A stretch of DNA of 64,000 nucleotides from an uncultured Bacteroidota bacterium (lineage in GTDB: Bacteria; Bacteroidota; Ignavibacteria; Kryptoniales; Kryptoniaceae). Each line of letters starts with the position of its first letter. The stretch's first letter is position 1. The stretch is taken from NCBI GenBank assembly GCA_964593475.1, contig CAZQJI010000001.1, forward strand, positions 3,168 through 67,167, written 5' to 3'. Shown piece by piece: positions 1-64,000 of the stretch. The position numbers and the translations under genes were made by a program. The notes under the pieces were generated by a model. The model made no database searches and was not told the origin of the DNA. It was given only the letters and a program-made list of their open reading frames with translations.

Positions 1-307
1 TTTGATCTGGGGAACTGTTGTTATGACGGTTACAGGCGTTGTCTTGTGGTTTGAAAATCATTTTATGGGCTGGTTCTCAAAAACATTTGTTGATGTTTGC
101 AATACAATTCACTATTTTGAAGCATGGCTCGCTTTCCTTGCGATAATTGTCTGGCACATTTACTATGTCATCTTCAATCCGGATGTCTATCCTATGAATT
201 TCGCCTGGTTGACGGGATATTTGACGGAGGAAGAAATGGAAAAAGAGCATCCACTTGAACTTGAAAAGATAAAACTTCAAGAAATTAAAAAGGGAGAACC
301 GGTATGA
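1..307 (+). CDS. FdnI-like (formate dehydrogenase gamma / CbcL-type) di-heme cytochrome b, C-terminal part (5' truncated by window)
   Basis: WG..vM..TG..LW, IHYFEAWLA..IIVWHIY and NP..YPMN..W.TG motifs; closely parallels the C-termini of 577..1263 and 2294..3169. Confidence 0.85.
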   Translation, partial: LIWGTVVMTVTGVVLWFENHFMGWFSKTFVDVCNTIHYFEAWLAFLAIIVWHIYYVIFNPDVYPMNFAWLTGYLTEEEMEKEHPLELEKIKLQEIKKGEPV

Positions 308-561
308 ATTGCGATGAAAAAGAGGTTAAAAACATAATGATTGAAATTTTAAAGGTTGCAATTGAAAGAGAAAAGGACTCGTTTGATTACTATTATTCTG
401 CTTCACTGAAGGCATGTGAGCCAAGCATTCAAAAGTTTTTGCTTGAACTTGCAGAGATGGAAAAAGAACACAGGAGATTACTTGAAGAAAAGTTAAGCCA
501 GCTTGAAGCCGAAGTTTCAGTAATTGAGAGCATAAGGTCAAGTTTTGAGTATCTGGAATAA
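304..561 (+). CDS. Small ferritin/rubrerythrin-like protein (single helix pair)
   Basis: AIEREKDSFDYY...LAEMEKEH matches one E...ExxH half of a rubrerythrin di-iron site; overlaps upstream stop (ATGA). Confidence 0.75.
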   Translation: MNCDEKEVKNIMIEILKVAIEREKDSFDYYYSASLKACEPSIQKFLLELAEMEKEHRRLLEEKLSQLEAEVSVIESIRSSFEYLE

Positions 562-576
562 AAAATCGGTGAGGAA

Positions 577-1263
577 ATGGCGAAGGAAAAAATGGTCTTA
601 AGATTTTCTTTATCCTGGAGGGTCCAACACTTTCTTTTAATGATAAGTGTAACGCTTTTGATAATAACTGGTTTTGCTCTTCGTTATCACGATACTTGGT
701 TTGGAAGGTTTTTAATTTTTATTGAGGGTGGATTTGAAGCACGGGGGACATTGCATAGGATTTCCGCTGTTTTGCTCTTTGTTACAGCGGTTTATCATCT
801 AATTTATATTTTGTTTACAAAGGAAGGGCGAAGGGAATTTAAAGAGTTGATATTCAGAAAAAAGGATTTTTCCGATTTGATGGCAAGTGTTAGGTATGAT
901 GTTGGAAAGGATGAAAAGCCACCAGTGTATGGGCGATACTCTTATAAGGAGAAAATTCAATACTGGGCATTCTTTGTTTTCGTTGTGCTGATGATTTTGA
1001 GTGGTATAGTTCTCTGGTTTCACAATTATTTTTTTGGAATTTTACCGAAGTGGTTCTTTGATCTATCTCAAGCGCTTCACAGTTCAACCGCAACGCTTGT
1101 TATAACTTTTCTCGTCTTCTGGCATCTTTACCTTGTTCATCTTTCGCCGGGAAATTTTCCGATCAATACTTCATTCTGGCACGGTTATGTTTCAGAGGAG
1201 TGGTTGAAGGAAAATCATTATCTTGAATATCTTGAAGTAAAAAACAGGGAAGAGGAAAGATGA
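577..1263 (+). CDS. FdnI-like membrane cytochrome b
   Basis: 4 hydrophobic helices; His in RVQH, TLHR, YHL, ALHS, FWHL; YGRYSYKEK loop. Confidence 0.85.
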   Translation: MAKEKMVLRFSLSWRVQHFLLMISVTLLIITGFALRYHDTWFGRFLIFIEGGFEARGTLHRISAVLLFVTAVYHLIYILFTKEGRREFKELIFRKKDFSDLMASVRYDVGKDEKPPVYGRYSYKEKIQYWAFFVFVVLMILSGIVLWFHNYFFGILPKWFFDLSQALHSSTATLVITFLVFWHLYLVHLSPGNFPINTSFWHGYVSEEWLKENHYLEYLEVKNREEER

Positions 1264-2297
1264 GGTTATCCCCTTTAATTCTGATTTTTCTATTGTTTGA
1301 AATTGCGAATGCGCAGTTGAAAAACGAGCGTTGTTTCATCTGTCACGGCGTTAAAAATTTTGGTGTGGTTGAGCAAGGCAAGTTCAGATCTCTTTATGTT
1401 TCAAGAAAAGATTTTGAAGAGTCGGTTCACAGTAAATTTGCCTGTGTTTCTTGCCATGTTGATGTAAGAGTTATACCGCATTTGACAAAGCCCCGGAAGA
1501 TTCATTGCTTGCAATGTCATTTTGAAGGTAATGTCGTGGGTGCCCCTGTTTCAGCAAAGCCGGAAAAATATAAAGAAAGCGTTCACGGGAGGGCTTTAGC
1601 CAAAGGTAAAAATGCCCCTGATTGTAAAGATTGTCACACAGTTCACTATGTCAGAAAGCCGGAGGATCCTAAATCAAGTGTTTATAAAGCTAATGTCCCC
1701 GAACTTTGCGGGAGATGTCATCAGGCGGTCAAAGAGCAATACTACAATTCAATTCACTGGGCTGGGATTCAAAAAGGTGAGTTATCTTCTGCGGTCTGCA
1801 TAGATTGTCATAAAGAGCATGATATCTTGCCACCCGAGGATCCACGTTCAAGCTTAAACCCTAAAAATGTTGTTGGAACTTGCGATAAATGCCATTCTGA
1901 TGTAAAGCTGATGAAGAGAGTTGGCGTTCCTGTTAAAAATCCGGAGGCATATAAAGAAAGTTTTCATGGGATAGCACTGAAGTTTGGTGTTGTAAAAGCT
2001 GCAAATTGTGCATCCTGTCATGAATATCATGAAGTTTTGCCGTCAAGCGACCCGAGATCCCCAATCTATCCAGCAAATCTTGCAAAGACATGTGGAAAAT
2101 GTCATCCAAGGGCAAATGAGAATGTGGCAAAAGGCAAATTCCATGTGTTGCCGGGCGAGAAAGAATCGGGAATTGTTTACTATGTTTATACTTTCTTCAA
2201 ATGGTTCACGCTTATAGTTTTAGCTGGTTTGTTTACGCATATAGCACTTGATTTAATCGGACATTTAAGAAGAAAAAGAAAAAAGAATGAGAAATGA
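1260..2297 (+). CDS. Nonaheme cytochrome c with signal peptide and C-terminal membrane anchor (CbcL/CbcA-like c domain)
   Basis: 9 CxxCH motifs counted; repeated Y..SvHG and H.I....DP.S units; N-terminal signal; C-terminal TM helix. Confidence 0.9.
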   Translation: MRLSPLILIFLLFEIANAQLKNERCFICHGVKNFGVVEQGKFRSLYVSRKDFEESVHSKFACVSCHVDVRVIPHLTKPRKIHCLQCHFEGNVVGAPVSAKPEKYKESVHGRALAKGKNAPDCKDCHTVHYVRKPEDPKSSVYKANVPELCGRCHQAVKEQYYNSIHWAGIQKGELSSAVCIDCHKEHDILPPEDPRSSLNPKNVVGTCDKCHSDVKLMKRVGVPVKNPEAYKESFHGIALKFGVVKAANCASCHEYHEVLPSSDPRSPIYPANLAKTCGKCHPRANENVAKGKFHVLPGEKESGIVYYVYTFFKWFTLIVLAGLFTHIALDLIGHLRRKRKKNEK

Positions 2298-3169
2298 TGG
2301 ATCCGAAAAAGGAAGCTGAAAAGATAATTCAAGAAATTGAATCTGAAAAAGGTATAACCCTTGAGAAAGAGTTCAGGGAAAAGTTGAAAAGCGAGATTGA
2401 GGAGAAAATCAGGGCTGAGATTGAGCAACGAAAGAAAGAGGAGTTGAAAAAGGTAAAAGAAGAGGAAGAATATTTCATCAGGTTTAGTTTGAACATACGA
2501 CTTCAACATTTAACGCTTGCTATTGGTGTTCTTCTGTTGATAATAACAGGTTTGCCGATCAAGTTTCACGAGTCGGGCTGGGCTGAATTCTTTTTTGAGA
2601 TGATCGGTGGGATACAGGTGTCAAGAATTCTGCACAGAGTTGGGGCTGGAATGTTAATTTTCGTATCAATCTGGCATACGATTTACATCGCTTTTACAAA
2701 AGAAGGAAGAAACGAGTTCAAAGAGCTTTTGCCAAGAAAAAAAGATTTCCTTGATTTCTATCAGAACATAAAATATATGCTTGGCAAGACAAACGAAAGA
2801 CCTAAGTATGGGAGATATTCTTATATTGAAAAATTTGACTATTGGGCTGTTTATTGGGGAATGGTGATAATGGTTTTGTCCGGTTTGATCCTGTGGTTTC
2901 ATAATTTCTTTCTCGGGATCTTTCCAAAATTTGTTTTTGACATCGCAAAAGAAGCGCATTCTGATGAGGCGATGCTTGCAACTCTTGCTATTGTGATCTG
3001 GCACTGGTATAATGCTCATTTTAATCCGCACATATTCCCGTTTAATCCAACGATTTTCACAGGAAAAATTTCAAAGGAAAGAATGTTAAGAGAACATCCG
3101 CTTGAATACGAAAAAATTATGAAGCAGAAACTTATGTCGGAGGGAAAATCTGATGAGGGCAAGGCGTAA
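2294..3169 (+). CDS. FdnI-like membrane cytochrome b with charged N-terminal extension
   Basis: RLQH, ILHR, IWH, EAHSDEA, IWHWY His motifs; YGRYSYIEKFDYWA; first ~60 aa are E/K-rich and coiled-coil-like. Confidence 0.88.
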   Translation: MMDPKKEAEKIIQEIESEKGITLEKEFREKLKSEIEEKIRAEIEQRKKEELKKVKEEEEYFIRFSLNIRLQHLTLAIGVLLLIITGLPIKFHESGWAEFFFEMIGGIQVSRILHRVGAGMLIFVSIWHTIYIAFTKEGRNEFKELLPRKKDFLDFYQNIKYMLGKTNERPKYGRYSYIEKFDYWAVYWGMVIMVLSGLILWFHNFFLGIFPKFVFDIAKEAHSDEAMLATLAIVIWHWYNAHFNPHIFPFNPTIFTGKISKERMLREHPLEYEKIMKQKLMSEGKSDEGKA

Positions 3170-5114
3170 AATCATAATTTTTTCCATCTTTTTTGTTTTT
3201 CTGTTTTATTTGTTCTTTCTCTTTTTGAGAACATCGGATAACCCTGAGTATTGCGGTTCCTGTCATTTTATGAAACCATATTATGAAAATTGGCTTTCTT
3301 CAACGCATAATCAGGTAAATTGTTCAACCTGTCATTATGGACCCGGATTTGTGAATTATATCAAGGGAAAGGTTAGATTGCTTTCTGAAATCGCAAGGTA
3401 CTATCTTGGAGCTTACAGTTATGAGATAACTTCAAAGATTGATAATGAGTCGTGTGTTAAGTGTCACGAGGAGAAAAAGTTTGTTGATAAGGAGATATTT
3501 TTTGTAAACGGGAAAGTTAAGTTTTCCCACGCAAAACATTTGTCGGAAGATAAAATTGGCTATAAATTGCAATGCCAAAATTGTCATTCTGAACTTGTTC
3601 AAGGGAGACATGAGGCGGTTTCAACAAAAATTTGCATACTCTGTCATTTCCCGGGTGGTGAAGTTGCGGGAGGACATCCGGTTTCAGGTTGTGGTAGTTG
3701 CCACGGTCCACCAAAAGATGATATAATGATCTGGGGAATCCCGTTTAATCATTCGGAGTATATCAAAAATCGTATAGATTGTGGAACTTGCCATCTTCAT
3801 GTTGCTGTTGGACGAGGAGATGTGAGGTTGGAAAAATGCAGTTCCTGTCATATCAATATAACCGGATTAACTCAATCGTCAAGAGATATGCATCGTGTTC
3901 ATGTGAGTGTTGAGAAAATTAATTGCTTCAAATGTCATGATGAAATAAAGCACGGTAAAGTTGAGGTTTTTGAGGTTTTTTCGCCGGTTTGCCAGGAATG
4001 CCACGGGAACAAACATTCAATTCAGGAGAAAATTTATTCCGGAAGTGGTGGTAAAGGTGTTCCGGTGCTTCCGGATCCGATGTTTCTTTCGGGTGTCTCT
4101 TGTAGAGGTTGTCACAGTGTCAAACTTGTCAAAACACATTCCGAAACGATTTTTGAACTTCCCGAATTCAACCCCAGCTCATGCAGTAATTGCCACGGGA
4201 AGGGATACGATAAACTTGTTGCACAATGGCAAAAGATTGTTAAGGAGAGATTAAGCAAAATAGAAACTGAGGTTGAGATCGCTGATCTTTTGAAAAAAGC
4301 TGGCTTGAGAAATTTCAGTGAAGAAAGTGTTGGTTTGAACCTTGAAATGGTCAAAAGAGATGGAAGCTTTGGAGCACACAATATAAAGTATATTAACCTT
4401 TTGCTTGATGTCGTTGAGAAGGAAATCAAAATGTCAGGCAGGAAACCCGATCTTGAAATTGTCTATAAAAACAATGCAAGATGTCTTGATTGTCATTTTG
4501 GGATTGAAAATTTGAATTCAAAAGATTTTTCACATGCTGTTCATCTTTTTAAATTAACCTGTGCTAACTGTCATACTGGTGGCGAGCCACCACAAACTTC
4601 ACACGGTAAAATTCTTGAATCGGTTCAAAATTGTAATAATTGTCATCACAAAGATTTTCTAGCAGGGAGCAATGTCAGGTGCGAAAGCTGTCATTCAAAG
4701 CAGGCGAATTTCTATGCTGGAAAATTTTTAACTGACTCGGAAGATTTTATGTTTCAAGCCGGTGTCTCGTGTGAGGATTGCCATATGACAGGCGGTAATT
4801 TGCCATCAAGACCGACTGCTGAGATATGCGGAAATTGCCACGAGCAAAGTTATGTTGATGACTTCGTTAAGAAACGGGATTCGTTGAAAGGACTAATAGC
4901 AAGATGGAAAAATGCAATGCCAGTTTTGATTCAAGGTTTGAAATCAGGTGGTAGCAAAGATGATATAGTTGAGTTTGAAAAGTTAAGAAAAGTGATAGAT
5001 GAATTTATCAGCGAGGGTTCTTTTGGAGCTCACAATTTGCAGTTTATTGATGAATTGGAGCAAAAAATTGAAAAATTTGTCAAAAAATTTGAAATTGTTC
5101 AAAGTAAAAACTAA
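3153..5114 (+). CDS. 18-heme cytochrome c with NapC/NirT-like N-terminus
   Basis: N-terminal TM helix then YCGSCHFM.PYY..W..STH (NapC/NrfH-like); 18 CxxCH counted. Confidence 0.9.
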   Translation: MRARRKIIIFSIFFVFLFYLFFLFLRTSDNPEYCGSCHFMKPYYENWLSSTHNQVNCSTCHYGPGFVNYIKGKVRLLSEIARYYLGAYSYEITSKIDNESCVKCHEEKKFVDKEIFFVNGKVKFSHAKHLSEDKIGYKLQCQNCHSELVQGRHEAVSTKICILCHFPGGEVAGGHPVSGCGSCHGPPKDDIMIWGIPFNHSEYIKNRIDCGTCHLHVAVGRGDVRLEKCSSCHINITGLTQSSRDMHRVHVSVEKINCFKCHDEIKHGKVEVFEVFSPVCQECHGNKHSIQEKIYSGSGGKGVPVLPDPMFLSGVSCRGCHSVKLVKTHSETIFELPEFNPSSCSNCHGKGYDKLVAQWQKIVKERLSKIETEVEIADLLKKAGLRNFSEESVGLNLEMVKRDGSFGAHNIKYINLLLDVVEKEIKMSGRKPDLEIVYKNNARCLDCHFGIENLNSKDFSHAVHLFKLTCANCHTGGEPPQTSHGKILESVQNCNNCHHKDFLAGSNVRCESCHSKQANFYAGKFLTDSEDFMFQAGVSCEDCHMTGGNLPSRPTAEICGNCHEQSYVDDFVKKRDSLKGLIARWKNAMPVLIQGLKSGGSKDDIVEFEKLRKVIDEFISEGSFGAHNLQFIDELEQKIEKFVKKFEIVQSKN

Positions 5115-5120
5115 AAGTTA

Positions 5121-7076
5121 GTGAGGGTGAAAGCGGATAGGGCAAAGAAAATACTTTTGAGAACAGGAATCGGATTAGTTGTTTTTCTTTTCGTTCTGGC
5201 TTTTTCGGCTGAATTTACATCACGACCCTCTTTTTGTCCGACCTGTCATTATATGGAGCCGTTTTATGAAAGCTGGAAAACATCATCACATAAAGATGTA
5301 ACCTGTGTTAAGTGTCATTTCCCACCGGGATTGGCTGGAACTGTTAGGGGAAAAATTGAGGGTCTTGTTCAGGTTGTTAATTATTTTGCTCGTTCCTATA
5401 CAAAGAGAAAACCCTGGGCTGAGATTTCCGATGAGTCCTGTCTGCAAAGTGGTTGCCATGAGACAAGATTGTTAAAAGGTAAAGTTATTTATAAAGGTGT
5501 TGTTTTTGACCATACCCCGCATCTTGAGGAGATGAGACGAGGGAAAAAATTAAGATGCACAAGCTGTCATTCGCAAATTGTTCAAGGGGAGCATATAACC
5601 GTCACAGAGACAACTTGCTTCCTGTGTCATTTCAAACGTGATGGAGATATTGAGTTCGCCGTTTATAAAAAACTTTCAAATTGCCAGACATGTCATCATT
5701 GGGAGTCAATTCCGAAAGAAGAGATGAAGAAATTTAGATTTGATCATTCTGAAGTTGTCAAGCGAAATATTGAATGTACACGTTGCCATGTTAATGTTGT
5801 TATCGGAGATGGTTTCGTCCCGAGAGAGAATTGTTATTCATGTCATTTTGATCACGCTCGCTTGAGCCAGTATGAAAATACGACGCTTTTGCATCGGGTT
5901 CATATAACTGAGCACAAGATTGAATGTATTCAATGTCATTTGACTATCCAGCATAAGGTTAGAAGAATAAGTCCCGAGGAAGAGCTTGAATGCACCGCCT
6001 GTCATACGGGCGAGCATAAAATGCAGTTGTTTCTTTTCACGGGAAAAGATTTAAATGGTTTAAAAGGTCATCCGAATCCAATGTTTGAGGCGGGTTTAAG
6101 TTGCGCAAGCTGTCATGTTTTCCACGAGGAGTTGATCGGGAAGGCGAAAGTTAAGGTCGCAAAGCCACAATCCTGCGAAGTATGCCATGGAAAAGGTTAT
6201 GCTAAACTTTTGAAATTATGGGAGGAAAGCGCCGACAGGAAAATCGTTGAATTAAGACAAGCAGTTAACACTGTTGATTCACTTGTTAAGATTCCGGAGG
6301 CAAAGCAATATATTGAAAAAGCCAGACAGGCAATTCAAATTGTTGAAGCAGGTAAAGCGGTTCATAATATAACCTATTCAGATCAGATAATCTCCAGGGG
6401 ATATGAATATCTTGGTGAGGCCATTAAAGTTGCAAAGCTGGATTATAAACTACCCACGCATTTCGTCTCCGCAAAAATTCCAAGTGAATGTGCAAATTGC
6501 CATACAGGTATTGAGAATATCTCAAAGCAGATTTATGGAACAGTTTTCTCACATGCGAAGCACATTCAGGAAAATTCTTTAAAGTGCAATGTTTGTCATT
6601 CAAACGCAAGAAGACATGGCGAGTTAATTCTGACAAAAGATGGTTGTAACTCCTGTCATCATCAAAAGCAAACAGCACAGGATTGCAAAACATGTCACAA
6701 AGTATCAAATGAAATTTACTCAGGGACCTATCTTGACAAATCAAGCCCGGATATTATGAGTCAGGCAGGGGTTGAATGTGTGGATTGCCATATAGTGAAT
6801 GGTAAAGTCGTTAGACCGAATGAAAAAGTTTGTTTGAATTGCCATGAGTCAGGATATGAGGAAATGGCGGTTGAATGGAGAGATGATGTGAAGAAGTTAA
6901 TTGAAGAGGTTAAAACCTTAAATTCAAGATATAATCGCAGGGATAAAGAGGAGTTCTCAAAAGTTCTTTCGGATATTGAAAAATACAGTGCAAATGGATT
7001 GCACAACTATAATCTTGTGGTTGAAATTTTAAACGAGCTCAAGAAGAAGTTGAGCGTTGCATCTGCAAGTGATTAA
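5121..7076 (+). CDS. 18-heme cytochrome c with NapC/NirT-like N-terminus (paralog of 3153..5114)
   Basis: FCPTCHYMEPFY.SW..SSH; 17 CxxCH plus one CLQSGCH (CX4CH); GTG start. Confidence 0.9.
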   Translation: MRVKADRAKKILLRTGIGLVVFLFVLAFSAEFTSRPSFCPTCHYMEPFYESWKTSSHKDVTCVKCHFPPGLAGTVRGKIEGLVQVVNYFARSYTKRKPWAEISDESCLQSGCHETRLLKGKVIYKGVVFDHTPHLEEMRRGKKLRCTSCHSQIVQGEHITVTETTCFLCHFKRDGDIEFAVYKKLSNCQTCHHWESIPKEEMKKFRFDHSEVVKRNIECTRCHVNVVIGDGFVPRENCYSCHFDHARLSQYENTTLLHRVHITEHKIECIQCHLTIQHKVRRISPEEELECTACHTGEHKMQLFLFTGKDLNGLKGHPNPMFEAGLSCASCHVFHEELIGKAKVKVAKPQSCEVCHGKGYAKLLKLWEESADRKIVELRQAVNTVDSLVKIPEAKQYIEKARQAIQIVEAGKAVHNITYSDQIISRGYEYLGEAIKVAKLDYKLPTHFVSAKIPSECANCHTGIENISKQIYGTVFSHAKHIQENSLKCNVCHSNARRHGELILTKDGCNSCHHQKQTAQDCKTCHKVSNEIYSGTYLDKSSPDIMSQAGVECVDCHIVNGKVVRPNEKVCLNCHESGYEEMAVEWRDDVKKLIEEVKTLNSRYNRRDKEEFSKVLSDIEKYSANGLHNYNLVVEILNELKKKLSVASASD

Positions 7077-7086
7077 AAATTTACTC

Positions 7087-7115
7087 TTGACATTTTGCTT
7101 TATTTTTGTTAAACT
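7087..7115 (+). promoter_or_regulatory. sigma70-type promoter for the tetraheme cytochrome gene
   Basis: TTGACA (7087-7092), 17-nt spacer, TAAACT (7110-7115), with extended -10 TG at 7107-7108; AGGAGG RBS before ATG 7147. Confidence 0.7.
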
Positions 7116-7146
7116 TAAAATGTAAAACACAAAACAGGAGGATGAA

Positions 7147-7701
7147 ATGAAACGTTATTTGTTGCTTTTGGTCCTTTTACCTGTCTTTATTGGATATTTG
7201 TTCTCACAAGAAGTACCAAAGCACAAATATGTTGGCGTTGCTGTTTGTGCGCCGTGCCATAAGGGTGAGAAAAAGGGGAGAATGTTTGAAATCTGGCAGG
7301 CAAGTAAACACGCAAAGGCATATGAGACATTGAAAACTGAACAAGCGATAAAAATCGCTCAGGAAAAGGGCATCAAAGTCCCACCGTATGAGGCGCCTGA
7401 ATGCTTGAAGTGCCATGTGACAGGGTTCGGAGCTCCAAAAGAGGCATTTCTTGAGAGGTTCAAGATTGAAGATGGTGTTCAGTGTGAAGCTTGCCATGGT
7501 CCAGGGTCTGATTATAAAACTTTGAAGATTATGCAAAATCGTGAGGAAGCGGTGAAGAATGGGCTTGTTCTTGTATTAGTTTCTGATGGCAGTGCTGAAA
7601 AACTCTGCAAGACATGTCACAATGAACAAAGCCCGACTTTCAAGGGGTTTGACTTTAAGAAGATGTGGGCTGAAATTGCGCATCCATTACCGAAGCAATA
7701 A
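7147..7701 (+). CDS. Periplasmic tetraheme cytochrome c (c554 family-like)
   Basis: Signal peptide; YVG...CAPCH, CLKCH, GVQCEACHGPGS, CKTCH. Confidence 0.88.
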   Translation: MKRYLLLLVLLPVFIGYLFSQEVPKHKYVGVAVCAPCHKGEKKGRMFEIWQASKHAKAYETLKTEQAIKIAQEKGIKVPPYEAPECLKCHVTGFGAPKEAFLERFKIEDGVQCEACHGPGSDYKTLKIMQNREEAVKNGLVLVLVSDGSAEKLCKTCHNEQSPTFKGFDFKKMWAEIAHPLPKQ

Positions 7702-7717
7702 TTGTTAATTTTTTATC

Positions 7718-7750
7718 ACGGCACATCTCAATTCGGGATGTGCCGTTTTT
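7718..7750 (+). terminator. Intrinsic terminator-like hairpin inside the cytochrome cluster
   Basis: ACGGCACATCTC-aattc-GGGATGTGCCGT 12-bp stem followed by TTTT. Confidence 0.7.
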
Positions 7751-7773
7751 GTTCTTAAAAATAAGAAAGAGAA

Positions 7774-8217
7774 ATGGAAATGCAATCTGGCTTAAAGAGA
7801 AGAGATTTTTTGAACTATCTCCTTGGCTTTGGTTTGATTGGTTGGCTTGCCTCGGTCCTTTATCCAATCCTTCGTTATATCATCCCACCAAAAGTGCCGG
7901 AGGCGAAAGTAAAAAGCGTTAAAGTTGGCAAAGTTGATGATTTTAAACCCGGGACAGGGACAATTTTTAAATTCGGGAATAAACCCGGGCTTTTGATCCG
8001 CCTTGAGACAGGTGAATTTCGGGCTTTTTCTGCGGTTTGCACTCATCTTGATTGCACTGTTCAATATCGTGAAGATATGAAGGCGATCTGGTGTGCCTGT
8101 CACAATGGGAAATATGACTTAAATGGGAAAAATATATCTGGTCCGCCACCTAAACCGCTTGAGCCGTTCAAAGTTGTCGTCAGAGGTGATGAAGTTTATG
8201 TAACAAAGGAGGGATAA
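7774..8217 (+). CDS. Rieske [2Fe-2S] subunit of a Rieske/cytochrome b complex
   Basis: Tat motif KRRDFL + TM helix; CTHLDC and CACHNG boxes; GPPP.PL. Confidence 0.93.
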   Translation: MEMQSGLKRRDFLNYLLGFGLIGWLASVLYPILRYIIPPKVPEAKVKSVKVGKVDDFKPGTGTIFKFGNKPGLLIRLETGEFRAFSAVCTHLDCTVQYREDMKAIWCACHNGKYDLNGKNISGPPPKPLEPFKVVVRGDEVYVTKEG

Positions 8218-8220
8218 AAT

Positions 8221-9303
8221 ATGGCTAGCTTTGGTCAAAAAATTTACAACTGGTTTGATGAGAGATACAAAATCCGCAGTTTCATTGAATTTATGTCTCA
8301 TAAGTCAGTGCCACAGCACAGGCATTCAATATGGTATTATTTCGGTGGGGTTAGTTTGTTTCTTTTTATAATTCAGGTTGTCACGGGGATCCTTTTACTT
8401 CTTTATTACCGCGTTGGAGAAGATAGTTCTTATGAGAGCGTTCAATTTATAGTTTCAAAGGTTAAGTTCGGCTGGCTGATTCGTTCAATTCATAGCTGGT
8501 CTGCGAATTTGATGATTCTTTCCGTTTTTATTCATATGTTCAGCGTTTATTTCACAAAGGCGTATCGTAAACCGCGCGAGTTGACCTGGGTAACCGGATT
8601 TTTGCTTTTATTGCTTGCTTTAACATTTGGTTTCAGCGGTTATCTTTTGCCGTGGAATGAACTTGCATTTTTTGCAACAAAAGTTGGAACTGAAATTATC
8701 GGCTCAATCCCGGGCATAGGAAAAGAATTGTTAAGAATTGTTCGCGGTGGTGAGGATGTAACCGGGGCGACGCTTTCAAGATTCTTCGGTCTTCATGTTG
8801 CGATACTTCCGGGAATCTTTACCATTATTTTGTTCCTTCATCTTTTATTTGTGCAAATTCAGGGTATGAGTGAACCGCCGGAGTGGGAGAAATTGCCACC
8901 CGAAAAAAGAAAATATATTCCGTTTTTCCCGAATTTTTTACTTCGTGATCTCCTTCTCTGGCTTATAATTCTCAACATACTTGCGATTCTTGCTGTCTTT
9001 TTCCCGTGGGACCTGGGTAAGAAAGCAGATCCTTTTGCTCCTGCACCGGCGGGTATAAAGCCGGAATGGTATTTCCTGTTTATGTATCAAACGCTTAAAT
9101 TTTTGCCACCAAAAGTTTTATTCCTTGAAGGTGAATTCTTCGGTGTTCTTGTCTTTACAATTGCCGGAATTCTGTGGATGCTTGTCCCGTTCTGGGATGT
9201 TAAAACTGAAAAAGGTTACAGAAACAGGTTGATAAATTACATCGGTCTTTTTGTTCTGATTTACATTATCACAATGACAATCCTTGGCTATGTGTTAAGT
9301 TAA
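8221..9303 (+). CDS. Cytochrome b of a Rieske/cytochrome b complex (unsplit b6 + subunit IV type)
   Basis: [25 protein letters not shown](14 aa)H, and PEWY motif. Confidence 0.93.
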
Positions 9304-9323
9304 ACAATTCATGGAGAAATGTT

Positions 9324-10745
9324 ATGGTCAGGTTTATTTTCATCGCATTCGTTTTTGTTTCGCTTTCATTCTCTCAGACAAAAGATGGATGTTATAACTG
9401 CCATAAAGATGCGGTTGGAGATAAGCCAACAGAGCTTTATCCCGAAGATGTTCATTTTAAATTAGGTGTTTCATGCGCTGATTGCCACGGCGGAGATAGA
9501 ACGAGCGATGATATGGAAGTTGCAATGAGCAAAGAGAAAGGATATATCGGGATTCCCAAAGGTGATAAAATCACCGACGCTTGCTTGAAATGTCACGCTG
9601 ATGAAAATGTGATGAAAAAGTTTAACTCAAAAATTGACACAAAACAATTTAAGCTCTTTAAATCAAGCGTTCACGGGAAAAGCGAGATTTTAACCTGTAT
9701 AACTTGTCACGGCGTCCATAACATTAAAAAAGTTTCAGATCCACGCTCTCCTGTTTATCCAACAAGCGAAGTTAAACTCTGTTCAAGGTGTCATAGCGAT
9801 GCAAACTATATGAAGAGATTTAATCCGGCTTTGCCAACGGATCAATTTGAAAAATACAAAACAAGCGTTCATGGTCAGAGAATTTTAAAGGGTGATGTTA
9901 AAGTTGCAACCTGTTCGGATTGTCATTCCGCTCATGATATCTTTCCGGCAAACGATCCTCGTTCAAGTGTTTTCGCTGTGAATTTGCCTTTGACCTGCGC
10001 CAGGTGTCATAGCAATGCTGAATATATGCGTGGTTATAAAATTCCAACAGATCAATATGAAAAGTTTGTCCGCAGTGTCCACGGCAAGGCACTTCTTGAA
10101 AAAGGCGATCTGTCCGCTCCCGCTTGCAATGATTGTCATGGAAATCACGGAGCCGTTCCTCCGGGTGTTAAGTCAATTTCGCATGTCTGTGGCGTCTGCC
10201 ATGCTTTAAATGCCGAAATGTTCGCAAGAAGCCCTCACGCAAATGCGTTTGAAAAAAATAAAATTCCACAATGTGAAATTTGTCACGGGAATCACCTTAT
10301 TGAAAGACCAACAGATGAAATGCTCGGGACAAGCGCAAAATCAACTTGTATTAAATGTCATAAAGAAGGTGATAAAGGTTTTGAGGTTGCAAAAGCAATG
10401 AAGGATATGATTGATACTCTTGTTGTAAAAACAAATAAGGCAAAACAAATTCTTGATGAGGCAGAATATAAAGGTATGGATGTTTCGGATGCAAAATATG
10501 AAATGAACGATGTCCCGCAGATTTTGATTAAGGCAAGAACAGTAATTCACACTGCAAGCATTGATGAATTTAAAGAGACAATTATGCCCGGGTATGAAAT
10601 AGTTGAAAGAGTTACAAAAGCCGGGATTGATGCGATTGATGAATATTATTTCAGAAGGTGGGGACTTGGCGCATCAACTTTGATTATCACAATACTTGCT
10701 ATCGCTCTTTATTTGAAAATTAAACAAATTGAAAGAAGAAAATGA
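9324..10745 (+). CDS. Membrane-anchored 11-heme cytochrome c
   Basis: Signal peptide, 11 CxxCH counted, helical region and C-terminal TM helix. Confidence 0.9.
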   Translation: MVRFIFIAFVFVSLSFSQTKDGCYNCHKDAVGDKPTELYPEDVHFKLGVSCADCHGGDRTSDDMEVAMSKEKGYIGIPKGDKITDACLKCHADENVMKKFNSKIDTKQFKLFKSSVHGKSEILTCITCHGVHNIKKVSDPRSPVYPTSEVKLCSRCHSDANYMKRFNPALPTDQFEKYKTSVHGQRILKGDVKVATCSDCHSAHDIFPANDPRSSVFAVNLPLTCARCHSNAEYMRGYKIPTDQYEKFVRSVHGKALLEKGDLSAPACNDCHGNHGAVPPGVKSISHVCGVCHALNAEMFARSPHANAFEKNKIPQCEICHGNHLIERPTDEMLGTSAKSTCIKCHKEGDKGFEVAKAMKDMIDTLVVKTNKAKQILDEAEYKGMDVSDAKYEMNDVPQILIKARTVIHTASIDEFKETIMPGYEIVERVTKAGIDAIDEYYFRRWGLGASTLIITILAIALYLKIKQIERRK

Positions 10746-12007
10746 AAAAGTTAATCCTTCTGTTTTTGCCCGCATTTTTATTCGCTCAAAATTTAAACCT
10801 GCGTCTCACGACCTCAGCTTATATGTGGCAAAGGCAAGAAACACCTGAAATTTCAACAAACCATCTGCGTGCTTTCCAGCTTGCTCAATTAACTTTGAGC
10901 AGGGGAAATTTCTCCATTAACACCTTTGTGAATTTATCAAATGATTTCAGAGAGAAGCAAAGCGATGACCCTCGTTTGAGATTTTATAATTTTTACATCA
11001 ATTGGAGAAATATTTTCAACCGATTTAATTTGAAACTCGGAAGATTTGCGGTTTATTCAGGTGCAGGTGTCGGGACAATTGACGGTGCGTATATCGGAGC
11101 GAGGGTCAGCAAATTTTTAAATGCAAATGTTTACGGCGGATTTTTGATGCCAGCAAATCAAAAGTTGGCATTAAATGATGACCCGAAAAATAATTTTATG
11201 TTTGGTGCTCAGCTAAAGTTTTCATACAAAGATTTAAATGCATCGCTGAGTTATTTCAATCAACACCGCAAACCTAAACCATACGACGCTTTGAGAGCAG
11301 ATAGCCTGGGAGATGTTTTCGTTCGGGAAATTAATTTGACATCTATGCAGTATCAAATTTTGAGCGGGGATTTAAATTATGAATTTTCAATTTTTGAGGT
11401 TTATTCACGACTTGATTACGACATTAACAAAGTTAAATTGACAAGGGGTGAATTTTCAGCTGGTGTTAATTTGATGAACAGGGTTAAATTCAGCATGGGT
11501 TATGATTATCGTGACCCAAGAATCCCGGTGAATTCAATTTTCTCGGTTTTCAACTACGGCGTTACAAAAGAAATTGAAGCTGGAATTCATTATAGGATCA
11601 CGACACTTTTAAGAGCTTATGTCGGCTTCTCAAATGTAAGCTATGTTGATGATAAGTCAAGAAGGATCATTCTTGGGATTGACGCCGGATACGCTTCTGT
11701 TAACTTCGCAAAAAGAATCGGCTATGCGGGGGAACTTGACGGCATCACCGCACAATTTTATTATCCGATGTTCAAAGACAGATTTATTCCAAGTGCGAGC
11801 TTGAATTATTCTTCATACAAATTATCGTCTGAATCTCCGAAGCATAAAGATTTGGTTTTTTCCATCGGTGGAAGTTTCAAACCTGTTAACACAATATCTT
11901 TTGATCTACAAGCGCAATATCTGCAAAACAAAATTTACAAATCAGATTTCAGAATATTTTTCAAGTTCAACTACTGGCTTTTTACAAACCTTGGTTTTAT
12001 AAAATGA
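10742..12007 (+). CDS. Outer-membrane beta-barrel protein (putative porin of a porin-cytochrome conduit)
   Basis: Signal peptide, no Cys, alternating aromatic/hydrophobic strands throughout, C-terminal FRIFFKFNYW; lies between multiheme genes. Confidence 0.7.
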   Translation: MKKLILLFLPAFLFAQNLNLRLTTSAYMWQRQETPEISTNHLRAFQLAQLTLSRGNFSINTFVNLSNDFREKQSDDPRLRFYNFYINWRNIFNRFNLKLGRFAVYSGAGVGTIDGAYIGARVSKFLNANVYGGFLMPANQKLALNDDPKNNFMFGAQLKFSYKDLNASLSYFNQHRKPKPYDALRADSLGDVFVREINLTSMQYQILSGDLNYEFSIFEVYSRLDYDINKVKLTRGEFSAGVNLMNRVKFSMGYDYRDPRIPVNSIFSVFNYGVTKEIEAGIHYRITTLLRAYVGFSNVSYVDDKSRRIILGIDAGYASVNFAKRIGYAGELDGITAQFYYPMFKDRFIPSASLNYSSYKLSSESPKHKDLVFSIGGSFKPVNTISFDLQAQYLQNKIYKSDFRIFFKFNYWLFTNLGFIK

Positions 12008-12029
12008 AAAATTAACACCGGTTCAGGAA

Positions 12030-13253
12030 ATGAGAGAAAAATTTAAAGCGATAGCGATTTACACTTTCTCGGCTCTTTTGATTCCACTTGCTTTTATTTT
12101 TGTCGCTTTTTCTGATTCAAGGACATCGGAGAGGAAAGAATTCTACGGGGATAATGTAAAGCAATGGATGAATGTAAAGTTTTCTCACAAATTTCACGCT
12201 GAAAATGTCGGTGCAGAATGTAATGATTGTCATGCAAATGCTTTGACAAGCGAGAATTCATCCGATTTTCTTTTGCCGAAAATGGAAACCTGTTATAACT
12301 GTCACGATGAGAAATCAACCCCGTGTGAATATTGCCATCTTGACACTAAAAATATGGTGCCTTATGAGGCACCGGTTAGAAAAATTATTTTCTCGCATAA
12401 GTTTCACATTGAAAATCAAAAAATGGAATGCTTGCAATGTCACGCTGGTTCTGATAAAGTAGATTATGCAACGCCTGAACATTTACCGAGTATGGAGAGT
12501 TGTTTCACCTGTCATAACAACAGGACTGCAACGAATGAATGTGAGGCGTGTCATAAAGAGACGGTTTCACTTCTTCCATCAAGCCATAAGGTTGTTGATT
12601 TTGTGAGCGAACATAAAAAATTTGTCCGTGCTGGAGGAGCTGAAAACAATTGTATTACCTGCCATACCGATGATTTCTGCCAGCAATGTCACGATGGAGT
12701 TAATCTTGTCAGAGTTCCTTTAACCGGGAAAGATTTTTATTCGCCTTATACACCGCAAAGCTCGGGTAAAAAGCAACTTGTCCTTCAAAGAGTTCACGAC
12801 TTGAATTATCGTTATACGCATGGAATTGAAGCGAAGAGCAAGGAGAAAGATTGTTATGTATGCCATGATCGTCAAACATTTTGCAGTGGTTGCCACTCTC
12901 CGAATGGTGATATAACCTCAAGTCAAATTAAACCCGAATGGCACAGCGGAAATGATTTTGTCACAATTGGAGTTGGCACTGGCGGTGGGAGACATGCGAA
13001 ACTTGCCAAAAGAGATATTGAAATGTGTATGAGCTGTCACGATACCGAAGGGGCGGACCCAACTTGTGTTCTCTGCCATGTTGATAGAAATCCAGGACTC
13101 GGAAATGATCCAAAAACACATGCAAAAGGTTATATGAAAGATGTTGAAGGGGACTGGCACACGAACGATGGCTCTGTGTGTTTTACCTGCCATGTGAATA
13201 CTCGCAAAGCCGGTTTTGGATTCTGTGGTTATTGCCATGGAGAAAAAGATTAA
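12030..13253 (+). CDS. 14-heme cytochrome c (c3/c7-type FSH..H repeats)
   Basis: 14 CxxCH counted; KFSHKFH and IFSHKFH repeats; N-terminal signal/TM. Confidence 0.9.
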   Translation: MREKFKAIAIYTFSALLIPLAFIFVAFSDSRTSERKEFYGDNVKQWMNVKFSHKFHAENVGAECNDCHANALTSENSSDFLLPKMETCYNCHDEKSTPCEYCHLDTKNMVPYEAPVRKIIFSHKFHIENQKMECLQCHAGSDKVDYATPEHLPSMESCFTCHNNRTATNECEACHKETVSLLPSSHKVVDFVSEHKKFVRAGGAENNCITCHTDDFCQQCHDGVNLVRVPLTGKDFYSPYTPQSSGKKQLVLQRVHDLNYRYTHGIEAKSKEKDCYVCHDRQTFCSGCHSPNGDITSSQIKPEWHSGNDFVTIGVGTGGGRHAKLAKRDIEMCMSCHDTEGADPTCVLCHVDRNPGLGNDPKTHAKGYMKDVEGDWHTNDGSVCFTCHVNTRKAGFGFCGYCHGEKD

Positions 13254-13276
13254 AAAATTAAAAATTCGGTGAGAAA

Positions 13277-14428
13277 ATGAAAATAAAGTTTATAATTGCA
13301 CTTGCACTTTTATCCTTTGTGTTGTTTTCCTGCAGTGAATTGAAAGAAGAAATCGTTTCACCACCTGTTTCCCCGAAGTTGACTTATAAAGATGACATCA
13401 AGCCGATTTTTGACGCCAACTGTGTAAGCTGCCATAATCCAGCATCAACTGATTTTGATCTATCAACATATTTTGGAATAATACAAAGCGGAACAGCAAT
13501 CGCTGGTGATCCGAACAGCAAAATCATTCAAGCAACGCAACCCGGTGGAAGTATGAGAAAATATCTTGGTTCGGATTCTGTTTTAAAAGCGGAAAAAATT
13601 AAAAAATGGGTTGTGGATGATAGTTTGGCTCTTGGAAATGTAAAGATACATCCATCTGATTGGTCGCAAGTTACAAGTCCAAATTCACATGCTAAATTTT
13701 TGCGAAGAACAAATTGGAATTTTGATCAATGTAAGCAATGTCACGGGAGCAATTACACCGGTGGAGTTAGCAAATCGTCCTGCTATACCTGTCATAATGC
13801 CCCGGGCGGACCTGAAGCTTGCAACACCTGTCATGGAAATCTTCTCAATCCAGCGCCACCTCGTGATTTAAACAATAATTTTTCAACATCCGCACGTGGT
13901 GTTGGTGCACATCAAGTCCATGTCAGAGGAGGTGAGTTTTCAGTCGGTTTTGATTGTAATGAATGCCATATAAAACCTGCAACTTTGAGAGATTCAGGTC
14001 ATCTTGATGGTTCAAATGGTGCTGAAGTTATATTTCAGGACAGTTCACTTGCAAGACACAAAACACCTTCCGGAATCGGTGAATACATTGTTCCAAATCC
14101 AGTTTATTCTTCAAATGATATGACTTGCTCAAATACATATTGTCACGGTTATTTCAGAAATGGAAATATAAACAATTCCCCAAGGTGGACGGTTGTTGAT
14201 GGTAGTCAGGCAGCCTGTGGAACCTGTCATGGACTTCCACCTTCCGGAACCCATCCATCTGTTTCGTCAACATCCTGCGCAAACGCCTGCCATAATGATG
14301 TTGTCGGTTTAAGAGACGGAAAGCTTTACATAAAAGATAAAACCAAGCATGTGAACGGGAAGTTGAGTTTGTATGGATATGAGGTTGATTTTTTAATCAA
14401 TGAAAGCAAATTCATGTCATCAAAATAA
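13277..14428 (+). CDS. Multiheme cytochrome c lipoprotein with CxxxxCH/CxxCH domain
   Basis: Lipobox LFSC; 6 CxxCH plus CSNTYCH (CX4CH) and CANACH (CX3CH); C..CHG.PP and HVNG typical of Geobacter-type CxxxxCH proteins. Confidence 0.85.
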   Translation: MKIKFIIALALLSFVLFSCSELKEEIVSPPVSPKLTYKDDIKPIFDANCVSCHNPASTDFDLSTYFGIIQSGTAIAGDPNSKIIQATQPGGSMRKYLGSDSVLKAEKIKKWVVDDSLALGNVKIHPSDWSQVTSPNSHAKFLRRTNWNFDQCKQCHGSNYTGGVSKSSCYTCHNAPGGPEACNTCHGNLLNPAPPRDLNNNFSTSARGVGAHQVHVRGGEFSVGFDCNECHIKPATLRDSGHLDGSNGAEVIFQDSSLARHKTPSGIGEYIVPNPVYSSNDMTCSNTYCHGYFRNGNINNSPRWTVVDGSQAACGTCHGLPPSGTHPSVSSTSCANACHNDVVGLRDGKLYIKDKTKHVNGKLSLYGYEVDFLINESKFMSSK

Positions 14429-14433
14429 ACTAA

Positions 14434-14458
14434 GGGGGCTTTAATGCCCCCGTTTTTT
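14434..14458 (+). terminator. Intrinsic terminator ending the cytochrome cluster
   Basis: GGGGGC-tttaat-GCCCCC followed by gTTTTTT. Confidence 0.8.
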
Positions 14459-14521
14459 CATTCCAGTTTTGTCCGGGAGAAAATTTTAATTCAAATTTTG
14501 TTTTAAGATAAAAAAAGAAAG

Positions 14522-15205
14522 ATGCAAAAGCGGAGAGCGTATAAGTATTACGATCTTGTGATGGCATCGTTTGTGACCGTTCTTTTGTGTTCAAATATAA
14601 TTGGGGCTGAAAAAGTTGTAAATATATACGGTTTTTCTTTCGGTGCCGGTGTTTTATTTTTTCCGATAAGTTATATCTTTAATGATGTTTTAACAGAAGT
14701 ATACGGATACGCAAGATCAAGAAAAGTTATATGGGCTGGATTTGGAGCTTTGATATTTGCGTCGTTTATGAGCTGGTTTGTGCGGAAACTCCCACCAGAT
14801 CCAAACTGGCATTATCAGGAAGCTTATGATATTGTGTTCGGGCAGACACCGAGAATTGTAATTGCATCAATAACCGCATTCTGGGCTGGAGAATTTACAA
14901 ACTCTTTTGTCCTTGCGAAGATGAAACTTTTAACGAGAGGTAAATTCCTCTGGACGAGGACGATCGGCTCAACGATTGCAGGTGAAGCTGTTGATTCATT
15001 GATTTTTTATCCGGTCGCTTTTTATGGATTCTGGGCAAATGAATTACTTCTTAAAGTTATGTTCACAAATTATGCTATAAAAGTTGGATGGGAAGCAGTT
15101 ATAACCCCTGTTACATATAAAGTTGTTAATTTCTTGAAAAAAGCTGAAAACGAAGATTATTACGACTGGGACACTGACTTTAACCCGTTTAAAGTTGAAG
15201 TGTAA
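14522..15205 (+). CDS. Queuosine precursor transporter (YhhQ/DUF165 family)
   Basis: SNIIGAEK, FPISYI.NDVLTEVYG, PRI..AS..AF..GEF.NS, RTIGST..G..VDS..F motifs. Confidence 0.88.
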   Translation: MQKRRAYKYYDLVMASFVTVLLCSNIIGAEKVVNIYGFSFGAGVLFFPISYIFNDVLTEVYGYARSRKVIWAGFGALIFASFMSWFVRKLPPDPNWHYQEAYDIVFGQTPRIVIASITAFWAGEFTNSFVLAKMKLLTRGKFLWTRTIGSTIAGEAVDSLIFYPVAFYGFWANELLLKVMFTNYAIKVGWEAVITPVTYKVVNFLKKAENEDYYDWDTDFNPFKVEV

Positions 15206-15206
15206 A

Positions 15207-17264
15207 TCATATCTCGTCAAGCAATTTCACCAGCTTGTTAATCTCCGAAACAGGTTGCTTACATTCGTAATTTGTGCAGATGTAAATCGTTGGTTTATTT
15301 TCTATACCTTTGTAGTTTTTCACAAACGGCGCAATTTGCTCAATTTTTGAAGCATCATCCGTTGATTTAAGCAGGATAACTTTGTTCGGGATGAACTTTG
15401 TCCTTAAAATTTTAAGCATCCTTTTGAAGTTATCATCTTTTGAATCACCGGCAATCACGATTTCAAATGAACGTCCCAGAATAAAATCAAGGGCGGATAA
15501 AAAGAAGGTGTAAGCTTTGGGATATTTTTTGATCGTGCCGGAAAAAGCGGAGATGGTTTTTGATATGAATTTTTCATATTCCCGATTTCCAGTTATCCTT
15601 GAAAGTTTTGCTAAAACAAGCAAAGCGACGGAGTTTCCAGAAGGAATTGCTCCGTCGTAAATTTCTTTTTGTCTGAAAAGCACATCTTTATTTTCTTTTT
15701 CTGTGAAGAAAAATCCGCCGTTTTCATCATCCCAGAAGAGTTCAATCATTTTATCTGAGATTTCAATTGCTTTTTCAAGATATTTTACATCAAAAGATGC
15801 TTCATAAAGTTCAAGCAAAGCCCATGTAAGGAAAGCGTAATCATCAAGATAGCCGTTGATCTTTGCTTCGCCATCTTTAAATCTGTGAAGCAATTTTCCA
15901 TCACTTGTAATCATATTTTTTAAAATGAAATCAGCGCTCTTTTTAGCGAGTTCAAGAAATTCAAAATTTTCAAAAACTGCAAATGCTTTAGCAAAGGCAC
16001 ATATCATCAGAGCGTTCCAATCGGTTAAAATTTTATTGTCTTTGAGCGGATGAACTCTTTTTTCTCTTTGGTTGAAAAGTTTCTCTCTTATTTTCGCCCA
16101 CTTTTCTTTTTCATCTTCGTTAAGTTCGGCACGCAAATGCAGAATATTTTTTCCCGTTTTGATTTTCCTTGCTTCGTCAAAATAATTTCCATCTTCTTTG
16201 ATGTTAAATTTCTCTTTCACAAAATTAAATTCATCCTGATTCAAAATTTGTTTTAGTTCTTCAAAGTCCCAGAGATAAAACTTTCCTTCCTCACCTTCAC
16301 TATCCGCATCTTCTGCGGAATAAAATCCACCCTCTGGATTTGTCATATCTCTTTTAACATAGTTTAAAATTTCCTCGCACAGGTTTTTATACTTTTCGTT
16401 TTTCGTCACTTGGTAAGTTTCAATACAGGCGATTGATATAAGCGCCTGATCGTAAAGCATTTTTTCAAAGTGCGGAACAAGCCATTCTCTATCTGTTGAA
16501 TATCTATGGAAGCCAAATCCAATGTGGTCATATATTCCACCAAGAGACATAGATGTTAAAGTTTTCTCAACCATTTCAATTGTTTTCTTTTCACCGCTTC
16601 TTTTCCAGTATCTCAGAAGAAACAAAAGGTTATGCGGTGTTGGAAATTTTGGAGCATAGCCAAAACCACCATATTCGGGGTCAAAATCGCGCTCAAGCTG
16701 TTTAAATGCTTCATCAAAAATTACGATGTTTATTTCTTCATCAGTTTCAAATGAGTTTAACGCTTTTGATAGTTCTTCGGTTATTTCGTCCGCCAATGAC
16801 AGAATTTTTTCTCTATTTTCTTTCCATAATTTTGTTATTCGCGTGAGTAGGTCAATCAAGCCAATGCGCCCGTATTTTGAATGTTTTGGAATGTAGGTCC
16901 CGGCGAAAAATGGTTTCTTATCTGGTGTCATTATAATTGTAAGAGGCCAACCACCATATCCTGTCATCGCCTGACACACAGTCATATAGGTTGAGTCAAT
17001 ATCTGGTCGTTCTTCACGGTCAACCTTTATTGAGATAAAATTTTCGTTAAGTATTTTTGCGACCTCCTCGTCTTCAAATGATTCTTTTTCCATGACATGA
17101 CACCAGTGGCAGGTTGAGTATCCTATTGATAAAAAAATTGGCTTATCTTCATTTTTTGCTCTCTCAAACGCTTCATCACACCATGGATACCAGTCAACGG
17201 GATTATGGGCGTGTTGAAGTAGATACGGGCTTTTTTCGTTTATGAGACGATTGTATTTTGCCAT
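15207..17264 (-). CDS. Thioredoxin-domain protein YyaL/SSP411 (DUF255)
   Basis: [41 protein letters not shown]. Confidence 0.93.
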
Positions 17265-17391
17265 CTTTCTTTTAACATTTGTTTCGGTTTTAAATTTTTC
17301 AACATTTTCAGGGATTATTTCGTTTCATAATGGCGAATTGAGAAATTTTTTTTATATTTAATAAAACTTTGCAAACTCAATATTTATCCTG

Positions 17392-18930
17392 ATGAAGCCA
17401 GATGAATTTATTCTCATACTTGATTTCGGCTCTCAATATACACAGCTCATAGCACGGAGAATAAGAGAAATCGGTGTGTATTCTGAAATTCAACCTTATA
17501 ATTTCCCAGTTGATGAGATCTTGAAACATAAACCAAAAGGGATAATTTTATCTGGAGGTCCATCAAGCGTTTATGATGAGGGATCTCCAAAGGTTAACGA
17601 TTCTTTATTTAAACTCGGGATACCGATCCTCGGGATATGTTACGGGCTTCAATTGATAGCATATAAACTCGGTGGTGAAGTTGATAGATTTGCAAAAAGG
17701 GAATATGGAAAAGCAATTTTAAAAATTATCAAAGATGATGACTTGTTAAGTGGCTTAAATTCAAATACAGTTGTCTGGATGAGCCATGGTGATGCGCTTG
17801 TGAGTGCACCGCCTGATTTTGAAGTCATCGCGCAGACGGAAAATTCGCCGATTTGTGCTATAAGGAACAGAGAGAAAAAAATTTATGGAGTTCAATTTCA
17901 TCCAGAGGTTGTGCACACAGAGAAAGGGAAGGAGATTTTGAAAAATTTTGTCTATAAAATATGCGGTTGCAAAGGTGGATGGAATGCGAAATCATTTATT
18001 GAAAGCTCAATTGAAGAGATAAGGGAAAAAGTCAAAGATAAAAAAGTAATCTGCGCTGTAAGTGGTGGAGTTGATTCAACGGTTTTAGCAGTGCTTTTGA
18101 ATAAAGCGATAAAAGAAAATCTAATCGCAATTTACATAGACAATGGCTTAATGAGAAAAAAAGAGAGTGAGAATGTTATTAAAATGTTCAGAGATCTCGG
18201 GATAAATGTTCATTATGTTAACGCTGGTGAAATTTTCCTTAACAGATTGCGTGGTGTGGTTGAGCCAGAGGAGAAAAGAAAAATTATCGGTGGAACCTTT
18301 ATTGAAGTTTTTGAGACGGAAGCAAAAAAGTTTGAAGATGTTGAATTCCTTGCGCAGGGAACGCTCTATCCGGATGTGATTGAATCAACTTCTTACAAAG
18401 GACCTTCATCAAAGATAAAAACGCATCACAATGTCGGTGGACTTCCAGAGAAAATGAATTTTAAATTGATAGAACCATTCAGAGAGCTTTTCAAGGATGA
18501 GGTGAGAGAAATTGGCAAAGAGCTTGGGCTTTCAGATGAGATTTTAAATCGTCATCCATTCCCCGGTCCCGGTCTTGCGGTTAGGGTGATCGGCGAAATT
18601 ACGGTTGAAAAGCTTGAAATTTTGCGACAGGCGGATGAAATTTTTATAGAAGAGATAAAGAAAGCAGGCTTGTATGATAGGATATGGCAGGCGTTCGCTG
18701 TGCTTTTGCCTGTTAAATCGGTTGGAGTTATGGGTGATGAACGAAGTTATGATTATGTGATTGCGTTAAGAGCTGTTGAAAGCCGGGATGGTATGACAGC
18801 TGACTGGGTAAGGTTACCGTATGATTTGCTTGAGAAAGTTTCAAGCAGAATTGTTAATGAGGTTAAAGGAGTTAACAGAGTCGTCTATGATATAACTACA
18901 AAACCGCCGGCAACAATTGAATGGGAATGA
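17392..18930 (+). CDS. guaA: GMP synthase (glutamine-hydrolysing)
   Basis: [50 protein letters not shown]. Confidence 0.98.
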
Positions 18931-19802
18931 AAGTGCAAAATCCAATCATCAGAAAAGCATTTGAAAAAGCGAGAAAATATTTTGAATCCGGGAAATTCTT
19001 GCATTCAATCCAAATTTATCACAGGTTGATAAATGAAAATCCGGACCTTGTTGACGCATATGTTGAGCTTGCTTTTGTTTATTCAAAGCTCGGAAAAGAA
19101 TTTTGTGCGGAAAAACTTTTGATTCGGGCTTATGAAATTGAACCTGAAAATGAAGAAGTCGCATTTATGCTTGGGAACATTTACTTGAAGGCAAAAAAAT
19201 TTGATGAAGCGATAAAATTTTTCCTTAAGCTAACACATCTTGCATATCCGGTTGTCCATTACAACCTCGGGCTCGCATACTATTATAAGGGAAATTATCT
19301 TGAAGCGGAAGCAGAATTCAAAAAAGTTTTAAAAATTGACCCTGATTTTCCCAAAGTTATTGAATCACTTGCCGAGATTTTGATAAAGCGGGGAAATTTT
19401 GAAGAAGCCGTTGAATATCTTCAACGCGGGATAAAAAAAGAGCCGTATAATCATTCGTTTCATTATCTTCTTGCAATTGCTTTCTGGAATCTTGGAAAAC
19501 TTAAAGATGCCAAAAAATCGATTGAAACCGCAATTGATCTTGAACCAAATAAAGCAACGCTCTGGGAACTGTGCGGTGAAATTTTACTTGAACTTGGAGA
19601 AATTGACGAGGCGGAAAGATATTTCAATAGAGCAATCGGACTTGACAAAAACCTTGTGGATTCGTTTATAAACCTTGGTTTGATTTATACCTACCGCGGG
19701 AAGGTTGATGAAGCTGATAGATTTTTCAGAGAAGCTCTGAAACTTAATCCGAATGTGAGAGTGAAGATAGAGGAAAAACTTAAACTTTTAAGAAATGGGT
19801 AA
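18921..19802 (+). CDS. Tetratricopeptide repeat protein
   Basis: Consecutive TPR-like helix pairs ([11 protein letters not shown]...F..VL..DP); start may be ATG 18927. Confidence 0.85.
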
Positions 19803-21570
19803 ATTTCTGCGAATTTTTATCTTGACACTTGTTCTTGTCTCTTTTGCTTTTGCACAGGGCGAATGGCTCTTTAATCAAACTGCGGATTCTCTTTTCAAAT
19901 CTGGAGTTGAGCTTTTCAAACAAGGTTTAAATCTGCGCACTTTATATGGGGATACTTTTGGATTCAGTTATTTTGAAAGTGCTTATAAAAATTTCAATTC
20001 GGTTATGTCGCTTGGTTTGAATCATCGCACGAGCGCAAGTTATCTGATGGCTTCAAAGTCGCTTTCATATCTTGGCAGATTTTCTGACGCAAGGAATTTA
20101 CTTGAAGAGTTTTTGCTCCGTTTCCCGGAAAGTGGATATGTTGAAGACGCTTACTATACACTTGGTCTTATCTATGTTAAGTTGGGGGATTTTAAAAAAG
20201 CAGTTTTAAACCTTGATCGTGCAATTTCAAAGACCAGAACAGAAAAGGATAAATATCTTAAAATCGTGGGGATAATTGTTAATTCGCTTGGGAATTCAGA
20301 TTTTGTCGGGCTTGAGAGGGAGGATTTGACCCGGGATGTGAGATATCTTCTTGTTTTGGGATTTGCGGATAAAATCGCATCTTCGGGAAAGTTAGAAGAT
20401 GCAAAGAAATATGTTGCAAACAATCTTTTCTATTTCAAGGGGACTGAATTTTATGAAAAATTGATGCTTAAAATTTCTTACTTTGATCGTCTTCTTGTTC
20501 GTCCAAAATTAAAAATTGGCGCTTTGCTTCCCGAGAAGGAGAGTTTAAGTGAATCAATTCTGAAAGGTATGGAGATTGCAATTGATCAGCATAATTTAAA
20601 CTCAAATCCAAAAGTTGGAATTGAAGTGAGATATTACAGGTCTGAAAATGTTGATCAGAAACTTTTGAATTTTAAAAACTATCCTGAAGTTGTTGGGGTA
20701 ATTGGACCTGTTTACAGCCAGGACATTGAGCTATGTTCAAGGTTTGTGGATGAGTTGAAGGTTCCTGTGATTTCTCCAACCGCTATGTCTGATGGTTTGA
20801 CGGGTTTGAATAATTATCTCTTTCAATTCAATTCAGATTTAAGCACACGTGCAAGGGCTCTGGCTCAATTTGCGATTTTTGCGCTTGACTTGAAATATTT
20901 CGCTGTTTTAGCACCAAATGACAGAATGATCAAGCCGTTTGTTGATTCTTTCATTGATGAAGTCAGGCGAAATTCCGCAAATATAGTTGCGATTCAATTT
21001 TACAATCCAGAAGAAACAGACCTTCGTCCTCATTTCAGGAATTTGATTTCAAAGTTTGATTCGCTTAAAATTCCGCTTAATGAAATCTCAAATGAAAAAA
21101 TCGGCTTGTTTGCTCCGATTTTAAATCCCGACTATATCGGTATAATCTCTTCGCAGGTTTATTATCACGATTTAAAAGTGAAACTTCTCGGAAACGATGT
21201 CTGGAACAATTACGCTGAACTTTATATGAACAGGCGATATACGGATGGGGTTATATTTACAGGTGGGCAATATGTTGATTTTGAGAGTTCAACATTTAAA
21301 AATTTTGCAAAACTTTTCAAGGAAAAATTCGGGACCGAGCCGGATGAGTTTGCTGTTTATGGATATGATTCAGCAAATTTGATTTTAAAAATTATTGAAG
21401 AAGGGAAGTTAACAGGTGATGAAATTTATAAGGCGCTTAAAAATTTTGAGATAGGTGGTGTTGGTAGAGATGTGGTTTTTAATGAAAGCAGAGTGAATAG
21501 AAATGTTTCAATTCTCGTTTTTAGAGACAATTTAATCAGGAGGATTTCGCAGTGGGTGGTAAACAGGTAA
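19795..21570 (+). CDS. TPR plus periplasmic-binding-protein (LpoA/LppC-like) domain protein
   Basis: Signal peptide, TPR N-terminus, KIGALLP, GVIGPVYS, VPVISPTA, AVYGYD. Confidence 0.75.
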   Translation: MGKFLRIFILTLVLVSFAFAQGEWLFNQTADSLFKSGVELFKQGLNLRTLYGDTFGFSYFESAYKNFNSVMSLGLNHRTSASYLMASKSLSYLGRFSDARNLLEEFLLRFPESGYVEDAYYTLGLIYVKLGDFKKAVLNLDRAISKTRTEKDKYLKIVGIIVNSLGNSDFVGLEREDLTRDVRYLLVLGFADKIASSGKLEDAKKYVANNLFYFKGTEFYEKLMLKISYFDRLLVRPKLKIGALLPEKESLSESILKGMEIAIDQHNLNSNPKVGIEVRYYRSENVDQKLLNFKNYPEVVGVIGPVYSQDIELCSRFVDELKVPVISPTAMSDGLTGLNNYLFQFNSDLSTRARALAQFAIFALDLKYFAVLAPNDRMIKPFVDSFIDEVRRNSANIVAIQFYNPEETDLRPHFRNLISKFDSLKIPLNEISNEKIGLFAPILNPDYIGIISSQVYYHDLKVKLLGNDVWNNYAELYMNRRYTDGVIFTGGQYVDFESSTFKNFAKLFKEKFGTEPDEFAVYGYDSANLILKIIEEGKLTGDEIYKALKNFEIGGVGRDVVFNESRVNRNVSILVFRDNLIRRISQWVVNR

Positions 21571-22274
21571 AGTATGAGGTTGAGAGCGATTATAAAGTCA
21601 GGATAAAAGATCTACCGCCGGAGACGAGACCACGAGAGAAATTTATAAAATACGGACCACGTGCGGTTTCAAATGCTGAATTAATTGCCATTTTAATCGG
21701 TTCTGGAACAAGGAAAATTTCAGCGATAGACCTTGCAAATAAAATTTTGTCTGATGCCGGGGGATTGCGTGAGCTTGCAAGAAAAGACCTTGGTGATTTG
21801 AAAAAGTATAAAGGTATCGGTTTGAAGAAAGCGGTTGTGATTTCAGCAGCGTTTGAACTCTCGCGGAGGATTCAATCCGAACCTTACAACGAGAGACCTC
21901 AGATAACAAGCCCAGATGATATAGCAAGGATTTTTATACCACGTCTTTCTGATTTAAACAAAGAGATTTTGATCCTCGTCCTTCTTAACACAGCAAATCG
22001 CATAATAAAGGAAGTTGTGATTTCTGAGGGGAATTTGAACTCAAGCGTAATTCACCCGCGTGAGGTGTTTAAACCAGCAATAGATGAACTTTCCGCAAGC
22101 ATAATTCTTGTCCACAACCACCCGAGCGGAAATCCAGAGCCAAGCAAAGCCGATGTTGAAGTCACAAAACAAATTTATCAAGCTGGTGAGATAATCGGGA
22201 TAAAACTTCTTGACCATGTGATAATTGCCGGAGATAAATTCACAAGTATGGCTCAACTCGGGTTGTTGAAATAA
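21552..22274 (+). CDS. radC: RadC family JAB-domain protein
   Basis: RPREK...G...S.AELIAIL, HPREVF, HNHPSG.PEPS.AD, LLDHVI. Confidence 0.95.
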   Translation: MGGKQVKYEVESDYKVRIKDLPPETRPREKFIKYGPRAVSNAELIAILIGSGTRKISAIDLANKILSDAGGLRELARKDLGDLKKYKGIGLKKAVVISAAFELSRRIQSEPYNERPQITSPDDIARIFIPRLSDLNKEILILVLLNTANRIIKEVVISEGNLNSSVIHPREVFKPAIDELSASIILVHNHPSGNPEPSKADVEVTKQIYQAGEIIGIKLLDHVIIAGDKFTSMAQLGLLK

Positions 22275-22304
22275 ATTTGTAAAAACAAAAATAGGGTTGA
22301 AGTT

Positions 22305-22787
22305 ATGGAGTTAAAAATTGTCAAAATTGAAAAACCGGACAACATTAACTTTATTCTCGGTCAGGCGCATTTTATAAAGACGGTTGAGGACTTATACGAG
22401 GCGATTGTCACGACGCAACCGCATTTGAAATTCGGGATTGCATTTTGTGAATCATCAGGACCGGCGCTTGTGAGATGGGCTGGTAATGATGAAGCGATGA
22501 TTGAACTTGCAAAGAAAAATGCTTTGAATCTTTCCGCCGGTCATTCCTTCATTATTTTTATGGATAACGGTTATCCGATAAACATCTTAAACGCTGTTAA
22601 GATGGTTCCAGAGGTTTGCAGAATTTTCTGTGCAACCGCAAATCCCGTTGAGGTGATAATTGCAGAGACAGAGCAAGGGCGCGGGATTCTTGGCGTGATT
22701 GATGGAGTTAAGACAAAAGGAGTTGAAGGTGAGGAAGATATTCAAAAGAGGAAGGAATTTTTGAGAAAGATCGGATACAAGTTTTAA
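22305..22787 (+). CDS. Adenosine-specific kinase family protein (DUF355)
   Basis: GQAHFIKTVED, GIAFCESSG, AGHSF, PEVCRIFCATANP, QGRGILGVIDG. Confidence 0.85.
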   Translation: MELKIVKIEKPDNINFILGQAHFIKTVEDLYEAIVTTQPHLKFGIAFCESSGPALVRWAGNDEAMIELAKKNALNLSAGHSFIIFMDNGYPINILNAVKMVPEVCRIFCATANPVEVIIAETEQGRGILGVIDGVKTKGVEGEEDIQKRKEFLRKIGYKF

Positions 22788-22812
22788 GAAAAAATAAAAA
22801 CTTTAAACGCTT

Positions 22813-24384
22813 ATGAGAAAATTAATCTTTCTTTCGTTTGCAGTTTTATTTTTCGCCTGTTCATCTCTGCAAGAAAGCGTTGAGACAGGGCTTGAGAGAA
22901 TTTCGGCGGAGAATATAAGGGAAAACATAACATTTCTCGCAAGTGACTCATTAAAGGGACGCAACACGCCAAGCCCTGAACTTGACATCGCCGGTGAATT
23001 CATAGCCGATAAATTCAAACAATATGGTTTAAAGCCCGTAAATGGAAGCTATTTTCAAAAAGTTGAATTCGTCAGGGTTGATCTCGGAGATGAAAATTAT
23101 TTTGAGGTTGTGAAAAACGGGGAAAGCAAAAGCTTTAAAATCGGAGATGATTTTGTTCCTTTTAACTTTGGTGATGGTGAAATTGAAGCCGGTGTTGTTT
23201 TCGCAGGATACGGAATAACAGCAAAAGAATATGGCTACGATGATTATGATGGTATTGATGTAAAGGGTAAAATCGTAATTGTGTTAAGAGATGAACCACA
23301 GGAAAAAGACAGCGCAAGTGTTTTCAACGGAGCAAATCCAACAAGATATTCATTCCCAAGATATAAAGTTCAAAATGCGTTTGAACATGGTGCAATTGGT
23401 GTTGTGATTCTACCCGATCCATTGAATCATTTGGTTTTGAAGCCACGAGGTTACTCCTGGCCGAAAATTTTTAAAAATCTTCCGAGGACATCCCTTCCCA
23501 TTCAACTTGCTTATCAACAGCGCTCACTTCTTCCAGCTGTTGAGGCAGGCGAGGAATTTATCAAAGAAATTTTCGGCGATGTGCAGGTTTTAAAAGATAT
23601 TCAAAAATCAATTGATGAGACATTGAAGCCGAAATCGTTTGAGATTGAAAATGTTAAGTTGAAGATGAAAATATCTTTTGTGAAAGAAAATGTCTACGCA
23701 AATAATGTCGTCGGTTTAATTGAAGGAAGTGACCCTGAATTGAAAGATGAAATTGTCATCGTTGGAGCGCATTATGACCATGTCGGTTATTTTTCACCAA
23801 CTGCTGTTGGAAGCGCAGGGAAAGATAGCATTTACAACGGCGCAGATGATAACGCATCCGGAACTGTTGGAATGCTTGAGGTTGCCCGTGCTTTCGGATT
23901 GAGCAAAGTCAAACCGAAAAGAAGCATACTTTTTATCGCCTTCTGCGGTGAAGAAAAAGGACTTCTCGGCTCAAGATATTATGTTGATAATCCGCTTTTC
24001 CCGATTGAGAAGACAATTGCAATGGTGAATCTTGATATGATCGGAAGAAATTCAATTGATAGTTTGATTTTGATCGGATGGAGTTATAGCGAAGATATGA
24101 AGAGAATCGCTGAGGAAGAAAATAGAGAAATTGGCTTTAAATTTTCTTATGATGGCGAGAAAGATTTTCCACGAAGCGATCAGGCAAATTTTGCAAGAAA
24201 AGGTATCCCTGTGATTTTCTTCCATTCAGGAGAGCATGAGGATTATCACAAGGTCAGTGATGAAGTTGGAAAAATTAATTTTTCAAAAATTGAAAAAGTT
24301 GCAAAACTTTGCTATCGTGTCGTTTATAGAATTGCGAATTCCAACATAAGACCAAAATTGAAAGAGGATAAACTGGCAAATTAA
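22813..24384 (+). CDS. M28 family peptidase lipoprotein with PA domain
   Basis: Lipobox FFAC; GAHYDH, NGADDNASG, GEEKGLLGS, NLDMIG, RSD, HEDYH. Confidence 0.92.
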   Translation: MRKLIFLSFAVLFFACSSLQESVETGLERISAENIRENITFLASDSLKGRNTPSPELDIAGEFIADKFKQYGLKPVNGSYFQKVEFVRVDLGDENYFEVVKNGESKSFKIGDDFVPFNFGDGEIEAGVVFAGYGITAKEYGYDDYDGIDVKGKIVIVLRDEPQEKDSASVFNGANPTRYSFPRYKVQNAFEHGAIGVVILPDPLNHLVLKPRGYSWPKIFKNLPRTSLPIQLAYQQRSLLPAVEAGEEFIKEIFGDVQVLKDIQKSIDETLKPKSFEIENVKLKMKISFVKENVYANNVVGLIEGSDPELKDEIVIVGAHYDHVGYFSPTAVGSAGKDSIYNGADDNASGTVGMLEVARAFGLSKVKPKRSILFIAFCGEEKGLLGSRYYVDNPLFPIEKTIAMVNLDMIGRNSIDSLILIGWSYSEDMKRIAEEENREIGFKFSYDGEKDFPRSDQANFARKGIPVIFFHSGEHEDYHKVSDEVGKINFSKIEKVAKLCYRVVYRIANSNIRPKLKEDKLAN

Positions 24385-24484
24385 TTGTTTTGAATTTTTA
24401 AAGTTGTTTGCTAATTTCAGAAAAATTTGAGCTAATTCGGGCAAGTTTTGAAAAAGTGTATTTGAAAATTAATCTTGCGAAAAA

Positions 24485-27400
24485 ATGTTTTTCGGAGTCA
24501 GAATGTTAAGTCAAATTCTCAATTTTGTTTTCTCTTTTTTCCCGATTTCAGCATTGCTTTATCTTGCTTACAGGGTCTGGGAGAGAAAAAGAACGTCAGC
24601 TGGATTTTTCCATCTTTTTATCGCATTGATTTTAACTTTCATTGCCACCTTCCAAACTTTTATTTTAGTTCTGTTTTTTGAGTATCTCTACGATTACGAG
24701 GTAACGATCGCAACAATTGTGTTTTGTATCGGGCTTGGCTTTGCACTGCGAGGGATTTACAAAATTGCTGAAAATATATCTGATGAAGTCAATTCAGAGA
24801 TAAAGAAGATTTTTAAATGGATCGGTTTCATCGCCCTTGCATTTGTGATTGTTTATTATATCCCGATTTATTTCAAAATTCAGAGAACATTTATCTGGAA
24901 AGTCGGTGGGCTTTTCTATGGTTTAAATCATATCTTGCTCTGGGGAATTTTCAATTCCATTGCAAGCATTTCAAGTTTGGTGGAGCAGTTAAGGAATAAA
25001 GCAAAAATTTTGAAAGTTTTGAGTTTTTACTTTTTGATTGAACCATTGATTTACCTTACGCTCGTTGCTTTTGAGGTTTTACCATCATGGCTTTTCACAA
25101 CTCGTATGGTTATGTCAGCGATAAGTGTTTTGCTTGCTCTTTTTGTTGTTTCGTTTACGATGATTTTTTCTTTGAGATATTTAAATCAAGTTGTTTCTGG
25201 CGTTGAAAGAGTTCATCCCGAGAGGATAAAACTTGTTACTTTGAGGAAGATAAGATCGCTTGTTTTCACTTCTATTCCATTTATTGGCGTTCTTTTATTT
25301 TTGCAAGCATTTTTGATAAAGAAATATATTGAGTTTGAAGTTGAGCGTTATGCGATGGAGAAAGCGAAACTTTTGAAAAGCATATCAAACGATTTAGAAT
25401 TTGCAATTAAAAGTTCATTTAAAATTCTTGAAGAACTTGCGCAGGATAAAGATGTCGCAGAAATTAATCTTTCTGCTTTGCATTCAAAATATGAAAGGGC
25501 ATTTCGCAGATTTCCAGATTATGTTGGAAATGTGAGCAGAGTTGATGAGAAAGGAATTTTGCGATACACATATCCGGTTGATCCAAAAGCCATCGGGCGC
25601 GATGTGAGTTATCAGGAGCATAACAAGAAATTTCTAATTTTAAAGAAGCCAGTTGTAAGTTCTGTTTTCAGGGCAGTTCAGGGTTATGATGCAGTTGTGT
25701 TTGAATATCCTGTGTTTGATTCAAAAGGTAAATTCCTCGGTGGTGTTTCGTGTTTAATTGATGTCAATAAAATGCTTCAACATTTTTCAAAGATAGCGGG
25801 TGGAGGACTTGATGAGTTTCTTGTTTTCAGCGTGAATAATGGTTCGGTTTTATTTTCAAGTAAAACAGATTTAATCAGTCAAAACTTTTATGATGTCATT
25901 AAAAAGTTAGTGCGTGAAGATGTCAGGGCAATTGTTCAAAGTGAGATTAACAGCAAAGATATGAATGGTCTCGTATTACAGGGAAGGCATATATGGTTGA
26001 GAAAAATAAATTTTGCTTTTTCATTTGCAAAAATTGAATTGATTGAAAATGACACAGAAACATGGGCTTTTGTTAATTTGCTTGATGAGCCGAGTTTACT
26101 TAAAAGATTTGGTTATCATCTGAGAGTTTATGGAATCCTCTTTATCGCTTCAATTTTAATTTTCGCTTATCTGCTTTTCATTTACATCAACTCTGTAAAA
26201 TACAGTTTCACGCTTGAAGAGGAAATAGTAAAGCAAACAAACGAGATAATTGAGTCGGAGAGAAAATACAGGGAACTTGCAAACAATCCACTTGTTGGGC
26301 TTGCAATTTACGATGAAAATGGGTTTAAGTTTGTCAATTCACGACTTTGTGAAATTCTGGGTTATGAGTCAATGGAGGAATTTTTAAAGTTGTCTCCGTT
26401 TAAGATAATTCATCCTGATGACAGGGAAAAATGGGTTGGGCGTGCTATGAAACTTTTGCGTGGTGAATTTGCTCCCGAGCGAGCAGATTATAGAGCGTTT
26501 AAAAAAGATGGTGATATTGTTTATTTAACCTGTTATTCAAAACGTGTGATTTTTGATGGAAAACCAGCAGTTCAAACAGTTATAATTGACTCAACGAAGG
26601 AGAAAATGCAGGAGAATATGATAAGGCATTTGCAGAGGGTTGAATCAATAGGGACATTTACGATGGGAATGGCGCATGATTTTAACAACATTTTGCAGAT
26701 AATTGTTGCTTCTGCGCAGATGATTGATCTCAAGTTTCAGAGAGGTGAATTAAAGAAGGAAGATTTGAAAAAATACATTGACAACATCATTTCAATTTCA
26801 AATCGTGGGGCGGAGTTAATCAAGCGTTTGAAAATTTTCACGAGGAAAGAAATTCCAAATGCGGAGATACTTGATTTTGAACGGGTGATTTTTAACATTG
26901 TTGATGTTTTAAAGTCGCTTTTCCCGAAGTTTATTGAAATTGAAGTTAAATCGGATTGCGCTGGTGCGAAAGTTTATGGTTCAAGAATAGAGATACAACA
27001 GGCACTTTTGAATATAGCTGTAAATGCCAGAGATGCAATTGTTGAGAAAAAAGAGAAGGGAATGTTGAACGAAAACGGGAAGATATTAATTGAGGTGTGT
27101 GTTAAGGACATCACGCTTGAGGAGTCGGAGATTTTTAAAGTAAATCCGGGCAAATATGTCTGTGTGAGCGTCAGCGATAATGGTATAGGGATGGATGAGA
27201 AGACGAAGTCAAGAATTTTTGAACCATTTTTCACAACGAAGAGACCTGAAATCGGGACGGGGCTCGGGATGTCAACCGTTTTCGGAATTGTGAGTTCACA
27301 CGGTGGATTTATCACTGTTGATTCAAAACCCGGTGAAGGGACAAAGGTCACATTTTATCTTCCTGTTGTATCTGCAGAAGAACTCTCTGAAGTTAAAAAA

Positions 27401-27775
27401 GGTGCTGAAGAGCCCGGGAAGAAACCCGCGGTGATGCTTGTTTCAGAAAATTCAAATTTGAAATCAAAATTGAAGTCGTTCTTTGAATCAAGAGGTGTAC
27501 AAGTTTTGATTGGAGATGATAAGGTTATAGCGGTTAAGGTTTTAAGTGAAAATGATGAAAATGTCGGCGTGATTTTGATTGATTCAAAGACGCAGAGATT
27601 GAAGTTAAAAGACACAATTGCGGAGTTAAAAATTTTAAAACCATCTGCGAAGTTAATCCTGCTTTATTCAACGCCCGAGGCATCAGAAATTGAAGGCGTT
27701 GAAATTTTTGAAGACCCGGAAAATGAACTTGATAAACTTTTTGAACTGGTGAAAAATGAGATTACGATTAAATAA
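24485..27775 (+). CDS. Multi-TM Cache/PAS sensor histidine kinase with degenerate C-terminal receiver-like domain
   Basis: Several N-terminal TM helices, dCache-like region, PAS (IHPDDRE), H-box AHDFNN, N-box LNIAVNARDA, DNGIGM, FEPFFTTK, GTGLG. Confidence 0.9.
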   Translation: MFFGVRMLSQILNFVFSFFPISALLYLAYRVWERKRTSAGFFHLFIALILTFIATFQTFILVLFFEYLYDYEVTIATIVFCIGLGFALRGIYKIAENISDEVNSEIKKIFKWIGFIALAFVIVYYIPIYFKIQRTFIWKVGGLFYGLNHILLWGIFNSIASISSLVEQLRNKAKILKVLSFYFLIEPLIYLTLVAFEVLPSWLFTTRMVMSAISVLLALFVVSFTMIFSLRYLNQVVSGVERVHPERIKLVTLRKIRSLVFTSIPFIGVLLFLQAFLIKKYIEFEVERYAMEKAKLLKSISNDLEFAIKSSFKILEELAQDKDVAEINLSALHSKYERAFRRFPDYVGNVSRVDEKGILRYTYPVDPKAIGRDVSYQEHNKKFLILKKPVVSSVFRAVQGYDAVVFEYPVFDSKGKFLGGVSCLIDVNKMLQHFSKIAGGGLDEFLVFSVNNGSVLFSSKTDLISQNFYDVIKKLVREDVRAIVQSEINSKDMNGLVLQGRHIWLRKINFAFSFAKIELIENDTETWAFVNLLDEPSLLKRFGYHLRVYGILFIASILIFAYLLFIYINSVKYSFTLEEEIVKQTNEIIESERKYRELANNPLVGLAIYDENGFKFVNSRLCEILGYESMEEFLKLSPFKIIHPDDREKWVGRAMKLLRGEFAPERADYRAFKKDGDIVYLTCYSKRVIFDGKPAVQTVIIDSTKEKMQENMIRHLQRVESIGTFTMGMAHDFNNILQIIVASAQMIDLKFQRGELKKEDLKKYIDNIISISNRGAELIKRLKIFTRKEIPNAEILDFERVIFNIVDVLKSLFPKFIEIEVKSDCAGAKVYGSRIEIQQALLNIAVNARDAIVEKKEKGMLNENGKILIEVCVKDITLEESEIFKVNPGKYVCVSVSDNGIGMDEKTKSRIFEPFFTTKRPEIGTGLGMSTVFGIVSSHGGFITVDSKPGEGTKVTFYLPVVSAEELSEVKKGAEEPGKKPAVMLVSENSNLKSKLKSFFESRGVQVLIGDDKVIAVKVLSENDENVGVILIDSKTQRLKLKDTIAELKILKPSAKLILLYSTPEASEIEGVEIFEDPENELDKLFELVKNEITIK

Positions 27776-27791
27776 ATAAAAAATTTGTGTT

Positions 27792-28976
27792 ATGAAAGTT
27801 TTTGATTTTGAAATTCCGGAGTGTAAGAATTTTACTGGTTATAAGCCGTGTTATTCCTATGCTAAATGTCATGAAACAGGTTGCGTTGATCCAAAACCTT
27901 TTGGGGTTAAAATTTTGATTATAAACCTTGATGCGATGGGCAATGTTTTGCTTACGACTTCAATTCTACCTGCGATAAAAAGGAAATATCCTGAGAGTTC
28001 AATTTACTGGCTCACGCTTAAGAACACACATCGTCTGCTTGACAACAATCCTTATCTTGATGAAGTTTTCGTTTGGGATCCCGAGACATGGCTTATACTT
28101 GAAAATATGAAGTTTGACATTGTGATGAATGTTGACAAGTCCCGCAGGTCTGCAAGTTTGACTATGAAGTTGAATGCAGATAAAAAGTTTGGCTACGGGA
28201 TGAACGAGCACGGTCAGATAATACCTTTGAATGCTTCAGCAGGTTATGATTATCGCCTTGGGCTTGATGATGAATTAAAGTTTAAGAAAAATCAGAAAAC
28301 ACGACAGGAGATTTTGTGTGAGATGTTTGAGCTTGAATATAAGCGTGATGAATATGTTCTTGTTTTAAGCGAAGATGAGAAAAAATTTTCTGAAGAGTAT
28401 AAAAGAAGCGTCGGGATAAAAGATGATGAGCTTGTGGTTGGGTTTAACACGGGTTGTTCTCCTTTATATCCGAATAAAAAAATGACGATTGAGCAACATG
28501 TTGAGCTGATAAAGAGATTTTCAAGATATGACGGAATAAAGCTTGTTTTGCTTGGTGGACCTGAAGATACTGAAAGAAATGAAGAAATTTTCAGAAGAGC
28601 TGTTGAAATTGATGGTGTTGCCGGGAAATTAATTAACACTCCAACAACCGAAGGGATAAGGCGTGGGATATGCTATGAGAACATTTGCGATGTTGTTATA
28701 ACCGGTGATTCATACGGGATGCATCTTGCGATTGCGTTGAGGAAGTTTGTAATAGCGTGGTTTGGTTTAAGTTCGTGGGTGGAGGTTGATTTATATGATA
28801 GAGGTGTTAAGTTGATTCCAGAGGGTCTTGAGTGTGCCCCGTGCTGGAAAAAGGTATGTCCGTATAATCTTGAATGTATTCAGATGATTGACCTTGACAG
28901 AATTGAAAAAATTGTGGTTGAATATAAGGAGAAAGTTTTCAATAGCGTTTTAAAAGTTAAATCTGAGGTTGTTTAA
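27792..28976 (+). CDS. Glycosyltransferase family 9 (heptosyltransferase-like)
   Basis: ILII..DAMGNVL.T, VITGDS.GMHLAIA, C-terminal C.PC....C....C motif. Confidence 0.88.
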   Translation: MKVFDFEIPECKNFTGYKPCYSYAKCHETGCVDPKPFGVKILIINLDAMGNVLLTTSILPAIKRKYPESSIYWLTLKNTHRLLDNNPYLDEVFVWDPETWLILENMKFDIVMNVDKSRRSASLTMKLNADKKFGYGMNEHGQIIPLNASAGYDYRLGLDDELKFKKNQKTRQEILCEMFELEYKRDEYVLVLSEDEKKFSEEYKRSVGIKDDELVVGFNTGCSPLYPNKKMTIEQHVELIKRFSRYDGIKLVLLGGPEDTERNEEIFRRAVEIDGVAGKLINTPTTEGIRRGICYENICDVVITGDSYGMHLAIALRKFVIAWFGLSSWVEVDLYDRGVKLIPEGLECAPCWKKVCPYNLECIQMIDLDRIEKIVVEYKEKVFNSVLKVKSEVV

Positions 28977-28997
28977 AGTTGTGTTGTGAATTTGTTT

Positions 28998-29026
28998 TTG
29001 ACAAGTTGTGAATTTTTTAGTAAATT
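28998..29026 (+). promoter_or_regulatory. sigma70-type promoter upstream of tRNA-Pro copy 1
   Basis: TTGACA (28998-29003), 17-nt spacer, TAAATT (29021-29026). Confidence 0.65.
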
Positions 29027-29053
29027 TTATTTGAAATTGTTTCCGTTCTTTAG

Positions 29054-29163
29054 AAAAATTCGGGACGTAGCGCAGCCTGGTAGCGTCCCTAAGGGAGTCC
29101 TTAGGACCACTACCTTGGGGTGGTAGGGGTCGCGGGTTCAAATCCCGCCGTCCCGACTAAAAA
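29054..29163 (+). repeat. 110-bp direct repeat, copy 1 (contains interrupted tRNA-Pro)
   Basis: Identical to 29415..29524 (offset 361 nt) by direct reading. Confidence 0.95.
29061..29156 (+). tRNA. tRNA-Pro(GGG) with 22-nt insertion (29086-29107) between canonical positions 24 and 25
   Basis: Acceptor CGGGACG/CGTCCCG, D arm GCGC-AGCCTGGTA-GCG[insert]C, anticodon stem CTACC/GGTAG with loop TTGGGGT, T arm GCGGG-TTCAAAT-CCCGC; CCA not encoded. Confidence 0.9.
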
Positions 29164-29176
29164 ATTTTAAAATCTT

Positions 29177-29431
29177 ATGCCTTACTTTGTTTACATCCTT
29201 AAAAGTTTGAAGGATGGTAGTTATTATATCGGACACACGAAAGATGTAATAAAAAGATTGAATGATCACAATTTTGGTCGTGTTAAGTCAACAAAAAGTA
29301 GAAGACCATTGAAATTAATTTACATTGAGGAATTTAAAACGAAAAAAGAAGCATTTGCGAGGGAGATGTATTTAAAAAATCCAGAAGGTTATCTTGAAAA
29401 GCTGGAGATTATTAAAAAATTCGGGACGTAG
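29177..29431 (+). CDS. GIY-YIG nuclease (UPF0213/SLX1-like, single domain)
   Basis: YFVYIL.S......YYIGHT.D...RL..HN, RP.KL.Y.E.F....EA..RE..LK; conserved Arg and Glu present. Confidence 0.93.
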   Translation: MPYFVYILKSLKDGSYYIGHTKDVIKRLNDHNFGRVKSTKSRRPLKLIYIEEFKTKKEAFAREMYLKNPEGYLEKLEIIKKFGT

Positions 29432-29524
29432 CGCAGCCTGGTAGCGTCCCTAAGGGAGTCCTTAGGACCACTACCTTGGGGTGGTAGGGGTCGCGGGTTC
29501 AAATCCCGCCGTCCCGACTAAAAA
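29415..29524 (+). repeat. 110-bp direct repeat, copy 2
   Basis: Identical to 29054..29163. Confidence 0.95.
29422..29517 (+). tRNA. tRNA-Pro(GGG) copy 2 with the same 22-nt insertion (29447-29468)
   Basis: Sequence identical to copy 1; first 10 nt overlap the end of the GIY-YIG ORF. Confidence 0.9.
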
Positions 29525-29618
29525 TTTAAGATACATAATTTGATTTGAAATTATTGAACCTTCCTTTTAAAAGCACCTCTTGAAAAATCGGGGTAAGACA
29601 AAGTCAGGAATTAAAGCC

Positions 29619-30536
29619 ATGAACATAGTTATCGGCTCGCTTAAAAATATCTTTGATGATGCTTTAATTGCTGCTTCAACTGATGAGCCAGTTTTGATAC
29701 TTGGTGAAACTGGAACCGGAAAAGAGGTCCTCGCCCGATATATACATCAAAATTCAAGCCGAAAAGATAAAATTTTCATACCTATTAACTGTGCTGCTAT
29801 TCCGCCAAATCTTCTTGAAAGCGAACTTTTTGGATATAAAAAAGGTGCATTTACCGGGGCAGACAAAGATAAAAAGGGAATTCTTGAAGAGGCAAATGGT
29901 GGAACTGTTTTTCTTGATGAAATCGGGGAACTTCCGATTGAATCACAGGTTAAAATTTTAAGAGCGATTGAAGAAAAAGAAATTATTTCAGTTGGAGATA
30001 CAAAACCGAAACAAATTGATGTTCGCTTCATCGCATCAACAAATGTTGATTTAAAGTCAAAAGTTGAAAGAGGTGAATTCAGGAAAGATCTTTATTATCG
30101 TCTTTCAGTTTTTGTGTATAAACTTCCGCCACTTCGTGATAGAATTTACGATCTCCCGGAATTTGTTAAGTATTTCATTCAATCTTCGGGTAAAAATGTT
30201 AAAATTGATTCAGCAGTTATGGAACTTTTCTTTTGTTACCCATGGCCCGGGAATATAAGAGAATTGAGAAGCGTTCTTGTCTATGCTCTTGCAAAGTCAA
30301 ATGGTGAAAAAATCATGGTTGAACATCTTCCGGATTATCTGGTTCATTTTTGCAGGCATCCGGAGATTTTGAGGGGGAATGATGCGCGTAAAAAGCTTGA
30401 ATGTTTTGAGGCGTATTTAATAGCTGAAACTTTGAACGAACATCCTGAACCAAAAGAAGCAGCTCGTTTTCTCGGCATAAGTTTGCGGACATTTTACCGC
30501 AAGTTGAAAAAGTATAAAATCCTTCCGAAGAAATAA
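29619..30536 (+). CDS. sigma54-dependent activator (AAA+ plus Fis-type HTH) lacking an N-terminal sensory domain
   Basis: GETGTGKE Walker A, ESELFG..KGAFTGA, FLDEIG, WPGNIREL, C-terminal HTH; ATG 29619 preceded by CAGGAA (ORF track extends to TTG 29580). Confidence 0.92.
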   Translation: MNIVIGSLKNIFDDALIAASTDEPVLILGETGTGKEVLARYIHQNSSRKDKIFIPINCAAIPPNLLESELFGYKKGAFTGADKDKKGILEEANGGTVFLDEIGELPIESQVKILRAIEEKEIISVGDTKPKQIDVRFIASTNVDLKSKVERGEFRKDLYYRLSVFVYKLPPLRDRIYDLPEFVKYFIQSSGKNVKIDSAVMELFFCYPWPGNIRELRSVLVYALAKSNGEKIMVEHLPDYLVHFCRHPEILRGNDARKKLECFEAYLIAETLNEHPEPKEAARFLGISLRTFYRKLKKYKILPKK

Positions 30537-30544
30537 CCCTCTTC

Positions 30545-30591
30545 TGTCAAATCTGGCATAGTTTATCCCAAAAGGTTTGTCAGTTGTGGCA
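30545..30591. promoter_or_regulatory. Two tandem TGTCA-N4-TGGCA pseudo-palindromes (putative upstream activator sequences)
   Basis: TGTCAaatcTGGCA at 30545-30558 and TGTCAgttgTGGCA at 30578-30591, 33 bp apart. Confidence 0.6.
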
Positions 30592-30633
30592 AATCTATGA
30601 TTTAATATCTGCATATTTTGTTGATTTTTTTGC

Positions 30634-30648
30634 TGGCACGGTTGTTGA
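30634..30648 (+). promoter_or_regulatory. sigma54 (-24/-12) promoter of the coo/hydrogenase operon
   Basis: TGGCACG-GTTG-TTGA versus consensus TGGCACG-N4-TTGC (one deviation at -12); directly downstream of a sigma54 activator gene. Confidence 0.7.
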
Positions 30649-30691
30649 AAATTTTTTTGTTAGATAAAAACTTAAGTCAGGAGTTAAAAAG

Positions 30692-31216
30692 ATGAAAAAA
30701 GTTTTCATTGACCCGTCAAGATGCACCGGTTGTAAAAGTTGCGAAGTTGCCTGTGCGGTTGAACATTCCGTTTCAAAAGACATTTACAAGGCGATTTTTG
30801 AAAAACCATCCCCGCCGAAATTTAACACTGTTTTAAAGTTTGATGGTTTTATCGCTTCTTTAAGATGTGCTCATTGTGAAGATGCCCCTTGTGTTGCGAT
30901 TTGCCCGACCTCCGCAATTTACAGGGATGCTGAGACAAACCTCGTGGTTTACAATGATTTAAAGTGTATAGGTTGCTGGCAATGTGCTGTAGCTTGTCCG
31001 TTTGGCGCAATTTATCCTGATTTAACGAAAAAAGTTTCAAGAAAGTGTGATGGGTGTAATGAAAGAGTTAAAGCAGGTAAGATCCCAGCATGTGTTGAGG
31101 CTTGTCCGACAAACGCCTTGATATATACTGATGTTGAAACGCTTGAGCAGTTTAAACGTGAATCAACAATTGCATCTTTCTCAAAATCAACAAAAACTTA
31201 CATGGAGGTAGTTTAA
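30692..31216 (+). CDS. cooF: CooF-like 4x[4Fe-4S] ferredoxin subunit
   Basis: CTGCKSCEVAC, CAHCEDAPCVAICP, CIGCWQCAVACP, KCDGC...PACVEACP; directly upstream of cooS. Confidence 0.9.
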   Translation: MKKVFIDPSRCTGCKSCEVACAVEHSVSKDIYKAIFEKPSPPKFNTVLKFDGFIASLRCAHCEDAPCVAICPTSAIYRDAETNLVVYNDLKCIGCWQCAVACPFGAIYPDLTKKVSRKCDGCNERVKAGKIPACVEACPTNALIYTDVETLEQFKRESTIASFSKSTKTYMEVV

Positions 31217-31217
31217 A

Positions 31218-33188
31218 ATGGCAGACATTTTAAAAGACAAAGAAAGGGTTTGGGATGATAAGACAAATAATTTTGGTCTTTTGCCACAATCAAATGTGGA
31301 ACTTTTGAAAAAGGAATTTAAAGAAGTCAAAACGACTTCTTTACAGAGATTGGCTTTGCAGGAACCACAATGTGGATTCGGGGAACTTGGAGTTTGTTGC
31401 AGAATGTGTTATATGGGACCTTGTAGAATTGATGTTTTTGATGGGGGTCCGAAAGTTGGGGTTTGTGGTGCCACTGCTGATACAATAGTTGCACGAAATC
31501 TTTTAAGAGAAACAGTTGGTGGTGCAGCTTCGCATACTGAACATGCAATGGATATTGCAGAAGTTTTGAAAGAGGTTGCAGAAGGGAAAATTTCAACCTA
31601 TATGATTAAAGATGAAGCAAAACTTCGCAAAGTAGCTGAAAATCTCGGAATTAAAACGGATGGAAAAGATATAAAGGAAATTGCAAAGGAAGTTGCTGAA
31701 ATTTCACTTGAAGATTTTAAACGGCTTGAGAAAGAACCAGCGGTATGGATCAAAGCATATACTCCAAAATCAAGTTATGAACAGTTGGAGAAACTCGGGG
31801 TTATACCGCATAATGTTTGGCGTCCGATAATGAATGCGATGCACAGAACAAGCATGGGTAATGACGCTGACCCCGTAAATATAATGCTTGCGGACTTGCA
31901 AATGGGCTTAATTGATGGGCTTGGTTTAACGATGGCAACTGAACTTTCAGATGTTCTGTTCGGAACACCAAAACCGATAAGAAGCTGGGCAAATCTTGCG
32001 GTCATCAAAGAAGACCATGTAAACATCGCTGTCCACGGGCATAACCCGCTTCTTTCGGAGAAAATAGTTGAATGGGCTGAAAAATTAAATGATAAAGCAA
32101 AATCTCTCGGAGCAAAAGGGATAAATATAGTTGGGGTTTGTTGCACTGGAAACGAGGTTTTAATGCGTCATGGTGTCCCATTAGCTGCGAATGAGTTTCA
32201 GGCGGAACTTGCAATTGTGACCGGAGCGCTTGAAGCAATGGTTGTTGATTATCAATGTATCTGGCCGATTTTGAGTGATGTCGCATCTTGTTATCACACA
32301 AAACTTATCACAACAATGCCTTTTGTTAAAATTCCGGGAGCAACACACATTGAGTATTCACCTGAGAAAGCAGATGAGGTCGCAAAGCAAGTAATTGAGA
32401 TAGCGCTTGAGGCATATAAGCAAAGGGAGCCGAGTCGGGTTCACATCCCGGATTCAATGGAGGAGATAATCGCCGGGTTTTCAGTTGAGGCATTGATTGA
32501 GGTTTTAAGCAAATTAAGCCCGGAGGACCCTCTTAAACCGTTGATTGATAATATCGTAAATGGAAATATTTTTGGTGTCGTTGCAATTGTCGGATGCCCA
32601 AATCCAAAAACAAGACGCCTTGCGTTTACTGAGAGGATGATAAAGGGCTTGATAAAGAATAATGTCCTTGTTATCGTAACTGGTTGCATCGCACACATTG
32701 CGGGGCAATCGGGATTTTTAAATCCAAATAGGGTTGACTCTTTTGAAGTCGGAGATGGTTTAAAACAGGTTTTGAAGGCGCTTGGAAATGCAGCAGGTAT
32801 TAACAGTTTGCCTGTTGCCATCCATATGGGCTCATGTGTTGATAATTCAAGAATCGGTGTTCTTTTGAAAGCGTTATCAGAAAAACTTGGTTTAAAAGTA
32901 TCTGATTTACCTGTTGTTGCATCAGCGCCGGAGTTAATTTCCGAGAAAGCAATTTCAATTGGGACTTGGGCTTTAGCTCTTGGTGTAACAGTTCATGTTT
33001 GCCCGCCTCCGAGAATCCTCGGCGGTCCGAAAGTAAGGGAAATTCTCACAAAGGATTTGAAGACATTGACAGGTGGAGAAGCTTATGTTGAGTGTGATCC
33101 TGAGCTTGCTATTAAAGGGATACTTGATAGAATAAAGCAAAAAAGAATCGCTTTGAACTTGCCAGTTCCTGAGGCAGTTCAAATTTGA
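31218..33188 (+). CDS. cooS: Anaerobic Ni,Fe carbon monoxide dehydrogenase catalytic subunit
   Basis: D/B-cluster QCGFG..GVCCRMCYMGPC..VCGA; catalytic SH..H; C-cluster ligands VHGHNP, VCCTGNE, DYQC, VGCPN, TGC, GSCVDN; SEKA lysine. Confidence 0.97.
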   Translation: MADILKDKERVWDDKTNNFGLLPQSNVELLKKEFKEVKTTSLQRLALQEPQCGFGELGVCCRMCYMGPCRIDVFDGGPKVGVCGATADTIVARNLLRETVGGAASHTEHAMDIAEVLKEVAEGKISTYMIKDEAKLRKVAENLGIKTDGKDIKEIAKEVAEISLEDFKRLEKEPAVWIKAYTPKSSYEQLEKLGVIPHNVWRPIMNAMHRTSMGNDADPVNIMLADLQMGLIDGLGLTMATELSDVLFGTPKPIRSWANLAVIKEDHVNIAVHGHNPLLSEKIVEWAEKLNDKAKSLGAKGINIVGVCCTGNEVLMRHGVPLAANEFQAELAIVTGALEAMVVDYQCIWPILSDVASCYHTKLITTMPFVKIPGATHIEYSPEKADEVAKQVIEIALEAYKQREPSRVHIPDSMEEIIAGFSVEALIEVLSKLSPEDPLKPLIDNIVNGNIFGVVAIVGCPNPKTRRLAFTERMIKGLIKNNVLVIVTGCIAHIAGQSGFLNPNRVDSFEVGDGLKQVLKALGNAAGINSLPVAIHMGSCVDNSRIGVLLKALSEKLGLKVSDLPVVASAPELISEKAISIGTWALALGVTVHVCPPPRILGGPKVREILTKDLKTLTGGEAYVECDPELAIKGILDRIKQKRIALNLPVPEAVQI

Positions 33189-34099
33189 TAAATAAAAAAC
33201 ATGTGAAGATGCCATTTACAACTGCAAGTGAGAAGGAAAGAGATAAAATAATAGAGCAAATTCTCTCTGAAGTTCCAAATGTTGATAAAAAAATTGAAGA
33301 GGGTAAGCGAATAATTATCACTGGTAAAGGTGGGGTTGGTAAAACCGTTATCTCATCTGTGCTTGCATATCTTTTTTCAGAAGCTGGTTTTAATGTGCTT
33401 GCCGTTGATGAAGATCCACAAATGAACCTTCCGTTCGCTCTTGGTATACCAATTGATAAAGCCAATGAGATTATACCTTTGAATAAACAGCTTGATTATA
33501 TTGAAGAAAAAACAGGAGCAAGACCTGGAGCTGGTTGGGGACTGTTTTTCCGGTTAAATCCAGATGTGAGCGATGTGGTTGAAAGATTCGGAATAAAGAT
33601 CAACGAAAGATTAAATCTTCTTGTCATGGGAACAGTCACCCAACCGGCTGTTGGTTGTGCTTGTCCTGAAAATGATTTACTTCAAGCGGTTGTGAATTAT
33701 ATAAATCTTCGCAAAAATGAAGTCATAATAATGGATACGGAAGCCGGGCTTGAACATTTCGGCAGAGCAATTGCAAAAGGATTTCATCACGCAATTATTG
33801 TTTCTGAACCAACCTTTAATTCAATTTATGTTATGAATCAGGCGGTTAAACTTGCACAGGGTCTTGGAATCCCGAAAATTCATATAATTTTCAACAAGGT
33901 CAGAAATGAAAGAGAAAGAATTAGAAAGTTGCTATCCCAGCTTGACAACCAAATTTCAAATTATTCTATTCACTTCTTGCCTTATGACGAGAACATTTAT
34001 GATTTTGAGCCGTATGTTATTCCTGCTCTTGAAAACTCAAATTCAGAATTTTTAAAAGCTATGATTGAATTTTTTAAAAATTTAGTCAAGGATTTGTGA
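33185..34099 (+). CDS. cooC: CO dehydrogenase nickel-insertion ATPase
   Basis: TGKGGVGKT, VDEDP..NL, GCACP, DTEAGLEHFGR; start may be ATG 33209. Confidence 0.92.
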   Translation: MINKKHVKMPFTTASEKERDKIIEQILSEVPNVDKKIEEGKRIIITGKGGVGKTVISSVLAYLFSEAGFNVLAVDEDPQMNLPFALGIPIDKANEIIPLNKQLDYIEEKTGARPGAGWGLFFRLNPDVSDVVERFGIKINERLNLLVMGTVTQPAVGCACPENDLLQAVVNYINLRKNEVIIMDTEAGLEHFGRAIAKGFHHAIIVSEPTFNSIYVMNQAVKLAQGLGIPKIHIIFNKVRNERERIRKLLSQLDNQISNYSIHFLPYDENIYDFEPYVIPALENSNSEFLKAMIEFFKNLVKDL

Positions 34100-35349
34100 T
34101 GCAGATTGTGATAATTGGAAATAGCATTGGCGCTATATCAGCAATTAAAGAGATAAGAAAGTGGGATTGGCAAAGTTCTATAACTGTAATATCAAAAGAG
34201 GTACTTGACCAAGAAACTCCTTATTATTCCCCGGTGGTTTTGCCCTACTATATTGAGGGTGTTCTTTCAAAGGAAAATTTATTCTCAATTCGTTATGAAT
34301 TTTACAAATCAATGAATGTTGATTTAAAACTTGGCGAGAAAGTTATCGCAGTTTCTCCAGATGAGAAAATTGTTGTAACGGAGAGGAATAGATACAGATA
34401 CGATAAACTTTTAATTGCGAGCGGGGCATCACCAAGAATTCTTGACATTCCCGGGGCGAGGAATAAAGGGGTTTATGTTTTGAGGACATATGAGGATGCG
34501 GAGAAAATAAAAAGCGATGAATCAAAAGAGGTTGTTATAATTGGGGCTGGTCCTGTCGGAATTGAGTCAGCGATAGCACTTTTAAAAAGCAAAAAAAAGA
34601 TAACGATAATTGAAGTTGCACCTTATATATTAAGCACAGTTTTCAGCCGGACAATATCTGAAATGATTGAATCTCAACTTGCTGAAAAAGGAATTGAAAT
34701 TTTGAAGAATGAAGAACCGATTGAAATAAAAGGAAATCCCGTTAAGTCAGTTAAAACGAACAAAAGAAATATAAAATGTTCATCGGTGATAATGGGTGTT
34801 GGGGTTGTGCCGAATACAGATTTTGTCAAGGAGGTTTTGAATCTTGGTCCAAGAGAAGGGATTATCGTTAATGAAAAAATGCAAACTTCTGAACCTGATA
34901 TTTACGCTTGTGGCGATTGCATTGAGTTAAGAAGCGCAGTTGATGATTCAATGAGACCATTCCCGGTTTGGCCAAATGCTCAGGAAACCGGAAAAGTCGC
35001 AGGAGCCAATATAGTTGGACAAGAAATGATTTATGACGGTGGGATAAGGGTTAACGCTTTAAATGTTTTTGAAAAGGTCTATTTCTCAATTGGAAATGTT
35101 TATGATGAAAGCAAATTAGGGAAAGTGATAGAAAGAGATGATGGTGTTATGGAACTTTACTATTTTGATAATAGGAGATTGATTGGAGCGGAGTTAGCTG
35201 GTGATGTTAAAAACGCTGGTATTTTAAAGTATCTCATCAGAAAAAGAATTCAAATTGATTTAGATAGATTTAAAGGTTTAGATGAACTTGCCCACTTTAC
35301 AGCACCTCTTGTAGTCCCACATAAAGCTCATGAGTCAATTCATTTATGA
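34096..35349 (+). CDS. FAD-dependent NAD(P)H oxidoreductase (FNOR / rubredoxin-reductase-like)
   Basis: IVIIGNS.G, YDKLLIASG, VVIIGAGPVGIE, TSEPDIYACGD, WPNA..TGK.AG.N. Confidence 0.9.
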   Translation: MMQIVIIGNSIGAISAIKEIRKWDWQSSITVISKEVLDQETPYYSPVVLPYYIEGVLSKENLFSIRYEFYKSMNVDLKLGEKVIAVSPDEKIVVTERNRYRYDKLLIASGASPRILDIPGARNKGVYVLRTYEDAEKIKSDESKEVVIIGAGPVGIESAIALLKSKKKITIIEVAPYILSTVFSRTISEMIESQLAEKGIEILKNEEPIEIKGNPVKSVKTNKRNIKCSSVIMGVGVVPNTDFVKEVLNLGPREGIIVNEKMQTSEPDIYACGDCIELRSAVDDSMRPFPVWPNAQETGKVAGANIVGQEMIYDGGIRVNALNVFEKVYFSIGNVYDESKLGKVIERDDGVMELYYFDNRRLIGAELAGDVKNAGILKYLIRKRIQIDLDRFKGLDELAHFTAPLVVPHKAHESIHL

Positions 35350-35816
35350 ATTCCAAAGTACGGCTTTTTGAAAAAGTTGAGACAAAAGATTTCACCGAGT
35401 GTGATATTGAAGTTGTGTTGAAAATTCAAGAAGTGTTAAAAAAGAAAGGAAGTTATGGTTTTGTCTGTGAGAAAATGTTCATTGATCTTCTGCAAGAAAT
35501 CAAAACATCTGGAACTTTGTTCGGGCGAATTGCTTATCTTGGCGATGAACCTGTTGGTTTCATTTTCGGAGATACGCAACCGAAGTGGTATCAGGTACCT
35601 GAATGTGCCTGGCTGATTGCTATTGTGGTTCATCCAGACTACAGGCGTCAGGGAATTGGGAGACGCCTTCTTGTTGAGTTCCTTGATAAAGTAAGGGAAC
35701 TTGGTTTGAAAAAGATTTGCACTGTTATTGAGTTTACAGATGAGACGACGCTTGAATTTTTGAAGAAGATGGGATTTAAGCGTGGTAGATTTGTTCATCT
35801 TGAAAAACAAATTTAA
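35346..35816 (+). CDS. GNAT family N-acetyltransferase
   Basis: VVHPDYRRQGIGRRLL acetyl-CoA-binding motif; F.KKMGF. Confidence 0.88.
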   Translation: MNSKVRLFEKVETKDFTECDIEVVLKIQEVLKKKGSYGFVCEKMFIDLLQEIKTSGTLFGRIAYLGDEPVGFIFGDTQPKWYQVPECAWLIAIVVHPDYRRQGIGRRLLVEFLDKVRELGLKKICTVIEFTDETTLEFLKKMGFKRGRFVHLEKQI

Positions 35817-35837
35817 AAATAACAGGAGGTTTAAATT

Positions 35838-36935
35838 ATGCAGCTTCAGGAAACATTTTATGAAGAAATGAGAAGAAAAGGGATTTCAAGGAGAGATTTT
35901 TTAAGATTTTGTCTTTTGACGACAGCGTATCTTGGGCTTGAAAGCACGATGTTTTCAAAGGTTGTTCGTGCTCTTGAATCAAAACCACGCCCGCCGATTT
36001 ATTGGCTTAACTTCGCAGCGTGCACCTGTTGCACAGAATCATTGATAAGGTCATCTCATCCGTTAATTTCAGATGTGATTTTGAGTATGATTTCACTTGA
36101 TTATATGGAAACAATTCAAGTTGCAGCCGGACATCAGGCTGAGGAAATTGTCTGGGAGGGGATGAAGAAAAACTTTGGAAATTATATCCTTGCGGTTGAA
36201 GGTTCAGTTCCTACTAAAGATGATGGAATCTATTGCACAGTTGGAGGGATGACAGCGCTTGAATACATAAAGAAGGCATCTCGCGGGGCAAAAGCAATTA
36301 TTTCAGTTGGTTCCTGTTCTTCTTTTGGTTGTGTTACAACAGCTCATCCCAATCCGACAGGATGTAAGCCGATTTATAAAATTATCACTGATAAACCCGT
36401 CGTCAATATCCCGGGCTGTCCACCAATAGCAGAGGTTATAGTTGGGACGATCGTTCATATCATAACTTTTGATTCTTTACCGGAGCTTGATGCTTTGAAG
36501 AGACCCAAAGTTTTCTACGGGCAGAGGATACATGATAAGTGTTACAGGCGTGCGTTTTTTGACGCAGGTATGTTTGTTGAAAAATTTGATGATGAAGGGG
36601 CAAGGAAAGGATGGTGTCTGTATAAAGTTGGTTGCAGAGGTCCGGTTACATATAATGCTTGTTCAGTTGTGAAGTGGAATGAGGGGACAAGTTTCCCTAT
36701 ACAATCGGGGCATCCATGTCTTGGATGTTCAGAGCCGGATTACTGGGACAATAGACCACTTTATCAGCATGTTGCTGATGTTCCGTTGCCGGGATTTGCA
36801 ACAGCTGATGAAATCGGGAAAGGATTTGCGATAGGAGTTGCAGTTGCAACAGGAGCTCATCTTGTTGCATCAATTGTTAAGAAGGCAACACAAAAAGCGA
36901 AAGAGGAAAAGAAAGAACAACAAAAGGAGGAATGA
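35838..36935 (+). CDS. hyaA: [NiFe] hydrogenase small subunit, group 1d (O2-tolerant signature)
   Basis: Tat SRRDFL; proximal CTCCTES and GSCSSFGCV carry the two supernumerary Cys; SFPIQSGH proline; C-terminal TM anchor. Confidence 0.93.
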   Translation: MQLQETFYEEMRRKGISRRDFLRFCLLTTAYLGLESTMFSKVVRALESKPRPPIYWLNFAACTCCTESLIRSSHPLISDVILSMISLDYMETIQVAAGHQAEEIVWEGMKKNFGNYILAVEGSVPTKDDGIYCTVGGMTALEYIKKASRGAKAIISVGSCSSFGCVTTAHPNPTGCKPIYKIITDKPVVNIPGCPPIAEVIVGTIVHIITFDSLPELDALKRPKVFYGQRIHDKCYRRAFFDAGMFVEKFDDEGARKGWCLYKVGCRGPVTYNACSVVKWNEGTSFPIQSGHPCLGCSEPDYWDNRPLYQHVADVPLPGFATADEIGKGFAIGVAVATGAHLVASIVKKATQKAKEEKKEQQKEE

Positions 36936-36938
36936 AAA

Positions 36939-38675
36939 ATGGCGCAAAAAGTTGTCATAGACCCAATGACCCGAATTGAGGGTCACCTCAGAGTTCAAGC
37001 AATAGTTGATGGTAATGTTGTAAAAGATGCATCTTGCACAAGCGCTCTTTTCAGGGGAATTGAGATAATTTTGCGTGATAGGGACCCGCGCGAGGCATGG
37101 GCGCTTGCAGAAAGAATTTGTGGTGTTTGCACTCTCGTTCATGCGGTTACATCTGTGAGAGCAGTTGAAGATGCCTTGAAAATTAAAATCCCAAAGAATG
37201 CAAACATCATAAGAAACATAATGATTGCAACTCTCTTTGTCCACGACCATGTTGTCCATTTCTATCATCTCCACGCACTTGATTGGGTTGATGTTGTCTC
37301 AGCGTTGAAAGCTGACCCGAAGGCAACATCTGAGCTTGCGCAGAAAATTTCAAATTGGTCTAAATCATCGGTTGGATATTTTACAGACATACAAAATCGT
37401 TTGAAGAAATTCGTTGAGTCAGGGCAACTTGGAATTTTTGCAAATGCATATTGGGGTCATCCCGGATATAAACTTCCACCAGAAGCGAATTTATTAGCAG
37501 TTGCTCATTATATTGAAGCTTTGAACTGGCAGAAAGAAATTGTTAAGATTCACGCGATATTCGGAGGGAAAAACCCTCATCCAAATCTTTTGGTTGGTGG
37601 GATGCCTTGTGCAATTAATCTAAATCATCCGGATGCAATCAATGTTGATAAGCTTGCCCTTGTTAAATCAAAGATAGAGGAAGCTGAACAAATCGTTGAG
37701 CAACTTTATTGGCCTGATCTCATTGCGATAATGTCATTTTACAAAGAGTGGGCAAAGTGGGGCGGTGGCGTAAGTAAGAAAGGCGTCCTTGATTACGGCG
37801 AGTTTCCAGAAGACACGGGTGATGTGAAAACAATTTTGAGAACGAATAGATGGAAGGGTGGTGCTGTGCTTGATGGGAATTTAAATGAAGTCCACGAGGT
37901 TGACCCGACAGATCCGGAGCAAATTCAAGAATATGTTGCTTATTCATGGTTTGAATATTCAAAAGGAGACAAAATTGGATTTCACCCGTGGGATGGTGAA
38001 ACAAATCCAAAATATACAGGACCAACACCACCGTGGGAATTTCTTGACATGGATAAAAAATACTCCTGGATGAAAGCACCGCGCTGGCGCGGAAGACCTA
38101 TGGAAGGTGGACCGCTTGCCAGAACGATTATAGCTCTTGCCCATAAAGATGATGAGGTTAAATCTTATGTTGATGAAGCCCTGAAGAAACTCGGTCTGCC
38201 TTTTGATGCAATGTATTCAACGCTTGGAAGAACAATCGCAAGAGGAATTGAAACACGAAGATCCATCACAATGCTTAAAAAATTGTATGATGAATTAATC
38301 ACAAACATAAAAGCTGGTGATTATCAGACGGCGAATATGGAGAAATGGAATCCTGAAAAATGGGGCGAAGGTGAATTAAAAGGCGTCGGGACTTACGCAG
38401 CACCTCGTGGTGCCCTTGCGCATTGGGTTAAAATTAAAGATGGAAAAATTACAAACTATCAGGCGGTTGTCGCGACGACCTGGAATGGTTCGCCAAGAGA
38501 TGCGTTTGGACAGCGTGGTCCTATGGAAGAATCGTTAATTGGAGTCCCGATTCACGATCCTCACAAGCCACTTGAGATTTTGAGAGTGATTCACTCATTT
38601 GACCCATGCCTTGCTTGTTCAACTCACATTCTTGATGTCAATGGAAATGAGATAACAAAAATTGAAATTTTATAA
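36939..38675 (+). CDS. hyaB: [NiFe] hydrogenase large subunit, group 1d
   Basis: DP.TRIEGH, L1 ERICGVC, HFYHLHALDW, KNPHPN, L2 SFDPCLACSTH plus 15-aa cleavable tail. Confidence 0.95.
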   Translation: MAQKVVIDPMTRIEGHLRVQAIVDGNVVKDASCTSALFRGIEIILRDRDPREAWALAERICGVCTLVHAVTSVRAVEDALKIKIPKNANIIRNIMIATLFVHDHVVHFYHLHALDWVDVVSALKADPKATSELAQKISNWSKSSVGYFTDIQNRLKKFVESGQLGIFANAYWGHPGYKLPPEANLLAVAHYIEALNWQKEIVKIHAIFGGKNPHPNLLVGGMPCAINLNHPDAINVDKLALVKSKIEEAEQIVEQLYWPDLIAIMSFYKEWAKWGGGVSKKGVLDYGEFPEDTGDVKTILRTNRWKGGAVLDGNLNEVHEVDPTDPEQIQEYVAYSWFEYSKGDKIGFHPWDGETNPKYTGPTPPWEFLDMDKKYSWMKAPRWRGRPMEGGPLARTIIALAHKDDEVKSYVDEALKKLGLPFDAMYSTLGRTIARGIETRRSITMLKKLYDELITNIKAGDYQTANMEKWNPEKWGEGELKGVGTYAAPRGALAHWVKIKDGKITNYQAVVATTWNGSPRDAFGQRGPMEESLIGVPIHDPHKPLEILRVIHSFDPCLACSTHILDVNGNEITKIEIL

Positions 38676-38697
38676 AAACAAAATTAAGGTGTGAAAT

Positions 38698-39435
38698 ATG
38701 CAAGCAAATCAAATATATCGCGTTGAATCTGAATGCGTCACAAGATATTATGTCTGGGATGCGGTTGTGAGGGTAAGTCATTGGTTAAATGTAATTGCGG
38801 TAGGCGTGTTGATATTTACCGGATTTTACATAAGCACTCCTTTTTACCGGCCAACCGTAGATGAACCATTTGGTGCAACTGTTATGGCAACGATGAAAAA
38901 TTTACACTTCCTCTTTGCTGTAATTTTCACATTGAATGGTTTGTTCCGTGCTTACTGGTTTTTTGCTGGAAATACATACCGTCAGTGGTTTAGATTCCAT
39001 ATCTGGAAAGCTGATTTTTGGAAGGAAGCGTGGTGGAAATTGAAAGATTATATAACTTTGAGATACACTGATTATGAACTTCATACTCTCGGACATAACA
39101 CGCTTGCTACATTAACTTATGTGATTGTTTTTCTTGCTGCCTCTGTTCAGGGGTTAACAGGTTTCGCTATGGCTGGTAAAATAAATCCAGGTGGCTTTTT
39201 TGATACACTTTTCGGATGGGTTATACCTCTCTTTGGTGGTGAGGCAAATGTTAGAATGATTCACAAAATGATAATGTGGGGAATTATCGGATTTATGATC
39301 CATCATATCAGCTTTGTTATTTATCTTGAAGTTTTCAGAGAAAAAGGTATGCTTTCATCAATGATAACGGGACTTAAAACGAGACCTCTGGGATGGGAAC
39401 CTGTTGAAAAGCCATGGGAGAAAAAAGAGAAATGA
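38698..39435 (+). CDS. hyaC: [NiFe] hydrogenase cytochrome b subunit
   Basis: YVWDA.VR.SHW, NLHF, GHN.LA, RMIH, IHH..V. Confidence 0.9.
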   Translation: MQANQIYRVESECVTRYYVWDAVVRVSHWLNVIAVGVLIFTGFYISTPFYRPTVDEPFGATVMATMKNLHFLFAVIFTLNGLFRAYWFFAGNTYRQWFRFHIWKADFWKEAWWKLKDYITLRYTDYELHTLGHNTLATLTYVIVFLAASVQGLTGFAMAGKINPGGFFDTLFGWVIPLFGGEANVRMIHKMIMWGIIGFMIHHISFVIYLEVFREKGMLSSMITGLKTRPLGWEPVEKPWEKKEK

Positions 39436-39902
39436 AAATTGCAGTTCTCGGCATAGGGAATCCATTGCTTGGAGATGATGGTTTCGGTGTTGAAGTTGTT
39501 AAGAAACTTTCGCAAACACTGGGGGAATCGCCAGATGTTGAAATTATTGACGGCGGTTCCCTCGGTATTTATCTTTTACCCTATCTTGAAGATAAAACAC
39601 ATCTTATAGTTGTTGATGTTGTAAACTTTGGCGGAAAGCCCGGCGAAATTGTAAAATTTAAACTTGAAGATATCCCATCGTATATCTCGCTTAAAGTTTC
39701 TGAACATCAGATAACTTTCCACGAAGTTATAGCATTGATGAATCTTCTGGGTATAAAGCCAGTTGAAAATTTAGTTATAGGTGTTCAACCAAAGAACAAT
39801 AAATGGGGGGATAGTATGAGCGATGAAATTCGCACTGCGATAGATAAAGTTATTGATGAGGTTAAAAAGCAAATTGAAATGTGGAGGTCAGATGCAAACT
39901 GA
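39432..39902 (+). CDS. hyaD: Hydrogenase maturation endopeptidase
   Basis: VLGIGN.LLGDDGFG, IDGG..G, LIVVD, S.HQ; ATG overlaps cytochrome b stop. Confidence 0.92.
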   Translation: MKIAVLGIGNPLLGDDGFGVEVVKKLSQTLGESPDVEIIDGGSLGIYLLPYLEDKTHLIVVDVVNFGGKPGEIVKFKLEDIPSYISLKVSEHQITFHEVIALMNLLGIKPVENLVIGVQPKNNKWGDSMSDEIRTAIDKVIDEVKKQIEMWRSDAN

Positions 39903-40272
39903 TTTAAGGAATGCGATTTTTCTTTTGAATGAAATAAAACACGCATTGATTGAACTTAAAGAAAAGGGTGAGAAAAAGACCATAAATTTGAGCAACTTTC
40001 CTCTCTCTTACGATGAAGCGAAATTTCTTGATGAATTTCTCGGACGAGGAGGCGTTAAAATTATTTATGAAAGCTCTGAACTCACCGTTTGGCAGGAGAC
40101 GAAAATTTCCGGGGTCTGGTGGGGTGAGTATAGAAATTCTGCTGGTAAAATAGTTTTAAGAACGATTGAGATCACTTTCTTCCCTGAACTTGCAATGTCG
40201 CAAGTTGAAGATATAGAGGAGGGGATAAATACACTTGATGAAACTTTGAGCAGATTGAAATTTGAAATTTAA
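39892..40272 (+). CDS. Hydrogenase expression protein, HupH/HyaF C-terminal domain
   Basis: INL..FPLS..E..FL...LG.G.V, ET...GVW...Y.N......L.TIEIT..P pattern; position after maturation protease. Confidence 0.8.
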   Translation: MQTDLRNAIFLLNEIKHALIELKEKGEKKTINLSNFPLSYDEAKFLDEFLGRGGVKIIYESSELTVWQETKISGVWWGEYRNSAGKIVLRTIEITFFPELAMSQVEDIEEGINTLDETLSRLKFEI

Positions 40273-40303
40273 AGAAACAATTTTTATATTTATAACTGAA
40301 AGA

Positions 40304-40376
40304 GGCGACGTACCCAAGTGGCTAAGGGGGCGGTCTGCAAAACCGCTATTCCTGGGTTCGAATCCCAGCGTCGCCT
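40304..40376 (+). tRNA. tRNA-Cys(GCA)
   Basis: Acceptor GGCGACG/CGTCGCC, anticodon stem GCGGT/ACCGC with loop CTGCAAA, T arm CTGGG-TTCGAAT-CCCAG, U73; CCA not encoded. Confidence 0.95.
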
Positions 40377-40408
40377 CAAAAAATTTTTAAATAAAAAGAG
40401 ATGATACA

Positions 40409-40600
40409 ATGGCAAATATCTGCGCCATATGTGGCAAGAGACCGATAACAGGACACAGAATAAGCCACGCCCATAACCTCTCAAAAAGAAGATGGTTGCC
40501 AAATCTCCAAAGAGTAAGAGCAGTAATTGACGGCGAAGTAAAAAGAATCAAGGTCTGCACAACCTGCATTAAACTCGGGCGCGTTCAAAAACCAGCTTAA
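40409..40600 (+). CDS. rpmB: 50S ribosomal protein L28 (Zn-ribbon form)
   Basis: CAICGK....G..ISHAHN.SKRRW.PNLQ...VCTTCIK. Confidence 0.95.
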   Translation: MANICAICGKRPITGHRISHAHNLSKRRWLPNLQRVRAVIDGEVKRIKVCTTCIKLGRVQKPA

Positions 40601-40603
40601 ACT

Positions 40604-40629
40604 ATCCCGACCCCGCGTCGGGATTTTTT
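40604..40629 (+). terminator. Intrinsic terminator after rpmB
   Basis: ATCCCGAC-cccgc-GTCGGGAT followed by T-run. Confidence 0.8.
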
Positions 40630-40638
40630 GTTTTAATT

Positions 40639-41046
40639 ATGAGCGAAAAATTTATAATCCCACTTTCCATACTTGGATTTTATATCTCGCTTTATTTTAC
40701 ACTTGTAAATTATAATCTTATCCATCCTTCAAAGTTTCCAATCCCAAAAGTATGCAAGCTTTCTGAAAACACCTGTCAACTTATCATCAAAACTAAATAT
40801 GCAAGGTTATTCGGACTTCCAAACTTTGTTTACGGACTGATTTATTACTTGATGTTGATTGTTTTTGTTATTTCGGGCGCAAGTGGTTATATTAAAATAG
40901 CATTTCAAGTTATTTCGGTGTTCATTGTTGTTCTTGGAATTTATCTTTCGTATGTTCTCATTCGGGTTTTGAAGGTTAACTGTATTCTTTGCTTTTTAAG
41001 CCACATTGTTAACTTTTTGATTGCAATTTTAATTTTTTTAAAATGA
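40639..41046 (+). CDS. Vitamin K epoxide reductase (VKOR) family protein
   Basis: 4 TM helices, C-x6-C loop, YARLFGLPN..YG, C-terminal CILC. Confidence 0.85.
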   Translation: MSEKFIIPLSILGFYISLYFTLVNYNLIHPSKFPIPKVCKLSENTCQLIIKTKYARLFGLPNFVYGLIYYLMLIVFVISGASGYIKIAFQVISVFIVVLGIYLSYVLIRVLKVNCILCFLSHIVNFLIAILIFLK

Positions 41047-41062
41047 AATTCTTTCGGGTTAA

Positions 41063-42007
41063 ATGGAGAAACTGGGACTAATTTACCACGAGAATTACCT
41101 GAAACACGACACCGGGGCTGGGCATCCTGAGAGAAAAGAGAGATTGATCGCAATAGTTGAACATCTAAAAAAATCAGATTTAAATGATAAAATTGAATGG
41201 ATCACTCCGCAAATCCGGGATGATATTGAAAGATGGGTTTTAAAAGTTCATACACCAAGACATTTTGAGTTTGTTAAAAGTTCAATTGCAAAAGGAATAA
41301 GATTGCTTGATTTTGGAGATACTTATGTAAGCAGGGATTCATTTGATGTCGCACTGCTTGCTGTTTCAGGAGTGATTGAAGGGATTGATAAAATTTTCAA
41401 GGAAAATATGAAAAAAGTTTTTTGTGCATTAAGACCACCGGGACATCATGCAGAAAGCGATAGAGTTATGGGTTTTTGTCTTTTTAATAATGTTGCAATT
41501 TCAGCAAGATACGCTCAAGAAATTTACGGTGTTGGAAAAGTTGCTATAATTGATTGGGATGTTCATCACGGCAACGGGACGCAGGAGATATTTTATGATG
41601 ATCCAACGGTTCTTTACATAAGTTTGCATCAATATCCATTTTATCCAGGAACTGGTTCAAGGGATGAAAAGGGAACAGGTAAAGGTTACGGTTTTACATT
41701 GAATTTCCCCATGCCTGCTGGTTCAGATGACGATGATTATCTTAAAATCTTCGGCAATGAAATAGTCCCGGCACTTGAGAAATTTGAACCTGAACTTATC
41801 ATCATATCAGCCGGGTTTGACGCCCATCGTGATGACCCGCTTGCTGGAATGGCTTTGACTGAAAACGCCTTCTCAAAAATGACCGAGCTAACTAAATCCG
41901 TCGCTGTGAAATTTTCGGATGGCAGAATTTTATCAGTGCTTGAAGGAGGATATAATCTTCAAGCGCTTGCTCGTTCAGTTGAAGCACATTTAAGGTCACT
42001 TCAATGA
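41063..42007 (+). CDS. Histone deacetylase/AcuC family Zn-dependent deacetylase
   Basis: HPE..ERL, RPPGHHA, GFCLFNN, DWDVHHGNGT, SAGFDAH..D, LEGGY. Confidence 0.95.
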   Translation: MEKLGLIYHENYLKHDTGAGHPERKERLIAIVEHLKKSDLNDKIEWITPQIRDDIERWVLKVHTPRHFEFVKSSIAKGIRLLDFGDTYVSRDSFDVALLAVSGVIEGIDKIFKENMKKVFCALRPPGHHAESDRVMGFCLFNNVAISARYAQEIYGVGKVAIIDWDVHHGNGTQEIFYDDPTVLYISLHQYPFYPGTGSRDEKGTGKGYGFTLNFPMPAGSDDDDYLKIFGNEIVPALEKFEPELIIISAGFDAHRDDPLAGMALTENAFSKMTELTKSVAVKFSDGRILSVLEGGYNLQALARSVEAHLRSLQ

Positions 42008-42091
42008 AAGTGATTTGAATCACATTCTTGGGTGGTTTAATTCTTTTAAATTTGAAATAGAACAAAAACTAAAATCCAAGGCGAAAGTAAA

Positions 42092-44179
42092 ATGCGAAAA
42101 CAATTTTTTATTTTTACAATCCTACTTATTCTTTTTTTATACGGCTGTTTTGAAAAACCATCGGAGCCGGTTTTGCCAACTTGGGATGTTGATCTAACGG
42201 TTCCGGTTTTTAACCGAACATTTACGCTTGGCGAACTTGTTAAGAAGGACACGACATATCTCAAAGTTGGCGCAGGGAATCAGATTTACTATTCTACTTC
42301 TCAAAATCTTACCGCAACGAAGGTTGGCGATAACTTAAAAATCTCTGATATTTCAACTTCTGCATCAACGCAACTCGGAAATTTTGAAATTAAAAATCCC
42401 GGGACAATAAGCGCAAAAGTTACTGTAGGACAGATTTTCCCGAGTTTATCCGATAATATCCCGCCCGGGAATTACATTATCCCCTCAAACTCGCCCGGAC
42501 AAACTATCTCTACAAATTTCACTGCATTTGAGAACTTTCAATCAGTTACATTTGATAACGGGATTTTGAAAATTACTATTGTAAATAAATTGCCTGTGCC
42601 TTTGCAATTTCCGGGTGGATTAAAAATTTATGCACAATCTGATCCATCAACGCCGATAGTTACAATATTTAAAGACAGCACGGTTGAGGCAAATTCTCAG
42701 AAGACCGCGGAAGTATCTCTTGCAGGAAAAACTTTGCCGGCAAATCTTGGTTTAACGGTTACAGTTCTTTCTCCAGGAAGCGGTGGAAATCCCGTTTATC
42801 TTAATGTTGATTCAATGTTTTTGAATGTATCAGCCGGGCTTGAAAATTTGAGTATCGCTTCTGCTTCGGCAAAAATCCCAAGCCAGACCGAGCCGGTTGT
42901 AATTGATGATTCTTTTATACTTGAACCGAATGAACCACAGCCAGATTTGATCAATGAAGCAACATTCAAAAGCGGAGAATTGAACATAAAAATTGTCAAT
43001 AACATTGACCTCGGACTTAATGGAACTTTAACGCTTTATAATTTCGTGAATAAGTCAAACAATTCACCGTTGCAGATTTCGCTTAACATCGGGAGAAAAA
43101 ATTCCACTTCAAATGTCGTTAATCAAATCATAGACCTTGCAAATTATAAAATTGTCGGAAATAACTCAAATCAAATTTCATATCGTGTTGAGGTCCGCAC
43201 CGAAGACACAGGAAATGAATACAGGTTGATAAGTAAAAACGATGGTTTAAGCGCTGAAATAACTTTAAAGAATCTTGTGATTGAATCAATTTCTGGAAAA
43301 GTTAAGCCAAGGGAGATAAATTTTAAAGAACAAAAAATTGTTCTTTCTGGGTTGAAAGATTACAGGGAGAAGTTTAGCGGTAGATTGAGATTTGATGATG
43401 TTCAGGTTGAGGTAAATCTTTTCAAAACTGTTCAATTTACTTTTGATTTGAATCTGAAAATTAAAGCTTTTAACACAAGAACGGGCAAAGTTGATTCGCT
43501 TGAAATTCCAATTCCGATTGATCAGCGAAGATTTTCCGGCACATCTCACCGAATTGTTTTGAACAAAAACAACAGCACAATCGTTAATTTCATAAATTCA
43601 TTTGCTGAGACGGAACTTCCAGAGTCTCTGACTGTTTCCGGTTATGTTTTCTTGAATCCTAATTATGAAACAGGGCAAGTTTCTTCAACAGATTCAATTT
43701 ACGGGAGCGTGTCAATAAGTTTTCCTGCAAGTTTTGGATTATCAAACGCTGAATTTAGAGACACGAGCGAAGTTGAGGAACTTTCTGAGGAAACGAAAAA
43801 GCAAATTGATAAAGCAAATTACGGGAAGTTGTTTGTTGAGATTGAAAATGGGATTGGAGTTGAATTAAAGTTTAGGGCAGTTTTGTTCGGTTTCGTTATG
43901 GATTCGCTTCTTTCAATTCCAAAATCAAATGGCTTCGTCGTATCTTCGGCACCGGTTGATAACAACGGATTTTCAACCGGGATGACAAAATCTGTCAATG
44001 TGATAGAACTTGACAAAAACGATATCCAGAAATTTAAAGATATGAAATTTATTCGTTCGTTTTTTTTATCGCTTGCTACTTCCGGGAATGGTACTGTTGT
44101 TAAGTTCAGGACAACTGATTCAATCAGGGTGAAAATTTATGGAAGGTTAAATTACAAAGTTGAATTCGCAAACAAATAA
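42092..44179 (+). CDS. Large beta-rich lipoprotein of unknown function
   Basis: Lipobox LYGC; recurring G.L.I.I.N..P/G strand motifs; 5-bp gap to downstream barrel gene. Confidence 0.65.
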   Translation: MRKQFFIFTILLILFLYGCFEKPSEPVLPTWDVDLTVPVFNRTFTLGELVKKDTTYLKVGAGNQIYYSTSQNLTATKVGDNLKISDISTSASTQLGNFEIKNPGTISAKVTVGQIFPSLSDNIPPGNYIIPSNSPGQTISTNFTAFENFQSVTFDNGILKITIVNKLPVPLQFPGGLKIYAQSDPSTPIVTIFKDSTVEANSQKTAEVSLAGKTLPANLGLTVTVLSPGSGGNPVYLNVDSMFLNVSAGLENLSIASASAKIPSQTEPVVIDDSFILEPNEPQPDLINEATFKSGELNIKIVNNIDLGLNGTLTLYNFVNKSNNSPLQISLNIGRKNSTSNVVNQIIDLANYKIVGNNSNQISYRVEVRTEDTGNEYRLISKNDGLSAEITLKNLVIESISGKVKPREINFKEQKIVLSGLKDYREKFSGRLRFDDVQVEVNLFKTVQFTFDLNLKIKAFNTRTGKVDSLEIPIPIDQRRFSGTSHRIVLNKNNSTIVNFINSFAETELPESLTVSGYVFLNPNYETGQVSSTDSIYGSVSISFPASFGLSNAEFRDTSEVEELSEETKKQIDKANYGKLFVEIENGIGVELKFRAVLFGFVMDSLLSIPKSNGFVVSSAPVDNNGFSTGMTKSVNVIELDKNDIQKFKDMKFIRSFFLSLATSGNGTVVKFRTTDSIRVKIYGRLNYKVEFANK

Positions 44180-44184
44180 AATAG

Positions 44185-45927
44185 GTGAATAAAATGAAGT
44201 TTAAAACACTGATCATAGTTTTGCTTATCTCATTTACATTAGCACTTGGCGGAGATGACAGGGCAAATGTTCGTGGAGTTGGGATGGCTGGTGCGACAAC
44301 TGTTACAAGCAGGACAATTGACGCCATAGGTGTTAATCCGGCTTTACTTGGTTATATGGGAATTGCACGTGGTTCGGAATTGAAAGGCAAAATCGTTGAT
44401 TCACAAACACGACAACCGATCCCCGGGGCTCGTGTTACAATCAGAGATTTGAATTTAAATACACGCGCAAATTTCAGCGGTGAATTTTCTTTTAAAGATG
44501 TCCCGCCCGGAACCTACACACTTGTTGTAACACAGAAAGGTTATGAAACGCTTGTGATAAAAGGTTTAAGGGTTAATCCCAACTCAAGAATTACTGGAAC
44601 GATCCCGATTTCAATTTCTGAAGAAACGGGTAAAGAAACCGTTGTTGATTTTAGAAATCTTGGATTTGAAATTAAAGAGAGCCGTCCAATTATTTACAAT
44701 GATAACAGCAGCTTCACAATGAGCTTGATCCCGCAAATTGGTGCTGGAATCGAGATTAACTTTTTGGGTTACAATCTTTATCTTGATTACTTCACGGGTG
44801 TTGATAGCGCCGGTCAAAAAGTCGCAAGGCATTTGAGCGATGCCGATAAACAGAAAATCCTTGATTCATTTGATGAAAATCTCGGCACTTTTCTCGGGCA
44901 AGTTGATGTGAAATTGATTAATTTTGCTTTTCGTGTCAAAAGCGTTGGTGTTGCAGTCGGTGCAAGGGAAAGAATTTTTTCACGATTCGGTCTGCCAAAA
45001 GATTTTATGCGATTTATTCTTTATGGAAATACGCCCGGTTCCGTGTATTCATACGATGTTGGGATAGGTGGAGCGTGGTTGAGAGAATATTCTGTTTCCG
45101 TTGGAACAAAAATACCATTTGATCTGATTGCGGTGAAAAACATCAATGTTGGGCTTGGTGTTAAGTTTATCCAGGGCTTTGGGTATACTGAAACCGATGG
45201 GCTAAATCTCACGGTTGAGACCGCCGATTCCACGCGAGGATATGAGATGACCGCAAGTATGAAAGGTGTGATCAAAAGAGCCGGGGTTGATTTCCTTGGC
45301 CCCGATAAAAAAGCTAAATTTACACCTTTCCCGACACCAGCTGGAACGGGACTTGGTTTTGACATAGGGGCAAGTGCAGAAATTTTGGGTTTGTTTGTCG
45401 CTGGAATAAGTATAACGGATATCGGCTCGGTTAACTGGACAAGAAATGCGGTTATAGTTTCCGGCGATACAACTTTTAAATTTTCTGGATATTCAACACA
45501 GAAAAAACTTGACAGCTTGAAGCAAAGTTTTAAGGATTATGTGAATAGAAAAAGATATGAGAGTTTTTCATCGGGTCTTCCCACTGCGTTAAGATTTGGG
45601 GTTGCAACAGATCTGAAAAATTTCTTGCCTTTCTTCCCCGGTCGTATGTTAATTTCTGCGGATTATTTCCAGCCGATTGGAAACGAGAAGATAATGTTTA
45701 AAAAACCAAAGCTTGCTCTCGGAATTGAATGGCGTTTGATCGGATTTTTACCTTTAAGAGCCGGAATCTCGCTTGGTGGATTTAAAGGATTTGCGCTTTC
45801 CGCCGGAACCGGAATTAATCTTCCATTTCTTGAGTTAAACTTTGCCATGGGTCATCTCAATCAAGTAATGTCTGGTGGCGATTTAAAACATTTCTCAATC
45901 GCAACGGAGTTGCGATTGAAATTTTAA
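44185..45927 (+). CDS. Outer-membrane barrel (FadL/DUF5723-like) with inserted carboxypeptidase-regulatory-like domain
   Basis: RGVGMAGA...NPALLG hatch motif, G.G.G.D.G and D.G...W barrel motifs, LPLRAG, terminal F; insert GKIVD..T..PIPGA.V....G.FSF..VPPGTYTL.V...GY. Confidence 0.7.
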   Translation: MNKMKFKTLIIVLLISFTLALGGDDRANVRGVGMAGATTVTSRTIDAIGVNPALLGYMGIARGSELKGKIVDSQTRQPIPGARVTIRDLNLNTRANFSGEFSFKDVPPGTYTLVVTQKGYETLVIKGLRVNPNSRITGTIPISISEETGKETVVDFRNLGFEIKESRPIIYNDNSSFTMSLIPQIGAGIEINFLGYNLYLDYFTGVDSAGQKVARHLSDADKQKILDSFDENLGTFLGQVDVKLINFAFRVKSVGVAVGARERIFSRFGLPKDFMRFILYGNTPGSVYSYDVGIGGAWLREYSVSVGTKIPFDLIAVKNINVGLGVKFIQGFGYTETDGLNLTVETADSTRGYEMTASMKGVIKRAGVDFLGPDKKAKFTPFPTPAGTGLGFDIGASAEILGLFVAGISITDIGSVNWTRNAVIVSGDTTFKFSGYSTQKKLDSLKQSFKDYVNRKRYESFSSGLPTALRFGVATDLKNFLPFFPGRMLISADYFQPIGNEKIMFKKPKLALGIEWRLIGFLPLRAGISLGGFKGFALSAGTGINLPFLELNFAMGHLNQVMSGGDLKHFSIATELRLKF

Positions 45928-45932
45928 AAATC

Positions 45933-45962
45933 AAAGGCGAGCCAGTCAGCTCGCCTTTTTTA
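45933..45962. terminator. Likely bidirectional terminator between convergent genes
   Basis: AAAGGCGAGC-cagtca-GCTCGCCTTT with flanking A/T runs. Confidence 0.8.
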
Positions 45963-45965
45963 TTT

Positions 45966-46823
45966 TCACCGCTTTATCCCCTCAAACGGAATTGAAAGCG
46001 TGAAGCGTCTGAATAAAAAGTGCTGATTTATCTGCTGATTTGAATTAAATGTTTGTGCAAGTTTTGCGGTCTGACTCGGGTTAAGCTTATAATCAATGAG
46101 TGTAATTTTTTGACCTTCTGATTTAAATGTTGTGTCTGCAAGTAATGGAACAATTAATCTTGTTGTAAGTGGGTCAATTTGGTTTTTCACCATACCGATT
46201 CCAGATGTGAAATACCAGCGAATTTTTCCTGAAATTGTCAAACTTGAACCGGGTATTTGATCAATTTTTCCATTGAAATTAATATCCCAGTCATATCGTT
46301 GTGCTTGAACAGTTTGATTTTTTATCGTGATGCTTTCACCAGCGCCTCTATTTGCGACGACGCTTAAAGTTCCACTTGCTGTTAATCCGTTTGCGGTATC
46401 AATGTTAATTTTAATCTGTTGATTTAAAATAGTCCAGTTTGGACTTGCAGGGTCAACCCACAAAATCCATCTTCCCGAAAGCGAATCAAATGGAGCGCCA
46501 ACAGACGGGAAATAAATGTAATATTTCCCGCCATCTTTTGAAACATACCACAAACCAGTAAGAGATGAACCCACATATTCAGAAATCTCATATGCTTGCT
46601 TTCCAGCGACAATTTTTTGTCCCGTCACAACAGAAGAATCCCTCCAGGACGTCCCGGTTTCATTACCATTTACATCAAGCGTCACGCCATTATAAATCCA
46701 GTAATTCCCAATTGCAAGCGGGATTAGTTCTTGAACCGCAGTTGGTGAAGTTATATTATCTTCTTTTTTGCAAGCGCTGAGGATAAAAATCAAGCCAAGG
46801 ATAAATAAAATTTTTAATCGCAT
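45966..46823 (-). CDS. Hypothetical lipoprotein
   Basis: ATG at 46823 after AGGAGG; lipobox LSAC; PLAIGNYW.Y and W...GIG.VK motifs typical of FCB-group lipoproteins. Confidence 0.7.
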   Translation of the reverse strand: MRLKILFILGLIFILSACKKEDNITSPTAVQELIPLAIGNYWIYNGVTLDVNGNETGTSWRDSSVVTGQKIVAGKQAYEISEYVGSSLTGLWYVSKDGGKYYIYFPSVGAPFDSLSGRWILWVDPASPNWTILNQQIKINIDTANGLTASGTLSVVANRGAGESITIKNQTVQAQRYDWDINFNGKIDQIPGSSLTISGKIRWYFTSGIGMVKNQIDPLTTRLIVPLLADTTFKSEGQKITLIDYKLNPSQTAKLAQTFNSNQQINQHFLFRRFTLSIPFEGIKR

Positions 46824-47041
46824 GGTGTCCTCCTTTAATTTTTTGTTTTTCAATTAAAAATTAGTTTTAGCGGTTAAATATGTTTGTGTTCAAAATCACA
46901 CTCATCGGGAACAGCAATGGATTGTAGAATTTGCACCCGGAATTTTGCAATCTTCGTTGCATTGATTTAATTTTGTTAAGTTGAAACTGATTTTTCATTT
47001 TGCCGTCTTTTAAAATAAAAAACAAATTTCGGAGGAATCAA

Positions 47042-50000
47042 ATGAAGAAATTAACGCTTTTGCTTTTCTTCATCCCGATTATGGCTTTGTCTCAATCATA
47101 CTGGCAACAGCATGTTCATTACAAAATCAAAGCAAAACTTGACCCGGATAAAAAGTTAATTACGGGTTCTGAAACTTTAATTTACACGAATAATTCACCG
47201 GATGAGATTGACAAAGTTTATTTTCGCTTGTACTGGAACATCTTTAAAAAGAACAGCCACGGTTGGAAGTATTCCGAAAAGAGAAAAATGTATCAGCGGG
47301 GAAGAGAAAATTATAAAGGTGTTGAATTGAAGAAGTTTGCACTCGTTGTTAATGGAGTTGAAATCCCGCTTGAATATAAAATTGACGATACAATTCTTGA
47401 AGCGAAACTTCCTGAAACATTAAAGCCCGGAGAAAGCATCGTCTTTAAAATTGAATGGGAAGAAGAAGTTCCACCAGGACCCGGGATGAGGACAGGTGTT
47501 ATGAACAGATGTTTTGACATCGCACAGTGGTATCCTCAAATCGCCGTTTATGACAAATACGGTTGGCACAAAGATCAATACATTGGAACGGGAGAATTTC
47601 ATAATGATTTTGGTGATTTTGAAGTTGAGCTTGAAATTCCGAAAAGTTTTATCGTTGCGTATAGCGGTGAACTCTTAAATCCGGAAGAAGTTCTGCCTGA
47701 TAGCGTCATTTCAAAACTTGAGGAAGCAAGAAATAATCCTGAGAAAATCATCAGGGTTGCAGATTTTTCCGATAGAAAAATAACTGAAGAAGAAAAATCA
47801 AAGTATGTAACCTGGAAATTTATCGCCCGCAATGTTCGTGACTTCGCTTTCAGCGCTTATGAGAAATACATCTGGGATGCCGTTTTCTGGAAGAATGACG
47901 GACATCCAAAAGGTGGCGTAATGATACATGCTCTTTACTTCAAAGATAATGAAAAGCACTGGAAGGATGAAGCTGTTAAGTTTGGATTTCATGCGATAAA
48001 ATTTTTCAGCGAAAATTTCGGACTTTATGTTTATCCAAATGCTTTTGTTATGTCAAGTTATGCAGTTGGCGGTGGAATGGAATATCCCGGGATCGTTTTC
48101 ATTGGCTACAATATAACAAATTCACCTTATAGAGGACTTTTTGGAGTCATAGTCCATGAGCTTGGGCATCAATGGTATCCGATGATGATAAGCAACAATG
48201 AAACGGAATTTGCTTTTATGGACGAAGGATTTAACACATTTATAACAACGCTTGCTTTTGAAGCATATTACGGCAGGAAAAACAATCTCCTTGACACGAC
48301 AAATCAACTTATTCGCATATCTGGGATCACCACCGATGAAAGAGAGAACAATCAGCGTCAGTATCTCTGGCTTGCTATAACTGGTTATGAAGAGCCAATC
48401 GCAACACATGCCGATCACTGGAGCGAAAATTATCCCGCAACCACGGCTTTTTATCCAAAAACTGCAACGGTTATGTTTATGTTGCAGTATGTCCTTGGCG
48501 ACTCGCTTTTTTCTGTTTTGATGAGGGAATATTACAACAGATGGAAATTCAAGCATCCTTATCCCGAAGATTTCTATAACCTTGCTATGGAAGTAAGCGG
48601 GAATAAAGATTTGAGATGGTTTTTTGAACAATGGTTTCATAGGACATATACCTGTGATTATGGCGTTAAATCTGTTAAATCAAAACGGGTATTCAAGAAT
48701 GGAAGAGAAGTTTACGAAACGAATATAAAAATTATCAGAAAAGGTAAAGCAGTTATGCCACTTGATATCGCAATAAAAATGAAAAATGGAGAAACAACAA
48801 CTGTTAATCTTCCAGTTGACATCTGGTTGAACGATGAATGGGAAAATGAAGTTAAAATTGATTTGCCATCAAAACCCGTTTCGGTGGAGATAAATCCGGA
48901 TTTAAGAATTGCTGATATAAACAGATTGAACAATACTTATCCATTTCCAAAAGTTAAGCTCTCATTTGATAATACTTTGCAATTAACACAATTTGTTACT
49001 CCGATTGATGCTTACTTGTTGATATGGAGACCTTCAATCTGGTATAATGTCATTGATGGTTTTAAACTTGGTTTTAAATTCAGTGGTTCTTTTCTTGGCG
49101 ATGTTTTATCACATAAGTTATGGTTTCTTTATGCGCCAAGGACTAAGGAATTTGATATTTACTTCAACGGTAGCAGAAGAATCCCATTTGAGATAAGCAG
49201 GAGAACATTTACTGAACTTGAACTTTTCAAGGTTGAGGGAAGATATGGTGGTGGTTTCGGAATGAGAAAAAGATTTTCATCAACGCTCACAATTCCGCCA
49301 TTCCACGATTTCAGCTTTAAAATTCAACTTTTCAAATCAACAAAAAACGATTACCTTGACGATGTTTATAGATGGACAAAGGGTAGATTGACGAGGGTTA
49401 TAGCTAATTACACATATTCAAATCGTGGGAGGTTCTGGCAGACGAAGTTTTCTATATCTTTTGAGTCATCAACAATTTTAAGTGATTTCAATTATTCAAA
49501 GGTTTATTCCGAACTTGTTCAAACTTTCAGATTGCCGTATGGGTATTCGCTTGGTTTAAGATTATTTGGTGGTTATGGTAATGGTGCAATTCCAAATCAA
49601 ACGAAATTTTTCATTGCGTCTTCTTCACCGATTGAACAATTTTATCAGCCGATATACAGAAGCAAAATTTTCCCGGCGAATTTGAGAAAGCATATTGAGT
49701 CTTACGGTGGTGCTGGATTGCGTGGATATTTTGAGCAGAATTTTTCAGACGATAGGACTTATTCAGCAAACATTGAATTTCGTTTCCCATCTCTTCTCCC
49801 ATTTGTGAGAGTTCCATTTTTGGGTCAAATTTTCAGGACATTGATTTTCTTTGATGCTGGGAAAGTTTGGGGACAGGGTGAAAGAGCAAGTTTGAAAAAT
49901 TTGAGATATGATTTTGGTTTTGGATTGAGAAGTGATTTGCTTGGTCAGATTTCAAATATCACAAATCTTTTATCCGATGCTGGAATCAGGACGATAAGAT

Positions 50001-50089
50001 TTGATTTCCCGATTTATGTGAGCCATCCTTTGAGTGGGGAAAAGAAATTCAAGTTCAGATGGATTTTTGGATTTGATGCGACATTTTGA
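47042..50089 (+). CDS. M1 family Zn aminopeptidase fused to a C-terminal Omp85-like beta-barrel
   Basis: Signal peptide after GGAGG RBS; GGMEYP, HELGH, MDEG; C-terminal GLRGY, IFFDAG, GFGLR, IRFDF and terminal F. Confidence 0.8.
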   Translation: MKKLTLLLFFIPIMALSQSYWQQHVHYKIKAKLDPDKKLITGSETLIYTNNSPDEIDKVYFRLYWNIFKKNSHGWKYSEKRKMYQRGRENYKGVELKKFALVVNGVEIPLEYKIDDTILEAKLPETLKPGESIVFKIEWEEEVPPGPGMRTGVMNRCFDIAQWYPQIAVYDKYGWHKDQYIGTGEFHNDFGDFEVELEIPKSFIVAYSGELLNPEEVLPDSVISKLEEARNNPEKIIRVADFSDRKITEEEKSKYVTWKFIARNVRDFAFSAYEKYIWDAVFWKNDGHPKGGVMIHALYFKDNEKHWKDEAVKFGFHAIKFFSENFGLYVYPNAFVMSSYAVGGGMEYPGIVFIGYNITNSPYRGLFGVIVHELGHQWYPMMISNNETEFAFMDEGFNTFITTLAFEAYYGRKNNLLDTTNQLIRISGITTDERENNQRQYLWLAITGYEEPIATHADHWSENYPATTAFYPKTATVMFMLQYVLGDSLFSVLMREYYNRWKFKHPYPEDFYNLAMEVSGNKDLRWFFEQWFHRTYTCDYGVKSVKSKRVFKNGREVYETNIKIIRKGKAVMPLDIAIKMKNGETTTVNLPVDIWLNDEWENEVKIDLPSKPVSVEINPDLRIADINRLNNTYPFPKVKLSFDNTLQLTQFVTPIDAYLLIWRPSIWYNVIDGFKLGFKFSGSFLGDVLSHKLWFLYAPRTKEFDIYFNGSRRIPFEISRRTFTELELFKVEGRYGGGFGMRKRFSSTLTIPPFHDFSFKIQLFKSTKNDYLDDVYRWTKGRLTRVIANYTYSNRGRFWQTKFSISFESSTILSDFNYSKVYSELVQTFRLPYGYSLGLRLFGGYGNGAIPNQTKFFIASSSPIEQFYQPIYRSKIFPANLRKHIESYGGAGLRGYFEQNFSDDRTYSANIEFRFPSLLPFVRVPFLGQIFRTLIFFDAGKVWGQGERASLKNLRYDFGFGLRSDLLGQISNITNLLSDAGIRTIRFDFPIYVSHPLSGEKKFKFRWIFGFDATF

Positions 50090-50100
50090 TTAAGGTTCAG

Positions 50101-50125
50101 GGGCGGGGGAAATCCCGCCCTTTTT
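50101..50125 (+). terminator. Intrinsic terminator
   Basis: GGGCGGG-ggaaat-CCCGCCC followed by TTTTT. Confidence 0.85.
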
Positions 50126-50204
50126 CATTTTGTTTTTCAAGTTTCATTTTTTAAATTTAATTCAAAATTCAACCCATCAAAAATCAAAAAATTTTACGGG
50201 TGAA

Positions 50205-51569
50205 ATGAACGAAAGCAAGAAAATTTACATAGAGACATACGGATGCCAGATGAATTTGGCTGATTCTGAAATCGTTCTCGGAATTATGAAAAAGCATGGT
50301 TTTTCACTCACGGATGACGCTTCAAAAGCAGATGTTATACTTGTCAATACATGCAGCGTAAGAGAACACGCAGAGCAAAGGGTTATCGGGAGATTGAATT
50401 CTTTTTTGAGATATAAAAGGAGAAATCCAAATCTTGTTATCGGTGTGCTCGGTTGTATGGCTGAAAGATTGAAGAAGAGATTGATTGAAGAAGAAAACAT
50501 TGCTGACATCGTTGTCGGTCCAGATGAATATAGGAAGCTTCCGCAACTCGTTCAGGATGCGTTTGAGGGGCACAAAGGCATCGCTGTGAAATTATCAAGG
50601 GTTGAAACTTATGATGATATAACTCCATTGAGAACCGAGGGTATAAGTGCATGGATCACGGTTATGAGGGGCTGTGATAAATTCTGCACTTTCTGTGTTG
50701 TGCCTTTCACAAGGGGAAGGGAAAGGAGCAGACCGCTTGAGAGCATCGTCAGGGAAGTTGAGATGCTTTCTGCACAGGGTTATAGAGAAGTGACTTTGCT
50801 CGGGCAGAATGTTAATTCATATCGTGATGGAAATTATGACTTTGCCGATTTACTTTCGGCAGTTGCGCAGGTTGATAGAAATATGAGAGTTAGATTTACA
50901 ACCTCTCATCCGAAAGATATGTCTGATAAATTGATAAAAACAATTGCCGAACATCCAAACATCTGCAATTACATTCATCTTCCGGTTCAATCTGGCTCGG
51001 ATAGGATACTTCAATTGATGAACCGAACTTATGATAGAAAACATTATCTTGAACTTGTCAAGAAAATAAGAGACACAATCCCGGGTGTAAGTTTATCAAC
51101 TGACATAATTGCTGGTTTCCCGACGGAGACGGAAGAAGATCACAAGATGACTTTGAGTTTGCTTGAAGAAGTTAGATTTGATGGTGCTTTTATGTTCAAG
51201 TATTCACCACGAGAGGGGACAAAAGCATATGAGATGGGTGATGATGTTCCAGATGAGGTTAAAATCAGAAGATTGAATGAAATAATTGAGCTCCAGCAGA
51301 AAATTTCGCACGAGATAAATCAAGGTTTAATCGGAAGTGAGGTTGAAGTTCTGGTTGAAGGTGAAAGCAAGCGTTCTTCTGAGCAATGGATGGGTAGAAC
51401 TGATACAAATAAAGTCGTTATATTCCCGAAGATTGAGGATGTAAAACCCGGCGATTACATCATAGTTCGCATCAAAAGGGCAACCTCTGCAACTTTATTT
51501 GGAGATATAGTTAAAATTCTTCATGAGAAAAACATTTCTAAAAATACTCCCGTTTCTTCTCTTAACTAA
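50205..51569 (+). CDS. miaB: tRNA-2-methylthio-N6-dimethylallyladenosine synthase
   Basis: TYGCQMN..DSE, NTCSVRE.AE, GCMAER, radical SAM CDKFCTFC, C-terminal TRAM domain. Confidence 0.96.
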   Translation: MNESKKIYIETYGCQMNLADSEIVLGIMKKHGFSLTDDASKADVILVNTCSVREHAEQRVIGRLNSFLRYKRRNPNLVIGVLGCMAERLKKRLIEEENIADIVVGPDEYRKLPQLVQDAFEGHKGIAVKLSRVETYDDITPLRTEGISAWITVMRGCDKFCTFCVVPFTRGRERSRPLESIVREVEMLSAQGYREVTLLGQNVNSYRDGNYDFADLLSAVAQVDRNMRVRFTTSHPKDMSDKLIKTIAEHPNICNYIHLPVQSGSDRILQLMNRTYDRKHYLELVKKIRDTIPGVSLSTDIIAGFPTETEEDHKMTLSLLEEVRFDGAFMFKYSPREGTKAYEMGDDVPDEVKIRRLNEIIELQQKISHEINQGLIGSEVEVLVEGESKRSSEQWMGRTDTNKVVIFPKIEDVKPGDYIIVRIKRATSATLFGDIVKILHEKNISKNTPVSSLN

Positions 51570-52224
51570 TTTACTGCTGGCACAGGATGTTGATATAAGC
51601 CGATATCTTTATCTTTTGCGACTTGGAGATATTGAATCGGTCAGAAGCGCAATTGACAGTTTAGAAAAAATTTATCCTAATTCAGTTAATTTAAAATTTC
51701 TCCGAGCCAGTATAACCGAAGACGGGGAGGAAGCGGTAAAAATTTACTATGATATAGCGTTAAATCATCCCGAGAGCGAATATTCAGATGAATCACTTTT
51801 CAGGGTTTTTCAATTTTATTACGCGAAAGGGGATTATGAGCAAGCAAAAAAAGAGCTTGAGCGATTGAAAACTCTTTATCCATCGTCTCCATATGCCGGG
51901 ATAAATGTTCGTTTCCCCCAAACCGGTGAAATTACGCTTGCGGATAAGTCCGGACGCAAACCTTCTGAATCACGAGTTGATTGCAATTATTCTCTTCAAG
52001 TTGGAGCGTTTGTTGATAAAAACAATGCAGAGCGAGAGAAGGAGTTTTTTGAGAGTAAAGGTTATGGTGTAGAACTTCACACAAAATTTAAAGATGGGAA
52101 ATTATTCTATCTCGTTTGGGTTGGATGTTTCTCGGATAGAAAAGAAGCAGATAAAGCACGGGGTGAGATAAAGCGAAAGTTTGGAAAGGAGAGCATAATT
52201 ATTTCAACGGTGGGGTTGAGATGA
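51523..52224 (+). CDS. TPR plus SPOR domain protein
   Basis: Signal peptide, TPR-like YP.S motifs, YSLQVGAF....NA SPOR motif. Confidence 0.85.
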   Translation: MRKTFLKILPFLLLTNLLLAQDVDISRYLYLLRLGDIESVRSAIDSLEKIYPNSVNLKFLRASITEDGEEAVKIYYDIALNHPESEYSDESLFRVFQFYYAKGDYEQAKKELERLKTLYPSSPYAGINVRFPQTGEITLADKSGRKPSESRVDCNYSLQVGAFVDKNNAEREKEFFESKGYGVELHTKFKDGKLFYLVWVGCFSDRKEADKARGEIKRKFGKESIIISTVGLR

Positions 52225-52997
52225 AAATTACAATTTTTGGAAGTGCATCGGGAATACCTGAAAAAGGCAAGGTGCAAACTTGCGTTGGGGTTGAATCAAA
52301 TGGAAAGATGATCTTGCTTGATGTTGGAGAAGGTGCAGTTTCATCAATTGTTGCAGATGGAGTTGAACTTGACAGGATAGAAAAAGTTTTCATCTCGCAT
52401 ACGCATGCAGATCATTTTATCGGGCTTCCACGACTTCTTCAATATATGAAATGGAAAAAGCGAGAGAAAGCACTTGAAATTTATCTTCCTTCAAAACACA
52501 TTGAAGCGGTGGAAAAATTTCTGCCTTTTCTTTACATTTTCAGAGAAAGATTTGATTTTGAATATAAGTTTTTGCCTTTGCCAAAGGATGAAATTTTTGT
52601 TTTTGAAAACTTGAAGATGAAAATTTTTCCGACAAAACATTTGAAAAAGTATCAAAGATTTGCAGAAACTTACGGGGTTGAGACGACTTCCTATGGATTT
52701 TTGATTGAAGAAATTTCAAATGATGGAGTTGGAACAAAAAAATTTCTTTTTTCTTCGGATATTTATTCTGTTGATGAGGTAAAAAATTATTTTGAAGGGC
52801 TTGATTTACTTTTGATTGAGTGTGCACATATTGAGATTGAAGATATAATTGACGCTGTCTCGGATTTTGATATACCAAAAATAGTTTTAACGCATATCGC
52901 ACCTGAAAAAGATTTGTCGGTGATGCTTGATTATGCAAGGATGAAGTTTGATATGAACATTGAACTTGCTTATGATGGAATGAAAATAGATTTGTAA
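52221..52997 (+). CDS. MBL-fold hydrolase, RNase Z-like
   Basis: I.IFGSASG.P, LLDVGEG, ISHTHADH..G, FSSD, LTH. Confidence 0.8.
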   Translation: MKITIFGSASGIPEKGKVQTCVGVESNGKMILLDVGEGAVSSIVADGVELDRIEKVFISHTHADHFIGLPRLLQYMKWKKREKALEIYLPSKHIEAVEKFLPFLYIFRERFDFEYKFLPLPKDEIFVFENLKMKIFPTKHLKKYQRFAETYGVETTSYGFLIEEISNDGVGTKKFLFSSDIYSVDEVKNYFEGLDLLLIECAHIEIEDIIDAVSDFDIPKIVLTHIAPEKDLSVMLDYARMKFDMNIELAYDGMKIDL

Positions 52998-53003
52998 AGA
53001 AAT

Positions 53004-54176
53004 ATGCTTTCATACGAGGAAATACAGGAAAAATACGGGATTTACGGCGAATCGCAGGCGATAAAAGAGATTGTTGCGGTCATAAGGCAGGTTGCGCCAA
53101 CAGATATAACGGTTTTGATAACCGGGGAAAGTGGCGTTGGGAAAGAGCTCGTTGCGAGGGCAATTCACGGCGAGAGCAAAAGAGCAGACGGTCCTTTTGT
53201 CATTGTTAATTCAGGTGCAATTCCAGAGGGAATTCTGGAGTCGGAACTTTTCGGTCATGAAAAGGGCGCATTTACAGGCGCGGTTGAAACACGAAAAGGT
53301 TATTTTGAGATGGCTGATGGTGGCACAATTTTCCTTGATGAAATCGGAGATATGCCGATAGCAACTCAGGTAAAAATTTTGCGTGTGATTGAGACGGGTG
53401 AATTTATGAGAGTTGGCTCGTCTCAATTGAGGAAAGTTGATGTCCGTGTAATCGCAGCGACAAATAAAAATCTTGATGAAGAAGTAAAGCGCGGGAATTT
53501 CAGAGAAGATTTGTATTACAGATTGAGAACTGTTAATATTTACATTCCTCCACTTCGGGAAAGAAGAGAAGATATTCCGATATTATTTGAAAAATTTGTG
53601 TCTCAGTTTTGCGAGAGAAATAAAGTTGCTTTTGCAGGCATAACCGATGATGCGATGCAGGTTCTGATAAGTTATCACTGGCCCGGGAATGTCAGAGAAT
53701 TGAAAAATTTTGTTGAAAGTATACTCGTTCTTGAAAGTGGAAAGGTGATTGATGCAAATATGGTGCGAAAATATCTAAGGTATGATTTCACACAATTTGA
53801 TTATTCAAAGAATTTGCCCATAAGGTTTGGGAAAACAGCGGAACAGGCAGATAGGGAGTTAATTTACAGGGCTTTAATTGATATAAAAGCGGATTTAATT
53901 GAGATAAAAAATTTGCTCGGGAATCTTGCGGAGTTTATGTCAAAGCAGATTTCTTCTCCACTTGCTCTTCCAGAGGCAAAAATTGATCTGAAAACTGGAA
54001 ATGTCATTGAAAATTTCTCGCTTGTTGATATGGAAAAACGTATGATAAAAGCTGCACTTGATAGATTCAACTGGAATAAGCGACTTGCAGCAAGGGCTTT
54101 AAAAATAAGCGAAAGGACACTTTATAGAAAGATCAAAGAATACGGGCTTGAAGATGAGAGGAAAAAGAACGCTTAA
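53004..54176 (+). CDS. sigma54-interacting Fis-family regulator
   Basis: GESGVGKE, GAFTGA, FLDEIG, WPGNVREL, HTH ISERTLYRK. Confidence 0.93.
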   Translation: MLSYEEIQEKYGIYGESQAIKEIVAVIRQVAPTDITVLITGESGVGKELVARAIHGESKRADGPFVIVNSGAIPEGILESELFGHEKGAFTGAVETRKGYFEMADGGTIFLDEIGDMPIATQVKILRVIETGEFMRVGSSQLRKVDVRVIAATNKNLDEEVKRGNFREDLYYRLRTVNIYIPPLRERREDIPILFEKFVSQFCERNKVAFAGITDDAMQVLISYHWPGNVRELKNFVESILVLESGKVIDANMVRKYLRYDFTQFDYSKNLPIRFGKTAEQADRELIYRALIDIKADLIEIKNLLGNLAEFMSKQISSPLALPEAKIDLKTGNVIENFSLVDMEKRMIKAALDRFNWNKRLAARALKISERTLYRKIKEYGLEDERKKNA

Positions 54177-54681
54177 TTTTAAAATTTTGTCTTGTTTTAT
54201 TATATTTGCAACTGCATTTTTAAGTAATGCTTGTAGATATTCTTTTACAGGTGCATCTGTTCCACCGCATTTAAAGACGATAGCGATACCCTTGTTTGAC
54301 GACCAGAGCGGTTACGGAAGAGCAACTTTGAGAGAGGAGCTAACTAAAAAAATAGTTGAAAGATTTATTCAGGATAACACATTGAAAATAGCGGATAGAA
54401 ATACTGCAAACTCAATTCTTGAAGGAGTTATCGTGAGCGTTCAAGATAATCCTGTCGTTGTTGGAAGTGGAGAGAGGATAAAAAAGTCAAGGATAACGAT
54501 AACGGTTCGTGTAAGTTTCTATGATATGGTGAAAAGAACGAAGGTCTGGGAGCGAACTTTTTCAAATTGGGGAGAATATGATTTAGAAGGAAATGTCCAG
54601 TTAAATTTACAGCTTGGGATACAGCAGGCGATTGAAAAACTTTCTGAAGATATTTTACTTGCAACAGTTGCAAACTGGTGA
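54148..54681 (+). CDS. lptE: LptE-family LPS assembly lipoprotein
   Basis: Lipoprotein Cys followed by RYSFTGAS...KTIAI..F, ending I...VANW, as in FCB-group LptE. Confidence 0.8.
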   Translation: MKMRGKRTLNFKILSCFIIFATAFLSNACRYSFTGASVPPHLKTIAIPLFDDQSGYGRATLREELTKKIVERFIQDNTLKIADRNTANSILEGVIVSVQDNPVVVGSGERIKKSRITITVRVSFYDMVKRTKVWERTFSNWGEYDLEGNVQLNLQLGIQQAIEKLSEDILLATVANW

Positions 54682-54692
54682 TTTAAAATAAA

Positions 54693-56273
54693 TTGGAGAA
54701 TTTAATGTTAGAAGAATTTGTTCTTGCCCTTTACCTGATTTCAATTTTGGTTCTTTCAATTTTCGGTTCGCATGGATTTGTTCTTGTTTACTATTATTTC
54801 AAAAACAAAAAAGATGAAATAGAAGGGCGAAAGAAAAAGTTGAAGCCGAAATCCCTTGAAGAACTTTTCGGGGATGAGAAGAACTTTCCAAATGTTACAA
54901 TTCAACTTCCAATTTACAACGAGTTTTATGTTGTGTCCCGACTTCTTGATGCCGTTTCAAGAATTGATTATCCCAAGGAGAAATTGCAAATTCAGGTGCT
55001 TGATGATTCAACTGATGAGACGGTTAATATCGTTGCTTTAAAAGTTATGGAGTTAAAGAGCAAAGGTTTTGACATTGAACATATACGAAGGGGGACGAGG
55101 GAAGGTTTTAAAGCAGGAGCTTTGAAATACGGTTTAAAATTTGCAAAGGGAGATTTTATAGCAATTTTTGATGCGGATTTCGTCCCTAATCCAGATTTTC
55201 TGAAAAAGACGCTCCCGTATTTTTATCTTGATGGAAATATCGGCATGGTTCAAACAAGGTGGGAACACATAAACGAAAATTATTCTCTATTGACACAGGC
55301 GCAGGCGCTTGCTCTAAACGGTCACTTTATAATGGAACAATATGTCAGAAATGAATCCGGATTTTTCATAACATTCAATGGGACGGGCGGGATATGGCGA
55401 AGAACCTGTATTGAGGACGCTGGAAATTGGGAAACTGATACGCTTGCAGAGGATATGGATTTGAGTTATAGAGCGCAACTTAAAAAATGGAGGTTTGTCT
55501 TTTTAAAAGATGTTGTTTCACCTGCAGAATTACCAGCTGAAATAAATGCTTTAAAATCTCAACAATTCAGATGGACAAAAGGAGCGATTGAGGTCGGTTT
55601 GAAGTATTTCAAAAGGATTTGGGCGGAGAATTTACCGTTGAAAGTGAAACTTGAGGCGACATTTCATCTTACAAATAATTTTGTTTTTCCATTTATACTG
55701 ATAACTGCTTTGCTTAATCCGATTGTTGTGATGCTTAAAGAAAGCGGACAGTATGATTGGTATTATCTCATTATGGGTATTTTCGTTTTACCATTTTTTG
55801 GTCCTTTTCTTGTTTACACGCTTGCTCAAAAAGAGATTTACAAAAACTGGAAGGATAAGATAATTTTGTTTCCTCTTTTTCTTGCTGGAAGCATGGGGCT
55901 TGCGGTCAATAATACACGTGCAGTTTTGCTTGCGCTTCTCGGTAGAAAGACGGAGTTTGTCAGAACTCCAAAATACGGGATAAAAAGCGAGGGTGAAAAA
56001 TGGGAGATGAAAAAATATGTCGCTTCAAGAGTTGAATGGGTTACCTTTGTTGAGCTCGGACTTGCGGTTTATATGTTCGCCGGTATGTTGTTAAGTGCAT
56101 ATTATCTTGAGTTAGCAGCGATACCATTTCAGATGATGTTTTTTGCAGGATTTTCATTTATCGGAATTCTTTCAATAAAGCATTCAAAGGTCTGGGGTGA
56201 ATACGCAAAACGTCTGCAAATCGTGTGGAATGTGATCAAGGGTAAATTAGCATATAGAAAGATAGAAGTTTAG
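54693..56273 (+). CDS. Glycosyltransferase family 2 (cellulose-synthase-like)
   Basis: VTIQLP.YNE, QVLDDS, GFKAGAL, FDADF, LAED, QQFRW; C-terminal TM helices. Confidence 0.92.
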   Translation: MENLMLEEFVLALYLISILVLSIFGSHGFVLVYYYFKNKKDEIEGRKKKLKPKSLEELFGDEKNFPNVTIQLPIYNEFYVVSRLLDAVSRIDYPKEKLQIQVLDDSTDETVNIVALKVMELKSKGFDIEHIRRGTREGFKAGALKYGLKFAKGDFIAIFDADFVPNPDFLKKTLPYFYLDGNIGMVQTRWEHINENYSLLTQAQALALNGHFIMEQYVRNESGFFITFNGTGGIWRRTCIEDAGNWETDTLAEDMDLSYRAQLKKWRFVFLKDVVSPAELPAEINALKSQQFRWTKGAIEVGLKYFKRIWAENLPLKVKLEATFHLTNNFVFPFILITALLNPIVVMLKESGQYDWYYLIMGIFVLPFFGPFLVYTLAQKEIYKNWKDKIILFPLFLAGSMGLAVNNTRAVLLALLGRKTEFVRTPKYGIKSEGEKWEMKKYVASRVEWVTFVELGLAVYMFAGMLLSAYYLELAAIPFQMMFFAGFSFIGILSIKHSKVWGEYAKRLQIVWNVIKGKLAYRKIEV

Positions 56274-56276
56274 CCA

Positions 56277-57293
56277 TCAGTTAAAAATCATTTTCTCACA
56301 AGCTTTGAAAACATCTTCAACCTGGATTGAAAGCATACAATTAAAATGCCCCTTTGGACATTTGCTTCGCCCGATGTGAGAGCAGGGTCTGCAGGGAATC
56401 GGTTTCTCAACAACAATACTTTGAGTTCCGTAGGGGAAGAAACCGAATTCTTTTACAGTTGAACCGAAAATTGCAACTATTTTAGTTTTAACTGCTGAAC
56501 CTATATGCATAAGCCCGGAGTCATTCGTGACAAGCAATTTACACAGCAAGAGAATCCCTGCCGATTCAAGAAGTGTGGTTTCACCACAGAGATTTATCGC
56601 TTCATTTTTCATCATTGATTTAACTTTGTAACATATCTCTTTGTCTTCTCTCCCACCAAGTATAATCACCTTTGCTTTAAATTTATCAACGAGTTTATCC
56701 GCAAGTTCCGCAAATCTTTCCGCTGGCCATCTTTTTGTCTCGTGTTTGGCTGATGGCGCAATTGCAATGTAGAGTTCTTCGCTTGAAAAATTTATCTTGT
56801 TTTTTGCAGCTTTGATGATTTCATCAGGAACAAATATATCCAATCCCTGGTTATCATTTTTGATAGAAAACTTTTCTATGGTTTCAATGTATCTTTCGGC
56901 AACTGGAATTGCATTTTTATATAAATTGATTTTAAATTTTACCAAAAGAAACCTTTTAAAAACACGCTTATTAACTCTGACGACCTTCGCACCTGAAAAT
57001 GTTCTTAAAAAAATGCTTCTGAAATTATTGTGTATATCAACGATTAAATCATATTTTTCTTTCAAAATTTTTCGTTTTAATCTTAACAGTTCTTTGAAAC
57101 CTTTACTTGTGTCAAGTTCAATCAAATTTGTTATGTGTGGGTTGTATCTTAAAAGTTCTGAAAACTCTTTTTTAACTATAAAATCAATTTGCGAGTTCTG
57201 AAACTTCTGCCTCAAAACTCTTATAAGAGGTGTAGCAAGGACGATGTCTCCAATTGAACTTAACCTTATTATGAGTATTTTATTAAATTTCAT
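56277..57293 (-). CDS. waaF: LPS heptosyltransferase II (GT9)
   Basis: ILIIRLSSIGDIVL, TKRWP, VTNDSGLMH, AIFGST, CRPC..C..C; start at ATG 57293. Confidence 0.8.
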   Translation of the reverse strand: MKFNKILIIRLSSIGDIVLATPLIRVLRQKFQNSQIDFIVKKEFSELLRYNPHITNLIELDTSKGFKELLRLKRKILKEKYDLIVDIHNNFRSIFLRTFSGAKVVRVNKRVFKRFLLVKFKINLYKNAIPVAERYIETIEKFSIKNDNQGLDIFVPDEIIKAAKNKINFSSEELYIAIAPSAKHETKRWPAERFAELADKLVDKFKAKVIILGGREDKEICYKVKSMMKNEAINLCGETTLLESAGILLLCKLLVTNDSGLMHIGSAVKTKIVAIFGSTVKEFGFFPYGTQSIVVEKPIPCRPCSHIGRSKCPKGHFNCMLSIQVEDVFKACEKMIFN

Positions 57294-57352
57294 TATCTTC
57301 GTGCAATGTTTTTTGTTAACAAAATTTACAACAACAAAATCAAATTTTAAAC

Positions 57353-58867
57353 ATGAAATTTGCGAAGACAATCGGTGAGCTGAAGAAATCTGGATATAAA
57401 GTTCTTCCAGTTAAGGAGGAGCTCAGAAAAAATGTTATTGAGAAGTTGAAAAATAATGAAGTTCTTTTCCCGGGGATAATCGGTTATGAAAAAACGGTGA
57501 TCCCTGCGATAATAAATGCGATCCTGTCAAAGCATGATATAATTTTGCTCGGGTTGAGGGGGCAGGCGAAAACGAAAATTGCAAGGATGTTTGTAAATTT
57601 GCTTGATGAATATATCCCGATAATAAAAGGATGTGAAATTAACGATAACCCGTATAAACCTCTTTGTAAAAGATGCGTTGAACTTGTTAGAGAATACGGA
57701 GATGATGTTGAAATTGAATGGTTGCCAAGGGAGAGAAGATACGGTGAAAAACTCGCAACACCGGATGTTACGATAGCTGACTTGATTGGCGACATTGACC
57801 CGATAAAAGCAGCAACTCAAAAACTTTATTATTCTCACGAAGGAATAATACACTGGGGCATCATTCCAAGAACGAATAGAGGTATTTTCGTTATAAATGA
57901 ACTTCCGGATCTTCAGCCACGAATTCAGGTTGGTTTGTTTAACATAATGCAGGAAAGAGATATTCAAATCAGGGGATTCAACATAAGAATTCCACTTGAC
58001 ATTATGATAATTTTTACCGCAAATCCAGAAGATTACACAAATCGTGGCAATATAATTACACCATTGAAAGATAGAATTGGCTCTCAAATTTTGACGCATT
58101 ATCCGAAGACGATTGAAGATGGAATTAAAATAACGGAGCAAGAAGCATGGATTAACAGGGATTCAGGTAAAAAAGTTGTGATTCCTTATTATTTCAAGGA
58201 AATAATTGAGCAAATTGCTTTTCAGGCAAGGTCAAGTGAATTTGTTGATCAAAAATCGGGTGTAAGTGCAAGGTTGACTATCTCGTGTATGGAAAATCTT
58301 GTGAGCAATGCCGAAAGGAGAGCGATTAAATTTAATGAAAATATAGTTTATCCAAGAATTTGTGATTTGAATTTTGTTCTCCCGGGAATTACCGGGAAAA
58401 TTGAACTTGTTTTTGAAGGTGAGCAGGAAGGGAGCGTTAAAGTGAGCAAAGCATTGATAGGCAAGGCAATTCGTGAGGTTTTCAAAAAATATTTCCCGGA
58501 TCCACTTCCAAAAGCAAGATATCATTCTTACGAAGAAAAGGGTAAATCTCAAACTCAATCGGGACATCAGGAATATGCTCAAATAGTTGCCTGGTTTGAA
58601 AACGGGAATAAGGTTGAAATTTCTGATGAGATGCCAATTGATGAGTTTTATTCCGAACTCTGCAAAGTTAAAGGTTTGAAGGAAATCGCAAAGAAGTATT
58701 TGAAAGTAGATGAGAACGATAAATATGCGATGGCGACGGCTATGGAATTTGTCCTTGATGGATTGCATCAGTTTTCAAAAATTGCGAAGGATGAAATTGA
58801 CAATGTCAGCTCTTACAAGGATATGGTTGTAAGCATTTTTTCAAGCAGGACAAGAGAAGAATTTTAA
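57353..58867 (+). CDS. Mg-chelatase ChlI-like AAA+ ATPase
   Basis: GLRGQAKT, EKLATPD..IADLIGD.DPIK, INELPDL, ANPEDYTNRG.IITPLKDR. Confidence 0.88.
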   Translation: MKFAKTIGELKKSGYKVLPVKEELRKNVIEKLKNNEVLFPGIIGYEKTVIPAIINAILSKHDIILLGLRGQAKTKIARMFVNLLDEYIPIIKGCEINDNPYKPLCKRCVELVREYGDDVEIEWLPRERRYGEKLATPDVTIADLIGDIDPIKAATQKLYYSHEGIIHWGIIPRTNRGIFVINELPDLQPRIQVGLFNIMQERDIQIRGFNIRIPLDIMIIFTANPEDYTNRGNIITPLKDRIGSQILTHYPKTIEDGIKITEQEAWINRDSGKKVVIPYYFKEIIEQIAFQARSSEFVDQKSGVSARLTISCMENLVSNAERRAIKFNENIVYPRICDLNFVLPGITGKIELVFEGEQEGSVKVSKALIGKAIREVFKKYFPDPLPKARYHSYEEKGKSQTQSGHQEYAQIVAWFENGNKVEISDEMPIDEFYSELCKVKGLKEIAKKYLKVDENDKYAMATAMEFVLDGLHQFSKIAKDEIDNVSSYKDMVVSIFSSRTREEF

Positions 58868-58885
58868 AAACAAATCAGGCATAAA

Positions 58886-59539
58886 ATGATAATAAAAGCT
58901 TTTGAATCCGGACCACTTCTTACAATTGGATATCTTGTAATTGATGAGAAAAACAATTACGCTGTCGTTATTGACGCACCGAAAGATTCAGCGGAGGAAA
59001 TTGTAAATGAAGCCAAAAAAAGGGACTGCGAAATACTTTGTTTAATCAATACCCACGGTCACTGGGATCACATCGCTGATGATTCCGAAATAGTTCGTCT
59101 GACAGCTGCGAAAGTTGCAATTCATCAAAAGGACTCTCATCTTCTTGAAGATCCAAAATCCGTGATTTATGAGTTGCCTTTCAGAATTGAAGGGATAAAA
59201 CCGGATATTATTTTAAACGATGGTGATGTGATTGAAGTAGGTGAGTTAAGATTGAAAGTTATTCACACGCCCGGGCATACGCTTGGAAGCATTTGTCTTT
59301 ATGAAGAGAATGAAAAAGTTTTGTTCAGTGGTGATACTCTTTTTGCCGGAACGATTGGTAGGACTGATCTTCCGGGTGGTTCGTTTGATGAGATAATAAA
59401 ATCAATTCAGGAGAAACTTTTTGTGCTTGAAGATGATGTGGTTGTGTATCCGGGGCATGGACCTTCAACAACGATTGGGAAAGAAAAACAATTTAACCCA
59501 TTTTTTAACACAATTGATTTAGGCAGAGATGAAATTTAA
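58886..59539 (+). CDS. MBL-fold metallo-hydrolase (glyoxalase II-like)
   Basis: THGHWDH, HTPGHT.GS, FSGDTLF, PGHG. Confidence 0.92.
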   Translation: MIIKAFESGPLLTIGYLVIDEKNNYAVVIDAPKDSAEEIVNEAKKRDCEILCLINTHGHWDHIADDSEIVRLTAAKVAIHQKDSHLLEDPKSVIYELPFRIEGIKPDIILNDGDVIEVGELRLKVIHTPGHTLGSICLYEENEKVLFSGDTLFAGTIGRTDLPGGSFDEIIKSIQEKLFVLEDDVVVYPGHGPSTTIGKEKQFNPFFNTIDLGRDEI

Positions 59540-60164
59540 TCCGAAGGAACTTTCAAAATCACAAGTTTACAAACTTCTTATAAGCGCCCTTATCCCGAGA
59601 CCAATCGCTTTGGTTTCAACGATAAATCAAGATGGAGTTGTAAATGTTGCTCCATTCAGCTTCTTTGGGGCAATGAGCTCAAAACCGCCGATTATTTATG
59701 TTTCAATTGACAGAAAAAGAGATGGGGATAAGAAAGATACTTTGAAGAACATTGAATTAACGGGTGATTTCGTTGTTAATATTGTGACTGAAGAGATTGC
59801 TGAAAAAATGAATATATGTGCTGTTGATTTTCCTTATGGAATAAGTGAATCTCAAATCGCTGGGCTTACGCCAGTTCAAAGTGAGTTAGTCAAATCGCCG
59901 AGGATAGCCGAATCACCTATAAATTTTGAGTGTAAAGTTTTGAAAATAATTGAAATTGGAGATGCGCCGAATTCGGTTGTTTTTGGTGAAATTCTTCTTT
60001 TTCATGTAAATGATGAAATACTTGAAAATGGCATTGTTAATCCGAGGAAATTGAAAGTTGTCGGGCGACTTGGAGGGAACTTTTACACGCTTGTTGACAA
60101 TGTTTTTGAGATGAAGCGGATGAGCTATGAGGAATACAGGAAAATTTACGGGATGAATGATTAG
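59529..60164 (+). CDS. Flavin reductase (DIM6/NTAB) family protein
   Basis: PRPIA.VST, N.APFSFF, KDT..NI, GRLGG..Y. Confidence 0.9.
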   Translation: MKFNPKELSKSQVYKLLISALIPRPIALVSTINQDGVVNVAPFSFFGAMSSKPPIIYVSIDRKRDGDKKDTLKNIELTGDFVVNIVTEEIAEKMNICAVDFPYGISESQIAGLTPVQSELVKSPRIAESPINFECKVLKIIEIGDAPNSVVFGEILLFHVNDEILENGIVNPRKLKVVGRLGGNFYTLVDNVFEMKRMSYEEYRKIYGMND

Positions 60165-60188
60165 CAAGTTTAGTGAAAATTAAATCCG

Positions 60189-61304
60189 GTGATAAAAATG
60201 TTTATCCGATATTCAAAATGGACGGAACAATCAATGACGGATGAACAAAGGTTACAGCAGTTGATCTCGCTTTTCAGTTATATCCTTTTGAAGACAAATG
60301 GTGATGTAAAAGAGGCGCTTGAATGGATGAGAGCAATAGGTGAGGAAAATGATTTGTTTGATGAAAATTTTACATTTGATGACTTTGTTCAGAAACTTAA
60401 AGAACTCGGTTATATAGAAGAGGCGAAGGATATGTTGATTTTGACGACGAAAGGGGTTCAAAGAATAAGACAAGATGCGTTGAACGAAATTTTTACAAGT
60501 TTGAAGAAAGGACCTATGTCTGGGTTTCATGAGACGCCTCATTCAGGTGAGGGAATTGATAGATTAAGCGAGACAAGACCATATCAATTCGGGGATCAAC
60601 CAACAAACATTGATTTGACATCAACCGTCACCAATGCTTTGATAAGGGATGGGATTGAAGATTTCACCATAAGAGAAGATGATTTACAGGTTTATGAGAC
60701 GGAATTCATGACCTCGTGTGCTACGGTTATTTTGCTTGACATAAGCCACAGTATGATTTTGTATGGGGAGGACAGGATCACACCGGCGAAACAAGTTTCA
60801 CTTGCACTTGCTGAACTTATAAAGACAAGGTTTCCAAAAGATAAACTTTACATTGTTGTTTTTGGAGATGATGCGAAACTCATAACTTTGTCCGAACTTC
60901 CTTTTGTAAGCGTTGGTCCGTATCACACGAACACCAAAGCAGCATTACGTCTTGCAAGACATCTCTTGAGGAAGGAGGGAAATGTAAACAAGCAAATTTT
61001 TCTTGTCACAGATGGAAAACCATCAGCTATATTTGAGCCGGATGGGAGATTATATAAAAATTCTTTTGGGCTTGACCCAAAGATAGTGAATAAAACACTT
61101 GATGAAGCTGTCGCATGTAGGCGGGAGAAGATAACAATTTGCACATTTATGGTTGCACGCGATCCGTATTTAATTAATTTCGTTGAGGAATTGACAAAAG
61201 CAAACAGAGGGCGTGCGTATTATTCATCACTTGATAAACTTGGCGAGTTTGTGTTTGTTGATTATATAAGAAACAGAAGAAAGCGAATAAAGTATAATCT
61301 TTAA
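60189..61304 (+). CDS. vWA domain protein (partner of the ChlI-like ATPase)
   Basis: MIDAS DISHS, TNT, TDGKP. Confidence 0.88.
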   Translation: MIKMFIRYSKWTEQSMTDEQRLQQLISLFSYILLKTNGDVKEALEWMRAIGEENDLFDENFTFDDFVQKLKELGYIEEAKDMLILTTKGVQRIRQDALNEIFTSLKKGPMSGFHETPHSGEGIDRLSETRPYQFGDQPTNIDLTSTVTNALIRDGIEDFTIREDDLQVYETEFMTSCATVILLDISHSMILYGEDRITPAKQVSLALAELIKTRFPKDKLYIVVFGDDAKLITLSELPFVSVGPYHTNTKAALRLARHLLRKEGNVNKQIFLVTDGKPSAIFEPDGRLYKNSFGLDPKIVNKTLDEAVACRREKITICTFMVARDPYLINFVEELTKANRGRAYYSSLDKLGEFVFVDYIRNRRKRIKYNL

Positions 61305-61305
61305 T

Positions 61306-62013
61306 TTATATTCCGACAAGAATTCTTCTTGCGAGAAACTCCGGCAATCCATTTTGTATAATTTTTATTGATGCCTTTTCAACTTCATACTCTGAACGAA
61401 TCTGTTCATATGTCCAGGTATTTGTGTCAAATATCCCGAAGCATAATCTCCAATCCCCATCTCTTGGCTGTCCAACACTTCCAACATTTATGATGTATCT
61501 CATGTTTTTGTCAATTTTCCCGTTGTAGCTTCCTTTTTCGGGGAAAACCCCGGGTAAGTGTGAATGACCGATGAAACAAATTTTCTCATTAAAATATTGA
61601 AATTGAACTTTTGCTTGAGCTTCGGTGAAAATGTATTCCCATTCTCTCGGTTGAGCCGGGGAAGAGTGAACGAAAAGAAGATTTTTGAATGAAATTGTCA
61701 AAGGCAAGGATTTTAAAAATTCAAGATTTTCTCTTGTTAAAACCTCTCTTGTCCATAGATCTGATTCACGGGCGTGTGAGCTAAAATAAAAAAGTTCTGT
61801 CGGGTCAACTGCAACCGCATAATCGTGATTTCCCATAACTACATACTTAACACGCTTTCTTATCAACTCAACACATTCATTTGGATTTGCTCCGTAGCCG
61901 ACTATATCTCCAAGACAAACGATCTCGTCAATGTTTTTCGTCTCAATGATTTCAAATGCTTTTGTCAATGCTTCAAGATTTGAATGTATGTCAGAGATAA
62001 TAGCAATTCTCAA
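61306..62013 (-). CDS. Metallophosphoesterase
   Basis: SDIHSN, GDIVGYG, GNHD, GHSH, NVGSVGQPRDG. Confidence 0.92.
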   Translation of the reverse strand: MRIAIISDIHSNLEALTKAFEIIETKNIDEIVCLGDIVGYGANPNECVELIRKRVKYVVMGNHDYAVAVDPTELFYFSSHARESDLWTREVLTRENLEFLKSLPLTISFKNLLFVHSSPAQPREWEYIFTEAQAKVQFQYFNEKICFIGHSHLPGVFPEKGSYNGKIDKNMRYIINVGSVGQPRDGDWRLCFGIFDTNTWTYEQIRSEYEVEKASIKIIQNGLPEFLARRILVGI

Positions 62014-62112
62014 ATCTCACCCGATAAGAAGTTTGCCCGAAATTTTTGTAAAATTTAAAAATTTTGGGGAAAAATTAAAAAATGATTTGACCTCGTTTAA
62101 AGATTTTGGACA

Positions 62113-63012
62113 TCACTTTAATAATTCAATTGGAACTCTTGTCCCGTATTTTGTTGAAAGTGAGGTGCGCCAGAAATGTTCATAAGCAATTTTTGAGATT
62201 TCCGCAATTGTTTCGCTTGCGGATGTTAAGTTATAATTGCTCATTACGATTATAACATATGGATGTCTTGGGAGAAAAACGATTCCCCATTCGCAGGTCA
62301 CACCTTCAATTCCACCGGGTTTATTTGCGATTTCAATGTTTTGCGGAAGATATTTATTCAAGTTTGCATCTTTTTCTTTCTTTAAAATTTTAATCGCTTG
62401 TTCCGATACCTCTTTGCTTATGATTTCTCCTCTGTAAAGCATTTCCATAAATTTCATCGCTTCAAATGGGGTGGAGAGATTTTCTTCGCCTCTTGCTGAT
62501 GCATCCGGGCGAATCATTTTGCGTTGAAGTTTGGTGTTTTTAAATCCAAGTTTTTCAAGTGTTCTATTCACATTTTCCATTCCAACGAGATCAATTAATA
62601 TATTCGTTGCGGTGTTATCACTTACGGTTATCATTAAAACCGCAAGGTCATATATGCTTAGCTCAGAGAGTCCATCGCCAAATTCTTTTAAAACACCGCT
62701 TCCACCAACTTGATATTTCTTTTCAATTTTTATTTTATCTGTTAATTTAAATTTTCCTTCGCTTGCCTGTTTTAAAACTTCAACTAAAATCGGGATTTTT
62801 ATCGCACTTCCCTGTGGAAAGAGCAAATTTTCATTTATTAAAAATGTTTCGCCGGTTGCGAGATTTTTAATTGCTACACCTATAACTCCATTTGAAGTGT
62901 CGGCGATGAACTCTATCTTTTCAAAAGTTTTTCTATGAAGGATTTCAAGGTTTTCTGGTTGTGATGATGCGATTGAGAAAGTTATGATGAGTGAGAGGAT
63001 AATTTTTCTCAT
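62113..63012 (-). CDS. Class A beta-lactamase-like serine hydrolase
   Basis: Signal peptide; S.IK, SDN, KPG motifs; no clear E166 equivalent. Confidence 0.85.
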   Translation of the reverse strand: MRKIILSLIITFSIASSQPENLEILHRKTFEKIEFIADTSNGVIGVAIKNLATGETFLINENLLFPQGSAIKIPILVEVLKQASEGKFKLTDKIKIEKKYQVGGSGVLKEFGDGLSELSIYDLAVLMITVSDNTATNILIDLVGMENVNRTLEKLGFKNTKLQRKMIRPDASARGEENLSTPFEAMKFMEMLYRGEIISKEVSEQAIKILKKEKDANLNKYLPQNIEIANKPGGIEGVTCEWGIVFLPRHPYVIIVMSNYNLTSASETIAEISKIAYEHFWRTSLSTKYGTRVPIELLK

Positions 63013-63018
63013 TTTGTG

Positions 63019-64000
63019 TTAATCTTTGTTTTCAATAAATGGTTTCCACTTCTCTGGTGGATCAGGTGGTGTTAGCAAACTTACGACTATCAACACAATT
63101 ATTGAACCAGCAGCAGCTGGCAAGACGATGTAGTCGGCTTCAAGCAATGGCTTTTCTCTGAACATATTTATCAGCGTAATTATCAAAGTTATTCCCATTC
63201 CAGTTGCAATGCTTGCGACACCACCGGCAGTTGTAACTCTCTTCCATAGGAAAGCAGCAAGAAGGGCAGGCGTGAGCCCGGCTCCAATCATAGTATATGC
63301 GGTCAGAGCCATTTGAAGAACAGTTTGAAATCTTGTCAAAAGAAGATAGCCGAGAAAGCCGAGGACAAAAATTAAAATTCGTTGTAAAGTTATTATCTGT
63401 TTGTGAGTTGCATTTGGATTTATAAATCTTTGATATATATCCCTTGCTAAGTTCGTGCTTGGTGTCAAAAGAAAACTATTTGCAGTTGATATTATTATCG
63501 CCATTGCAGCGACTATAAGCATAATTCCAACAATTGGCGGAAGACCTATTTCATTCCCATGGGTTGCGAGATGTAGAATTACTTTTTCCGTCTCTTCAAG
63601 TTTAAATTTAACGCTTGCAAAAACGGCGAGTGCAGTTATTGATGTTTCAATTATGATCGTTCCGATAACCCAGAATATAACAGCTTGCCTTGCGGATTTT
63701 GCATCTTTTGCGCTGAAAAATTTTTGATACATGCTTGACTCACCAAGAAGAAGAAAAAATGTCGGAAAGAAAACACCCATTGCCCATACGAAATCCTTTT
63801 GCCCGAAAACAGCAAATCTATCCGGCGGAAGAGTTTCTCTGACTGTTGTCCATCCGCCAATATGGTACAAAACTATTGGAACAGAGAGAGCAATTCCAAG
63901 AAGCATTAAACTTCCGTTTATGATGTCCATTGTGATAACAGAGATTAAACCAGCAAGGGCGGTGAAAAGGACGACGAAAAGAGCAGTTATAATTATTCCT
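63019..64000 (-). CDS. Sodium:solute symporter family protein (5' truncated by window)
   Basis: Frame stays open to the window edge (..FTALAGLISVITMD..); YQKFFSAKD.K.A, AIIISTANS.L, RDIY motifs; many TM helices. Confidence 0.88.
   Translation of the reverse strand, partial: GIIITALFVVLFTALAGLISVITMDIINGSLMLLGIALSVPIVLYHIGGWTTVRETLPPDRFAVFGQKDFVWAMGVFFPTFFLLLGESSMYQKFFSAKDAKSARQAVIFWVIGTIIIETSITALAVFASVKFKLEETEKVILHLATHGNEIGLPPIVGIMLIVAAMAIIISTANSFLLTPSTNLARDIYQRFINPNATHKQIITLQRILIFVLGFLGYLLLTRFQTVLQMALTAYTMIGAGLTPALLAAFLWKRVTTAGGVASIATGMGITLIITLINMFREKPLLEADYIVLPAAAGSIIVLIVVSLLTPPDPPEKWKPFIENKD

Follow-up and report, generated by a model that had tools for sequence, protein, structure and literature searches.

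The 64,000-nucleotide stretch of DNA analysed here (the window) contains two tRNA-Pro(GGG) genes that are both split by the same 22 nt, which raises the question of what such an insert does in a bacterial tRNA gene. A preliminary description had left three readings side by side: a mini-intron, a tolerated extra arm, or a REP-like DNA mark tied to the neighbouring nuclease gene. In our analysis, the insert is probably a DNA double-hairpin module belonging to a small GIY-YIG nuclease cassette that resides in the tRNA-Pro(GGG) gene, and it is unlikely to be an intron. The nuclease is predicted to act on hairpins in ssDNA and to promote recombination between tRNA copies, and conversion or crossing-over at this site has probably left no working tRNA-Pro(GGG).

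The locus lies between a family-9 glycosyltransferase (heptosyltransferase) gene and a sigma-54 activator/regulator gene, and all features described below are on the forward strand. It contains two repeat units of 110 nt (29054-29163 and 29415-29524), base-for-base identical, each consisting of 7 nt, an insert-bearing tRNA-Pro(GGG) gene and another 7 nt. The tRNA genes themselves (29061-29156 and 29422-29517) measure 96 nt to the discriminator, the CCA not being encoded, and are both interrupted after G24 by TCCCTAAGGGAGTCCTTAGGAC (29086-29107 and 29447-29468). Rfam and ARAGORN each read a tRNA with an insertion at these genes; the second copy scored 44.6 bits with the Rfam tRNA model, with a 34-nt local insertion. 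The preliminary description had placed the insert between G24 and C25 and stated that its removal restores a canonical tRNA of 74 nt, which was confirmed: the remaining body equals the canonical tRNA-Pro(GGG) of a congener (G003) with zero substitutions. Its division of the insert into two abutting 11-mers, each a perfect odd palindrome, also agreed with the sequence (TCCC-taa-GGGA and GTCC-tta-GGAC). The alternative 7-bp hairpin that it had pointed out, pairing CCTAAGG with CCTTAGG, is present as well (DNA fold z about -2.6).

Between the two tRNA copies lies the gene of an 84-aa GIY-YIG nuclease (29177-29431). Its ORF starts 20 nt past the first tRNA and ends inside the second: the final 17 nt of the ORF are the beginning of the second repeat, and its stop codon TAG is formed by tRNA positions U8-A9-G10. 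The first module ends 69 nt 5' of the ORF, and the second begins 15 nt after the stop. A consensus scan gave a single strong promoter-like site for the locus, a sigma-70-like match (TTGACA-17-TAAATT, 28998-29026, 10/12 consensus matches) located ~35 nt 5' of the first tRNA. From this site the first tRNA, the nuclease gene and the second tRNA would be expressed as a single transcript; the same consensus-only scan gave no terminator-like sites in 28900-29650.

The source genome measures 2.52 Mb in 162 contigs (37.6% G + C, 96.5% complete). The sequencing runs listed as containing the locus are hot-spring metagenomes, with no RNA run among them. The preliminary description had proposed to look in this genome for other tRNA-Pro(GGG) genes and for further copies of the 22-mer. 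ARAGORN found tRNA-Pro(CGG) and tRNA-Pro(UGG) elsewhere in the genome, and neither a canonical nor any other tRNA-Pro(GGG) gene was detected by ARAGORN, BLAST or Rfam in the 96.5% of the genome that is covered. A partial tRNA match on contig C50 turned out to be a different tRNA cut by the contig end. The 22-mer is present only at the two known sites, even with 4 mismatches allowed, and with two copies a REP-like abundance in this genome was rejected. The half-site TCCCTAAGGGA has one additional copy, on contig C127. CCTNAGG occurs 213 times in the genome, a raw count with no expectation beside it.

Comparison with congeners showed that the site exists in empty and in filled form. In three of them (G001, G004 and G010) the syntenic interval framed by the two flanking genes contains just one canonical tRNA-Pro, and a nuclease gene is lacking. 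In G003 and G007 this interval carries the nuclease gene and extra tRNA-Pro copies, and in G006 three tRNA-Pro copies, the nuclease gene being absent. One site is polymorphic for presence and absence, being empty in G001, G004 and G010, filled in the source genome, G003 and G007, and reduced to a remnant in G006. Filled and empty genomes interleave when ranked by the identity of their flanking proteins to those of the source genome. No informative match was obtained for G002, G005, G008 and G009 in this syntenic comparison, and G011 was outside it.

The filled sites differ in their arrangement. In G003 the order is a two-insert tRNA-Pro copy, a canonical tRNA-Pro, the nuclease gene and a remnant; the two-insert copy has the 22-mer of the source genome at 24/25, and in its T-loop C56 and A57 are separated by TCCCGAAGGGACTCCTTGGGAG. 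In the remnant a single module links the 5' part up to G24 with the 3' portion of the T-loop. G007 has a canonical tRNA, the nuclease gene and a two-insert copy, in that order. The insert of G006 is a compensated variant, TCCCAAGGGGAACCCTTAGGGT, and in its third copy ~10 of 27 positions in the 5' part have changed, with both modules still intact hairpins. A similar insert of 22-24 nt between C56 and R57 of the T-loop was present in G003, G006, G007 and G023. Truncation, or divergence of the 5' part, was seen in several of the relatives' copies that carry an insert. The exact insert of the source genome was found again in G003 and in Candidatus Chrysopegis kryptomonas. A second family of the order (G014, G023 and G026) has different double hairpins at the same two tRNA positions, for example TCC-gaa-GGA followed by TCCCGT-gca-ACGGGA. 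Among the 7 other insert-bearing genomes, ARAGORN detected a canonical tRNA-Pro(GGG) at the locus itself in 6 (G003, G006, G007, G014, G023 and G051); for the seventh, G026, it is suggested solely by a BLAST match on another contig. The source genome is unusual among the insert-bearing genomes, because no intact tRNA-Pro(GGG) was found in it.

The module belongs to a wider sequence family. The relaxed pattern TCCCNAAGGGASTCCTTNGGAS had 22 sites in 9 of the 401 genomes of a phylum sample and none with a reversed control, and chance occurrence of the insert was rejected. All matches fell within the class of the source genome (8 of 98 class genomes besides the source genome, 0 of 302 outside the class), with up to 6 copies in a single genome. 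The preliminary description had allowed for simple recent pseudogenes with an insert neither conserved nor repeated; the insert is both. Outside the source genome there are 20 sites, 6 of them in T-loops of tRNA 3' fragments (ggttc/22/gaatcc). The other 14 are in intergenic or leader regions, several in repeated contexts. Two of these 14 sit inside the loop of a hairpin of 15 bp. Flanks forming at least 5 pairs were found at 5 of the 20 sites, compared to 3.2% of random junctions; the sites are not independent and 15 of the 20 are without such flanks, so that insertion into pre-existing hairpin loops is only hinted at. An identical 22-mer, TCCCGAAGGGACTCCTTTGGAG, is present in the T-loop of the tRNA-Pro copy of G007 and in that of a tRNA-Ala fragment in an Ignavibacteriaceae MAG, in the latter between positions 56 and 57 and with a nuclease homolog adjoining. 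Counting against a cassette, a nuclease homolog lies within 1.5 kb at only 1 of the relatives' 20 sites. All nine module genomes encode 1-8 nuclease homologs, a co-occurrence that does not discriminate, because 8/8 module genomes have to be compared with a base rate of 67/98 in the class.

The preliminary description had also proposed to compare the inserts across related genomes, and in this comparison the pairing was kept while the sequence changed, the compensated variant of G006 included. Of 18 distinct inserts, 15 consist of two directly abutting hairpins. The 12 distinct stems of these 15 inserts comprise 62 pairs, all of them Watson-Crick, with no G-T. Stem 2 occurs as GTCC/GGAC, CTCC/GGAG, ACCC/GGGT, TCCCGC/GCGGGA and others. 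In the matches to the relaxed pattern the two free G/C positions always pair, as G-C or C-G, and in G006 an A-T pair is found there. The perfect, wobble-free palindromes, of which the shape is kept despite sequence turnover, point to a DNA-level element rather than an RNA helix. We also considered the long hairpin (CCNAAGG with CCTTNGG). In the 8 distinct 22-mer types its free loop positions were Watson-Crick in 3, G-T in 2 and mismatched in 3; the reading as two small hairpins is preferred, because the pairing in the long hairpin is not above chance. At the tRNA-Pro loci the inserts have a constant orientation relative to the tRNA sense strand, and at the 24/25 site every variant starts with T, which permits a G10-U pair.

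The nuclease is a bare GIY-YIG catalytic domain of 84 aa (PF01541, E 5.8e-18, residues 3-70), with no other domain. Its best sequence matches in the PDB are the UPF0213 proteins BH0048 and EF2693, and the NCBIfam families gave no match. The closest named relative is that of Candidatus Chrysopegis kryptomonas (79% identity). The protein diverges faster than those encoded by the flanking genes: 79% versus 94-95% identity for G003, and 67% versus 86-88% for G007. Members of the family were found in 177 of the 401 genomes of the phylum sample, often in multiple copies and in tandem arrays; one array (G127) has at least 9 units spaced ~299 bp apart.

A set of 80 loci with relatives of the nuclease was inspected, drawn from Patescibacteria, Bacteroidota, Thermodesulfobacteriota, Terriglobia, Gammaproteobacteria and others. 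A tRNA or tmRNA gene was present in 52 of them. In 39 of the 80 a tRNA on the same strand was located at most 400 nt away, and 32 of these 39 loci contained further fragments of the same tRNA, a few of which are cross-matches between neighbouring tRNAs. Another 11 loci had a tmRNA gene just downstream. In Chitinophagaceae, CCCCGCC-tgt-GGCGGGG takes the place of the D arm in the downstream tRNA copy, and the ORF again stops at the TAG of the tRNA. The layout, with a nuclease gene beside tRNA genes and their fragments, is general across many bacteria.

The closest described system is formed by the Ssn nucleases and their hairpin repeats. Chenal et al. 2025 (PMC11893778) describe Ssn proteins as single-domain GIY-YIG nucleases of ~94 aa, with SsnA of Neisseria meningitidis and its NTS/SRM hairpin repeats as the example. 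They bind hairpin repeats on the flanks of the gene that encodes them and cleave ssDNA a few nt upstream of the hairpin, and the description in PMC11893778 has them cleave neither dsDNA nor RNA. The locus presented here resembles that system in encoding a GIY-YIG protein of ~90 aa with one domain, whose gene has hairpin repeats on both sides. The hairpin cores are alike too: the NTS reads TTCCCGCG-MAV-GCGGGAA, compared to TCCC-NAA-GGGA here and TCCCGC-ttt-GCGGGA in relatives. In both cases the repeats are dispersed in some genomes and the family is widespread across phyla, as far as the Ssn system is described in PMC11893778.

There are differences as well. The published SRM motif, HGTCWYN(0-2)YYVSBRHN(0-5)WNVSBRGN(0-2)RNCYNB, had 3 matches genome-wide in the source genome and none in 28901-29700, a version with the W relaxed included. 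Supplementary Data 4 of PMC11893778 lists Ca. Chrysopegis kryptomonas with a cd10448 homolog by psiblast (YES), without a CDD score >100 (NO), without a tblastn homolog of SsnA (NO) and with 0 SRM elements. By that table the membership of this relative in cd10448 (Ssn) is borderline, and the nuclease of the source genome may belong either to cd10448 or to UPF0213 (cd10456). The main text of PMC11893778 does not contain the word tRNA. Here, in contrast, the hairpins come in abutting pairs inside duplicated tRNA genes, and the source genome has 2 copies of the module rather than hundreds.

Other systems share part of these features. In REP/RAYT and IS200/IS605 systems, which PMC11893778 mentions in its discussion, short palindromes are recognised as ssDNA hairpins by a cognate small nuclease or transposase, and insertion is precise and without target duplication; the enzymes are of the HUH Y1 type and are able to rejoin DNA. 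The combination of short palindromic DNA units with a small nuclease is the same here, but the enzyme is of the GIY-YIG type, and hydrolases of this type are not known to rejoin DNA. Protein-spliced tRNA introns of archaea and eukaryotes occur at non-canonical positions and have, at both exon-intron junctions, a bulge-helix-bulge (BHB) motif (3-nt bulges either side of a 4-bp helix) for EndA. They resemble the present insert in being short, in their non-canonical position and in leaving a perfect tRNA on removal. Unlike these introns, however, the insert has a bacterial host with no EndA found and no BHB, and its other locations include T-loops, truncated copies and sites that are not in tRNAs. 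In bacteria, group I introns of tRNA genes occupy the anticodon loop and are ribozymes hundreds of nt long, whereas this insert measures 22 nt and sits at the junction of the D stem and the anticodon stem. Rfam at the gathering threshold finds tRNA only in the window, and a self-splicing group I or group II intron was rejected, 22 nt being set against a ribozyme core of hundreds. Group I introns do interrupt tRNA genes and are sometimes linked to homing endonucleases (PMC3984707). A GIY-YIG gene lodged among tRNA genes, with selfish inheritance of the gene and its flanks, is described for SegB in the tRNA cluster of phage T4 (PMC2330249), and the SegB-driven segmental amplification described in PMC13096335 is comparable to the tandem arrays of the unit in relatives such as G127. 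As described there, though, SegB is a phage enzyme making double-strand cuts, in contrast to a chromosomal protein that consists of the catalytic domain only and is accompanied by hairpin modules and duplicated tRNA copies.

By analogy with the Ssn nucleases, the 84-aa protein would recognise the double hairpin in single-stranded DNA. Nicks beside the hairpin could then lead to recombination between the tRNA repeats, with duplication, deletion to one copy, tandem arrays and gene conversion as possible outcomes. We propose this recognition of ssDNA and this role in recombination because of the Ssn precedent and the resemblance between the hairpin cores. The flanking copies of a highly conserved gene could act as homology arms for recombinational entry. 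The state of the source genome, with the same single insert in both copies, would likely result from gene conversion or unequal crossing-over. The bacterium has then probably lost its working tRNA-Pro(GGG), and CCU and CCC would be read by tRNA-Pro(UGG). Counting against such a loss, both tRNA bodies are free of substitutions and no canonical tRNA-Pro(GGG) was found; a functional gene would look alike. The 22-mer is placed precisely and without target duplication, a feature for which the proposed model gives no account.

Several other explanations were weighed against this nuclease-linked cassette. The double hairpin may itself be a tiny non-autonomous mobile DNA, which an Ssn-like nuclease would mobilise in trans and insert, precisely and without target duplication, into exposed ssDNA loops, above all the universal TTC/RA of the tRNA T-loop; the tRNA copies would then serve as portable homology arms for any genome with that tRNA. 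We regard this as possible, albeit doubtful. Target-site immunity as in classical homing is unlikely. In that case the nuclease would cut the intact tRNA-Pro gene as dsDNA, inserts at or near the recognition or cleavage sites would protect the copies in the cassette, and both the insert and the nuclease gene would spread when breaks are repaired from a protected copy, as in trans or collaborative homing; the shape of the hairpin would be irrelevant. Trans homing by a free-standing endonuclease is known (PMC2790892), and SegB resides in a tRNA gene cluster (PMC2330249). Two families of the order share the insert positions 24/25 and 56/57 in the tRNA, the presence/absence polymorphism at a single syntenic site is homing-like, and a formerly canonical copy in the source genome is now insert-bearing, as gene conversion after cleavage would give. 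However, GIY-YIG homing enzymes carry a DNA-binding domain that provides specificity, and the 84-aa protein is a catalytic domain alone. Moreover, in six of the other seven genomes an unprotected canonical tRNA persists right next to the nuclease gene or to the copies with the insert, conserved abutting perfect hairpins are needless for a mere disruptor of a site, and the 14 intergenic module sites outside tRNAs would be unexpected. It is highly unlikely that the module is an accessory of the nuclease gene at the RNA level, with hairpin-bearing tRNA-like units acting as signals for processing or stability (cuts by RNase P and RNase Z, 3' hairpins), by which the nuclease mRNA would be freed from a transcript of the tRNA promoter and protected. 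The position of the only strong promoter-like site upstream of the first tRNA copy, the lack of a terminator-like site in the locus, an ORF that begins 20 nt after one tRNA and ends inside the next, and the constant orientation of the insert at tRNA-Pro loci would all fit such a role. Yet the promoter and terminator scan is consensus-only, G006 keeps hairpin-bearing copies without the nuclease gene, and both the 19 of 20 sites where the module is far from any nuclease gene and the all-Watson-Crick stems would be left unexplained.

A functional tRNA is distinctly unlikely, either as a 96-nt transcript that works with an extra arm (G10-U closing the D stem and a hairpin at position 26), or through some bacterial activity that removes the 22 nt, the halves being rejoined by, for instance, RtcB. 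The predicted RNA fold (-47.1 kcal/mol, z -2.6) keeps the acceptor, D, anticodon and T arms and adds one extra hairpin. In the MFE and centroid folds both insert junctions are predicted to lie in a multiloop beside a 6-bp hairpin, with the D stem closed by G10-U, a pair allowed by the initial T of all variants at 24/25; by inspection, no more than 3 pairs (UCC/GGA) are possible between the ends of the insert. Apart from the insert, both copies equal the canonical tRNA, no other tRNA-Pro(GGG) was found in the source genome, where CCU and CCC make up 31.6% of the proline codons, and RtcB is encoded on contig C74 (E 5.5e-183). On the other hand, RtcB is non-specific, being present in 10 of 14 control genomes. 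EndA (PF01974) had 0 matches in the 96.5% complete genome, with the control positive in 4 archaea, and the predicted fold has no BHB. With an insert also too short for a group I or II intron, the mini-intron of the preliminary description was not upheld; its REP-like DNA mark linked to the nuclease was favoured by the recurrence of the double-hairpin family with GIY-YIG genes and tRNA fragments in relatives, dispersed in some genomes. Enterobacteria can do without tRNA-Pro(GGG), many bacteria lack it, and in enterobacteria tRNA-Pro(UGG) can read all four proline codons; both tRNA-Pro(UGG) and tRNA-Pro(CGG) are present in the source genome. The module is also found outside tRNAs, its stems have no G-U pairs, and SsnA is described as inactive on RNA (PMC11893778). 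In relatives, copies with the same insert are in addition broken in the T-loop or missing parts, beside a canonical gene; because of these broken copies the insert did not evolve for tRNA function. A tolerated arm would apply to the source genome only, because there both copies are intact and are the only genes found for the GGG isoacceptor. Finally, an artefact or plain decay is extremely improbable; in that case the identical copies would come from collapse or duplication during assembly, and the insert would be a palindrome that arose by chance in a decaying pseudogene. The source genome is a MAG of 162 contigs, the depths of the Logan contigs are uneven (41.8 upstream, 27.8 for the unit and 21.5 downstream), and the copy number of the repeat unit is not fixed, because in the Logan contig graph this unit closes into a cycle. 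Nevertheless, Logan contigs of run X1 join the insert-bearing unit to the nuclease gene and to both flanks with 0 differences, and one of 389 nt consists of the repeat, the nuclease gene and the start of the repeat, again with 0 differences. X1 contains 94% of the sampled words and is possibly the source sample, so that its support is not independent. No joint without the insert was seen in the Logan contigs of X1, X16 and X17, contigs in which rare variants are dropped. The identical insert in G003 and Ca. Chrysopegis kryptomonas, and the occurrence of the module family in 9 of 401 genomes, with no match for the control, also argue against an artefact.

In the literature outside subscription journals, no account was found of small GIY-YIG genes placed within duplicated tRNA genes that hairpins split. 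The present analysis adds a module family that different tRNAs share with intergenic sites throughout a class, two insertion positions (24/25 and 56/57) conserved in two families, a nuclease ORF that terminates on U8-A9-G10 of a tRNA, and a genome in which the resident isoacceptor gene itself was overwritten. If the nuclease-linked hairpin cassette is correct, tRNA genes of many bacterial phyla would host a compact parasite of nuclease and hairpins, which duplicates, breaks and sometimes, as in the source genome, replaces the resident tRNA gene. It would then bear on essential conserved genes as landing pads for selfish DNA, and inform the biology of the newly described Ssn ssDNA nucleases beyond Neisseria. 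A thermophile enzyme with a defined, predicted cognate site of 22 nt would also be a candidate ssDNA tool. The source genome is a natural experiment on whether a bacterium can live with, or use, a tRNA with a 22-nt extra arm. The locus affects tRNA annotation as well: ARAGORN calls both copies 'tRNA-???' with a length of 97 nt, and a proline isoacceptor is thereby missed.

The nuclease ORF of the cassette extends into the tRNA copy that follows it, entering by the 5' acceptor strand, and its stop codon, TAG, is supplied by the conserved tRNA positions U8-A9-G10. The same arrangement was found in three loci extracted from relatives; the positions concerned are 29415-29431 in the window, about 1975-1991 in L002, about 1735-1749 in L045 and about 1730-1746 in L063. 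This U8-A9-G10 stop is common to Kryptonia-like, Chitinophagaceae and Rikenellaceae loci.

Small GIY-YIG genes were also present as tandem arrays in genomes G127 (contig C2, 365051-367635; at least 9 units, spaced by about 299 bp), G403 (contig C1, 1384658-1385510; 3 units, spaced by about 323 bp) and G426 (contig C2, 57392-58335), which suggests that a unit of tRNA fragment plus nuclease gene amplifies head to tail. Locus L028 (G051, contig C39, about 1150-2333) holds three nuclease genes in tandem, the third of which is frameshifted or split.

Among the tRNA-Pro pieces of L028, the D-loop is interrupted by a compound insert of 43 nt, and the anticodon stem by a 22-nt double hairpin (TGCC-gaa-GGCA followed by TCCC-ttc-GGGA), which resembles the module in the window turned to the reverse orientation. 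At two separate loci of genome G225 (position 1501 of both L111 and L120), a second palindromic repeat encloses the module: the 22-mer occupies the loop of a perfect hairpin of 15 bp (aacctccgaggttt / aaacctcggaggtt). The half-site TCCCTAAGGGA has a single extra copy elsewhere in the window's own genome, at position 137 of contig C127.

Lodging sites include tmRNA genes too, since in 11 Patescibacteria loci (L036, L037, L047-L049, L051, L054, L057, L059, L061 and L083) a tmRNA gene lies about 100-550 nt downstream of the nuclease homolog, on the same strand.

In the hot-spring metagenome run X1, a minor contig has 82 nt of the intergenic region 3' of tRNA copy 2 (window 29521-29604) replaced by 35 other letters. 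With a depth of 7.6, versus 21.5 for the main form, this contig is a strain variant at the right border of the cassette. Further downstream (30692-33188), genes for a 4Fe-4S dicluster protein and a 656-aa protein of the Prismane/CO-dehydrogenase family (PF03063, E 1.4e-163) follow each other, directly preceded by a sigma-54 activator.
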